From contig NW_025767079.1 in NCBI RefSeq assembly GCF_003918875.1, forward strand, positions 4,898,001 to 4,962,000: a stretch of 64,000 nucleotides of DNA, read 5' to 3'. Positions 1 to 64,000 of this stretch are shown here, one piece after another. How positions within the stretch are numbered: the first letter of the stretch is position 1; each line of letters starts with the position of its first letter. The notes under the pieces were generated by a model. It was not told the DNA's origin. It saw nothing but the letters and a program-made list of their open reading frames with translations, and searched no databases. A program made the translations under genes and the position numbers. This DNA comes from Haliotis rubra. Lineage: Eukaryota.

Positions 1-29
1 TTATACATGCTCCGATATTATTTTGTATA

Positions 30-161
30 TATACTCATGCCAATAATGGTTGTCACCCAATTCAATTTTTGTAATTGGAGAGCGGGTGTGGGTTGGGGGT
101 GAGAGGTGTGTGTGGGGTTGGGGTGGGGAGGGGGGTGACAACCATTATTGGCATGAGTATA
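30..161. mobile_element. Tiny MITE with perfect 29-bp terminal inverted repeats around a G-rich core
   Basis: TATACTCATGCCAATAATGGTTGTCACCC (30-58) is the exact reverse complement of 133-161. The ends are TA, as in Tc1/mariner-type elements. Confidence 0.7.
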
Positions 162-510
162 CTATGGAAAAGGAAAAGGAGTAGGCAAGGAATTTTTGTT
201 TCTGGTTTGAATTAATTGAGAATTTCAAGTTTTCACCCATGTTTGATGATATCTAAACATGACACGAATGATGAGCAGCCTTTTGTTGGTTGTCTATATG
301 GTGCAGGCATCAAGGCTGTGTATTGGACATAAAGTACCCAGCATTTCAGTGACTGATTAACTTTTGTAACTTTTGTATCAAGTCATTTTCAAATGTATTG
401 GCCAGCGGTTTATGCATGGAACGTCAGTGCAAAAGAGTACCCAGTCTTGACTATCCTCAGAAACGGATTCCGTTTGGTGTGAAGGGAAAAATAGCTGTTA
501 AAATTATATG

Positions 511-773
511 AATGGATAATCATATCATAATAATCGTTGCTTTGTCATATTTATGTCATTACATTTATTAATGTCATTAAATTATTGTCGTTCAGATAAT
601 GGATACTCATATCATAATAATCTTTGCTTTGTCATATTTATGTCATTACATTTATTAATGTCATTAAATTATTGTCGTTTAGATAATGGATAATCATATC
701 ATAATAATCTTTGCTTTGTCATATTTATGTCATTACATTTATTAATGTCATTAAATTATTGTCGTTTAGATAA
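511..773. repeat. 87-bp tandem repeat x3
   Basis: Unit GGATAATCATATCATAATAATC...GTCGTTYAGATAAT starts at 514, 601 and 688. Confidence 0.9.
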
Positions 774-1949
774 CGGAACGACGGAAGTAGCTTGTGTGCA
801 ATAATTTAAATATCTAAAAAGTTCAACTGATCCACAAAACGAGACATCTAACAACTCACCATATTTGAGCGGATATTTTGAGTGAGTGAGTATGGTTTTA
901 CGCCGCTTTAAGCAATATTCCAGCAATATCACGGCGGAGGACACCAGAAATGGGCTTCACACATTGTACCCATGTGGGGAATCGAAACCAGCCCAAACGA
1001 CTCCTGAATATTTTAAATACAAATGAGTCACATATTGACAATATTTTGTCATTTGATAAATTTTAATGGAGAATATTTGCAAAAACATGACGCAGGTGGC
1101 TATGAAACAGCAACAGTATGTATTTTAGGAGTTCCCGTCACAATGCATGGATCAGAAAATTGCTTTCAGCTTCATTTTTAAAAGATAATTTCTCTTTGAA
1201 ACGAAATAAAAGTTAAATTTATGCCTGAAACAATGTAGGTCCTGTGGTATTGAATATTAGTTAATTACCTATGTATTGTAAATAGTAGAAGTAACACGAC
1301 TCTTACCTTGTGGCAATAACAGTGCTGCAGATGAACAGGCGCCCCTCCTCAGACCAAATACTTGATGGCGGGCGTCTCGACACGACGAAAGTGTGAACGT
1401 AAGCACTGTTGTCATAGCTACCGTTATGTCTAAAATAGTTGTCGCTGTTTGTGACGCCCCGTGCATAGATACAGCGTCCGGTTCAAATACGGTGTGTAAA
1501 ACGGACATTAGCAAGTAGGGCTGCGCAATATAACCGGTTTACCGGTATTTACCGGTTCAGACATGAAAACGATACGTATTGCGATACGCTGATCGAAAAC
1601 CGGTATTTTGACATGCATTCGAAAACTTCGTAACACTCGGAAATCTTCGGATATTTCCGTTTTTTTAATTGTTCTATTCCCTGTTTCATTAGTGCCAAAT
1701 GTTACTTACATTTTTATTTTGTCATGATTACAAGTTCGTATCAAAGGTTAATCAATCTTAGTGATTTTGTTGTGTTTTTGCTTTATAATCAAGCATTAAC
1801 TCGATTATAAGTAGATTTTGTTAAAAAAATAATTCTTGCAAAATATTGCAATACATATCGCAATATATGCTTCCGCATCGCAATATATCGCAATATGAAA
1901 ATTCTCTGCAATACCCACCCCTATTAGCAAGCATCCACAAGGAGATGTC
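756..1949 (-). pseudogene. Decayed spliced gene fragment, possibly Ig-like domain, interrupted by a hAT MITE
   Basis: With the MITE 1516-1923 and one TSD removed, an AG/GT-bounded exon (1949->1307) reads DISLWMLANVRFTHRI*TGRCIYARGVTNSDNYFRHNGSYDNSAYVHTFVVSRRPPSSIWSEEGRLFICSTVIAT, with one in-frame TGA. It ends in phase 2 and splices in phase to 813->756 (RYLNYCTQATSVVPLSKRQ*). Confidence 0.3.
1516..1923. mobile_element. hAT-type MITE
   Basis: TAGGG...CCCTA termini. Perfect 8-bp TSD TTAGCAAG at 1508-1515 and 1924-1931. Confidence 0.85.
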
Positions 1950-2001
1950 CTGAATAAATCTATCGCAATTTGTCAATGAGTAAATATGATTGAACCATAA
2001 T

Positions 2002-2247
2002 GTGATTCAGAAGCCATCACTTTATCCGACAATGTCAAATCAAGGATAATGTTGCCTTATATAGTGAAGCTATCATACAGGTCAACCTTTTGTGAAGAGG
2101 TGTTTTTTAAAATCTGATTGACCCTTTGAGTGATTCAGAAGCTATCACTTTATCCGACAATGTCAAATCAAGAATAATGTTGACTTATATAGTGAAGCTA
2201 TCACACAGGTCAACCATTTTTGAAGATTTGTGTTTTTTAAAATCTGT
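2002..2247. repeat. ~128-bp direct duplication
   Basis: GTGATTCAGAAGC(C/T)ATCACTTTATCCGACAATGTCAAATCAAG... occurs at 2002 and 2130. Confidence 0.85.
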
Positions 2248-2315
2248 TATTGTAAAAAGAAATTGACCATGTTATGCCCATAACGATACGTGCCGATTCC
2301 CAAACTGAAAGAAAA

Positions 2316-2477
2316 GTGAGTGAGTGTGGTTTTGCGCGGCTTTAAGCAATATCCCAGCAATATCACAGCGGGGGACACCAGAGACGGGCTTTACACATTT
2401 TACACATGTGGGAAATCGAACCCGGGACTTCGACGTGAAGAGCGAACGATTTAACCACAAGGCTACCCCACCGCCCC
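2316..2477 (-). mobile_element. tRNA(Asp)-derived SINE (family A)
   Basis: Reverse complement has a tRNA-like head with A box, GTC anticodon region and B box GGTTCGATT, then a body and an (ACTC)n tail. Roughly 19 copies or fragments occur in the window. Confidence 0.85.
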
Positions 2478-3449
2478 TGATTGCAAAAGGGAAGCCTAAC
2501 TTACATGCGTTCAATTGAATTAATAACTAATAAATTAAGACGAACGGGTTTGGTAAGCGAATTTTATCTCGCCAGCCGGTTATATTTCAAATTTGTTTTT
2601 CTCAATGTACATATATTTCACAACCGTACATTGACAGATTGGTCTGTCCCATACTTATTTTAGAAAGCTATGCAGTTTGGGCATTATTGTTTGATAAGGC
2701 GAAAATAATACATTAACCTCCATTTGACTTGACTTCATCCATATAAGCACGTTTAATAAGTTTCATTTTTTAAATTCAATTTCTAAATCATAACTTATTC
2801 AAAAAATCTGAAAACAACAGTTAAAACTATAAATATTTTTAGTTTTCCGTTCCTGCGTAAAAATAAACAAAAATTATTCAGCAAAAACACCTGTCGGAAT
2901 GATAAAGTTATGTCTTGACAATATATCGAATCATTGCAATTTAATTTAAAGATATTAACAACCAGTTATAAAGTAGTACACGCGCCTATATTATTTTGTA
3001 TACATTCACATAGAAATGGAGTAGGCTTCTTTTCGTTTACGATTGGTTAGGAACTTGTTTCAGGTTTGAATTAATTTGTAGAATACTGTTGTCAAGTTTC
3101 ACTGAAAATTGCATTTTTAGGGACCGTTTCTACATAAATTCACATTGTATATGCTTCCAGCATCACCCCCCTAGCCATAAATTGTGAACGGTCCTTTAGC
3201 ATTTTGGACTTGAACACATTTTTGGGTTCCTCTCCACTCCACAGATTGCTTCGTCGCCATTGCCAAGGTGTTCGTGCTCATAACCTTCGTAGAGCAGCTT
3301 TCTGGATTCGCGTGTCCGACAGCTGCTTCTTTCTTCTTCTTGGTCAAAGCGTTAGGTGTTGCCATTGGTTACGCGACAGTCTTCACAAACTGTGAAATGT
3401 GTTGTGTGGGATTCACTCAGTATTATTCAAGGGGAAGAAGGGGTGTCAG

Positions 3450-3817
3450 CAGTGTGCGAAATAGCCACTAAAAAAAAAAAAAATAGAATTAATTTATTTT
3501 TAAATTAAAAAATACATAAAAAAAAAAACATCCAGTCGGGCCAGTAAATCTCCCCAGTCACTGGTCCGAATGGCTGGTGAATTTTCATGGGGTCGTTTTT
3601 TAAATATATCCCTCTCTCCGACTTGTTACGTTATAATACACTTTTAAATCATGCAAGATTATGGCCTGATAAATGATGGTATTTTACCCTTTTTTGTAAT
3701 CTTTTGCTTAGTTTCTACTTTCAGATTTTGTGCTAGTGAATTATTTTGTCGGCTATTAACTGTGAGGCATAGCTAGGCCGACTGGCTGGCAAAACTTGGA
3801 AATTATTGCACACACTG
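3450..3817. mobile_element. hAT-type MITE (same family as 13354-13656)
   Basis: CAGTGTGCGAAATA.../...TTGCACACACTG TIRs. 8-bp TSD GGTGTCAG/GGCGTCAG (7/8 match). Confidence 0.8.
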
Positions 3818-4004
3818 GGCGTCAGGTACCGTTATGTCATGCTTGTGTGTCAAGTTACCTTTTGTAACACAGGCCATAGTCCATACTCCGAATGTTTATA
3901 GACGGCTGGTCTCAATAGAGTCTTAGTGTGTGAGTTTCTCACATAATAGGGGGAATCTTGGATTTGAACCCACGAAAAAAAATTCTGGAACGCTGAAGGG
4001 GCGT

Positions 4005-4246
4005 TTGTTTCTTTGCTGTTTTACGCCGCTCACGGCAATATTCCATCTGTTTGGCGGCGGTCTGTAAATAATGGAGTCTGGACTAGACAATCCCGTGATC
4101 CACAGCATGAGCATCAATCTACGCAACTGGAATACGATTACATGTGTCAATCAAATGAGAGAGCCCGACCACCCGATCCCGTTAGTGGTCTCTTACGACA
4201 AGCATAGGCAGCAGAAGACCTATTCTAAACGGGATCTTCACGGGTC
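4005..4246 (-). mobile_element. Nin-domain SINE-like retroelement (family B, no tRNA head)
   Basis: Contains a variant of the motif CCCATGCTTGTCGTAAGAGGCGACTAACGGG. Its 3' tail (GGAATATTGC..GCGGCGTAAAAC) is shared with family A. Other copies lie at ~7462, 8653, 9257, 12255, 13160, 14060, 14445, 16225, 22735, 26550, 36230, 49768, 52582 and 58848. Confidence 0.8.
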
Positions 4247-4551
4247 CCGCGCCCTATTGAGTGTGGTGGGCTTTGACAAGAGAGTGAAAAATGGAAGAGC
4301 CTTCAGAGTATGTATGAGCGTTCTGGTCTGCCTGGACACGTTCACGTGTTTGTGACGGGGAGCAGAGGAGCAGGATACGCTCACCATTTCGCAACATTGT
4401 AACATCACTATAGAATAGTGATTGATAAAACACATGCTTTTGGTGAAGTTAGAAACTGCGTTTAATAGAAATTTCCGGTCGCTATGAAAAAAGGCTTTTT
4501 CGATTGTATTTACTTCAGGTAACTCGTATATATACATTGAATGTAAAGAAA

Positions 4552-5073
4552 TAATAAATAGAGGATACTAAACGACCTTCCGTGTAATACCACTTTTATT
4601 AAACGAGTTAATGATTTGGTATCAAACGAGCGACGAATCATTCACGAGTTTGATAAAAAATGGTATTTCACGGAAGCGAGTTTAGTATTCTGTTTATTAC
4701 TCTCCAACATAAATTGACAGAAACTGCCTACGTAGTGTGATGACTTTCAGCTTTCCAGAGTCAAGCAAGTTCTAATATCATTGTGACAGAAGTATTAGCA
4801 TTGTGACGTCATAACTGTAAACCATTATGACGTCATACGTCTAGCGGTATTACACTAGTGTAATATTGCTGTAAAAATATTACACTGCGGTATCTTCCAC
4901 GGGCGAGGTATAAATAGAGAATACTACACTCGGTGTCATTACATACGAATTATACGAAACGAGTGTCCTTCCTATGGTATCTGACCGAGCGAAAGCGAGG
5001 TCAGATACCATAGGAAGGTCACGAGTTTCGTATAATTCGTATGTAATGAGACAGAGTGTGGTATTTTATTTAT
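4552..5073. mobile_element. Two long palindromic (fold-back) non-autonomous elements
   Basis: 4552-4698 and 4910-5073 are each imperfect ~75-80-bp inverted repeats bounded by ATAAATAGAG.../...TTTATT. The second has a central GCGAAAGC loop (4989-4996). A related palindrome lies at 53822-53972. Crypton-like class is tentative. Confidence 0.65.
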
Positions 5074-7036
5074 TACCCACGTCTTACATGCATTAAATTG
5101 ACAAAATAGCGTATTTTTGTTATTTTTATAGTTTCAAACCGAAACCGGTTTCATAAAGAGGTTGCGGAAGAGTTTTGTACTGTAGTACAATATTTGCATG
5201 ACGTCACACTGTAATGACGTCACTGCCGGGGTAACCGACGTCACGATGCATGTCAGTTGTCATCGCATCGTACAGCCTCCTACAGTAAACAACTCCGTAG
5301 CACCCCGTTTCTTGGTTTGCAGTTGCTTCATTCGACTAACATCACTGGTGGAAACATTGCATTTATGTTTTTCGACGGATATAATGTCTCAGTTCGACTC
5401 ACAATTAAACAGCGAAACGGCAAACGTTCGCAATGTTTACATTCCCACAATGCATTTAAGTTGTAGAATGAATGAATTCACGCGTTTGTTATGAATGAAA
5501 AAATAGTTACGTCAGAAACTCTCATTGAGAGGTCATCGGTTATCCAATCAAATCGTTAGAATCTCAGGTCAAGTCGTTACGACACAGGTCAACTCGATAC
5601 GACACTCGTGTGACGTACGAGATTAGTATGCAACTACCCATACGTTGACCACGTGGGTAATAATGGGTGTTACTGCATACATCAATCTGGTTATGTGTTA
5701 ATACCGGCGATGGCTTGAGTAACGGTACAAGCCGTATTCTACCATGGATACGTGAAATGCTCGAATTTGATTGGTCAATCAATAAAATCAGACGGTATCA
5801 GTTTGGATTGAAAATGCGTCTGATTTCACGGCGCTTCACTGCGCACGTATACAACACTGCCGCACTACTTCAGCTGGGCCACAAACATGACTAATATCAA
5901 CACAACAGATCGACGTAATGGAAATGCTGATGAAACATTTATTAAAACTCGAAAAATACAATTATACGATTTCTCCTCCACAATTATTAGGGAACCTCAC
6001 TATCATAATTATTACCCTTTATTATAAAAATATTCAAACTCAATTACAATACACAGCCCCAAACATAAACAAACAATATCTAACATATAAATCAGAAAAC
6101 CTTGTAAAAAAATTCAAAATACATCCCTATCTATCCCTATTTGTGCGACAAAACGTTCGTAAACATTTACCTACCTGGTAAATGGTATATTTGTTTCCGT
6201 TGAGAATGAGAAATTCGCAAGATAACGGTAAGGCGAAACACAAAATTTAGGCCACTCATACTCCATCATGCATCGTTCAAAATGTCAAAAATTGAACCAC
6301 GAGAATTCCGCGCTCTGCCACCTTCCCCGCAAAGCTGTCACTGCTATGTTCGTACACTTTGAAAAGCTTGGCCACAATCCAGTCCAAAATGATAAGAACA
6401 ATGTTCCAAGGAATCCCAAGTTAGTCGCATGTACACGAAGCAGCAGCACTGTCACTCTTTTGTTCCATGCCGGGGTTGAGGCAGGTACGCGAAATCATGA
6501 TCTACACTCGCCGGTCATAAAAATCAACAGTCTTTGATGAGTTACAGGTCATAGGTCGATCAGAAAAGGATGTATTTTTCGATTCAGCAGGGTTCAGGTT
6601 CGACAGTCAGTCAAGTATTTTCCACTGTCACTTCGAATTTCAACCTTTCGCAAAATGTAAACACTGGCTCGTCCGCCATTTCAAACTGTTGCGTAACTGT
6701 CTACTTCCAAGAAAATAAGTAGGTCAGACGATTCCATTATAGTGTGGCCAGGGGGGGTACAGTAACACGGCACACAAAACAATAGGCTGGTTTCGGTCGT
6801 GTGGAGTTATGATTATAAAAACCAAGCTCTTAGGTGTTACATTATTGCATTGAATAAACAGTAGTTTGTTTTCTTTGGACAGAATATTTTTTATGTTGTA
6901 ATGTTAACAAAAATACGAACGACACCTACCACTCCCTTCACAGACGAGTTCAATTCGCTTCTCGTCCCATGCCGGATTACGCCGTGTCTTCCGCAGGACG
7001 AGGAAGTTCGATATTAAATCGGTTATGGTAGAATGG

Positions 7037-7424
7037 AGATAAACGTACTGTGTTTGGAAATTAGATGAATGTTAGACCGAATTGATAGTCTCTAAATTAA
7101 TCATTTGAAACCTGACGCTACGCGTTCGGCTTCAAATTAAATTTAGAGACTATCAATTCGGTCTAACATTCTTCTAATTTCCAAACACAGTACGTTTATC
7201 TCACGTATTAATCATTTGAAACCTGACGCAACGCGTTCGGCTTCAAATTAAATTTAGAGACTATCAATTCGGTCTAACATTCTTCTAATTTCCAAACACA
7301 GTACGTTTATCTTACGTATTAATCATTTGAAACCTGACGCTACGCGTTCGGCTTCAAATTAAATTTAGAGACTATCAATTCGGTCTAACATTCTTCTAAT
7401 TTCCAAACACAGTACGTTTATCTC
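7037..7424. repeat. Palindromic element whose right arm is amplified as 111-bp tandem units
   Basis: 7037-7202 is an inverted repeat (GAGATAAACGTACTGTGTTTGG.../...CCAAACACAGTACGTTTATCTC). The unit ATTAATCATTTGAAACC... recurs at ~7097, 7207 and 7318. Confidence 0.85.
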
Positions 7425-8260
7425 CTAATTAACGGCACATTTGCGCTTTTATATTCAAAATGGGTGAGTGAGTTTAGATTTACGCCGCACTCAGCAATAT
7501 TCCAGCTATATGGCGGCGATCTGTGTATAATCGAGTCTGGACCAGTGATCAACAGCATGAGCATCGATCTATGCAACTGAGATACGATGACATGTGGTAA
7601 CCCAGTCAGCGAGCCTGACCATCCGATCCCGTGTGTCGCCTCTTAGGACAAGCATGGGTTAATGAAGATCAATTCTAACCCGGATCTCCACGCGTCGTAT
7701 TCACAAAGAAATAAACTCCAGTTTGTTCAGGTCGTATTAACCTATCAGCGTACGTTACGGAAGCAATTATTATCTTTGCGGAATTATTCCAAAACCACAT
7801 CACAAAATATATATTTCCCTTTCGTTTTTTCACGGAATATCAGCTGGCTGAATAAAAAATGCGGACCATCGGCGACAAACAAACGGAATATATCTAAAAA
7901 TAACGTCTTACAACGCAGTTAAAAATACAACCGACAAGAAAAATGAGGACACGATAGTATATCTGTGTCAACAAGGATATGAACGTACTTCTGAATGCTA
8001 AAGGAAACAGGCAAACAGCCACGATGACCGGAAACTGACCACAGGGTCATTAAACACCGCAGCTCACCCCCCGGACTTACAGAGATTAAATCACGGAAGC
8101 ATGATGTCGCTATGTTCATACACAAAATCTTCCGGCGCCGTAACTCGCCAAGATAAAAAGCCTGTGAACAGAGATTACAGTCAGTGACAGCTTTCGCTTT
8201 CCCAGTAACAGGTGACCAGCATTTTCCGTAGACGGTCAAGAAGAAATATTTATTTCCAAG

Positions 8261-8302
8261 ATGTCGGGGCTTCTGTTCGTCTTCCTTATTGTGGCTGTCT
8301 CG
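8261..8302 (+). CDS. Probable first coding exon (signal peptide) of the BRICHOS-like gene
   Basis: AAGATGTCG start, reading MSGLLFVFLIVAVS, then a strong GTGAGT donor. Linking exons are uncertain; candidates are 10027-10047 and 10351-10382 (DVVMYTDTQKK, phase-0 end). Confidence 0.45.
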
Positions 8303-8652
8303 GTGAGTGACCATTTTGTGCTTCCACTTTCGTAACTGAACTTTCTTGTCCAGTGTATCATTTATAGTATTAAAAATTATTCTAATGTTTATCATATCAT
8401 AGATTGTATAAATCAGTCTTACTGCCGAACCATATTGAAACAAAATCGCCAAAGCGTCTTACCAAACTCACTCCCTCAATCGCCAAAGAGGTTAGTTTGT
8501 CTATTAAAAGTGTCAAAAGCATATAACAATTCTCAGATATGATTAATGGATTTGGTATTTGATTGAAAATACCTGCTGAATATAAACGTATATATTTGCT
8601 TCAGTCTATACTGTATTTCATATACCAGATGCTTAATATAATTAAATGAAAA

Positions 8653-8900
8653 CCCGTGAAGGTCCGAGTTAGAGAATTGGGTTTCAGTAACCCATGCTTG
8701 TCGTAAAGAAGCGACTAACGGGATCGGGTTGTCAGGCTCGCTGACTTGGTTTACACATGTCATCGGTTCCCAAATGCGCACATCGATGCTCATGCTGTTG
8801 ATCACTGGATTGTCTGGTCTAGACTCGATTATTTAGAGACCGCCGCCATATAGCTGGAATATTGTTGAATGCGGCGTAAAACTAAACTCACTCACTCACT
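8653..8900 (+). mobile_element. Full-length family B (Nin-domain) SINE
   Basis: Starts CCCGTGAAG, ends in (ACTC)n, and is flanked by the direct repeat TAAATGAAA. Confidence 0.85.
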
Positions 8901-10635
8901 AAATGAAACGGGAAATGTCATGTTTAATGTATGCTCGTATCGTGCATTGCCATGAACTTTCTATATTGTCTGTATGATACCACGATACATTAAAAATAAA
9001 TATGACGGGAAATTACATGTTTAAACAGATCGTATGTTCGTATCGTGTATTTTCAGTAATATTTTGTATTTTTAGTACGATACTATTGTATTAATCGCGT
9101 TTATCTATGTGAAAATTCAATTCGTTTAATGTCATGAGATTTCAAAACTAAGAACTGGGTAATAACTACTTAATACATAAGTCTTACTCTGAATCATACT
9201 GAAATTCCCAATTAATATTCAAACCTGAAACAAAAGTTCCTAACCATTCGTAAACGAGTGAGTGAGTGAGAGAGTTTAGTTTTACGCCGCACTCAGCAAT
9301 ATCCCAGCTATATGGCGGCGGTTTGTAAATAATCGAGTCTGGACCAGACAATCCAGTGATCAACAGCATGATCATCGATCTGCGCAATTGGGAACCGATG
9401 ACATGTGTCAACCAAGTCAGCGAAACTGACCACCCGATCCCGTTAGTCGCCTCTTACGACAAGCATAGTTGCCTTTTATGGCAAGCACATGGGTTGTTGA
9501 AGACCTATTCTACCCCGGATCTTCACGGGTAAGCCTTCTCTTTACTATTTGAATACATACAAAATGATATCGGAACATATATACCTTTATAACTGGTTGT
9601 TAAGATCCCTAAGTAAAACTGCAATGATTCGATATATACATGTACATTATAATTTAATATGACGGGAAATTTCATGCTTAAACAGATCGTATGTTCGTAT
9701 CGTGTATTTTCAATAATATTTTGTATTGTTAGAACAATAATGTTATACTAGTGTTTTAATCGCGTTTATATATGTGCAAATTCAATTCGTTTAATGTCAT
9801 GAGATTTCAAAAGTAAGAGCTGGGTAAAAACTACTTAACACACAAGTCTTACTCTGAATCATATACCATATGTTACGCAGTAGCGTTGAGGGAAGAGCGT
9901 TCTCTCATCTTGCAGAAGACCAGGGTTCGATTTCCCATATGTGTTCATATAAAATCTATTCATGCTTTCCTTGCCGTAACAGCAGTGCTAAAATCTAACC
10001 TAGGTCAAATCTAACCTTGCTCCAAGGCTTTACTGAAGGACTGCATGGTAATCCTATCCTTATAACACCGACTGGCTGACTGAGTATGGTTTTACGTCGC
10101 TTTTAGCAATATTCCAGCAACATCACGGCGGGGGACACCAGAAATGGGCTTCACACATTGTACCCATGTGGGGAATCGAACCCGGGTCTTCTGCGCTGTC
10201 GTTTATATCCTTATAACAAGCTATGAGGCACTAGAAGGTTAATAGTCACATGACTTATCCCACCGGGTACCCATTTTCTGCTGGAGGCAATTTTGAACAA
10301 TCTCACTTGCCTTAGGCGAGACCACATGTATCACATGTGCTTCGTTGTAGATGTTGTGATGTATACTGACACACAAAAGAAAGTATACGCCCATGTTTGA
10401 TGGTCACTACAACAGCAATACAGAAGAAATGGTGATGTCATCAGTATTTGTCCTTAACCCTGAAAAGCTGCAGGCCCTAAGGACCCAGAACCATAAAAAG
10501 TTGTGGGTCCTGTTCCGAATGTGCAGGCCCTATATTTTAGTTACAATACAAGTCATCCCCAGCAAGCAAGGCCATAAGGACCTGCAGAAAACATAAGCTT
10601 TGGGTCCGAGAGGTTTTCAGTCAGCTTCGGGCCTA

Positions 10636-11185
10636 CAGTCCGTTTGAGTCAGAAACGGACCGATGAATTGCAAATTTTATCATTGTACAAAATAGCCACA
10701 GAAATATAAATAGTACACATGCTTATCATTTACTAATACCCAACAGCTTTCTTATATTTGAAAATTTTCCGGACTCCACCAAAAAAAGTTCTTTAAGAAA
10801 CTATCATTAAAATTTTGACACAGTTCACTATTTGTTACGAGGGAGGAGTGCAGAGAAAGGGACAGCCAGGTGTTAGAGAAGCACGTGCACAAGTGCCCAC
10901 CAAATTATTGATTCATTAGCCTGTGCTGTGCCGTCTCCATTCTTTCTCGCACACCTGGCTGTCCCTTTCTCTGCACTCCTCCCTCGTAACAAATAGTGAA
11001 CTGTGTCAAAATTTTAATGATAGTTTCTTAAAGAACTTTTTCGGTGGAGTCCGTAAAATTTTCAAATATAAGAAAGCTGTTGGGTATTAGTAATGATAAA
11101 CATGTGTACTATTTATATTTCTGTGGCAATTTTGTACCATGATAAATTTGCAATTCATCGGTCCGTTTCTGACACAAACGGACTG
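10636..11185. mobile_element. Tc1/mariner-type MITE with ~240-bp TIRs
   Basis: TA|CAGTCCGTTTG...CAAACGGACTG|TA. Arms 10636-~10877 and ~10945-11185 are near-perfect inverted repeats. Confidence 0.9.
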
Positions 11186-12996
11186 TAAGGACCGACGTTA
11201 TTTCGAACGTTGGATGCCAATGACAGGGTATCATAGGTACATGTAATAATATATGCACCATATGAAAGAATAGTTTACAACAGGCAAATGTTTTGTTTGT
11301 ACTGTTGATCTTTCTTTCTTTGTTTTGTTTTGCTTGGTTTTTTTTATAAATCTTAATTTCTTATCTATGATTCCTTTTGTTCGTAAAAGTGTATCTTTAT
11401 TCAACAGAACAGACAGCTGTTGAGGGTAGATTTCTTATCTGTTCAGTCAGAATGTAATCGTGAATGAAATCGCGTTCTCTTATTTTAAGAACATTACATG
11501 CAAAACTTGAACGAATCACATGTGATACAAGTGGTCTCACCATAGGCAAGTGGGTTTGTTCAAACTTGCTTCTGTTCACCCAGCAGTAAATGGGTACCTG
11601 GTGGGATAAGTCATGTGACTATTAACCTTCTAACGCCTCACAGGCAGCTTGGGTTATCCGTAGTAATAATAATCAGATTGTAGCGCTTAGAGCGTGCCCC
11701 TCCGTTGTGCCCTTATTATTAATATTTTCATATAAGTATATCAAAAGTCTATCAGAGGGTGGTTGTAGAGTTAGTTTAACCCCTTATACTATTGAAAAAT
11801 GAGGACCACCTGTTTCATATCACATTTCAAGACGAGTGTTTGTTTTAAGAACCGCGAACAGAAGCAATACTCGAATTTCTGATAATTCAACTCAGCCATG
11901 TGTTTCGACGAGAGGAACCATTGTCTTTACTCACTATGTTTACACACTCGTGATATTAAGACGACTCCGCTGTCTCGAACTCTGATAAGTCGATTTTTTC
12001 TTAAGGGTCAGCAGTGGCGAACAAACAACTACTTCGTGATTCCGCGTTCCTGCATGTTCGTGTAATCGATAACAACAGCAAGGATGAAGACATTATATTA
12101 ACAGTCACGTCACAAATAGCAACAGCTGGGATTTATGAAATAACGGGTCAACGTTGCCCATTGACATGTAGAACCCTACATACCATACCGCTGTCTATTG
12201 AACAGTAATCGATTCTTGCATTGCAAGCGGAAACGCCCTGTAGTCCCAAAAACGTCTTCGGCAACCCATGCTTGTCGTAAGAGGCGACTAACGGGATCGG
12301 GTTGCCAGGCTCTCTGACATGGTTGACACGTGTCATCTTATCCCAGTTGTGCAGACCGATGTTCATGCTGTTGGTGACAGGATTGTCTGATCCAGACTCG
12401 GTTATATACAGTCCGCTGCCATTTTGCTGGAATATTGCTGAGTGCGGCGTAAAACAACGACCAACCAGCTACAGTCCCAAAACACAGCGTGCATAACGAC
12501 TCTTCTTAAGTTTTCAGTAGTCCCGACCACATTTCACTTTTCCTGAATAAATATTGAGACATACAAATGAACCAGTACAAAGCTATTGTTTTCGTAAATT
12601 GCCTCTTGATATATTGTAGAGAGACGAACGCAGATGATATTTCTAATTTGAAATAAAGAAACCTTAACTTGCATTTGTATTGGAGACTTACGTGGATAAT
12701 TTTGTCGGAAGGTATGGAAGATACCTCCTTTGATGATCTCTGGCTGGATTATTTGAGGTACAATATACTACGGTTAAAACGAACTAATCATTACTCATAG
12801 TTCGTTATAACCGTAGATCGTTAAGCGCATTTCGACTAAAACATACAGCAAGTAACCGGGAGAAGAAAAACAGTTCGTCATATCCTTAAGTTCGTTATAG
12901 CCGTCAGTTCGTTATAGCCGTCAGTTCGTTATAGCCGTCAGTTCGTTATAAGAGTGTTCGTCACAAATGTAGTTTATTGTATTTGATCAATTTCAG

Positions 12997-15927
12997 GCCC
13001 AGTTCCTCCCCATCTTCCAGGGGGACTACGAGAACACAATCGGCGGGTACAGATTTCAGTTTCACGACGAAACCGTAAGTATTGGTAAACTATCAACATG
13101 CATTTAATCAAGTTTGTTTGTTTATTGTTGAACGCCGCACATTTAATAACTGCAGTTGTGATTGTTGTTGTTTACCGCCGCACTCAGCAATATTCCAGCT
13201 ATATTGCGGCGGGCTGTAAATTATCGAGTCTGAACCAGACAATCCAGTGATCAACAGCATGAGCATAGCTCTACGCAACTGGGAAATGATAACATGTGTC
13301 ACCCAAATCGGCAAACCTGACCACGCCTCTTGTGACAAGCATGGGGTTTTACGCAGTGTGCGAAATAGTTTCCAAATTTTGCAAGCCACTCGGGCTAGCT
13401 ATGCCTGAAAGTTATTAGCCCACAACATAACTCTCTAGCCCGAAATTTGAATGTAGACACGGGTTTCAGCACGGTCATCATCTTGCATGATTTAAAAGTG
13501 TATTATAACTTAACAAGTAGGTGGTTGTGATATATTTACAAAATGACCCCATTCAGTACATTCAGTAGCCAGTCGGGCCAGTGACTGGAGAATTACTTGC
13601 CCAACTGGATTTTTACTAGCCACGAGCTAGCGTGCCAGTGGTTATTTCGCACACTGGTTTTACGTTTTACCAGAATCTTCACGGGTGCATTAAATCAAGT
13701 AGTTCACATGCAAGTGAATATGTGAAAGTGTTTACTGCAACCTAGTCGTGTTTGGGAGTTCTTCTACTTTCCCTCTGGTGAAACTTTTGACATAATATTA
13801 CTGCAAGCCAAATTTTATTTCAAATGTTCAGAATGTAATACAAATCACCTTATAAAATTGAAAACCTTATTTGAAAATACATTTAAGAACGAATTACGAG
13901 ATAATTATGAAATCAAAAGGAGAAATATCTACTAGTAATCATTAAAATTGAAGTAAACGGTACTTAACCCTCTTTCAAATATACATTTAAAGATGTGAGA
14001 AATATCTCAACCTGTCCTATCAAAAGGCAATAGTTTGTTTCAGAATGCCCTAATATTATGACGACCGTCTGAAAATAATCGAGCCTTGACCAGACAATCG
14101 AGTGGACAATCAGAAACATGGGTCTACACAATTGGGATAGGATGACATGAATGAACCAAGTCAGCGAACCTGACAACCTAGTCCCGTTAGTCGCCTCTTA
14201 TATCAAGCGTGGATTTTCTACACAGGTCGAAAGAGACAACAGGATACTGGAAGCAGCAGCAAACTACTTTCCTGTATGCTGTATATTCACCTAGGTTTGT
14301 TTATTGATTATGTTTACCTGTGTGTTGTAGCACCTGCTGATGATCATGCACAGCCTGGACTGTTACATCACTGATGTCCCAGCCGGGTCGGACCTTGAGA
14401 AGAAGCTAATTGATCCCACCTCCCGTAAAGCCTTCTATGTAAGTTTGATTGATTGTTGTTTAACGCCGCACTCAGCAATATTTCAGCTATATGGCGGTTG
14501 ACTGTAAATAATACAGTCTGGACCATACAATCCAGTGACCAACAGCATCAGCATCGATCTACGTTAGTCACCTCTTATGACAAGCATTGGTTACTGAAGA
14601 CCAATTCCAACCCGGATCTTCACGGCTCTTCTATGTAAGTGTTCAGTTCACTGTGACGGTATAACAGAAAGCGCTTTCCCTGACAGCGATGGGACTCGAA
14701 ACCAGACCCTTTAAAGGCATGCGCGTCCAGGCATCACCGTCGGGCCATGCGAACACTAAATTCCACCCCGAATTCCTTGCGAAATAACCATGCTGTTTCT
14801 ACGCCCCTGAATGTCGCATCCTCCCTTGTATGACGATGTGAAAGTTTCCAAACAGAAGTTTGGCCGTAGCCATGTTACAAACTTACGCTATCCCGTTTCC
14901 TCGTACAGAGATCACATCATACCTGCATTGAGGTTTAAATTATCCATATACACCCTCCCAGACTATATGTCTCTTGTAACAGTGAATGAGTGAGTTTGGT
15001 TTTACGCCGCTTTTAGCAATAATCCAGCAATATCACGGCGGGGTCACCAGAAATGGGCTTCACACATTGTACCCATGTGGGAATCGAACCCGGGTCTTCG
15101 GAGTGACGAGCGAACGCTTTAACCACTAGGCTACCCCGTCGCTTGTAACAGGCTTAAAAGACAAACAAATATCCCTTTATAACCCGCTGTTCACGGACTA
15201 AGCTTATCCCTAACACCTTGCTGTTTGCAAGCCAATGATATCACGCAATACACCTGTTATTACAAATCAGAATTATTCCATAATCCTCACTCCACAGGCT
15301 GTTCAAAGCGGTCTCTGTTAACCCTTCTTGAGAGGCGTAATTTGTCTTAACATATCCTTCTGTTGATAGGGTAACGTGATCCCACATCTACCCTCTCTAC
15401 TACCCCTCTTTCCCCAGGCTACATTCATCTGTAATACCCCTCTTTTCTCAGGCTACACTTATCTCTAACTCCCCTCTTTTCTCAGACTACACTTATCTCT
15501 AATACCCCTCTTGTTTCAGGCTACATTCATCTGTAATACCCCTCTTTTCTCAGGCTACACTTATCTCTAATACCCCTCTTTTCTCAGGCTACATTCATCT
15601 GTAATACCCCTCTTTTCTTAACTCTAATACCCCTCTTTTCTCAGGCTACAGTAATCTCTAATACCCCTCTTTTCTCAGGCTACACTTATCTCTAATACCC
15701 CTCTTTTCTCATGCTACAGTAATCTCTTATACCCCTCTTTCCTAAGGCTATATTTATCCCTAATATTCCTCTTTCCTCAGGCTAAAGTGATTCCAGTGAT
15801 CGAGGCTGGCAACGATATGACCCACACGACGCTGGACAAGGTGCACTCAAAGTATAACGATATGCTACTGCGGGCCCTCTGCTACAGGAGCGAGATGTTC
15901 AACCTCGACCTTGCAAACATCGTCTGA
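12997..15927 (+). CDS. Small, probably secreted protein, BRICHOS-like (core exons)
   Basis: Four phase-0 AG/GT exons (12997-13074, 14226-14273, 14331-14438, 15781-15927) give AQFLPIFQGDYENTIGGYRFQFHDETVERDNRILEAAANYFPHLLMIMHSLDCYITDVPAGSDLEKKLIDPTSRKAFYAKVIPVIEAGNDMTHTTLDKVHSKYNDMLLRALCYRSEMFNLDLANIV*. There are two Cys in BRICHOS-like contexts (CYI ... LC). ATTAAA lies at 15993. The gene model is good; the domain call is tentative. Confidence 0.7.
13354..13656. mobile_element. hAT-type MITE nested in a family B SINE
   Basis: CAGTGTGCGAAATA/TATTTCGCACACTG TIRs with perfect 8-bp TSD GTTTTACG (13346-13353, 13657-13664). The SINE resumes after it. Confidence 0.9.
14983..15141 (-). mobile_element. 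tRNA(Asp)-derived SINE (family A)
   Basis: Near full-length, flanked by the direct repeat CTTGTAACAG. Confidence 0.85.
15395..15784 (+). repeat. 34-bp minisatellite built from the 3' splice site of the last exon
   Basis: Unit TAATACCCCTCTTTTCTCAGGCTACACTTATCTC, ~11 copies. The last copy provides the CAG|GCT acceptor at 15780/15781. Confidence 0.9.
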
Positions 15928-16741
15928 ACCGTCCACTACATAATAGTCACCATGTCTCGCTTTGATACAAGTTTTGATAAAATTATTTAATTATTAAAAG
16001 TCTTCGTCCTTCTGTCATTAGATTTCAAATGCATGTAAATGGCAAAAAAACCTCGGCAACCTTCACTTCCATTATCATCCCATGTCAGTCAGTTTTATGC
16101 TCTTGCAGTGACTTTAAATGCTTGAAGCATAAATCCAGGAGACACCACAAAACTTCCTCACACATATTCAAAGCGTCCCTTCAACATCCTCAAGTTCCTT
16201 AAGTTTTCCGGTTGAACTGAACGACTTGTTGGTTTCGTATTTAACGTCGCGCTCAGCAATATTCCAGCCATATGATATCAGTCTGTAAATAATCGAGTAT
16301 GAACCAGACAATGCAGTGATCAACAGCATGAGCATTTATATACGGTACTCGGATACGATGACATGTGTCAGCTAGCCTGACCACCCGATCCTGTTAGTTG
16401 CCTCTTACCACAAAAATGGATTGCACAGGACCAATACTAATCACGATCTTCGCGAGTTGAATTGAACCGGTAGTTCACCCTGCATTGAAACCATAAGTGA
16501 CGAATTTGTGAGAACTGTCTCAGACCATACGACGTGCCAAGTTGAATCTGAACACCAGATCCATTTTGTCACTTCAGAAAACAGATTTACAGTATTGGGT
16601 TATTACTTACAACCTGGAATTCCCGAGGGAAGGGACAAGTCATTGCTTGATTACACCTGCAACAACCCATGCCAGAGATGCATTATCGGCGAGTGATATG
16701 GGTTTTAAGTTGCTAGATGATAAATCGTATTCAGCCGTGTC

Positions 16742-17823
16742 GGCTCAATATAAGAGGAAAGCCAACCAGGTTATATCATGGTGTGTTGGCCTAATGTGAG
16801 AGAAAAGCCCACCAAGTTATATCATGGGGTGTTGGCTCAATATGAGAGGAAAGCCAACCAGGTTATATCATGGTGTGTTGGCCTAATGTGAGAGAAAAGC
16901 CCAACAAGTTATATCGTGGTGTGTTGGCTCAATATGAGAGAAAGCCAACCAGGTTATATCATGGTGTGTTGGCTTAATGTGAGAGGAAAGCCCACCAAGT
17001 TATATCATGGTGCGTTGGCTCAATATGAGAGGAAAGCCCAACAAGTTATATCGTGGGGTGTTTGCTTAATGTGAGAGGAAAGCCCACCAAGTTATATCAT
17101 GGTGCGTTGGCTCAATATGAGAGGAAAGCCCAACAAGTTATATCATGGGGTGTTTGCTTAATGTGAGAGGAAAGCCCAACCAGGTTATATCATGGTGTGT
17201 TGGCGTAATAAGAGAGAAAAGCCCAACCAGGTTATATCATGGTGTGTTGGCGTAATAAGAGAGAAAAGCCCAACAAGTTATATCATGGGGTGTTGGCTCA
17301 ATATGAGAGGAAAGCCAACCAGGTTATATCATGGTGTGTTGGCCTAATGTGAGAGGAAAGCCCAACAAGTTATATCGTGGGGTGTTTGCTTAATATGAGA
17401 GGAAAGCCCACCAAGTTATATCATGGTGTGTTGGCTTAATGTGAGAGGAAAGCCCAACAAGTTATATCGTGGGGTGTTTGCTTAATATGAGAGGAAAGCC
17501 CACCAAGTTATATCATGGTGTGTTGGCTTAATGTGAGAGGAAAGCCATCAAGGTTATATCATGGCGTGTTGGTTTAATACAGAGGAAAGCCCACCAAGTT
17601 ATATCATGGCGTGTTCGCTTAATGTGAGAGGAAAGCCAACCAAGTTATATCATGGTGTGTTGGCTAAATGTGAGAGGAAAGCCCATCAAGTTATATCATG
17701 GTGTGTGGGCTTAATATGAGAAGAAGACCAACCAGGTTATATCACGGTATGTTGCCATAATATGAGGATAGCCCACCAGGTTATAGCATGATATGTTGGC
17801 TTAATAATGAGAGGAAAGCCACC
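16742..17823. repeat. ~46-bp minisatellite, ~23 copies
   Basis: Unit GGCTYAATRTGAGAGGAAAGCCCACCAAGTTATATCATGGTGTGTT. Confidence 0.95.
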
Positions 17824-18657
17824 ATTTTAGGATGTGTGATAACACTGCATCAGATGGGAATCAGATGGGATCAACAAAGATCTAATAATTTGTATAAGAT
17901 TCACAAAGCAAATACAAGTATATTTCAAGATTTTTATTTTATTTCTTTTGGAATATCTATATATGGTTTGGGTTCTAAGTTTTCCACACCCACAATAGCG
18001 AGTTATGCTTTTTAAGTTGCTTTGAACATTTGTCATTTTTTTTTAATTTTTGCATTGTACAACATAATATATTTTGTGGCAATACCCTTTTTAACGGTCC
18101 ATTAATAATTCCAACAACAGTCTTATATTTACAAATCAGAAGAAACTGTAAAATTAAATTGATAATAAAACAAACACATCTACACATAAAGTCATGTAAA
18201 GATCTACTCAAAGCTCTAAATGCCCTCCTTGTATTTATATATGTGTGTGTGGCTTGTGTAGCAATAAAACTAAACAGGACACAAAACACAAACTACCATT
18301 TACTGATCTGGACAATATATAAAGATTCTTCAATAGCTCATTAAATGGAGCATCTATGCACGTATTCAAAACTAGTAAAAACTTCATTGAATCATATCAC
18401 ACCTGTGGACAGTAATTTAGTAATGTAAAACCTGAACTTGCTTTGCTGAAACATACAACATTTTGCACATCTCAAAGTCCCACAGGACACAGAATTAATT
18501 TATAGAGGAACAATTGATTGATGTATTCTAACCCGGATCTTCGTGGGTCATGTAGGAACAAGCTCAAATCACAAGGCTTGTGGTTAAATGGTGCAGTCAA
18601 CAATATTTCATCTCTATGATTGTGACAATGGTCCGTAATTTACATCTACTTAGACAC

Positions 18658-18695
<38 letters not shown>
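18658..18695. repeat. (TAA)n microsatellite
   Basis: Direct reading. Confidence 0.95.
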
Positions 18696-18697
<2 letters not shown>

Positions 18698-19699
18698 CCG
18701 AACCCTCTCTGCTGCATATTATCTTTAATCTGTAAAACATAATAACAATAATAATCTCCTACCACAAGCCTGTTACCTTCTAAACCAGATTCAAACAAGT
18801 TCAATAATTTAGTTTTATCCTTAAAAAGATGTTGTTTTGTCAATTTACACTTGCTGTTGACAGGTTTACCGAACTTTAAACAAGGGAAATGAGGGAATCT
18901 TATCACAAACTCACAACCAATGTTTTATTAATTGATATTAGTGCTTATGGTATGGAAAGGAAAATTCTCTTACAGGTGATAAATTGAATTCTCAATAAAT
19001 GCTGGCGTTTGCAGTTGTCATACTCAACACACACACATGCAGATACTTAATTTGTACCACGCAAATGGTGGTCGACAGTATGAGCAGCTCTCATGCTGCC
19101 CAGGTCCAGGGACACCCAATCATCAATTAATAGTATTTCATTTATCACTAACAAAAAGTGTCAACTGGCCCTTGAAACCAAGCAAGAAGTAAACTTCATT
19201 CATTCTGTCAGAGGTAATTGGCACAATAAAATCCATTCATATAAAAATACACAAAAATGAATTCATTTTTCAAAGATCTTGATGTATTACTTTCATGACA
19301 TGATTAGACTAGTTTAGATGAGCACTGGTGAGATATTTCACTGGATGAAAAAGTGAATGAAAACATGAATGAAGCCACAGATATGAAGAATGTTGTATGT
19401 TTTCGGTTAACCCCTATTTAAGCTGTAAAACCAATGATTAAAATCATTAGTAGTTGCCCTCCTTGCGATAGATGACACGGAATCAAACAATTCTGCTCCG
19501 GAAAAGAAGAATTTGCACGGACGGATGGACGCACAGAGTCCAATTTAATATACCCTGCAAAAGGCATTGTGGGGGATAAATAAGTCAAATAGGGTAGATT
19601 ACATAACACAACTGCATGTACCAAGTACCAATTTCCGCCTGGCGCTTAATTGTCCACACATTATGAACACATACCTCTCAGTTATATTGTATGTAGTTA

Positions 19700-20318
19700 C
19701 TGTAAGGCATGAAATTAATGTGTCACAATTTAATGCGAGGGCAAGGGTGTAGTCTAAAATGCGTCACGAAATTAATGCGAGCTCAGGAATCTGTGTTGAT
19801 GATAAAATGTGACACATTGAATCTTTGATGTTGTTCCTTTTCTTTTCACACTTGTTATTTACCAAATAACTTGAAATGAGCTCGTTAAACAATGAATGGA
19901 AATGAGCTGATAATGTTTTGATTACGCTGCCATGTTTGATCACGTGATTGCTTACTACTACTTGTCTTACGACAACATGTATAAACGTAATCCGACTTGA
20001 AAGACATAAGTCATCTACCAAGGTACAACAAACACGTGGCTGGAGAAAGTCCGCCCTGGCTGATGTGCTTGAGTGACTTTAAACGATGACCAGTGATTGT
20101 AGCCAGTGATAATTACATGTGGCTTGAGATACCTGTAATGAGGAAGTGACCTGTATTGGTGTAATGTGTAGTGTCAACAGATTTACGTTTTCTGTCTTTT
20201 AATAAGTTCTCAAAAGTAGACAAGATCAGAATGAAATGCGTCATTATAATAATGCGAGAAGAGTACAGACGCATTTTTCACATTAATAAAATGCTCGCAT
20301 TAATTTCATGATTTACAG
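19700..20318. mobile_element. TA-flanked MITE (Tc1/mariner-like)
   Basis: TA|CTGTAAGGCATGAAATTAATG...CATTAATTTCATGATTTACAG|TA. Confidence 0.7.
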
Positions 20319-21379
20319 TATACACTACATCCATCACACACTAATCTGTGTTTTCATAATTTGCCATGCTTTTGTGGGATTATATAGGTACTTTAAGATT
20401 ACATTCATAAACTCCTTTTACATTTTACATAGCAATCCTCAAGTAATGACCACTGGCGGCAGACCGTCCTAGATTTCATCCCAGACACAATTATAGGATG
20501 AGGTGCAACTTGGTTCCAATGTCAACACGCACCCTGGTACAAGTTCAATCATGTTCCTTACATCGTGCCCTTGGTTGCAGAACTCATAAGTGTATGTATA
20601 GGCTAAATACAAAATAACCTCTCAAGCCTGAAACTATGTTTGCCATATGACAGTCTCTTCCATCATGCTTATAATAAAGGACAGGGATTCAGGGACCTTA
20701 TACAAGTATTACAGAGGCAAACTTCTGTTATCTTATAACCCCTAAATTTGAACTCTACTGAATATTATGACTATTCCTAGCTGTTGGCATCAGATACAAT
20801 GATCGAAAGAACACATTCAATAAACCTGTTCTAATTTCTAAAAAGCCAAAAAATTTGCTATTATGAACTCAGCAAAACGCAAAGGATCCCATTTAGTTTC
20901 TGCCACAGCTCAGTAACAGGACTTTTACCATGAAAACAGATTCTTGGATGACATTCACAAGGCCAGTCTTCTTTTCATGCTTATGAATTTTAACAAGAAA
21001 AAATAGTTTGGGTAAGTACACAAATCAAAAATGTATTTCATGGGATTTCTTATTATTTTGGTAGGTAAAAATATAAAAAAATCCTGGCCTGATTGGGTCT
21101 TAAAAATACCATTATTCTAAAGTCTAAAAGCAACATTTTATTGTCAATTTTCTTAATCAAAGAGATCCCAACCGTTATTTCATTTTCCTCTTTCATGAAA
21201 TATAACCTTTAAAGATCAGCAAAAAGCAGCAAACAGCACACTCAGAAAGCCCAATGATAAGGCATTACATGAACTCTGACAAAAGCAGCACAAAACTGGC
21301 ACCAACAAAACCAATCCTTGAAAATGTTGAAGCATTCAAACAGAACTTTGAACAAGAAGGTGTTGGAGAAACACCTTGA

Positions 21380-24300
21380 CTACACACTTGCAGATGATGA
21401 CTGAGATGACTCGATGCCACTGGCATCAGATTCAACGCCAGAATCACTCATCTCTCGGACAAGCTTCTTCACAGTGTCCCTGTCAGCATTTCCAAGGTTG
21501 TTATTTTCATCCTGGGATATTTTTGTCTCGATATTCTGAGATTTTAAGGTGTCTTCCTTTTCTTTGGTTGATTCTTTTGGTGAAGATTCCATCTTTGTTG
21601 TTTCTTGTTCTTTCTCTTGCAAAGATTTTTCTGTTTCTTGAGCAGTGTCCTCTTGAGCTGATTTTACTGCCTCTTCTTTGGATGCAGAAGATTCAGTGAC
21701 TTCATTCTCTTCTGTTGCTTCTGTTTCAGAAGATTCATTCTGTTCAGTGTCATCATCTATTTTATGGTTTGGCGAGTTTTTGCTCGAGTTATCTCCCTTA
21801 GCACTTTCTTCATCTTCACTGACCATTTTGGTTTTCTTTGGAGAGTCATCTTTCTGCAACACAATATGTCAACAAGCACTGAAATCACCTTTGTCTATAT
21901 TGTAATAGTTTTCAAATAAGACTTCTGAATTTTTTGGCTATAAACTTCAATGTGTCCTTTCGAAGATAGTGACTCGAATACCCAAATAGACTCTGTGAAA
22001 TAATTTTTTAGGATCCATCAAACAAGTTTAATCAAGCTGATGAAATTTACAGTTTCCAACATACAATTAGAACTGTTTACAACAGAACACAAATGTAGTA
22101 CAAGCAAAATAGGTTGTACTTGTCTTTAGTCCATTACTACATCAATCAAACATTTGAACACCAGTGACTAACTTGTTGGATGTGTAAATACTAAAGTTCT
22201 GGTAATTTGGAAAGTTTAACTATAAATTGTATACATATATACAGTGGAAGCTGTCAAAACCGGCAGTTGTCCAATCCGGGCAAGTTGTCAACACCGGCAT
22301 AAAATCTCAGTCCTGTCTGTGGCTTGTTCATTTATCATAATTTAAATGTTCTGCAATTCGGCAGCTGTCAATTCCAGATCTTGGCATGAAACGAGCCACC
22401 TGAATATGGTCTTATACTGTAATCAGCGCCGTCTAATCCGGCGCGTGGCAAGGAGTCGGCTGGATGTGTATTGTCACCAATTAATCTTGCATTGAAACTA
22501 CATGGTTGCCGACAAAGACATTTTAATCTTAGTTCAGCATGGGTATACTTGTACATGTAACTGGTGAGTTGACATGCTTTATTGTGATGCAACAACGTAA
22601 ATGAGAGTAACAAAACTTGTTCACTATTAGTCGGAGATAACCGTGTCATCTGTACAATCCAGCACACTGTCTAAACCGGATTATTTCTTTAGTGCCTGTT
22701 TAGACAGCTTTCAGTGTACTTATCCTATCTCCTGGGTGGTTGTTGTGTTGTTTAGCGCCGAACTCAGCAATATTCCAGCTATATGACGGCGGTCTGTAAA
22801 TAATTGAATCTGGACCAGACAATCCAGTGATCAACAGCATGAGCATCGATATACACAATTGGGATATGATGACGTGTCAACCAAGTCAGTGAGCCAGACC
22901 ACCCAATCCCGTTAGTCACCTCTTGAAACAAGCATGGGTTACTGAAGACCAATTCTAACCCGGATCTTCTCAGGTTTGTGGTATCTAAAACTGTGACAGT
23001 CGTACCTGAATCAATTCCCATGGTGGAGGAGCCTGATCCTTGCAGCGACGAAGGGCAAATTTCCACACTCCGAACCCAGACAGGCCTGTCGTGTTCCAGA
23101 ACTTCTCCACAGTGTAGATTCCTGGAGGAGAGTGAATGACATCAATGACAGGGGGATGGGTGAGACAACAGAACATTGGGTGAGTGGGTGGCCGAGGCGG
23201 ATGGTGGATGGGTGCAAGTGGAAAAGGTCAGTGGTGGGTGCTGATTTTTTTATTATTTTATTTTGGGGGGAGTGGGTAAACCTTATTTTATGGTGAAGCG
23301 TCAAAATTGCTCTGGAAAAGAGCAAATACGTAGGTTGCGGTGGCCAATCAAACTTAGGGTCAAGAAAACAGTGTGAACGGTACATTCATTTCAACGCAGT
23401 AACAGCCCGAAGATGACAGATAGAAGCAGTATCCAAATACACTGACTCAGTCATAACCCAGACACTACCCACCATCATATCTGTAGCCTTCTTCAGGAGC
23501 AAACGGACTGTCCAGTTTATAGCCTCTTATAACCCTGACTGGATTTCCGTTCTCACAATTCCTGGACAACGCCAGGTTACCATTGGTCAGGGTCTGGTCT
23601 TTTGACTGGGGAGCTGTTCGCAGGTTCTGTGGATAAATAACGGAGTTAAATCTCATGACCTAAGTTGGAATCAAAGAAAATGTGACAAAATATCAGACTG
23701 CAATATCGTTGTGACGGAACAAATCAACAGACATGATAGTAAGATGTAAATCTGCAGATCTGCAGCTATGGTGGTAATATTCAGATAGCAAGCATTATTG
23801 GAATTTTTTTTTATTGGAGTCACAATTACCCTCCATAGTAATGAAAATAAAGACTACCTCATAAGGTGCCATCAACAACTTGGATAAAAGCTGCAAGTTG
23901 AAAACCCTGTTTACTACAAAATACCAACCTTTGGATTTGACGCTGTTCCTTTTAGATCTCGGCCACCTGGAATAATTTAATTTATAAATTGTACAAGGTA
24001 GTGACCTCGGTTTTAATTTTATTTAAAGTGTTCCCTTAATGAAACATTTATTCCCATTACTTAAGATTATCACAGGAACTCATCTTAATAATTAATTCCC
24101 ATGACATAGGATTATCACAGGAAAACAGCTTAATAATTACTTCCCATTTCTTAGGATTATCACTGGAAACCTGCTCAATATTTACTTCCCATTACTTACG
24201 ATTATCACTGGAAACCTGCTCAATAATTACTTCCCATTACTTACGATTATCACATGAACCCAGCTTAAAAATTACTTCCCATTACTTGGGATTATCACAG

Positions 24301-27300
24301 ACTGACTGCCCAAACCACTTAATTGTCTCTTGTGACCGGCATGGGTTAAAGGGACAAATTTCCAAACATAAAGTATGTTAGTTCATGTACTTGGGTTTAC
24401 CTTCTCCTGTGTAGGTGAAACATTCACCTAGGTCAATATTGTCGTCATATCCCCCAGACAGTGCTACAGAATACGCCCCTTCTTCCCCTCGGTGGATGCC
24501 AGCAACAGTTGGTCTGGGGGCACAAGTTAATGATTATGATGAAGGCAATGATGATAATTACAACTGAAAAAGCACCGAGAATCTAAATAATGTTGACTGA
24601 AAATATATTACCATTATGGCCATAATGCTGAATGAAATTACAAACACAATGTAAATTTGTGTATTTGTTAACGCCGTACTCAACACTTTTCCAACTCTAT
24701 AACAGTGGTTTGAAAAACATCGAGTCTGGAGTTGTCCTCAAGACGCTCACACATGTACAGGTATTCTATCCCAGTGAACGATTTAGTCAACCACCACACA
24801 CCTGTGGATGCCATCTCTACTGCAGTCAATCCTGTAGTTCCAGACTGTACCAATTTCCACACCTACAGGAACCAGAGAGAAACAGGTTAAAAAAACAGGA
24901 TCTATAGATGTGAGTTGAAGAATGTAGTTTTTATGAAAAAATGTAATTTTTTAAGTAAAATTGATATTTTATACTTATCCTGAATCATATGTTATTGCTT
25001 CTTTTTTTAATTTCTTTTCTATTTTTAGACTGTTAATTAGAGAACAATAGGACAGAGGTTTCCACTGTACCTTGGAAGAAAGTGGAGATAGGCAATAACA
25101 TATGAGTCAGGTTAAGGAAAAATATTGAAATTCTGTTGAGAAACCAGAGCATCAGCTTGCAATTTGGCCACTGTGTGAGTAAGAGAGATTAACAGCTGTT
25201 TTGGAAATGTGCACTGGAAAAACAACTCTGAACCAACCTGAAAATTGAAGACATAAGGAGAGTAGGACCATACCTGGCACAGGTCCATAAAATTTGGGTC
25301 TGTTCGGTGAGACTCTCTTGGGCTTGTAATCATCTTCCTCTTCCTCTACACTTCTCCATTCTTCCTCTGAGCCCACCGGCTTAAACATAAACACAAGAGT
25401 GAACCTACATACAGAGATAGGTAATGAAAAATTCCAGTAAATGAATCTTGAATATAATATGTCATTACATCTGCACGTGATTACAAAGGACGGTCTATGC
25501 AAGGGATTACACAATGCCATTTTAGAAAGTGGTCAAATGTAACATATGTTATATTTGGGATTACACTTTCTTAGTAAAGTACAGATTCTAGTACTTGAGT
25601 CCCATCCGGGATTCGAACCCACACCCTCGGGACTCGTCCCAAAAAGTACTAGAATCTGTACTTTACTAAGAAAGTGTAATCGCAAATATAACATATGTTA
25701 CATGCAAGGGATGACCAAGATAACTTTCAAACTGAGCAACATCACAAAAGGCTGGTTGTTTCTCATGTCTCATCACTCAGTTTGAAAAGGAGAGGGCAAT
25801 CAGTTGAGCGAGTTTTAGTATTACGCCGCTTTTAGCAATATTCCAGCGGGGGACACTAGAAATGGGTTTCACACATTGTACCAATGTGGGGAATTGAAGC
25901 AGGGTCTTCGGCGTGGCAAGCCAACACATTAACGACTATGCTACCCCACCGCCCACAATCAGTTGAGATTTGCTGTGAGTTTGATAGTAAAATGAGCATG
26001 AAGACACCATAAATGACAGTTTGAAATATAAAACTTTTAACTATGTTATTTTACAACTAAAAATCTCTGTACAGAGTTACTTCCCTTCTCCCAACTGTTC
26101 TTTCACAAATGACAGTTTGAAATATAAAACATTTAACTATGTTATGGTAATGAAACATTTATCAACCTTGCCCTGGATCCGAGCTGACTTTCTCCTCAGT
26201 CCACGTATAGAGCCACAGTTCGACAGGTCCTCTTCAATCACAATCTTCTTTCTTGGCTTGATATCAATGGGAGCTTTTCGCTTGATGCCTTTCTTGACAA
26301 CACGCCCAAGTGGCTTGAACTGAAAGGGACACATACGCATGAATGATAGTCCTTGTGGAAACTCTACATGCTGTAGTTAAGTTTGACCATAAAAACACAT
26401 TCAGCGCCTTTCAACAGCACTACATCCTCATAGAGACGATAACCATATTTAGCCAGTTTATCATACCGCCATTCTGTTGTGAGTAAGGTAAGATTTTACC
26501 CTGCACCTAGTAATAATCTAACATGGTGGAACAAAGGAATTAATAATAGTGGTTGGTTTGTTGCTCAGCAGTATTCCAGCTATATGGTGGCAGTCTGTAA
26601 ATATTCGAGACTGTACCAGACAATCCAGTGATCAACATCATCAGCATCGATATACACAATTGGGTTACAATGACATGACAAGTCAGCAACCCTGACCACA
26701 TAATCCTGTTAGTCAGGTAATCATAATAGCTATTAAAAAAGTCCTGTACACGCACTTGATCATTTACTTATCCCACAAGGTACCCATTCACTGCTGGGTG
26801 AACAAAGGCAATTTATTAACAAACTCACTTGAAAAGAGTGAGACCACAACTGATGACATGCAGGCTTCATACATTTTACCCTTTCAGGTAATCAAACCTG
26901 TGTTTTAACACTGAGACAACCTCACTGAATGCTGCTACAATATACCCAGGACCAATTCACCACCAAACACCATAACTGAAATTGTCAAAACCAACTGAGG
27001 CCTCAAACACTGAGAAACAACAGACTCATGGTGCCACCATGGAAGAAAAGTCCTTTGGTTACAAGTCCTTTAGTGTTGCAGCTGCCACTAAATGGAACTC
27101 ACTGCCAGACTCCCAGACGCCCAGTCGTTGGAACATTTCAAGCGTCACTTAAAGACTCATCTGTTGTACTTTTTAAGTGACTTTGTACTGCCACCAAGTT
27201 TTACTTTTCCTTGACTCTTGTATGCACCACCCCAGTGGAGCCGAGCGCCATATAAATGGACATTATATTATACATAAACCCAAATTGTGTGATTTGGAAT

Positions 27301-28431
27301 AAAGCAGTGGAAAGAATGGTGACTAATCCATATACCAGGGACAGATTTTCTTTCTAGATGGACCTAAATAGGCATAATAGTTGACATGTCAGAGCCAAAT
27401 AGGCTTGGTGACAACAAACAACATCACTTTTTCATTATGAAAACAACAGTTGGCACTGGACTGTTTTTATTTGAACTGTCAGAACATGTGACAAAAATTC
27501 AAATTGTGAATTAATGCTTTATGGGTAGATTTGGATAATATTCTTATCAACTCATGACAATTTTTATACTGACTGACTTACTAAATGAGTACTCAAATTG
27601 TATTTTGCTCAGTAACAATATACAGACAATAAATGCCATTTAATATATGGTTTGGTCGCAATACTTTATGCAAGGCAAACTGTTTTCCAATATATAAAAA
27701 CATGGCATGAAAACATGCCAAATAAACAAAGTGTTAGATCACCTGATAAGACAGTCATACAGACCCTGAAACAAATATATCAAAGAAAGTCCATGCATCT
27801 CTAGAATATGTGGCAAGTCAAGATGTCCACAGTTTCTGGAAATGAAGAAAGTCTCAGGGTTCCTTTTCATTATATATTTTTTCTTTTTTATTATGAACTG
27901 GGTTTTTTCTGTAAAATATGTTCATTTCAGAGACTAGTTGCTTAAATTGTCTATCGCCTCATATGACAAATCTTTTCAAAAGAACTTAGAGGATAATCGG
28001 CGTAGTTTGGGAGACACACTGCACCCAGGCCGGAAATGGGGGAGGGGGAGAGAGATTAGCAATCACGTGACTGCACCCCCCCCCCTTACGGATCTTCGTT
28101 CGGATCAAAGAGTGGCCCGGCTTATGTTTTCATGATTCATGTTGTACATTGCTTCTTGCACGATGACGAAACAATAACGATCGTGAATAGAATTACGACA
28201 TAATTTACACCAATCGGCTATTATTTGAATACATGCATCCTGCAAAAATTAGGACTTTACAACATCGTGTGAGCGATATTTGTTGTCACTCAAAGAAGTG
28301 TTGTTTAAAGAATACCAACACACACTGATTTGGTGCATCTGCCAACTTACCGGATTCACAAGACCTAATTCTGCCAAAATACGCCGATTATCCTCCAAAT
28401 TCTTCTGTCGTAACTTCTCGTAGCTTGACAT
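21380..28431 (-). CDS. Stand-alone SRA/YDG-domain protein (431 aa) with N-terminal CDCA7/WDR76-like helix and acidic disordered tail
   Basis: Nine phase-consistent GT-AG exons: 28431-28351, 26319-26167, 25379-25274, 24862-24802, 24513-24401, 23966-23929, 23626-23473, 23121-23006, 21853-21380 (1296 nt). SRA core: [116 protein letters not shown]. No UBL, Tudor, PHD, RING or SET exons were found. Confidence 0.9.
22242..22716. mobile_element. Tigger/Tc1-like MITE in an intron
   Basis: TA|CAGTGGAAGCTGTC...GACAGCTTTCAGTG|TA. Confidence 0.7.
24051..24300. repeat. 45-bp intronic minisatellite, ~5.5 copies
   Basis: TTCCCAT recurs at 24051, 24096, 24141, 24186, 24231 and 24276. Confidence 0.9.
25537..25703. 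mobile_element. Fold-back element with ~60-bp inverted arms
   Basis: ATGTAACATATGTTATATTTG...AGTACT and its reverse complement flank a core carrying a B-box-like GGATTCGAACCC. Confidence 0.75.
26990..27272 (+). mobile_element. 3' fragment of a CR1/L2-type LINE
   Basis: Decayed frame reads [20 protein letters not shown]...FKRHLKTHL, the typical ORF2 C-terminus, followed by a tail. Confidence 0.6.
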
Positions 28432-28484
28432 TTTGGCCAATATCTCGTTTGAGCAATCACACTAATGTTTACCACGCCAGGTTA

Positions 28485-28543
28485 TTTCCCGCGGTTACAA
28501 TCACGTGCCTGTCACATGACCAGTCACGTGGTATACATCCGGT
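28485..28543 (-). promoter_or_regulatory. Putative proximal promoter of the SRA gene: E2F site plus three E-boxes
   Basis: TTTCCCGC at 28485-28492, CACGTG at 28502-28507 and 28525-28530, CACATG at 28513-28518, and an ETS-like CATCCGG. All lie 54-110 bp upstream of the ATG in a CpG-richer patch. Confidence 0.5.
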
Positions 28544-29040
28544 GTCCCCAAAACATTGTTTGGTGAACTTTTCAGAGCTTATTTGAAGAAGAGGGCACTT
28601 GAAATTGACCTGTTCACAGCTTGTAAATACTGGTTTGCACTGCCTGTTGCGTAACGACCGCCTTCGAAAAAGCTTTGATGTTCGACAAATTAGAGTCTAG
28701 TATTTTTGCAACAATGCACTTGTGTTATGAAAATAAAATACAACGTGTTTTATCTAAATTTAATCAAAGGACTTAATTCTTCATGCATATTCATGAAGCA
28801 AAACCCGCTTTGCCAAAGTCCTTGTCGCTTGTGAGGTCGTTTCGAACATGATTCATAAATTTATCTAAAAGTCATGTGACTTTATACATAATTAGATGCT
28901 TGATTGGCATTTTAGAAGATGATATTTGATGAACATAGAGATTTTTTCTGGGTTACATCTTCTTTTTATTCATGTTCATTTATACATAATGTTTGTTTGT
29001 TGCTGAACGTAACACATCAATTTAAGTGAAGGCTGTACAT

Positions 29041-29695
29041 CAGGGCCGTAGCTAGTCCAGAGGGGCAAGGGGGCAGCTGCCCCCCTAAAAAAAGGTTTAC
29101 AGATTATTTTTTGTACATCAAAGTATTGATATAACACTCTTTCGAGTGTCATATACCCTGATCGGTACCAGAATGATACACCTAATTACATGTGATTACA
29201 ACAACCATTAATAAATAAAATAAGGAATTCAGGGTAATGACATAGACTACTCGGAACCCTATAAACTGAAGGCATATTGTGCAATGATAATTAACAAACA
29301 AAAGATTTAATTAGAAAAAGGATTGCATTCAACCCAAATGACTCCAAAATATTGAATATATCATATATATGATGTAAATTTCACGTGCAATTTCTGGACT
29401 GTCAGCTGATATACAGATATGTCTAAACATATGATAAAGTTCAGAAGATTATGTACAGATGGTACAAATTTGAAAAAAGAAACTTTTTTTAAAAAACATG
29501 AAAAGATGTGGTCGAACGTAGCAGGAAAAAGTAATATTTTATACAACATCGGACATTACACAAATGGAGTCATTGTACCTTTAGAAAGCAGGAAATTGCA
29601 TCTGAAAGCATCTAATTATTAAAATTCACGGACACCCTAGATCATCGGCATCGAACGTGGACAGTGCCCCCTAAGAAATGTTAACCACGGCCCTG
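29041..29695. mobile_element. Non-autonomous DNA transposon (CAGGGCCGT...ACGGCCCTG)
   Basis: 9-bp TIRs. Flanks TACAT/TATAT are a possible 5-bp TSD. Confidence 0.6.
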
Positions 29696-30227
29696 TATAT
29701 AGGCTCTGTATCTACATGTACGATAATAAGGGACCGTTCATATAATTTATGGTTTGTGTGTGTGTGCGTGTGATGCTGATGCTGATAATTTGTATTGAGG
29801 AGCATGTAAAATGTGAATGAACCCCATTCCAGTACAAAATAAGTGACACTCCCACCCCCCGCATGTCATGTACAAACTAATGATGTAGGTATAAAATGGC
29901 AAAATACATTTTATCATGGTAGCAGGAATTAAGGTCAATATTTTGAATTGAAATTAAATGTACCCATATGGAAACATTGGCAGGATCATCGTTAATATCA
30001 ATATATTCACATAACCTGCATTAATAGATTAGAAAAACAATTAGTTATCTGTTCAATTCTTAATTTCGAATGATATATCTTTCTTCTTGATAAAACCAAT
30101 GAATTTGTTTATGTTATTGAATTTTCTGTCCCTTTTGATAGCAACGTGATTGGCAAGTTTTACGAAAAGCATGCTAAATATGCGGATCTCGGCTTTGAAA
30201 TGTCTCACTTGCATCCCAAGTATACTA

Positions 30228-30581
30228 GACCGCCTCCGTGGTGTAGTGGTTAGAGCGTCCGCCCAGAGAGCGGAAGGTCGCGGGTTCGATCTCCAACCGC
30301 GTCATACCGAAAAACGTTAAAATATATGGTACTTGTTGGTCCCTGCCTGGCGCTCGGCATTAATGGGTACAACAAGGACTGCTCGGCTCGGAGTCAGTAT
30401 AATGTGTCTGAGTGGGGTATTCATGCTTCACTGTGGCATGGTATCTCAGTTGGCTAGCACTATAAAACCAGCTTCAGTCTAGGCTAGTACAAGCAGCTGC
30501 ACACACACATACACACGCATGCACGTCGTCATATGAGTGAAATATTCTCAAGCACGACGTTAAACCCAATTTCACCTCACC
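30228..30581 (+). mobile_element. tRNA-derived SINE with Meta-type central domain (family C), full length
   Basis: A/B-box head, ATGGTACTTGTTGGTCCCTGCCTGGCGCTCGGCATTAA core and (CACCT)n tail. Other copies (-) at 31435-31777, 38350-38643, 39759-40004 and 44946-45298. Confidence 0.85.
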
Positions 30582-30790
30582 AATTAAAGTTTGCCTGGAA
30601 AAGAAAGTAAACACTCTTTCTTGGCGATTGTATTTCATTATAATAAGAAAACACAAACAAAACTTTCAAAATTCAAGGCTACATGGCTGCTACTGTATAC
30701 ACCGATATTCATTTAGTTATGAATCAACTGTAATTGGGTATTACACACCCCCTGTGGGGATCGTTCATACTTTATGGCTTGGGGGGGCTT

Positions 30791-31422
30791 CTTATCCACA
30801 AGGGATGCCACTCTGCAGAGCACTTTATGACACCTTAGACAATGAGGACACCCATGCCACTTATCCACAAGGGATGCCACTCTGCAGGGCAATTTATGAC
30901 ACCTTAGACAGTGGGGACACCCATGCCACTTATCCACAAGGGATGCCACTCTGCAGGGCAATTTATGACACCTTAGACAGTGGGGACACCCATGCCACTT
31001 ATCCACAAGGGATGCCACTCTGCAGGGCAATTTATGACACCTTAGACAGTGGGGACACCCATGCCACTTATCCACAAGGGATGCCACTCTGCAGGGCAAT
31101 TTATGACACCTTAGACAGTGGGGACACCCATGCCACTTATCCACAAGGGATGCCACTCTGCAGAGCAATTTATGACACCTTAGACAGTGGAGACACCCAT
31201 GCCACTTATCCACAAGGGATGCCGCTCTGCAGAGCAATTTATGACACCTTAGACAGTGGGGACACCCATGCCACTTATCCACTAGGGATGCCACTCTGCA
31301 GAGCAATTTATGACACCTTAGACACTGAGGACACCCATGTCACTTATCCACGAGGGATGCCGCCCTGCAGAGCAAAGTTTGTTTTGACACCTTAGACAAT
31401 GAGGACACCCATGCCACTTATC
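30791..31422. repeat. 69-bp minisatellite, ~9 copies
   Basis: Unit CTTATCCACAAGGGATGCCACTCTGCAGGGCAATTTATGACACCTTAGACAGTGGGGACACCCATGCCA, with near-identical central copies. Confidence 0.95.
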
Positions 31423-31836
31423 TATGATTTCATGATGAGGTGAGGTGAGATGAAATTGGGTTTAACGTCGTGCTTGAGAATATTTCGCTCATATGACGAC
31501 GTGCATGCGTGTGTATGTGCATGTGCGGCTGCTTGTACTAGCCCAGATTTAAACCGGTTTTATAGTGCTATCCCACTGAGATACCACCCCGCAGTGAAGC
31601 ATGAATACCCCACTCAGACACATTATACTTCGAGCCGACCAGTCCTTGTTGTACTCATTAAGGCAGGGACCAACAAGTACCATATTTTAACGTCTTTTGG
31701 TATGATGCGGTCAGGGATCGACCCCGTGACCTTCTGCACTCCAGGCAGACGCTCTAACCACTACACCGCGGAGGCAGTCCAGAACTACAGTGTCACCATT
31801 TGAAAACAAACAACTAAATAAAATGTAAAATGAGTT

Positions 31837-31842
31837 TTTATT
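31837..31842 (-). terminator. Candidate polyadenylation signal of DDOST
   Basis: AATAAA on the minus strand, ~155 nt after the stop codon. Confidence 0.5.
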
Positions 31843-31996
31843 TATCGTTAAAACAAATAATACACAAGGAGTCAAGAAACATAGATGTTGGTATATTTCA
31901 AGCCCCTCAACAATCATCCATCATTCAAGACAAAAACACATACATTCAATAACTGTAAATGATTCTTGATGACTGCCAAAAAAGTTGGAATGCTTG

Positions 31997-34900
31997 CTAC
32001 TCTTTCTTCTCTTTAGGTTCTTCCTTGAAATGTAGGAACACTATACTTAGTATAAAGACTCCAAACATCATTGAGAAGGCACTGGTGTAATAGGGAAAGG
32101 CTGCTGGGATGAACCGCTCAAACTGGGTGTGCTGTAACGGCCGGACAGACACCTGAAACAAAGACAAATGTGAATGTTTGATGTGATCAAATATATTGCA
32201 ATTATTTTGTACGTTTTATACAAACTAAACACCTCAGAGAGAAAAATACCTCATACTTTGCATATACTTGAACATATCAAAAGGAAAAATACCTCATATT
32301 TTAGTACATATGTGTAGATATAAATTGCTCTTTTTGTTATATAACTGTATAACCGATATTGCATCATTATCCCAATAACATGACTGTCAGTCTGCAAATC
32401 TACAGTTTTATCACATTTGAAAGTAAATAATTAAGTCCAGAACACACCTGTGCCTGAAAGTTTGAGGAATGTATTTACTGTTTCACAGTGCACTCATATT
32501 GACTACGGACCATATTGTCTGGACCACACAATCCACTGACTGACACCATGAGCATGGATCTCAGATGTGATGAGATGCATAAACCCTGTCTGCAAGTCTG
32601 ACCGAGCATGCCACTCACGACAAGCATGGCTTGCTGGAAACATATTGCAGCCAAAATCTTCAAGGACAGCTAGATTAATGATCCACCTATGGAGGACAGT
32701 CATGGCATTAAGACAGCAAAATTTGTTGTAGTCAAGTCTTACAAGAATCAGAGCGACACCGCTTTTAGCAATATTCCAGCAACATCATGGCGCCGGACAC
32801 CAGAAATGCTCTTCACACATGTACCCATGTGGGGAATTGAACCCGTGGTCTTCGGCGTGACGAGAAATGCTTTAACCACGAGAATACCCCACCATCCCCT
32901 ACATGTGAGGAGGCTTACCTGTGTTGTGCTGAAGAGATGGGTGTATCCCACGCGGTTGTAGTCGACACGGAACTGGTACACTCCGTACACGTCGGGCAAA
33001 ATAAAGTCAACATAGAACAGTCCATCTGGAAGAAGAGGTAGTCGTCCATCACACACATGATGATGTTACAGTTAGGAATCAGTTCACAAATAGGAACAAC
33101 AAAACCTCTCCACATCTATAAGAAATATCTCCTGAAAGCACAGTTGATTGTAAATTTCTCACCAGATCATGAGCATGTGTTTGTTTGACAGTATTCAGCA
33201 GTGTGACAGCTTTATGACACTGTCTGTAAACAATCGAGTCTGGACAGGACAATCCAGTGAAATTTGTTAAATCCTTATGCAAAAATTGATACATCAGTAC
33301 TTTACTTTAAAAAATTTCTGGGATGTTTTAAAACTTTCCATCATAAAACTGCCATAATGTCAAGTGTATGAGTTCATAGAACGACACCTCAGTAATAATT
33401 TTATCACAAGTTGTCTAATGGTATTGTGCACTCTGTACATACTTTGCTTCTTCAGACCAGTGCGGACGAAAGGGTCAATCCTGACAAACTCCAGCTGCAC
33501 ATCTGATCCCTGGAATGGCTGCCACTTGCCCTCGGACAACTCCTCGATCTGGATCGTGTACCTCTGTAAGTAGACCCAAACATTTTTAATTTCTGCAAAA
33601 CTTCAAAAACAGTTCTAGTGACCGTATTAACACATCAGTCAGTGATGTTTCAGCCACAATACATTTTCTTGGAAAGAATCACGATAATTCTGATAACACA
33701 ACGCAACCATCCAAAGACAATAGATACTGAAACACTGGCAAAATACATTTCCAATTTCTGTACTTTTCATACTATTTGGGAAAATGAAACGACAATACAA
33801 ATCAAATTACATTGTTCTGTGTAACTAGGTATAAGATAATTAAGCCATGACTTTTGTCAAACGATCATCTTCTTTGTCATGAGAGTCAACAGTCACTGTA
33901 GCAATCATTTTCTTGTCCTTCCACCTGAACCTGTTTAGACTGTTTCATTATATTATATTTACATTTTATTTGGTATGTGTAGCACCAGAACCAGGCGAGG
34001 ACCCAATAAACAGAGGTACAGATAAGCTGCGTATCTGCGTAAATTACGCAAATATTTATGTGAAAACTCAATTCCTATTACGTCTGTTGCGTACAAGTAC
34101 ACTTGTATTTTTTTAAATACTCAATAAATTTGATTGTACATGCGTACACAGAAAACTGTCAAATCTTAGCTTGCGTACCAGTGGATAGATAAAGCAACTG
34201 AGGTATATTGAGAGGTTCTATTTCGGCACATGAACACTCAACTAGCAGTCTTTCATATCGTTTCTCATATTACAGATCAAATATAAATAACAAACATTAA
34301 CATTTAAACTTTATTATATTTGAACAATTAATGGAAAAAGGCAAAATACCCAATTGATTTTGAGTGAGGTGAGTACAATTTGTTTGGTTACTCAGAGGAA
34401 AATTAGGATACCCAATTGAGATGAAGACAAGTGGGTACATAACTCAATGACCCAAAAACTTATCTGTAGCTCTGAATAAATGTTCTTTTGTGCGAATCAC
34501 AAAAAAATATTTCTGTGGTTAATGCTAAATCAAGACATATTTATTCGGATAAGAAATTCAAATTCAATTCTGATCTTCAGATAATAACTAATTTGTTTCA
34601 AAGAAATCCCCAAATATTTCATGCACAGGGCAATAGCATGTTCATAGCATTCTAAACAATTCAAATTCGTTGAAGACGTATGAGCCTTAAAGACATAAAA
34701 AATTGAGAGTGAGTGAGTTGGGTTTTATTCCGCTTAGCTACCGTTATGACAAAAAGCCCGGGCTTACATATGATTTTGAAAATGAAAGTTGGTCAAGCCT
34801 GCAATACTATCTAAAAATAAAGCTTTGCAACCTATCGGGCTTACATGAAAAAATTGGCTTCACACATATAAGTGCTGAGGGGAATCGAACCAGGACCTTC

Positions 34901-37900
34901 GGCATGACAAGTAAACACCTTAACCACTGGGTTTGACCACCACTCCCAGGTACTGTGAGGACTGACAAATAAGCACAACTACATACTCTCAATAAAGTAC
35001 ATGTGCTGCATCCCTCAGACACTCACCACTTTGTCGAAGACAGTGTAGGCCGCTGGTGGTACACTCTCCCCTTTCTTCTTGTGGGTGACGGCGCCGACTC
35101 TCAGAACACCCCTCTCCTTGAACACCCAACGAGCCATGTTGAGAGCCAGCTCCTGGTTGCCTGACTTCTCAAACCTGCAGAAAAACAACACTTACAGCAT
35201 TTTGCCTTGCCCTTCAATGTTCTCACGTTAGTTTTACATGAGAGAATACACCAGAGTCATCCAAAACCTTAATTCTTGTGAGTTCTTCAGACAAAATGTT
35301 TAATCAACAACATATAAACTACAAGAGTATCTGCCAAATGCCCTAATTAACATGTTTTCACCAAAAATAACTGTTTACAAAGGTTTGTCATGAACTTGAG
35401 TGAGTGAGTGAAAATGTAAGGTCACACTGAAAACAGACAATGCAAACCCATGAAGTATTGGCCAATGAGTATTTTTAAGCATATGTCTAAAAATGTAAAA
35501 CATAAAGATTGTGCAATGGAATTAACTTAAACTTAATTCAGGTAATTCAGAATGTACTCACTTGTTGCCACCATTAGCCTTCTGTACAGGGGACTGGAAG
35601 AACTCATCACTGAAGAAGTCGAGAGATCCCACGAACACAACCCGAGCATTGTTCCTGGCCTGAAGGGCCGCTACCAGGAGGGTGTTCTTGCCAACAGCAT
35701 GGGGGAACTGCAATAGATGAATTAGTGAGTGAGGTGTGTTCGACTTACATTTATTTCAACAATAATATGGCTTTGTTGATAATTTATCACTTAGTTTCAT
35801 ATTTGGCTTCAGGAACTTTCAATGCTAAGAATGGAGTGTCCTGATTGGACAGCTGCATAACATAAATACACTTCATACCTGTAGGTAAATAAATGAAATA
35901 GCTGCAGAGTAAGGCCAAACAATTACCCTTTCTAAACGTGTATCTTTGATGATTTAGTCCTGGAAAATTATGTGCCACATTAATCGTACGAACTAAAGAC
36001 AACAATCACATGAATTCAAGACATCTGGCAGCTGTGTGTCGTGTGGTACCTCGGATATCTTGGTGCCAGGGTTGTGGCTGTAGGCTGTGGAGGATGCATG
36101 GAGAACACTCAGCACTAAGGGGTTCTCGGGGTCGGCCAGCATCCTGCAATCACAACCATTTCAATAGTAACTGATGGGGAATGAGAATATACTCCAAAAA
36201 CATAGGTACCTCATCAGGTGAATGAAGGTTGGTTTGGATGGTTTAATGACACACTCAGCAATATTCCAGCCATATGGCCGCAGGTCAGTAAATAATCCAG
36301 CCAGGGCCAGACAATCCAGTGATCAACAACATGAGCATTGTTCTACGTAATTGGGATATGAGACATGGGTCAACAAAGTCAGCGAGCCTGACCACCCTAT
36401 CCTAGTCGCCTCTTACGACAAGCCTGAGTTACTGAAAACAATTCTAACCCGGACCTTCATGGGTAAGGTGAACAAAGGAGCAAGAATATCTTCTGAAATG
36501 CTGTGTTCCTTATATTACAGAAGAAAACATAAATTTCCATGATCATGTATATCATTTCTAAATGCCATTCAAACTCTTTAAGAAACAAGAGTCATCAGAA
36601 GATGACATATCCCCGGCCCCCACATCTTTGAAAGAACAAATCATCTGACAGTTACTTAAAGTCCAGCTTGATTTTAGACTAAGTGCAAATCGTTTCCATG
36701 GAAATCATGAAAAAAATAAATGACAAAAATCTGCAAATAGCAAAAGGCACCACTTTGGGATCTGCCTCACATATCTGCCAAGTATTGCTGAAAGATATTG
36801 AGAAGTTTTCGAGTTGTGCTCCGGAAACGAAACCCACCCCTCCTTTTGGGACTAAGTCCGAATCGTTTCCATGGAAACCGGGGGGAAAGAAAATGACAAA
36901 AATCTGCAAATAGCAAAAGGCACCACTTAAGGTTCTGTTTGATATATCTACCAAGTTTTGTTGAAAAATATTGAACGGTTCTTGAGTTATGCTCCGGAAA
37001 CGAAGCCCAACCCTCACTTTTGGGACTAAGTCCGAATCGTTTCCATGGAAACCGGGAAAAATAAAAATGCCAAAAATCTGCAAGTAGCAAAAGGCACCAC
37101 TTAAGGTTCTGTTTGATATATCTACCAAGTCTTGTTAAAAAATATTGAACGGTTTTTAAGATGTGCTCCGGAAACGAAGCCCACCCCTCTTTAAGACTAA
37201 GTCCAAAACGTTTCCATGGAAACCTAGAAAAATAAAAATGACAATAATCTGTAAATAGCAAAAGGCACCACTTTAGGTTATGTTTGACATATCTACCAAT
37301 TTTTGTTGAAAAATATCGAACGGTCTTTGAGTTATGCTCCGGAAACAAAATGATTACGGACGGACGAAGGCGACGACTATATCCCACCGCATTACATGCA
37401 GGTGGGATAAAAATCATTCAGTCCTGTGTTCCACTAAAACAGTTCATTACACATAAATCAGACAAGAACATGAATCATGTTATTACCAATATGTTGATCT
37501 AGAACTCACCCAACGCCACGGTAGAGGAAAGGGGAAGGATTCTTCGGACCCACGATCATGGGGGACTCGATGAGATTACCAGGGTCGGCAACAATCAGTG
37601 TGTGCTGAAAGTGCAGGGCCATCATTAAACATTTGTTGTTCTTGTGTTTCTTGTTAAGAGATCAATGCAGCATTCTGCGATTTACTATAGTCTGGACAAA
37701 TTTTAGTCTGGATAAAGCAAATCAGCTCCTGATTCAGACAGACCAATCCAAGATATGACTGAAAATTCGGAATCACAGTGACTTGACATTACTCATAATG
37801 TCCCACCAAGCTTTATATGAGCATCCGCTGTTTGTAAATAATCAAGTTTGGATGAGACAAGCCAGTGATTTGGACATCATGACCATCAATTTATGCAAAT

Positions 37901-40900
37901 GATATATGATGGCATGATCCTACCAAATCACTAGTGATTCTGACCACCCAATCTCACTCACGACATTACCTGAGCTGATGAAGGACAATTCTAACATGTT
38001 CTAACACAGATAACCACGTACACTGATTTATCATTGTAGCATGTATTCAGTGAGTTGAACACCTCACCTTGCCTTGGTCAGACACGTCGTAGTTGAGATG
38101 GTCAATGACGGCTGTCCTCTCATCATCGAACTCCACACCACATTCAGTTGCAAGCTCTCGCAGTGGGTCACCTGTAAAACAAGGGGCAAGAATGAGAAAG
38201 TGAGTTTAGTTTAAATCACTTTGGGCAATATTCCAACAATATCACGGTGAGATACACCAGAAATGAGTCAGGAATAAAACCCGGGTCTTCAGCGGGATGA
38301 GCTAACGATTTAACCACTCAGCTATCCCAACACCCCTGGCAAGAATGAGACGATGTGCATGCGTGTGTATGTGTATCTGCTTGTACTAGCCCAGACTTAA
38401 GCTGGTTTTATAGTGCTAGCCTACTGAGATACCATGCCGCAGTGAAGCATGAATACCCCACTCAGACACATTATACTGACTCTGAGCCGACCAGTTCTTG
38501 TTGTATCCATTAATGCCGAGCACCAGGCAGGGACCAACAAGTACCATATTTTAACGTCTTTTGGTATGACGCGGTCGGGGATCGAACCCGCGACCTTCCG
38601 CCCCCCGGGCGGACGCTCTAACCACTACACCACGGAGGCGGTTACCACACCCCTGGGACTTAAATCATTAACTACAATCAAGAGTGAGTGAGTAAGTTTG
38701 GTATTACACCAGGTTTTTTAGCAAAATTCAAGCAATATCATAGCACAGGACTCCAGAAATGAGCTTCACACTGGTGGATGAAACTATGAGCAACATGCCA
38801 TCAAGTTTACATCACAGTCTCACAACCAGTTCAGTATTGTTTAGCTGCATTTCTCAGTTAGCAATGGAGTGAGTGAGTATGGTTTTATGCCGCTTTTATT
38901 TTAGCAATATCACCGCAGAAGACACCAGATATGGGCTTCACACATTGTACCCATGTGGGGAATCGAACCTGGGTCTTCGGAGTGACATGTGAACACTTTT
39001 ACCACTAGGCTACCCCACCGCCCATAAGAAATGGAGTCTTGACACCTGTTCTAACCTGAATCCCTTTTGTGGTTCACCTTCAGACAAAACACTGTTGTGT
39101 TATGGTTGACTCCTAGTAAAAGCTTATCTAGTCATCATTTTGCAGTTTTGTTGAACATTGGATACTTCAAAGTTTTTACGTTGGACCGTTTGGCTTCAAC
39201 CCAATAGTGTTTAACTGTATATTATGCAGCCATTGTGTCTAGCCACTCCCCCCATGACAAACAATAAACATGATCAGGGCCTAATCCACACAGCTCTATA
39301 CTGATGGAAATAAGAAATGGGTCTATATGACAAAATTTTTGTTTACATTTCAACAGAAATAGGACATATTAAGAAACATATTACTATACATGTCCTATGA
39401 TAAAAAGAAATAGATGCCGTTCAACTTGTACGTGGAAATGGTAAACTTACCAATGGCTGAGCTGGCAGCAACGAGAACATTTCCTCCCCCATCAATGAAA
39501 CTTGTGATGGCAGCAACATCGAGGTTGCCCCCAAACTCTGAAAAGAAGATCAGTAACACTTTAGTGCCTGATACGATACAAGGTACACCTGTACCCATCC
39601 AGTCTGTAACAAAACTAGTCAAAATCCCTGTCCCACACTCTAAGTAATACAGAAAGGCTGTAGTGCCAATCACACCAACAGAAAACACAAAACGTCTTCA
39701 CAAATACCACCCATCATAAAATCGAAAGCAAACGCTGACAGAACGATAGTTTTATACATGAGGTGAGGTGAGGTGAAATTGGGTTTAACGTTATGCTTGA
39801 GAATATTTCACTCATATGACGACATGCATGCGTGTGTATGTGCGGCTGCTTGTACTAGCCTAGACTGAAGCTGGTTTAATAATGCTAGCTCACTGAGATA
39901 CCATGCCGCAGTGAAGCATGAATACCCCACTCAGACACATTATACTGACTCCGAGCCGACCAGTCCTTGTTGTACCCATTAATGCCGAGCGCCAGGCAGG
40001 GACCGTTTTATACATGATAGGATTTGCAATAATCAGATATACAAGCTGAACACACACATTCTCATGACATTGGGTCTTTTCCAGTTAAAAAAATATTTGG
40101 GTCCAGAGTCTCAGTCAAGTCTTAGAAACATATGAAGTTAATGATATGTGTGATAAGGTGGAGACTTACCTTCAACAGAGGGAGAGAAGATAATGAGATT
40201 GTCGAACAGGAATTCACCATATTTGACAAGGGCCAAACTCCCATCATCAGCGAGTTTAAATGTCAGGTCAAATCCAATATCTGAAACATAATTAAAAATA
40301 TATAGAAATTATGCAATAATTGTTGTGATGAAAACTGAACTTAAAAGCTTTACTACTACTTCATGATAATACTTTTAAACGTTTATAAAATACCATGATA
40401 CCATGATATCTTTGTATCATGATCATAAAACTCAGCAACATTCAAGCATTTTCTCAATTTAGGTATATATTAACAATGTTGAAACGTCCTAAAAATCTGA
40501 ATGATATGACGTCATCAAGCTGAAGATAACTTAGCAATAGCGTGTTCTGGACCACTGGCAAATAATTGATGAGCAATAGCGTGTTCTGGACCACTGGCAA
40601 ATAATTGATGAGATGTGTTGAAAATGTGCATACAAACATGTACTCTCCTGCATTTGGCCTCATATGCTTAGACCCATGTAAATATGCATTTTTGGATTCA
40701 GTGAGATAGGCGATACCATTAATTGAGTATGTGGAAAATATGGAATTGTTTCATTTTGAGCTATTGCATAACTGAAAAGGCTGGTGAGACAAGGAAAACA
40801 ATATATTTCAGGGCCTGAGATCATAGAGACAGTTTAGCATGCACCAACCGACCGACAGTAACAGATATTTAGTAATACAATTTTAAAGATATGTGATTGT

Positions 40901-41508
40901 GAAAAGCATTTATCATTTGTTTAAGGAGCTACTCAGAATGTGAAGATCTAAGGTTTAATTTTGTGCATTTCGCAACTGACTGTTTATTTGATTATGATAT
41001 GAGATATTGTTTGAAATTAAATCATATTAAATGTGTATTATCAAGTTACTAGTTAGTACAAAGTAACACATATTCTGCAATGGGAGCAGTCATTGTCCAT
41101 TACGTCGTTGTCTTTTCAAAATTATGTAAAGACGCTTAGATGCGATAAAAGTCTGATACAAATTTTGTGAAGACACATGAAAGCATGAACACAATTTTTG
41201 GGCCCAATTTTTATCAGTTAAAGTTTCCATGTCTTCTGCAAAGTAGCCACCAACGAACAATCTCATTTCTCATCGATTTCTCCCTTTATACGTGTCACCG
41301 GTTTGTTCGCCGGCATGGAAGTGAATCGCAAACAACTAATTCAGTAATGTGGGATCGACGATTTCTTACCTCTTAATGTTCTGAAAAACGTTGAATGTGT
41401 TTCTCTGATGGCCCAGTTGTCGACTAAAATCAATGTTCTTTTTCCTGCTAATGCAATACTTGCAAAAGCAAGGAGACCCAACACTCTGCATAACGTGTTT
41501 GACGCCAT
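31997..41508 (-). CDS. DDOST: Oligosaccharyltransferase 48-kDa subunit (OST48/WBP1), 435 aa
   Basis: Eleven phase-consistent exons: 41508-41370, 40280-40170, 39537-39451, 38171-38068, 37604-37510, 36143-36050, 35707-35562, 35174-35027, 33563-33443, 33025-32919, 32152-31997. Signal peptide [21 protein letters not shown]; motifs [43 protein letters not shown] and [11 protein letters not shown]; TM helix and di-lysine tail KEKKE*. Confidence 0.97.
36583..37413 (+). mobile_element. Helentron-associated (HINE/DINE-1-like) element with internal ~174-bp tandem repeats
   Basis: AACAAGAG start, four units carrying CGTTTCCATGGAAA, a (GGAC)n microsatellite and terminal hairpin ATCCCACC..GGTGGGATAAAAA. 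A remnant lies at ~19490-19580. Confidence 0.75.
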
Positions 41509-41674
41509 CTTTGTACACGCACTTGCTGCAATCGGAATGTCGTTTCACGCTGCCTTTTCGCCTCCGTGAGCACGCCAGATGCTGCTGATACGGAACTGTC
41601 CGATTCACTCCGAATGAATCTTGACTATTCCGATGGTTAACGAAGCTGGTCGAGAACCACGCCTCCTTTCACAT

Positions 41675-41771
41675 CAGTCTAAGTAAACTTAATCTCAGTA
41701 CTATTCGTTACACTCCTCTACTGAGTATAGTAGGGTAACGAATAATACTGAGGCTAAGTTTACTTAGACTG
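41675..41771. mobile_element. 97-bp Mutator-like MITE upstream of DDOST
   Basis: TIR CAGTCTAAGTAAACTTA. Perfect 10-bp TSD CCTTTCACAT (41665-41674, 41772-41781). Confidence 0.85.
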
Positions 41772-44033
41772 CCTTTCACATGTGACGATTTGAGTAATAA
41801 GTGGGACATAATGCAAATTGTTATGCATATTTAAGCTTTGGGACAAGAGAAAGAGTAACCAAACTGGGAAATGATATATGTCCTATTTAACCATTATTAA
41901 CTCCTAAATCAGTTTGTAAAATGTAATCCACGGCTGGATAATTTATATTGTGTACAATGTTGGCCAATTGAAGATTCGGGTAAGGAATAGTTTTGCAACC
42001 ACAAAACACACTTACCATGTTTGAAATGCATATCTGTACCAAAAAAAGCAGATGTGTGTATTTTCAAATAAGATATCCAAAATACCCGTTGTGTATGATG
42101 TGATTATAAAATCAAATGATGTTTTGAGAGCTAAAGCTGTAAGGAAGTATATCAACTCAGAGCTGTATAATCCCCACTTCAGTTAATTGGTAGTTGTTTT
42201 TTAATCTAATGTCACTAACCTAAAATATTCTCGACTGAAAATCAAACACATGATAAAATCAACTGAGAGGGACAGGTACTCCACCGGACTAGCTGGGTTT
42301 GAAGTGACGCTTGACGTATAATTCAACACTAACACTGCACGCCCATTGATTAATTAATGACTTTAATAGAGCTCTGAAAAATGTGCTCTTTCAAGAAAAT
42401 AAAAGGAGGAAGCTTTTCGTCAACTGATCGTGTGATTTTGGAGATGGAGATGGGTGGAATTGTTTTAATTTTTGAAAAACAATGTGAGAAGATTGTAAGA
42501 TGAATTCAAACAGCTAACAATCAGCATTCTCATTCTTCCGTAGGCTAGGACGTTTGAACTCCTTAAATGGCAAAATTATTAAACATTTCTAGGCTTCTGT
42601 AACAAAACTGTTTTACCCCAACAAACAAACAGTTCACATTGGCCATGACGCTGCTGTCAATCTCATGGCAGGGACAGCCCTCAGACAGGCGATCATCGCT
42701 CTGGGAGGAACAGTTTAGGTTATGAGCCAGCATGTCTTGCATATGTCAGAGTGAGTGAGTGAGTAAAGATTTACAATCACATCGGCAAACTTATAAATTC
42801 GCGATAAACACAGTTAAATTTAAAAATAAAACAGTCGGCGTAGGACAGTAAAACAAGTACAATATCACGGGAAAGTACTTAGAACTAGTATCTATCTCTA
42901 AAATTTGATTTCTATTTCAAACAATACGATATATAAACGGACTATAGATCACCATACCATGGGGAAACACAGTACTTTTGCTACTGGCATGGACCCTAGC
43001 TGGATTTACACCATCCCTTCAGATGAAAGCGACAGGAGACAAATCTAGCCATAAATTAAGATCACACATATCCTATGATTTAAAATATGGTAGGTCTAAA
43101 CTTTCTTTGAATGTTTTGGGACTTACTTATCCGCATGTTTCAGAGTTTTTGCACGCTATTGGTGGCCGTCTTCACGAACAAACCCATGGGACCCTAGCCG
43201 AGAGCCGTGATGCGGTCCTATACAGTCAAGACATCGCGGCTCTCGGCTAATGGGAACCGAGCACAAGGCCTGAAATGCCATGCTGGCAGACCCAGCTAAT
43301 GCTCTATGAGGATATAAATATATAACACGTATTTTCCCAATCTGTGTAACATTATTTATGAAATTTTATATTTTAGATCACTTGGTAAATATCTTTATTT
43401 ACGAAGTACACCACTTCTGAAACAACTTTTTAATAAATTCAAGTCAGCGAGCCTGACCACCCGATCCCGTTAGTTGTCTGTGTTACTGAAGACCAAATCT
43501 TCACATGTCACAGCTTGTATTTTATACCTTCTCTTGGCGGAGAGTTTGTCAAAGACAACCCATCGGATAGAATGTTTCCAAAAGTTCCAGTAACGGGCGG
43601 AACTTCAAAATCTGCACTGCACCCTTGCACAAGAAGCTGATGTGTTCAAAGCAAGTACGTCCTCATCGCTATCGGTCCAGAACAATTTTTAAGGATGAAG
43701 AAATACAGTAAAAGCTTTAGAATTTGTTATTACTTTTATCAAATCTCATTTCATTTAAATTCATACAAATCCAACCACTCTCGTAAAATTTCATAAAAAT
43801 GTACATCTCTTTAAAATTTCAAGTTATTATCAGCATATACATTTGAAAACTTCCCTGACATTTTCCACTTAAAAAAAACGTGCGGATGTCTCAATACACT
43901 GGTCACGGAAATCAGTTTTAGCAAAACGCCTCCAGACTGAACAATTAGTGTGGTAAACTGCATTAACGAATGTTTAGCATGGTGAACGTCCGTCTTTTGC
44001 ACACATACAGGTCACACCAAGCCTACTCACATG

Positions 44034-47000
44034 CTAACATATATCACTACTGTGCAATTCAATTTTAGATTGAAACAGCCGAGAATCTTGTTTCAAAATT
44101 TCAAAATTGAGGGCATAGGAGTTTTCTTCATCTTTCCACACATCAACTGTCAGATTATCCCCCATCAAACTTTCTTTTTGATACAGCATGGATGCCGACT
44201 TAACATAATGATTAAAGCCCTGTGTTGGCTTATTTGCCGACTGCTCTCTGTGTGATATAGCCGCAAGACCATTCAGACAGTACCGAAGGTAGTTTATGTA
44301 GTTCGTATGCAGATTCGGGTCAGTCTCACTTCCGTAGACTCTCATATCAAAAGATGAAATTATATCCCTATTGGCTGGTTTTGAAAGTGGCTTCAGTATC
44401 AGAGGCTCTCCGTCCACACACAACTTGCCATATGTTTCTTTGTATTCCTGAGGAAGCTTTTCCGGAAGTCGTGTCGTCTTGGAAACGAAGACGTTCTGGA
44501 TCCAGCACCTTGCAAGAGGTTGCGGTATCTCCGGATGCATGACGCTGTGAGCAAGGACCATTGTTGAGTTGCCGATGTTGGATAAATACGAGTCAACGAC
44601 CAATGGTGCTTTCGGAGTCGATACGTCGTATAACTCTGGGGCTATTTCTAGTTTCAGTGACACGATAAATGGAAGGTTGTTTTGACACAAGAGGTGGTAA
44701 TCAACGAATGATCTGTTAGGGTCATCGATGGTTGGGATACAGAAGTACACTCGGGCGGAGTCGATCAGATGCAGGACGGACCACGGGCGTACTCGAGCTG
44801 AAAGAGATCACGTACAGGTACAGTATGGAATCCCAGAGGATACATTGCCCCAAACATGCAAAGACGGCTACAGATTTCCCTCAAGAAAAATGACATGAGG
44901 CGGTGGGGTAGCCTTGTGGATAAAGTGTCCGCTCGTCACGCTGAGATGAGGTGAGGTGAAATTGTGTTTAACGTCGCGCTTGAGAAGATTTCGCTCATAT
45001 GACGACGTGCATGCGTGTGTATGTGTATGTGCGGCTACTTGTACTAGCCCAGACGTAAGCTGGTTTTATAGTGCTAGCCCACTGAGATACCATGCCACAG
45101 TGAAGCATGAATACCCCACTCAGACACATTATACTGACTCCAAGCCGACCAGCCTGATGTTCCCCTTCATGCCGAGCGCCAGGCAGGGACCAACAAGTAC
45201 CATATTTTAACGTTTTTTGTTATGACGCGGTTTGGGATCGAACCCGCGACCTTCCGACCTCCGTGCGGACGCTTTAACCACTACACCACGGATGCGGTCG
45301 TCATGCTTAGGACCCGGTTCGATTCAACACATGGGTACAATGTGTGAAGCCCATTTCTGTGTAACTTTTCAAGTGTATTTCGAAAAGCGGTGTAAAACCA
45401 TATTATCTCACTCACAGAGATATAATGTTGGTTAAATGTTGCATAATACAGCTACAGTCGACTGTAATACTGCTGAAGATCAAGTCCAACTCGGATCTTC
45501 ACAAGTTTCAAATGTTGTAAGTTCAGTGAATTAGTGGAGGTTGTCAGGAGTTGTCATAACTCGTATCAACATGCACCGTGTATTCTATATGATTAAATAT
45601 AAGCAGCAGCCATGCAGTCAACCAAGTAACTAAGCTTGATATTAGAAAATGTTAGCTATTTACCGGCTCCATCAAACGCCTCATATGGAAATCCTCCAGG
45701 AATTCGAACTCGAACAGAAGAAGGTGACAGGAACTGCCTGGTGTAACCCAACTGCTGTCCTATTCTGCACATTAAATGAAAAACTCCCATATGAGTTGAT
45801 GGTTCAGTCTAGGACAGGTATCACTCCAAGGTATCAGATGTACTGAACATAAGATGTGGATGGTTCAGTCTAGGACAGATATGACGCCCGGTATTTAAGA
45901 TGTACTGAACATAAGATGTGGATGGTTCAGTCTAGGCAGATATCACTCCAGGATTTCAGATGTACTGAACATAAGATGTGGATGGTTCAGTCTAGAACAG
46001 ATATCACTCCAGGATTTCAGATGTACTGAACATAAGATGTAGATGGTTCAATCTAGGACAGATATGACTCCAGGATTTCATATGTACTGAACATGAGATG
46101 CGGATGGTTCAGTCTAGGACAGATATCACTCAAGGATTTCAGATGTACTGAACATAAGATGTGGATGGTTCAGTTTAGGGCAGATTTCACTCAAGGATTT
46201 CAGATGTACTGAACATAAGATGTGGATGGTTCAGTTTAGGGCAGATTTCACCCCACTGGACTTCAGAATGTCGCCAATATTGCTCAGCAACCATCGCATT
46301 TAATACATCAGATATTTACAATATCTATCTATTTTGATTAGTACTGGTGTGGATATTCAGTCAAATACAGTAGGCTGGCTGTCTGAGTATGGTTTTACGC
46401 AGTTTTTAGCAATATTCCAGCAATATCACGGCGGGGGACACCAGAAATGGGCTTCACTAGTTGTACCCATGTGGGGAATCGAACCCGGGTCTTCGGCGTG
46501 ACGAGCGAACGCTTTAACCACTAGGCTACCCCACCGGCCCCAAATACAGTAGGAGACTACTAAGGAGAAATTAACTACAGAGGAGGAGGATGCCATATAA
46601 ATGGCCTTTGTTGGAGTCAAGAGATACGACTTTGTCTGGACTTGCCCCCCTCAGTTTGAACCTTTGCCATCTTGATTCGAGGGGTGAAAGAAATGGTCTG
46701 GACTGAATGGGGATGTTTGGGCCAGTTGCAAGAGTATCCCTATAATTAAATCATATGAAAATTATCAGTGTTATTGAATCAAATTATATTTTCAAATATT
46801 ACATTACAATATAACAAAACGACAGTGATATTATCTTACAGTTTGAAGGCTGACATTGTCTTGTTTACTCAAGCAGCCAAACATCAGCAGGATGTACCGA
46901 GTTTGATCACCATCTACATCAGAACTCTGTGGAAAGACACACATACAACTTGAACAACATTTCTATGGCTTTGTTATTTCTTGTAATCATGCTAACACTG

Positions 47001-49243
47001 ACCATCTCATGTTACTTTTCTGCATATTCATTTGCCTGTGATTGTTACACTTCAGAAAGTGGGAGTACATTTTGAGAAAAATGTCAGTTAATTAATTTTA
47101 CAGATAATATTTCTGATACAATTTTACTGCCACGTACTTAAGGTCCCACTAAAATTATTCATGATGTCTGAAAATGTGTTGTTAGATGACTGACTGACTG
47201 ACTGAGTTTGGTTTTACGCCGCTTTTAGCAATATTCCAGCAACATCACGGCGGGGGACACCAGAAATGGGGTTGTTAGATGAAGGTGTGTATACATACAT
47301 GTGTATAATAAATTAATTACATATACCTATTTATTTACAATAATGAGCAAATCAGACATTGAATATAATTTAAGGTACGAAATGTCAACTTAAATTATGT
47401 TTCCTCTGTAAGTATCCACGACTGAAAAGAATCGATGATATGAAATACAAATTCAAAATTGAAGAGCACAAAACGATATTTTACGTGAGCTTCACCTAAT
47501 ATATATGGTATATAAAACAACAACAATGCGATCAACTTCTCGTCATTGGTGCCCTGCTACTTAGATATGAAATCCGTGATCTCACAGAGAATGGTGTATT
47601 TGTGTCGTGTAAAACGTGAGGTACCTTGTATAATCTGATACACGTCCTAATACCCGAACTGCTGCAGCGAGAACCTAAACAGGACAGGGTGCAAAGTGCA
47701 GGAAAGGGAGAGCACTCTCGTTTAGTAATCAAAACTGTCAACCCTCTAATAATGTATGCCTTTTAACATTTTTCCTGAATGGAGTCTTTCGTTGTTGGTG
47801 AGTTACTCCCGTGTTACATATCTGTAGGTTAAATGAGCAGAACGTGTAAAACAATCATCAGTCACATCAATGTATATAACATTGACGTGTCGCAAGGTGA
47901 TGCAATCAATACTTATCATCTTAAAATAGATTATGAACCAGGAAATGGGTTTAGGAAATGAATAAATTCAAACTGAGAAATGTTCATAAATATATTTTGA
48001 AAACAAAATGAGAGACATTATGTTCTAACTGACATTTCTCTAGGCTACAATTATATGTAGCCAGTTGTAACTAGAACGGAAATAAACATGCATGTAATTC
48101 TACGATATGAATAAAGCCATTAAACATCTAAGTATCCTAAAAGAATTCGATAAAGGATCTCTTCACTAAAAAGTATCTCCAGCTCTTTAAAAGGGCAGAA
48201 AAAAGGTAATATCCCCCAACCCCAACTCTAACCGCCCGCCCCGCCCCCCCCCCTCTCCCACCGACCAGTGCCCATTACAGCGATTACCTACATTCTAATC
48301 CTCAGACCGAACTTTCACCTTTACCCTCAAAAACATACACAACCACCCCCAAGTCCCCACCCCCAAGTCCCCCAAGCCGTTAAATATTTATGGTGATCAG
48401 CACTGGCGTAGGAGATAAATAATTATTTATCGATTGGTATTCAGGTGAAAGGTTATGAACACGTGGGTTACTATGATGTGTGAGTGTGTAAGGGAATTGC
48501 TGCACCACGTCATTCTGTATTGCATGGCAGCTATCTGTTGGATACTCTGTATAATGACGACACTCCACGGACCTACTATATATGCTAGGTACAGTCTTGC
48601 TGTAGTCGAGAAAATCCGCCACAGCACTGGTGTACACTGTTGTAAACAGCTGGAAAACTTATTTGGATAAACCTGCCTGTATCCTGTAAACGCAAACAGG
48701 TGAGATATGACATTTGTTATTATCAGTATAACTTAGGACCGTAGTGATTGGCACCATCTATTGGCGAAGCTGTAAAGGGAAATAACTGAGGAATGTTCCC
48801 CCATTGATTGGTAATACTGTCACTCACAAGCATCAGCGTGGCTACCACTTGTGTATATCATATCTTGACCATGCTAACGGGGGAGAGATTATTTGTGAGT
48901 GAGTTGATTTTAGTTTTATGCTGTTTTAAAGTCAAGCAATATCACTGCGGGGTACACCAGAAATTTGACTTCACACATTTGGGGAATCGAACACGGGTCT
49001 TCGGCGTGACGAGTGATCGCTTTAACCGCTAGGCTAGCCAACCGGTTGTTTATAACCATTCGTGTATCCAAGGTACTACTGAGAGAGAGAGAGAGAGAGA
49101 GAGAAAGTCTGGATCTTAAGCGCTTCGAAGGGTTACTTGTGCTGGCCATTCGACCAGGTGGTGTCCATTAACTTTGTTGATGCTTTGTCTCATGTAAAAG
49201 TGAACGATTAGCTTTCGCCTAGTAAGCTCACCCGAGGTAACAT
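44034..49243 (-). CDS. Double-hotdog acyl-CoA/acyl-ACP thioesterase-like protein (~308 aa)
   Basis: Exons 49243-49232 (MLPR), 47674-47625, 45764-45664 and 44797-44034 splice in phase: MLPRVLAAAVRVLGRVSDYTRIGQQ..IPGGFPYEAFDGAARVRPW...IGNSTM...SETDPNLHTNYINY. The D-x-N-x-H-x-N motif matches acyl-ACP thioesterases. The last two exons are firm; the first two are likely. Confidence 0.8.
44897..45415. mobile_element. Family C SINE (-) nested in the anticodon region of a family A SINE (+)
   Basis: Family A head at 44897-44945 resumes at ~45299. Degenerate TSD CGTCACGCTGAG/CGTCATGCTTAG. Confidence 0.8.
45798..46251. repeat. 61-bp intronic minisatellite, ~7.5 copies
   Basis: Unit GATGGTTCAGTCTAGGACAGATATCACTCCAGGATTTCAGATGTACTGAACATAAGATGTG. 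Confidence 0.95.
46375..46540 (-). mobile_element. Young full-length family A SINE
   Basis: Perfect 13-bp TSD CAAATACAGTAGG (46362-46374, 46541-46553). Confidence 0.9.
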
Positions 49244-50359
49244 TACTGAAACACCTCTCATGAGTGTTACACAAAACTCGCATTACTGGAATAAAATGAA
49301 TAGTATCAAATGTTCAACGTGCTTTTGCTGCGGATAATAACCGAACACCCCCGCTGCACGTACATGTTTAATTACTTGTGGTGTTATGGTCCATCCAACA
49401 GAGGATTAAGTATCACAGGGATGCTGTTTTCGATATTATACTATTTAGCACATTTCTTGATATTCTGTCTCAAAACAACGATTTAACTTTCAAGCAACGA
49501 TTTGCTTTCAAGCTCAAACCGGAAAGGTTCTTACCGATGTTGAACAAAACACAGAATTTCTGGAAAAAGTAATTGTGTTAAAAGGTGCAGTGGCTACAGA
49601 CAGTAACTGGACATTCGTAACTACACTCATGCTAAATTACTTTTCGTGTTGTAATCCATCCCATGCAAGGATAAGTATCTCCAGGATGCTGTTTTCTCAA
49701 TAATACTAGTATTATTGAGCATATTTCAGTTGTAACGCTAAGTAGTAGGTCACTGGTAATGTTCGACTTGGGTTAGAATAGGTCTTCAGCAACCCATGCT
49801 TGTCGTAAGAGGCGACTAACGGTATCGGGTGGTCAGGCTCGCTGACACATGTCATCGTACCTCAACTGCGTAGATAGATGCTCATGATATTGATCACTGG
49901 ATTGTCTGGCCCAGACTCGATTAAGTACGGCGTTAAACAACTATCAAACAAATCAAGATCATTTTGAACGGTGTGATAAACAACTAAAAATTTATTCGGA
50001 CCACACCGAACGGATAAATTGTTTTTATTTGTTGTTTTTTTAATGTAAAATTAAACATTTGCTTTGCACGCCCAATACGTTTCTATGGCAATTGAGGCGC
50101 CCAGAAAACGGGTAAATATCTGGAATAGATTGCATATATACTCAAGGAAACGAATAAAGGAACACTCGTAAGTGTTCCTATACTCTCTTCCGGGTTTGTT
50201 GTCATGCTTGATATTGCACTGTGGGGACCTTCATGTGTTCCCTTATTCGTTTCCATGACTACTGTACATTTGTTTCTGTAGTTATAAATGTACAGTTATC
50301 TTGTTTGTTAACATAGATATCAACGTAGTTATGCATTTCTTTCTTCCAGACTACTGAAG

Positions 50360-51469
50360 ATGTTCACCGATAAACACCGGGAGGACCTGAAGATCAAGGG
50401 TTATACTGTTGTAGAGAACGTATTAACCAATGAAGAAGCAGATAGATATCGAGGAATGTACACCGATTGGCTGGAAACATTCAAGGGTACTTTTCCTCAT
50501 TCGATCAAATCCTTAATTCAGAGGTACAAAGTTGGGCACATGGAACCCACGTGGGCAGTGAGGCTGAAATCCAAGAAGGTCTTTGAGGATCTATGGTATA
50601 CAGAGAAACTTCTGAGCAGCATAGATGCCATAGCTATTGGGCGTCCCCCAGAGGATGGGGAGGAGGATTTTCATTCCCCCGGGCGACACTGGTTGCACAT
50701 TGATCAGGGGCCGGAGAGGAAGGGGCTGCATGCTTATCAGGGTGCTGTGTATCTCGAGACGGTTGATGAGGATGATTGGGCTTTCGAGGTAATTGAAGGA
50801 ACTCACGAGTATCATGATCGGTACTACAAGGATAACGAATATGCCATTGGAAAGAGGAAGGAGAATCCTATATGGCGCTTTAAGAACCTACGACACGAGG
50901 ATATCGACTTTTTCACCGAGGAAAAGGGGCTCAAGAGAACAAGAGTGGCTGTTCCGAAAGGTGGGATGGTTTTATGGGACTCTCGTCTCGTACATGCCAA
51001 CTCTCGTGTTATCAGGGGAAGGGAAAACCCCGGTAGGTGGCGCTATGTTGTGTTCGTCTGCATGACTCCCGCCAAATGGGCTGACAAGCTATCCCTGCAA
51101 ACCAAACAAAAGGCGTACGAGGACCTACGCATGACAACACACTGGGCGAGCGATGGGATTGGACTGTTTTCAGAAGAACTTCCCCCATATGCTCCCAAAG
51201 ACCCAAATCCTCTGACGGAACACCCTCCATCGGGAAGAACCAGAGAAGCTAAACAACTGGCTGGAGTAATACCATACGATGAATCGGTGGATGACACTGA
51301 AGTCATGGAAGCCCCCGAATTCCGATTGGATTTTTTGGAAGCGTATAAAACGGCTCAACCTCATGTTTTTGATTTTGGACACGATGAAGCCTTCTTAAGG
51401 AGGAGAATGATCACGCTCTCGGTGTTTGCTGTCCTCGTTGCTCTAACTGTTTACTTCTGGACGTCGTAA
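50360..51469 (+). CDS. Phytanoyl-CoA dioxygenase (PhyH)-family Fe(II)/2-oxoglutarate oxygenase with C-terminal membrane anchor, 369 aa
   Basis: Intronless ORF. Motifs: GYTVVENVL N-terminus, H113-x-D115 (WLHIDQ), GGMVLWDSRLVH212AN and R228. Hydrophobic tail ITLSVFAVLVALTVYFWTS. The acceptor TTCTTCCAG at 50349 implies an upstream exon. Confidence 0.9.
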   Translation: MFTDKHREDLKIKGYTVVENVLTNEEADRYRGMYTDWLETFKGTFPHSIKSLIQRYKVGHMEPTWAVRLKSKKVFEDLWYTEKLLSSIDAIAIGRPPEDGEEDFHSPGRHWLHIDQGPERKGLHAYQGAVYLETVDEDDWAFEVIEGTHEYHDRYYKDNEYAIGKRKENPIWRFKNLRHEDIDFFTEEKGLKRTRVAVPKGGMVLWDSRLVHANSRVIRGRENPGRWRYVVFVCMTPAKWADKLSLQTKQKAYEDLRMTTHWASDGIGLFSEELPPYAPKDPNPLTEHPPSGRTREAKQLAGVIPYDESVDDTEVMEAPEFRLDFLEAYKTAQPHVFDFGHDEAFLRRRMITLSVFAVLVALTVYFWTS

Positions 51470-52958
51470 TCTTGTCGGGGAGGTGGGGTAGCGCCGTAGT
51501 TCATGCGTACGCTCGGAAATCCGAAGACCATGGTTCAATTCCCAATATGCTTACACTGTCTGAAGCCTATTTCTAGTGTGTGATGCTGTGGTATTGCTGT
51601 AACATTGCTAAAAGCGGTGTAAAAATCAAACTCACTGACTCGCTACAATGGTACATGGAAACTGCATGTACTCCTGTTATTCAATGTCATTAAAATCTGG
51701 CCTTAGGTATTACTGGTCTTTGGCATAACGGGTCACGTCAGACCTGTCAGGACGTCGTTCTGGAAAGTGACTCTCGGAATGTGTTTATGATCAAGCTATA
51801 AAAAGGGTATTCCGATTAACAGTTACGGGGTGTTCGGCTTATCCCGTGAAAATGATCATGTATCCGTCACTTCACTGTCACAGTGACACTTCAGTATGTT
51901 TTTTGCACAGTGTTCAAATTTTTGAAGCGATATTTTTCAAAGTGTATTCTGGAATGAAAGTTGAAAGTTTGAAAAAGATAACTATGCTGTATCGCTCGAG
52001 AAATTGATGTTTTTTGATTGACTTATGGCAACTTTTTGTTCATTTCGTATTGCGTTCAAAGTTTGCGAAAGGTCGCTTTAACAACCTGAAACAGGGTGTC
52101 TTTGTGTAGCAGTAGCTAGAACTTAATATGTGATTTCAGTGAGACTGTTCTGCTGTGATAAACCTCAAATACTCATGTTTCATAAGTCACTCAGATTAGA
52201 TTGGCAGCGGTAGACTGAATGGAAGTTGTTGGGATTTTGTCTACACTGGATGATGTATTTGTGTTAGACACCATTTAGATGAAATTTTCTGCCTGTTCTA
52301 AATGTTTTTCATAAAAGACAAAAATGTAATTTTTAGGGGAGACAGTTCCGTTTTTATAAACAATCTGAAGCATAATTATTTATTTTACGGTCAAATGCCA
52401 CATATACCATAGTTTGTATGCTGGGACGAGACAGCAATGCTGTTTAGTGCGACGTTCATTGCCTGCGTTTAATGTGTCTTTGTTACAGTGTTAACTGAGT
52501 ATTAAGGTTAGTTTATTCCTATATTCACGTTTGCTTATCTGTTATTTACTTTGTTATTCATGATGTTATAAATTGTTAAACTGTGAAGATCCGGGTTTGA
52601 ACTGGTCTTCATCAACCCAAGCTTAAGGGCACTTCCGGCTTGGTCGGTGCTCATAATGTCGATCACTGGATTGTTTGGTCCAGTCTAGATTGTACCTTCA
52701 TATTTTTTACGTTGATGATACTACAATGTCAGATTATGTACTAGATACACAAAAATAAGGAACTATTTAAATATTTTAATGTTCATTATATATTAGTTAA
52801 GTTATGGTCTTGTTCTTCAACATCAGGTGTATGAAAGGCACATGGCTGCGTTGACTAACATTTGTCACTAACATTTTGAATTTTGTTATTAAAATTGTGA
52901 AACAAAGAATTATTTTGTGTTAAACCTGTCTCCTTGTACAATGAATGGATAAGTCGCC

Positions 52959-53400
52959 ATAGACGCGTGGTGGGCGAGCTGCCTAAGGCGCCAGGCTAGT
53001 GATCCAGCGATCTTGAGGTGCCGAGATCGAGCCCACCTGTGACCGGGTGTAAAAACCTTGGAGTCATCTTTGTGTGCAGACTCTTTCAGTGTTGTCACAA
53101 CCCCAAGTGTACAGTAGACAACCCTGTGCACTTAAAAGAAACCCACGAATCCGTTGGTAAATGAGCACACACCTAGCACTGTGACTATGTGTCCCAGTCC
53201 AGCCAGCTTCGAATGGGTACCTCGTAAGGATGGGAAAGCCACATTAACTCAGTGCGCCTAGTGGCTGCATGAGTTATATGATCCCCAGGGAGTTGAGATT
53301 GGTAATATGATGTGCCGCTGAGATTGACATCCAACGGTCGATAGAAAAACAAAGAAGCGCTTTGAGTATGCATGTGGGATGGACTATACCCATATAATAA
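52959..53400 (+). mobile_element. tRNA(Ser)-like SINE with MESC-type domain (family D)
   Basis: Head GACGCGTGGTGGGCGAGCTGCCTAAGGCG..GATCGAGCCC, core GTCATCTTTGTGTGCAGACTCTT and tail AAGCGCTTTGAG..ATAATAA. Confidence 0.55.
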
Positions 53401-56400
53401 TCCCAGCCAATATGGATAAAGTCGTTTGCGGTATACCATCACTCTTACCTAAATAATATCAGTGTAATATTATAGAGTAAGTGAGTGAGTATTGTTTTAC
53501 GCCGCTTTTAGCAATATCACGGCGGGGTACATAGAAATGGGCTTCACACATTGTGTCCATGTTGGGAATTGAACCAGGGTCTTCGGCGTGACGAGCCAAC
53601 GCTTTAACGATAAGGCTGCCCCACCGCCCCGTAATATCATAGAAACATAAGTAGTGCAAAACCAAGGAATAAAGTATCATAGATGTTTGTTTTTACAAAA
53701 TACACATAAAATGATTTTTGTTGAAAACCCCCAGAGAGAACTAAAATGAAAGTAGCGAAAAATTACCCTATGGATGAAAAACACAAGACAATATGCTACA
53801 CTACGTTTTCACAGTTTCAAATATAGAGAGAATCTCAACCGAGTGTCTTTCGATCTCCAATTTATCACCAATAGTTGATAAAGTTACAAATATCCGAGAC
53901 TTGCCTTGGATATTTCTACTCCAAGAGTGATATATTTGATATCAGAAGACACGAGGGTGAGATTCTATTTATCATAAAAAGCACTCTTTTTCGATTAAAA
54001 ATATACATCTCTGAACACGGTTTCCTCCATTAGACTTGCAGTGCACCGATGTCATAGCATTGTGACGTCATCAAGTTCATGACGTCATAGCATTGTCAAT
54101 TCAATGTACAAAATCTACTGTCAAAATGATATCTCCTAGGAGATATCGTTTGATCTCACGAAATCAATATATCCCGTGGAACGGTTTTAGATGATAAAGA
54201 GGCAGCGGGGTAGCGTAGTGGTAAATGCGTTCGCCCGTCACACCGAAGACTCTGGTTTGATTCTCCAGTGTGTAAAGCCCATTTCTAGTGCCACGAAAAC
54301 TGGTAGTGGTAGTGGCCAGGGTGACTCGATATCGCCCTGTCTATCATGATATTTTGATGTTATTATGAGCGCCGAAAGAGAATGACTAAATATTATTAAG
54401 AAAAGAGGTGAAAACTTACTACTTGCGAGTTTGAAAAAGAAAACATCTTTTAATAAATAAAATTATAGTTACAAAACCCTAAGAATTGTCTACGGTTGAA
54501 TGTATAAGGTTAGCCTTTTTAAATAAATAGATTCGTTTCCCGTGGAACGCTCACATCATCAAAGAGTACGTCGTACGTTTCGTTTCTATTTCTATTTTCA
54601 AAATATAATATTCTGTAAATAAAACGCGTCTCGAACACACCACTCAGGAAGTGCCATGGTGCAAAACTGTAAGTAATAGATCGAGTATAGCCTGCAGTTA
54701 CTTCCCTTGGCATGCGCACCACTAAACTGATCATCTCCTCCGTGTTATGGCTTCACCGGTAAAGACTTTCGAGCTTGTACACATTGCTGTTTGCTGATTT
54801 GATCCACGCAAATATGAACATGATCATTTACAAATTCATTTGTGTCTGTGTGCTGAATGCAAACAATGTTTCATATGCAGAGATTCAAGATAACATGTGT
54901 ATTTGACTCTTAAAATAGCCAGATATTGCAATCAGCTGTTCACACGATTTCTCCCCGATCTGTGGGTGAGTTAGTTTTGAAAATCCTTTTCATAGCCACA
55001 ATAAAAATAAAAACCATGAGGAAAAGTAAGATACAATGGAAGGGGACTTTGTGTCTTGAACGACAGCAGTGTTCGCTTCAAGGAGAACTCGTGGTGAGGT
55101 GATTTCCCCATAAACTCATTTAAAGAAAGTTTAATATCTCGAAAAACATTGATACAGATCTAATTCATTACCAACGTGCATCTAGATGCACAAGAAATAA
55201 ATTTGTGGCCCGATAGGGTATAACAGGACAAACGTGTTAACTCCAGTACTGATCAAATTGTTGATATGTCACTTCCGGGTTCAAATCAACGTGTTTTTGA
55301 TAACGCCTTAATTCGCACACTGAAATGAACTTGGGCACCATATCTTCGAATGTCATTCGCTGAAAACATTTCTTGGTACTTTTTTAAAGACATACATCCG
55401 CCGAGTCACGCCACAACAGCGTTCCTAGGCCATCGCTGGGTGAAGGAACTTTGGACCCGTCCTTTCAACTCTATCAGAACACAGCGGAGCGTCCTGGCCT
55501 GATCATGGCGAGTCGTAGATCAGTGTCGGAAAGGTACACTTGATGTCTTGATACATCAGTAGAATGTCCTGGAACAATTCTCTTTCTTTTATATGAATAT
55601 TTTAATTTAGCGTTCATTCTTACGCCATGTTGTATTTGTGAATGATCTACCGCGGTCCCGGCATGGGCGCTGGTGTAGCTATTTATAGAAGGACGCCAGG
55701 CCTTAGTTAACCGACTCGTGACGTTCCATGAACGCCCAGACAGCTCAATATCCCTTTCATTCGTCGCTGTTCGACCATTTCCATGAAGCGCCTTGAGCCT
55801 TTGAGCAGGTGATCTGGATACTGGCGCTCTATAAATATATATAAATAATAAATATGAAAAAAAGATGCACGAAGTTGTTTTTCCTCATGTCCCAAAATGA
55901 CAGGAGTAACTCGTGAATAGTGACCCCGTTATTTGCCGATTAACTAGAATGATATACGAGCGGTAACGAATGCAACAGTTCCTGGGTAGAATCGTTTAAA
56001 TGGGCACCCGTAAAGAATGATAAAACAAGAAGCTTTGGGGTAATTTACAAAATGTCATAGTCCTAAGAAGAACACCCATTCCACTCCCATCCCGACCCCG
56101 CTGATGATAAATGACCATACTGTCCTTTAACGTGTGTAAAATTGTTCTGGTTGCATTTAAACATATAGATTAAAATCTAACATTTGTCCTGCCTAAGGGG
56201 TTGTGGGGTAGCCAAGTGGTTATAGCGTTCGCTCGTCACGCAGAAGACCAGCTAGATTCCCCACAAGGGTACAATGTGTGAAGCCCATTTCTGGTGTCCC
56301 CCGCCGTGATATTGTTGAAATAATGATAAACGCGGTGTAAATTCATGCTCACTAACTCGCTTTAAAAAATGTAATATGGTTCTTGTTTATGGACAAAATG

Positions 56401-56553
56401 GAGAATTGTATTTCTATCTGGATTCAGTGACTTATACTCACGTGGTAGGGGAATTGGAGGCGATGCTAGGTTAAACGAATTATATTTAGAATATTTCCAT
56501 TGTAAATATGTAACATGAAAGTGATAAGATAAGTTATTTCAATTTTTCAACAG

Positions 56554-58237
56554 GATCAGTACACAGACTCTGGTGACCAACGGGATCAAGACAGAGACAT
56601 ACGGTTCGGCAACATTCCCATCTGGACTCTCATATGGTCTTGATCTGCGGACAAGTACGTTTGATGGTTGTTTAACACCGAATTCCATTCGAGATAATCC
56701 ATTGATAGTTATCATTAGAACGACCCATGCCTCAGAGGGACTAAAAAGTTACCCATACTGTCGACCCGAGCCATCTTCATTAGACAAGGGAGTTGACTGA
56801 CTATATAAGACCAGTTTCCTCCCTTGCCGAGCTAGGCTGGAAGTGTGAGCTACATTTTGGCGGGAGAAACGAGTATATGCATAGTCCAATACCAATCGCG
56901 AGACAAAATCAACATGGCGACCGCAGGGCACAACTTCGTCAATCGCAGAATTGTAAGTGCTTGTGTGCGGCCAAGAAGGAGTCCACAGATGATGTCCAAT
57001 CGTTTCAAGAAGCTGATGCACCTGGCGATCAAAGAACTCGTATTATTACAGTAAATATCTTCATTCTCGACCAGATCATCTTGATATGGCGCTGCCTATT
57101 GTTTGAAGCAAATGCAAGTGATGTGAGAGTTGGGGGACATAACTCGTATAGGCTACTGGTGGTGTTGGATTGGGTCAGGAAACCTATTAACATGTCTCTG
57201 ATTTGCCTGTCAGGATTTTCTTAAGAACCTATCGGATGACAAAGCAGACAGAACTTCTTCAAAGCAACTTCTTTGAGATACAATTTAGCGGCGTGGTTTC
57301 TGATTCTTTTGTCATTCAAGGCCGACTGAGGTTGCATAAACATCCCACAAACAGTGTTATATTCCACATTTAATGACACATATGTTATGTAACTGTTTTA
57401 TGTTACAAACCAACTCCTTTGTATCCTATGAATTTGCTTTATATTGCAGGTCTAGTCAGCCCTATTGGAGTGTTCCGCCTCCTACTTCGTGGCCGAACGT
57501 TTGTGTTTTTTGAAACGGACAATCATCCTTCGTTCATGGACATCCAGACATTAAGTACTGGCAACCTAATTTTCACTGTCAGCGGAGAACTGAGTATTTC
57601 ACCCAGCATGTACAACCCCAGGCTCCCAAAGTATCCAGCGGAGGTTCAGACAAGATTTGCATCTTTCCGAACATCGTCGTTTGTCTGGGAATCCATTCTG
57701 AAGGTACCTGGAGCCCCTCACGTGACAGCTAGTCTAAAAAATAACGGCGTTGTTGTGTCAAAGTCGACCAGGCGACCATGCCCGGTGCCAGATTGGTTTC
57801 GTGAAAAGTTCGGCCGACTGTACAACAAGGATCCTGGGGTTACCTTCAGGAAGGTGGAGACAACTCCTATCAAGATGTGCAGGGGAGTTAACTCTAATCC
57901 TTACATGGTAACAGTTAAAAGTCGGGATATCGATTCGAACCAACACACGAATACGGGTTTGTACCTACAGTACTGTCTTGACGCTCTTGGTGATCATTTG
58001 TTCAGGAACAAGATACAGTGCGAATTAAACACCGAGTCACTCCTCCTCAAATCGGCTACCTTCCTCCACGGGGGTGAGAGTGAGATGGCTGATGTGTTGG
58101 CTGTTGAATTCTGGGATGATGAAACTGATGCTGACATGATATGTTTTAATATTGTCAAGTCAGGAATCAGCATCTACCAGGCTCGTATATGTTTTTATCG
58201 ATATGATGATATATTTGAACAAACCTGCAGACTCTAG
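56554..58237 (+). CDS. Double-hotdog acyl-thioesterase-like protein, paralogue 2 (N-terminal exons not located)
   Basis: Exon 56554-56654 (101 nt, phase 2/1, same length and phase as paralogue exon 45764-45664; ..FPSGLSYGLDLRT) plus exon 57450-58237. Motifs FRTSSF, VVVSKSTRRPCPVPDWF and RDIDSNQHTNTGLY. Confidence 0.8.
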
Positions 58238-59976
58238 CGTCACATTTCAAAGTATAGAACTTTACTGTAAGCAGAAAACTGTGATTTGGATATGTTTATT
58301 CCAGGAACATTTTTGTTTACGTTTAGCGTCGTGCTTTCCCTTGAATTTGCAGGGGACACAAGAAATTGGATTCACACGTGACGAGCTTTAATCGCCGAAC
58401 TACCCCTCCACCCGCACACAGTGCCGACGAAGTACAAGTGTTGTCTTGGGATTAACTCCTCTATAATCCTGTTCTAACGCGTTATGTTAGCATTGGAACA
58501 TATATACATGGAAGATTGGAAGATCTTTGCATCTCCTTGACAATGTATTGTTGTACTTGTAACACTGTTACAAAGGTATGTAACTTTGGATCACGTCTTT
58601 GCAACGTTTATGGTAACAGGATGTGCCACCTTGGATGACGTGCCTACCACGGTGTAACAATGGGCTACTTTTTTCAACGTCCTTGAGAACACGATGCTAA
58701 AATTTGGTTTAACTCAATCGGAAGCTTGTTCAGCAAGAGCAGCATATATCTGTATTAGTATGTGTTCACCATACTGGCTTTGTATCCTGTAGTAAAGTGC
58801 CCTTTTCCAACCTTGTGCCTATTGCTATCCTTTTCACAAGGAGCGAACCCGTAAAGATCCGGGTTAGAATTTGTCTTTAGTAACCCTTGTCGTAAGAGGC
58901 GACTAACAGGATCGGGTCGTCAGGCGATTATTTACAGACCGCAGTCATATACCTGGAATACTGTTGAGTGCGTCGTTAAACAGCAAACCAACCAACCAAC
59001 CACAAGGCTAAATCCTTCACATACAGGTTATGTGTAGATATACAGCGCGAACAAAATGAAAGGTCCAAAAAGTTTCCCAATGGATGAAAAACCAAAGACA
59101 AAATTCAGATTCTACGTTTTCATAGTTTTTAATATATGTAGACACTTAAAGAAACACACACAAAATCATCCACAGCTATTTGATAAGCTAGAAAGTGAAA
59201 TGAAATTTGAAGAAATGAAAGAAAGCAGTAAAACAATGAAAACTAAGAAAGGGTTGTGGCCAAGGTTACTCTATATCGCCCTGTCTTTTCATCCTCGTTG
59301 CGGAAACGTTTGATATTAGTATGAGCGCCTAAAGACATTGCAGAGAGAACCAGACAAGTGAAGAATATGAATGAAGACAGTGTGCAGATAACTCACTTTT
59401 CTTCTGAATTATGCTTAATATTGACATTTTGCCTTCTTTGTGTAGCTTATCAAGATAACTAAAAAGTTTGAAAAAAGAAGCTATTTCGATGGTTTTCATG
59501 CTAGCACTAATATGAAACTGTCAAATCTGTCAGGATTTCGAGTATAACTATCATTCAGAAGAGTTTAAAGTATCACAATAGGATTTAACTTTATTTCAGA
59601 TAGGGTTGCTGATATAATACAAAGAAAAGGGGGAAATACTAAGTACTAACTGACGACTTGCTAGCTGGAAAAAGTGACATTAAAGAGAAAGACAATTTGA
59701 AGTTCACACTCGGATTTACTGACATTTAGATACCCCCCCCCCTGCAATTTATGTGCAAAGTAAGCGAACCTCCCCTGCATGTCATGTACAACATCGATGA
59801 CCCCGACCCCCATATTTTTATGCATAATTTTAAATTAGTTATATTTTCAAAATTTATGACACCCCCACCCCATCCGTACATACGTGCAAAATTGATGACC
59901 CTCCCACCTCCCTAGAACAAAATGTATGATGTGAGTGAGTGAGTTAATATTTAACGTCACATCGGCAATATCTCAG

Positions 59977-60173
59977 NNNNNNNNNNNNNNNNNNNNNNNN
60001 NNNNNNNNNNNNNNNNNNNNNNNNNNNNNNNNNNNNNNNNNNNNNNNNNNNNNNNNNNNNNNNNNNNNNNNNNNNNNNNNNNNNNNNNNNNNNNNNNNNN
60101 NNNNNNNNNNNNNNNNNNNNNNNNNNNNNNNNNNNNNNNNNNNNNNNNNNNNNNNNNNNNNNNNNNNNNNNNN
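59977..60173. other. Assembly gap (N run)
   Basis: 197 Ns. Confidence 1.
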
Positions 60174-61032
60174 TGTAAATAAAGCGATCGAATATAGCCT
60201 GCAGTTCCTTCCCTTTGTATGCGCACCACCAAGCTGAACATCTCGTGTCATATCCGGGTTATGGCTTCGCCGGTAAGGACTTTCGGGCTAATATACAGAA
60301 GCTAATTTGGTTCATGAAAATATGAACATGATAATTTACAAATTCATCTGTATTTGTGTGCCGAATGCCTACAATGCTGCTTGTGGAGAGATTCAAGATA
60401 ACGTATATATTTGACTCGTACAATGGCCAGACATTGCGATTTGTGGATCTTGAATAATATCTCTATAGATCTAATTCATTACCAACGTACACCCACATGC
60501 ACAAGAAATATATTAATGGTCCGATAGAGCATAACAGGACAAGGTGCGTACTCTAGTACGGATTTGTTGACATGTAACTTAAGGGTTCAGGTCTTTGTGA
60601 TTTTGATAAACTTCGCATTCTGAATTGAAATTTGAGACAGGCCGCCTGCTGCGGCACCACAATTTCAAACATCATTGACTGAGAACCATTTTTCTTATTT
60701 TTCTTTAAGCCATAAATTCGCCGAGTCACGCCACAACAGCTTTTCTGGGTCATCGCTTGGCAAGGTACTTTGGACCTGTCCTTTCAACTACAACAGAACA
60801 CAGTGGAGCGTCCTGGCCTGACCATGGCGACTCGCAAATCAGTTTCGGAAAGGTACATTTGATGTCTTGTTACAAGCATTTGTTCAGTAGAATGTCCTCT
60901 TTCTTTTATACGAGTATGCTTTCAATCTTACGCTTTGATGTATATCAACAGCGGTCTCCGGTATGGGCGAGTGTAGCTATTTTTAGACATGGTTGACCGA
61001 CCCCTGACGTTCCATTAACGCGCAGACGCCTC

Positions 61033-61989
61033 GGTTATAGCCCGGGAAAGCCACATTTAAGATAAACAGAGTGGAAAATGGTGTGGCTCAACCGGCAATG
61101 GGCATGGTTGAGTGATCTCGTGAATGTGGCACTCCCCTCATTGCGCTATTAACTAATCCATGTTACCGTAAATAATGTGAAATATTCATTATGTAAAATC
61201 TATAAATCCAGTTGAATTGTTCGTGGAGAAAAGTCTTTTAAGCATTTTAACTTATGGGAGGGTCAATTTAAAGTTTTATCCTTTTCTGATAGCTGTTTGA
61301 GATAAGAGCTATGGTTGCTTCATTTATTATGTTTACATTCATGCTAAAAACTCAACAACAACAACAAATTAGAAGAATGACCATTTATTGCACAAATATA
61401 AATATAAACCGCCACATATGTGACGCCTAACTCTTTCCATTTCATAGCCCTTTTTAAGCAAAATTTATGACTAGATTTTCCAAAATCAGTATTTTTGCCA
61501 CCGCTGCGGTAATGACATTTTGTTTAAAGTTGAAACGTCACAAAAAAATTGATGGAAAATTCTTGTCCAAACTTGTCTGCTGATGCAATATACATGTATT
61601 AATCTTATAAACCAAAGTAGTTTACATGAAAACATAAAATATAATACAAATAAAATTGTCTTAAGGGCTAAAGCTCAAATTGCCCTTTTCCATAGAATGA
61701 CCCATTAGCATGTATCATTTTATCTCAGAACATATGTTATCATATGTTAACTAAAACCTTCAGCGAGAATAAAGAAGCCGCCCATCAAATGTTAACCAAA
61801 CAAAGGACAAGTTACCAAAGCAATTTTAATCCATTGTGATCAATGGGTGACGCTTATTTGAAAAAAACGGTATTGATTGCCTTACTCGTTGTGGCTCTCG
61901 CGGCGATTCGCGGCACCGAGGTTTGTACTTGAAATGTGGCTTTAGCGGCAATTGGTATGTTTCAAATATTGCTTTCCCGGGCGGACACC
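61033..61989. mobile_element. Non-autonomous DNA transposon, Merlin-like (GG termini, 8-bp TSD)
   Basis: GGT....GCCCGGGAAAGC at both ends in inverted orientation. TSD GACGCCTC/GATGCCTC. Absent from the paralogous site at 55739-55746. Confidence 0.6.
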
Positions 61990-62006
61990 GATGCCTCCAT
62001 ATCCCC

Positions 62007-62131
62007 CAGTCTAAGTAAACTTAGGCTCAGTATTAATCGTTACTGGTTAGCTGACGCGACCTTCTACTAGGGTTTGTTAGACTCAGTATAGCAGTGTAAC
62101 GAATAATACTGAGCCTAAGTTTATTTAGCTG
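62007..62131. mobile_element. Mutator-like MITE (same family as 41675-41771)
   Basis: CAGTCTAAGTAAACTTA TIR. Degenerate 10-bp TSD CCATATCCCC/CAATATCCCT. Confidence 0.8.
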
Positions 62132-62507
62132 CAATATCCCTTTCATTCGTCGACTCTCGGTCCTTTCCGGAACATGCGTGAAGAGGTTTCTGAATGACAC
62201 GAGGTACTGACGAATGGTGCCCGTTATTTGGCGATTAACCGGAATGATACAAGGGGTAACGAATGACACAATTGTTTTAGTAGAACCGTTTAAATGGGCA
62301 CCCGTAAAAATGCTGAAAACGGGTACTCATGACATTAGTAATTTACTAGATAATATAGTGCTGAGAAGAACACCCACACCACTCCCACAATGAACCCCGT
62401 TGATAATAAATTACCAGTCCGCCCTATAACGCGTGGAAAATTGATATAGTTGGATTAAAAACATTCACTCCTATTTTTCTCTTAAAGTCACGTATGACAA
62501 ATATATA

Positions 62508-63822
62508 CACTCTTCGGAAACAGAAACGCGTAGGAGATTTTGAGAATATAGGACTCATGTAGCTGCGGCAAAAAAGAATACAAATATAATATATTTTCCA
62601 AAAACCTCATCTTTGTGTGATTGTAAACAGCTTCAGCGCCCAAAAGCGGCAATTTTAATCTTTTCCCTCGTTTTTGAAGCGTTTGAAGAAATTTTCGCCA
62701 AAACGCTACCAAGAAAACATGCAAAGCAAAATGCACGTGCAAGTAAGCGGAAAATCATGCGTATCGATCACTATAAAAAGGCAAACGTTGTGTTTAAATT
62801 TGGCATTCGTTTTTGCCAGGAAAAGAGGAAATCATCATGCCACGACTGAGTGCCGCCATTCGAAACATCGCCAAAGGCCGCCTTGAAGCAGTCTGCAGTT
62901 GCTCGACATTTATTCGTTCATCAGAGTATCATATCCCGCCATATCATGCCTTTCCTGCAGACCAATTCCGCCCAAGATCGCCCGTGAAGCGAAGCGGCCG
63001 TCCAAGAGTTACCACCCAAGCCCAGGACCGCTACATTCGGGCTGCTCACTTGCGTCAGCCGTGGAGACTGCACAACGCATCCCTGGTTTGAGAAGAATTT
63101 CTGACCAAAGTGTCAGGAATCGATTGCTGGTGGGGATTCGACCAAGAAGGCCCAGGAAAGGCCCCTGTTTTCATAGACTTCAATCGGTACACTCCGGAAC
63201 TGGAACTTTAGACACTGGAGACGAGTCTGGTTCAGTGATTCATCACGATTTCATTTTCACCGGATGGAAGACAGCGTGTTTACCGTCGAAGCAATTAACG
63301 TTTTGCCCCTAATTGCATTCGACAAGTCAACAGATTCGGTGGAGGCAGTGTCAGGGGTGTGGTTCTATATCCAACACACACAGATCTGATTTAGTGGTGG
63401 TTCAGGATACACCTACGAAGTCCTTGCACGTCACATGCTTCCGATTATGGACCGACAGAGCGAGTTGTTCCAGCATGACAACGCTACTTCACATACAGCA
63501 CGCGTCGCGGTCCGCTACCTTGCCAATTCTAATGTCAGTGTCTTGCCTTGGCCTTCCCGATTAAACTTCCACAACTGGCCTCGCATTGCATGAAGAACCG
63601 TGTCTGTTCCGAGACGGTGCCAAACAGTAATTGCTGCCAATGGTGGCCATACAAAGTACTGACTTTGACGCCATCTTGTGAACTCAAGTAAACAGAAACA
63701 CAATAATAGCGAACTCTTTGTCTATAAACGCGTCACCTTTTTAACATCGAATTAAATGAAATAATTGCCCTTAATCTAACGCAATAAATCCTTCTAAAAT
63801 GGCTTATGTGTTTCTTTTTACA
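62508..63822 (+). mobile_element. Decayed Tc1/mariner transposon (transposase pseudogene from 62837)
   Basis: Frameshifted MPRLS..GRLEA..RSGRPRVTTQAQDRYI..RISDQSVRNRL..WRRVWFSD..FGGGSV..LFQHDNA..VLPWPS. TA|CACTC left TIR and a degenerate right TIR at ~63793-63822. Confidence 0.9.
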
Positions 63823-64000
63823 AACACACACACACACAAAATTGTGGATTGTAATTCTATCTGAACACAGTGACTTTTAGAAACGTGTTCAGCTAGGGGA
63901 TTGTGGGTATTTGTAATGCGGAAGATCTAGATATTTCCATTTTTAACATTTAACATGAAAATGATACGAATTCTGGTTAAGATGTTGAGGTGTGGTAATC

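Follow-up and report, generated by a model that had tools for sequence, protein, structure and literature searches.

A UHRF1-like protein of the abalone Haliotis rubra belongs to a widespread helix-SRA family and may be an adaptor between HELLS and methylated DNA

The 64,000-nucleotide stretch of Haliotis rubra DNA analysed in this work (the window) harbours, on the minus strand (28431..21380), a nine-exon gene whose product is a member of an old, large and uncharacterised animal and fungal family of small, putative adaptor proteins. The protein joins an SRA domain to an N-terminal cassette (a helix followed by an arginine motif), and sequence comparison supports the homology of this cassette to that of CDCA7-type and WDR76-like proteins. 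Tentatively, and by analogy with these proteins, we propose that it could act as an adaptor taking the HELLS/DDM1 remodeller to methylated nucleosomes.

All introns of the gene are GT-AG, and the coding sequence (1296 nt) encodes exactly 431 amino acids, the length given in the initial annotation. The product is 100% identical (431/431 residues) to P0164, the NCBI entry 'E3 ubiquitin-protein ligase UHRF1-like [Haliotis rubra]', the very label that had been predicted for it. The gene is expressed: record 2 of transcript contig X1 joins 28481-28351 to 26319-26167 and 25379-25316, and thus includes a 5' UTR of at least 28432..28481. An in-frame TAG (28464-28462) lies within this transcript, so an upstream coding exon is impossible in this mRNA. 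Record 1 of X1 (1552 nt) is spliced from exon 3 to exon 8 and continues beyond, its record positions leaving gaps that match exon 4 and the micro-exon described below exactly in length, and the X2 transcript records are consistent with the X1 splicing. The joining of exon 1 to the SRA exons, a point on which the initial annotation could have failed, is therefore confirmed by the transcript contigs. Extra UHRF1 exons were considered and ruled out by the same contigs (upstream in-frame stop, stop codon in exon 9).

Exon 1 (28351..28431, aa 1-27), placed by transcript and conservation, contains the start codon and the conserved helix; its donor site, GTAAGT, follows VNP, and not LGL as previously proposed. 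Exon 2 (26167..26319, aa 28-78; transcript) encodes a basic linker (KKGIKRK, PRKK) and the arginine motif (aa 68-78), of which RRKSARIQG is encoded by 26196-26170. Exon 3 (25274..25379; transcript and Pfam) encodes the acidic patch and the first part of the SRA domain. The SRA domain continues through exon 4 (24802..24862, ending in GIHR), whose length fits transcript record 1 and which was aligned with UHRF1, and exon 5 (24401..24513), which carries the thumb (PTVAGIH), the base pocket and residues N159 and E171, and matches SAD_SRA on its own (E 4.6e-8). Exon 6 (23929..23966) is a 38-nt micro-exon encoding a family-specific six-residue insert just before the NKR-type finger; the reading frame depends on it, and transcript record 1 has room for its length. 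Exon 7 (23473..23626; Pfam E 4.1e-11, transcript) encodes the N-L-R finger (aa 185-187) and exon 8 (23006..23121; Pfam E 3.3e-6, transcript) the C-terminal end of the SRA domain. Exon 9 (21380..21853) holds the stop codon and encodes a disordered tail (aa 274-431, pLDDT 44-54) that is acidic and rich in Ser, Thr and Glu.

In the structure model, the N-terminal helix spans aa 3-21 (pLDDT 94-97). The basic linker (aa 28-78) has 17 Lys and Arg residues and a pI of 11.4, with the arginine motif at its end, and is followed by the acidic patch (aa 79-99). The tail (158 aa, pI 4.4, pLDDT about 50) is weakly conserved between orthologues. SAD_SRA (PF02182) was the sole Pfam domain (aa 109-265, E 2.8e-50, 170.4 bits where the gathering score is 30.7, covering profile positions 2-148 of 148); the Pfam search revealed no UBL, tandem Tudor, PHD or RING domain, and neither zf-4CXXC_R1 nor WD40. 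The SRA-only architecture proposed earlier thus stands, and the name 'UHRF1-like' is misleading, because the ligase domains of UHRF1 are absent from the protein and from the transcript.

The nearest solved structures to the SRA domain are UHRF1 and UHRF2 (51-55% identity, Z about 21, rmsd 1.6-2.3 A). UHRF1 SRA chains were matched at E 1.5e-48 in the PDB search, and the AF2 model superimposes on the UHRF1 SRA-DNA complex 6vcs with Z 21.8 and rmsd 1.6 A over 150 residues (54% identity). The thumb Val, the stacking Tyr residues and the finger Asn and Arg are all kept: V137, Y156, Y168, T169, N185 and R187 align with UHRF1 V446, Y466, Y478, T479, N489 and R491. Conservation in the family was analysed in an alignment of 123 full-length members, in which the equivalents of UHRF1 V446, Y466, T479, G480 and R484 are 96-100% conserved and the N-L-R finger is invariant (123/123). 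Since the thumb, pocket and finger residues of UHRF1 are conserved almost completely, and given the published behaviour of the fungal protein Uhf1 (see below), the SRA domain most likely flips out and reads 5-methylcytosine, probably in hemimethylated CpG. Unlike UHRF1 and UHRF2, the abalone protein has no UBL, tandem Tudor, PHD or RING domain, carries an N-terminal cassette and an acidic tail, has an N-L-R finger with a six-residue insert, and lacks a UHRF1 loop of about 15 residues. At the position of UHRF1 S481 it has E171, the family consensus, and at that of D469 the Haliotis protein has N159; judging from these two substitutions in the alignment, its base specificity may differ from that of UHRF1.

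The family was defined by the helix S-x-Y-E-x2-R-x2-N-[ILM]-x2-N-x3-L-x2-L-G-L, the downstream motif RRxSxR[LI]xG, and an SRA domain with the N-L-R finger and a GTxxNPK insert. The abalone protein shows every one of these features. More than 750 clusters were found at E<1e-5, in Mollusca, Annelida, Brachiopoda, Nemertea, Hemichordata, Echinodermata, Cephalochordata, Cnidaria, Porifera, several arthropod groups and Platyhelminthes, and in chytrids, Pezizomycotina and Basidiomycota among the fungi. The helix and the arginine motif together are 85-100% conserved across the 123 members: N15 and L19 reach 100%, Y4, E5, R8 and N11 93-98%, G23 85%, and R70, S72 and R74 of the arginine motif 96-98%. 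Conservation of the helix in orthologues, which the initial annotation had left to be checked, is therefore strong in fungi and in animals ranging from sponges to amphioxus. This bears on a reading in which the gene has no separate function and is either a UHRF1 paralogue, truncated or in decay, or an artefact of annotation. The 'UHRF1-like' label and the nearest solved structures would fit such an origin, but the mRNA is spliced with a complete open reading frame, the same architecture is kept from Porifera to Cephalochordata and in fungi with the finger, the six-residue insert, the helix and the arginine motif invariant, and none of the best 150 family representatives has the full length and layout of UHRF1; this conservation of family features effectively refutes it.

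The helix was also modelled without the SRA domain and was folded to the same degree (pLDDT 94-96). That it belongs to the SRA fold itself was considered and rejected, as it folds alone and is present on unrelated domains. A short strand (aa 33-35) lies beside the helix in the full-length model and is missing from that of the isolated fragment; in the full-length protein the linker may thus dock to some extent against the SRA domain.

Searches with the N-terminus alone (P0164 aa 1-80 and P0058 aa 1-40) retrieved family members only, among 61 and 5 candidates respectively, and are uninformative on CDCA7 and WDR76. The ESM Atlas feature search with aa 1-80, SRA clusters excluded, gave no usable match. 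Nothing relevant was found among PDB sequences with the helix profile or a single helix, and hence no solved chain bears the family helix. The cassette was recognised on other proteins in a metagenome scan with a degenerate DNA pattern, written by hand from the family, which yielded 80 open reading frames; as the loci were chosen by this pattern, their helix scores are inflated. Two features that the pattern did not demand were enriched. Ser at position -2 was present in 69 of the 80, and 32 of them had an RRSxR-type motif, where shuffles led one to expect 1.06; this motif lay 43-78 residues past the helix start in every case. The hhalign probability for the shared cassette was 98.9%.

Among these proteins, L008 belongs to class I of the CDCA7-type zinc-finger proteins (zf-4CXXC_R1, E 4e-28, signature TCHWCRQK..CGPC..RYGE..CPACRDICNCS), whose cassette consists of the helix VSYEEQRQRNIERNQNFLSSLGIL and the motif KRQSCRLKG. 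Judging from its position and from the vertebrate sequence, this helix may be equivalent to the experimentally defined HELLS-binding helix (HLBH) of Xenopus CDCA7. In five further proteins (L033, L020, L093, L087 and L076) the helix and an RRSxR motif sit N-terminal to a C-terminal WD40 propeller. These are WDR76/Cmr1-like by architecture alone; naming them through the PDB or the Atlas retrieved generic WD40 and DDB2-like clusters and nothing specific to WDR76. Human WDR76 and yeast Cmr1 presumably bear the same helix as the family: their peptides scored 20.4 and 23.5 bits respectively against the family helix profile, and 18.9-23.5 bits when human CDCA7 is included, values that we take as a lead only. 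The claim of a CDCA7/WDR76-type helix is thus supported by the presence of the helix and arginine motif on a CDCA7-type protein and on WDR76-like ones. Proteins with zf-PARP, HhH-GPD, HRDC or PHD-AAA domains were also found to carry the cassette at their N-terminus. The cassette is therefore general rather than CDCA7-specific, and its partner could be other than HELLS; this distribution fits any common chromatin partner and does not single out HELLS.

Our preferred reading, recruitment of HELLS, draws on published CDCA7-HELLS and WDR76-HELLS data. In CDCA7e, the helix (aa 74-105) is required for HELLS binding, which occurs through HELLS coiled-coil 2 and is abolished by deletion of the helix (PMC11343034). 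CDCA7 and the abalone protein have a similar general plan, with an N-terminal helix (partner-binding in CDCA7, putatively so in the abalone) and a basic, arginine-containing region, followed by a C-terminal reader of (hemi)methylated CpG, predicted in the abalone. They differ in that the abalone reader is a base-flipping SAD/SRA beta-barrel and not the hemimethyl-CpG-sensing zinc finger zf-4CXXC_R1, that the abalone helix is at the extreme N-terminus, and that binding to HELLS is proven for CDCA7 and conjectural for the abalone protein. By this analogy, the autonomous, amphipathic helix, with its invariant Asn-Asn-Leu stripe, would dock on HELLS/DDM1; the Lys/Arg-rich linker and the RRxSxR[LI]xG motif that follow it would hold the remodeller complex on the nucleosome, the arginine motif possibly on the acidic patch, and methylated nucleosomal DNA would become the target of remodelling. 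WDR76/Cmr1 co-purifies with HELLS/LSH/Irc5, and a conserved interaction of WDR76 with LSH/HELLS has been described for yeast, Neurospora and human (PMC4714748, PMC4389229, 10.1101/650028). The N-terminus of WDR76 and Cmr1 has been called 'unstructured' in the literature; the cassette is shared with the five metagenomic WD40 proteins, while the abalone protein has an SRA domain in place of the propeller.

A fungal relative, and the one assayed for binding of methylated DNA, is Uhf1 of Cryptococcus neoformans (CNAG_00677), which is likewise SRA-only, without Tudor and RING domains, and is likely the fungal orthologue of the abalone protein. It binds hemimethylated DNA selectively and supports 5mC maintenance, although 5mC is almost unaffected in the uhf1 single deletion (10.1101/149385). 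The Uhf1 paper (10.1101/149385) makes no mention of an N-terminal helix or of HELLS, and the likeness to the family is one of architecture; a Tremellomycete member of the family, P0091 (Cutaneotrichosporon), bears the helix. HELLS is present and CDCA7 undetected in C. neoformans, Daphnia pulex, Frankliniella occidentalis and Macrostomum lignano (PMC10538959 source data), and the helix-SRA family is present in all four lineages (Cryptococcus, Daphnia, thrips and Macrostomum). Molluscs retain canonical CDCA7, HELLS and UHRF1 (PMC10538959 source data), and so there is no obvious vacancy for the abalone protein. Of the earlier proposal of an 'alternative HELLS recruiter', the sequence premises are supported, but in the abalone 'additional' would be the apter word.

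A broader version of HELLS recruitment, which we regard as doubtful, takes the cassette as a universal eukaryotic docking module for HELLS/DDM1/Irc5 and the acidic patch, carried by at least eight readers of DNA marks or lesions (SRA, CDCA7 zinc finger, WDR76 propeller, zf-PARP, HhH-GPD glycosylase fold, HRDC, PHD-AAA and others), with the SRA member as the base-flipping methyl-CpG adaptor. On this view HELLS would be a remodeller of general use, guided by readers that serve as exchangeable targeting subunits. The SRA adaptor could suffice in lineages that have lost CDCA7 (Cryptococcus, Daphnia, thrips, Macrostomum).

Somewhat less probable still is a generic chromatin tether, in which the helix and an NLS-like stretch bind histones or DNA, RRxSxRL anchors the H2A-H2B acidic patch, and the protein, with no dedicated HELLS role, is a nucleosome-bound methyl-CpG reader aiding the maintenance methyltransferase, as Uhf1 does beside Dnmt5. 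The core of the HMGN nucleosome-binding domain is RRSARL (in full RRSARLSA). The highly conserved arginine motif, often RRRSARI/L, contains or resembles this core, a resemblance at the level of the motif, and the Haliotis version departs from it in reading RRKSARI. Histone binding of WDR76 maps to residues 1-310 (10.1101/650028), many unrelated DNA-reader domains bear the cassette, and Uhf1 works in 5mC maintenance with no known link to HELLS (10.1101/149385). Against this, the invariant Asn/Asn/Leu stripe on one face resembles a specific helix-helix interface rather than a histone or DNA contact, and the sole copy of the helix dissected experimentally, that of CDCA7e, binds HELLS. As regards the arginine motif, the tether and HELLS recruitment are compatible with each other.

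It is improbable that the shared partner is instead DDB1-CUL4, as for the H-box helices of DCAFs, which would make the SRA protein a propeller-less substrate receptor with a UHRF1-like ubiquitin-ligase function at methylated DNA and no RING domain. WDR76 has been reported as a CRL4 substrate receptor, DDB1 co-purifies with it, and a ligase link would account for the repeated UHRF1-like naming of the family. The helix end L-x-x-L-G-L is also reminiscent of the ends of H-boxes. H-boxes, however, are not known to lie far upstream of the propeller, as the cassette does in the WD40 proteins; moreover, the helix profile retrieved no DDB2 or other DCAF chain from the PDB at E<=10, and CDCA7, which carries this helix, is not a known DCAF. 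We give an equally low probability to the helix being a leucine-zipper-like coiled coil through which cassette-bearing readers pair (SRA with CDCA7, WDR76 and others), or SRA dimers read both strands or neighbouring CpGs. The CDCA7 helix was originally described as a leucine zipper, and conserved Asn at coiled-coil core positions sets the register in dimers, as the core Asn here might. Several Uhf1 molecules bind one probe (10.1101/149385), which would also suit dimers. Yet a helix of about 19-20 residues is short for a stable zipper, and CDCA7e no longer binds HELLS once its helix is deleted.

HELLS/DDM1 on its own is inactive and, to our knowledge, CDCA7 is the only activator and targeting subunit defined so far. 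If the helix of the SRA protein docks HELLS, remodelling at methylated DNA could be reached in invertebrates and fungi by a second route, one that uses base flipping, which could explain how HELLS and DNA methylation persist in lineages after the loss of CDCA7. The sharing of the cassette with WDR76-like, PARP-finger, glycosylase-fold and other readers offers one directly testable explanation both for why WDR76 interacts with HELLS, which has long been known but not explained, and for the part that HELLS plays in DNA repair. Entries named 'UHRF1' or 'UHRF1-like' that lack ligase domains number in the hundreds, a systematic mis-annotation that is relevant to presence/absence surveys of the methylation machinery.

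Six-frame translation revealed SRA-like pieces on the minus strand of 21300-28500, and exon borders read from the sequence gave a gene of nine exons (28431 to 21380, minus strand) in which all introns are canonical GT-AG. A micro-exon of 38 nt (23966-23929, minus strand) keeps the frame between the exon encoding YTGEG and that encoding NLRTAPQ. The assembled CDS is 1296 nt long and encodes 431 amino acids, the length already stated in the initial annotation; the end of exon 1, formerly placed after LGL, was corrected to VNP, which precedes a GTAAGT donor. Along its entire length, the product matched an NCBI protein (P0164) at 100% identity, which places the window in the blacklip abalone; the entry is named 'E3 ubiquitin-protein ligase UHRF1-like [Haliotis rubra]', a 'UHRF1-like' label as had been foreseen. 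Two sequencing runs (X1 and X2) are not registered as RNA; nevertheless, their contigs were spliced copies of the gene. One transcript contig connected 28481-28351, 26319-26167 and 25379-25316, while another (1552 nt) ran from exon 3 to exon 8 and beyond, with coordinate gaps exactly as long as exon 4 and the micro-exon. The transcribed 5' leader contained an in-frame TAG (28464-28462). The spliced contigs and this stop codon show that exon 1 connects to the SRA exons and leave no space in this mRNA for further UHRF1-type coding exons, as the initial annotation required. Transcripts and genome differed at four exonic positions (23536, 24429, 25327 and 28390, the last synonymous, in the third base of codon 14), which most probably reflect allelic variation among individuals.

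Several repeats were observed in and around the gene. Within intron 1, a stretch of 38 nt (27977-28014, plus strand) repeats part of exon 1 in inverted orientation (87% complementary to 28370-28407); it is located 355 nt from the real exon and read on the plus strand as an 11-residue stretch. It may pair with exon 1 into a pre-mRNA hairpin, or it may be what is left of a local inverted duplication. Four intervals in introns 1-3 (25368-25925, 26484-26669, 27600-27971 and 24810-24995) showed contig depths from thousands-fold to 100,000-fold higher than the adjoining exons in two DNA-like runs (X5 and X6), with many alternative joints in the contigs; the four intervals are interspersed repeats of high copy number (transposable elements or SINEs). 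Intron 5 contains a tandem array of approximately 60-nt units (24060-24300, minus strand; gtgataatc..taagtaatgggaagtaat..). A long repeat at 30628-31395, with ORFs open on both strands and about 8 copies of an approximately 23-amino acid unit (THATYPQGMPLCRAIYDTLDSGD), is probably a minisatellite, not a gene. A run of N occupies 59977-60173 of the window.

SAD_SRA (aa 109-265, 170 bits, full model coverage) was the sole Pfam domain in the whole protein; single exons were also scanned individually. The closest solved sequences were the SRA domains of UHRF1 and UHRF2 (E 1.5e-48), and the AlphaFold2 model, computed from 109 family sequences, matched the UHRF1 SRA-DNA complex with a Z of 21.8, an rmsd of 1.6 Å and 54% identity. 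The alignment showed that the thumb valine, both stacking tyrosines, T479/G480 and the finger residues N489/R491 (UHRF1 numbering) are kept in the abalone protein, but D469 is replaced by Asn and S481 by Glu, six residues are inserted ahead of the finger, and a UHRF1 loop of approximately 15 residues is missing. The remaining layout comprises a basic linker (pI 11.4), an acidic patch and an acidic, Ser/Thr-rich tail of 158 residues that is predicted to be disordered. In the full-length model, an N-terminal helix (aa 3-21) was confidently predicted (pLDDT 95-97) and a short strand appeared at aa 33-35. As the helix kept a pLDDT of 94-96 when the first 100 residues were modelled without the SRA domain, it is predicted to be an autonomous element.

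When exon 7 was used in a full HMMER scan, 577 proteins were retrieved, many of them of 300-500 amino acids with the match at the equivalent relative position. Using the closest full-length match as the query, more than 750 clusters were obtained, and every named one carried PF02182 only. The named members came from lophotrochozoans (gastropods, bivalves, cephalopods, annelids, one brachiopod, one nemertean and one bryozoan), deuterostomes (hemichordates, echinoderms and amphioxus), cnidarians and one calcareous sponge, arthropods (Daphnia, barnacles, thrips, one leafhopper and sea spiders), the flatworm Macrostomum, and fungi (chytrids, Pezizomycetes, Geoglossum and several basidiomycetes, including the Tremellomycete Cutaneotrichosporon). 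There were no vertebrates among the named matches, from which a true absence in vertebrates does not follow. Database names included 'UHRF1', 'UHRF1-like', 'ORTHRUS-like', 'SUVH9-like', 'YDG domain-containing' and 'uncharacterized'. Some retrieved proteins had unusual architectures: P0127 from Pleurotus djamor combines DUF7923 and CCCH zinc fingers with an internal helix copy followed by an SRA domain; its relative P0065 also has DUF7923, CCCH and SRA, with no match to the helix pattern; P0058 from the leafhopper Macrosteles quadrilineatus (1109 aa) has about 800 additional C-terminal residues; and P0001 (4396 aa) contains 16 SRA-like stretches.

The helix motif was found at the start of 122 of the 260 retrieved proteins. 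In an alignment of 123 full-length members, helix positions Y4, E5, R8 and N11 were conserved at 93-98%, N15 and L19 at 100% and G23 at 85%, so that the helix proved to be retained in orthologues, a point on which the initial annotation depended. Positions 4, 8, 11, 15, 19 and 22 share one face. Downstream, the arginine motif R70-x-S72-x-R74-[LI]-x-G was 96-98% conserved, and the linker between helix and motif was variable in sequence and Lys/Arg-rich. In the SRA domain, the finger N-L-R was invariant (123/123), the D469 equivalent was Asp in 101 and Asn in 20 members (the latter mostly lophotrochozoans), and the S481 equivalent was Glu in 83, Ser in 20 and Ala in 12.

The helix is covered by no Pfam model, searches of PDB sequences found no chain carrying it, and word-index protein searches with the N-terminus were too insensitive to reveal it in other proteins. 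Metagenome contigs were scanned with a degenerate DNA pattern for Y-E-x2-R-x2-N-[IM]-x2-N-x3-L-x2-L-G, which gave at least 120 loci, nearly all genuine. Two features not demanded by the pattern recurred among 80 distinct ORFs: a Ser two residues ahead of the Tyr (69 ORFs), and an RRSxR-type motif within 110 residues (32 ORFs vs. 1.06 expected by shuffling; 19 vs. 0.16 for the strict form), always located 43-78 residues downstream of the helix start. Pfam scans of 40 helix-bearing ORFs detected C-terminal WD40 propellers in the WDR76/Cmr1 layout (L033, L020, L093, L087 and L076), zf-4CXXC_R1 (L008, E 4e-28), SAD_SRA (L037 and L030), zf-PARP (L071, L014, L079, L091 and L060), HhH-GPD (L099), HRDC (L035), PHD plus an AAA ATPase (L119), and ubiquitin and HA domains (one ORF each); about 20 had no Pfam domain. 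In uncultured eukaryotes, the cassette is also fused to zinc fingers of the DNA-nick-sensing PARP type, to a domain with the glycosylase fold, to HRDC and to a PHD-AAA ATPase. L008 bears the class-I CDCA7 signature (TCHWCRQK, CGPC..RYGE and CPACRDICNCS) and the conserved C-terminal helices. When N-termini of the SRA family were compared, profile against profile, with 13 of these other proteins, the probability was 98.9% over the 25 helix columns, a value inflated by locus selection. Putative helix peptides for WDR76 and CDCA7 of human and for Cmr1 of yeast scored 18.9-23.5 bits against the helix profile, a lead and not evidence. Helix sharing with CDCA7- and WDR76-type proteins, the premise of the initial annotation, thus holds and was even understated: helix and arginine motif appear to constitute a mobile N-terminal cassette on many readers of DNA marks and DNA lesions. 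No description of this shared cassette was found in Pfam or in the literature searched.

The only cassette copy known to have been dissected by experiment is that of CDCA7. Deletion of aa 74-105 abolished HELLS binding by Xenopus CDCA7e, its N-terminal part still binds HELLS by itself, and the partner surface is HELLS coiled-coil 2, a prediction that holds from plants to animals (PMC11343034; PMC12718391). The HELLS orthologue co-purifies with WDR76 in yeast, Neurospora and human cells, and both interact genetically in Neurospora (PMC4714748; PMC4389229; 10.1101/650028). Histone binding of WDR76 resides in its N-terminal half (10.1101/650028), and the Cmr1 N-terminus has been called unstructured (PMC4389229). 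In the literature searched, we found no paper tying the CDCA7-HELLS and WDR76-HELLS observations together via a common helix. By analogy, the simplest interpretation is a helix that would dock HELLS and a basic/arginine part that would hold the nucleosome; the likeness between the arginine motif and the HMGN core RRSARL is at the motif level only. The full mechanism, a CDCA7-like adaptor recruiting HELLS with an SRA domain instead of the CDCA7 reader domain, is a tenable possibility that we hold tentatively. That the cassette tethers the protein to nucleosomes in a generic way and plays no part in HELLS recruitment seems rather unlikely. It is improbable that the helix binds some other shared partner, for instance DDB1-CUL4; WDR76 is reported to be a DCAF, but no DDB2 in the PDB was matched by the helix profile. 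A dimerising zipper is just as improbable, and a decaying paralogue is ruled out by conservation.

The observation in the initial annotation is confirmed and its interpretation partly supported: the architecture, its conservation and the sharing of the helix stand, and recruitment of HELLS by the abalone protein is inferred. Cryptococcus neoformans has a single Uhrf1-like protein, the SRA-only Uhf1, which selectively binds hemimethylated DNA and supports 5mC maintenance in parallel to H3K9 methylation (10.1101/149385). As the helix-SRA family includes a Tremellomycete member bearing the helix, Uhf1 is probably an orthologue. In C. neoformans, Daphnia pulex, Frankliniella occidentalis and Macrostomum lignano, HELLS is present and CDCA7 was not detected (PMC10538959 source table); helix-SRA proteins are present in all four of these lineages, several of them in Daphnia, a pattern of few cases that is suggestive only. 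The helix-SRA family is uncharacterised in animals, and the abalone gene was already in databases under a misleading name. As Octopus, Crassostrea, Lingula and Branchiostoma all keep CDCA7, HELLS, DNMT1 and UHRF1 (PMC10538959 source table), the abalone protein is likely an additional adaptor, not a replacement.
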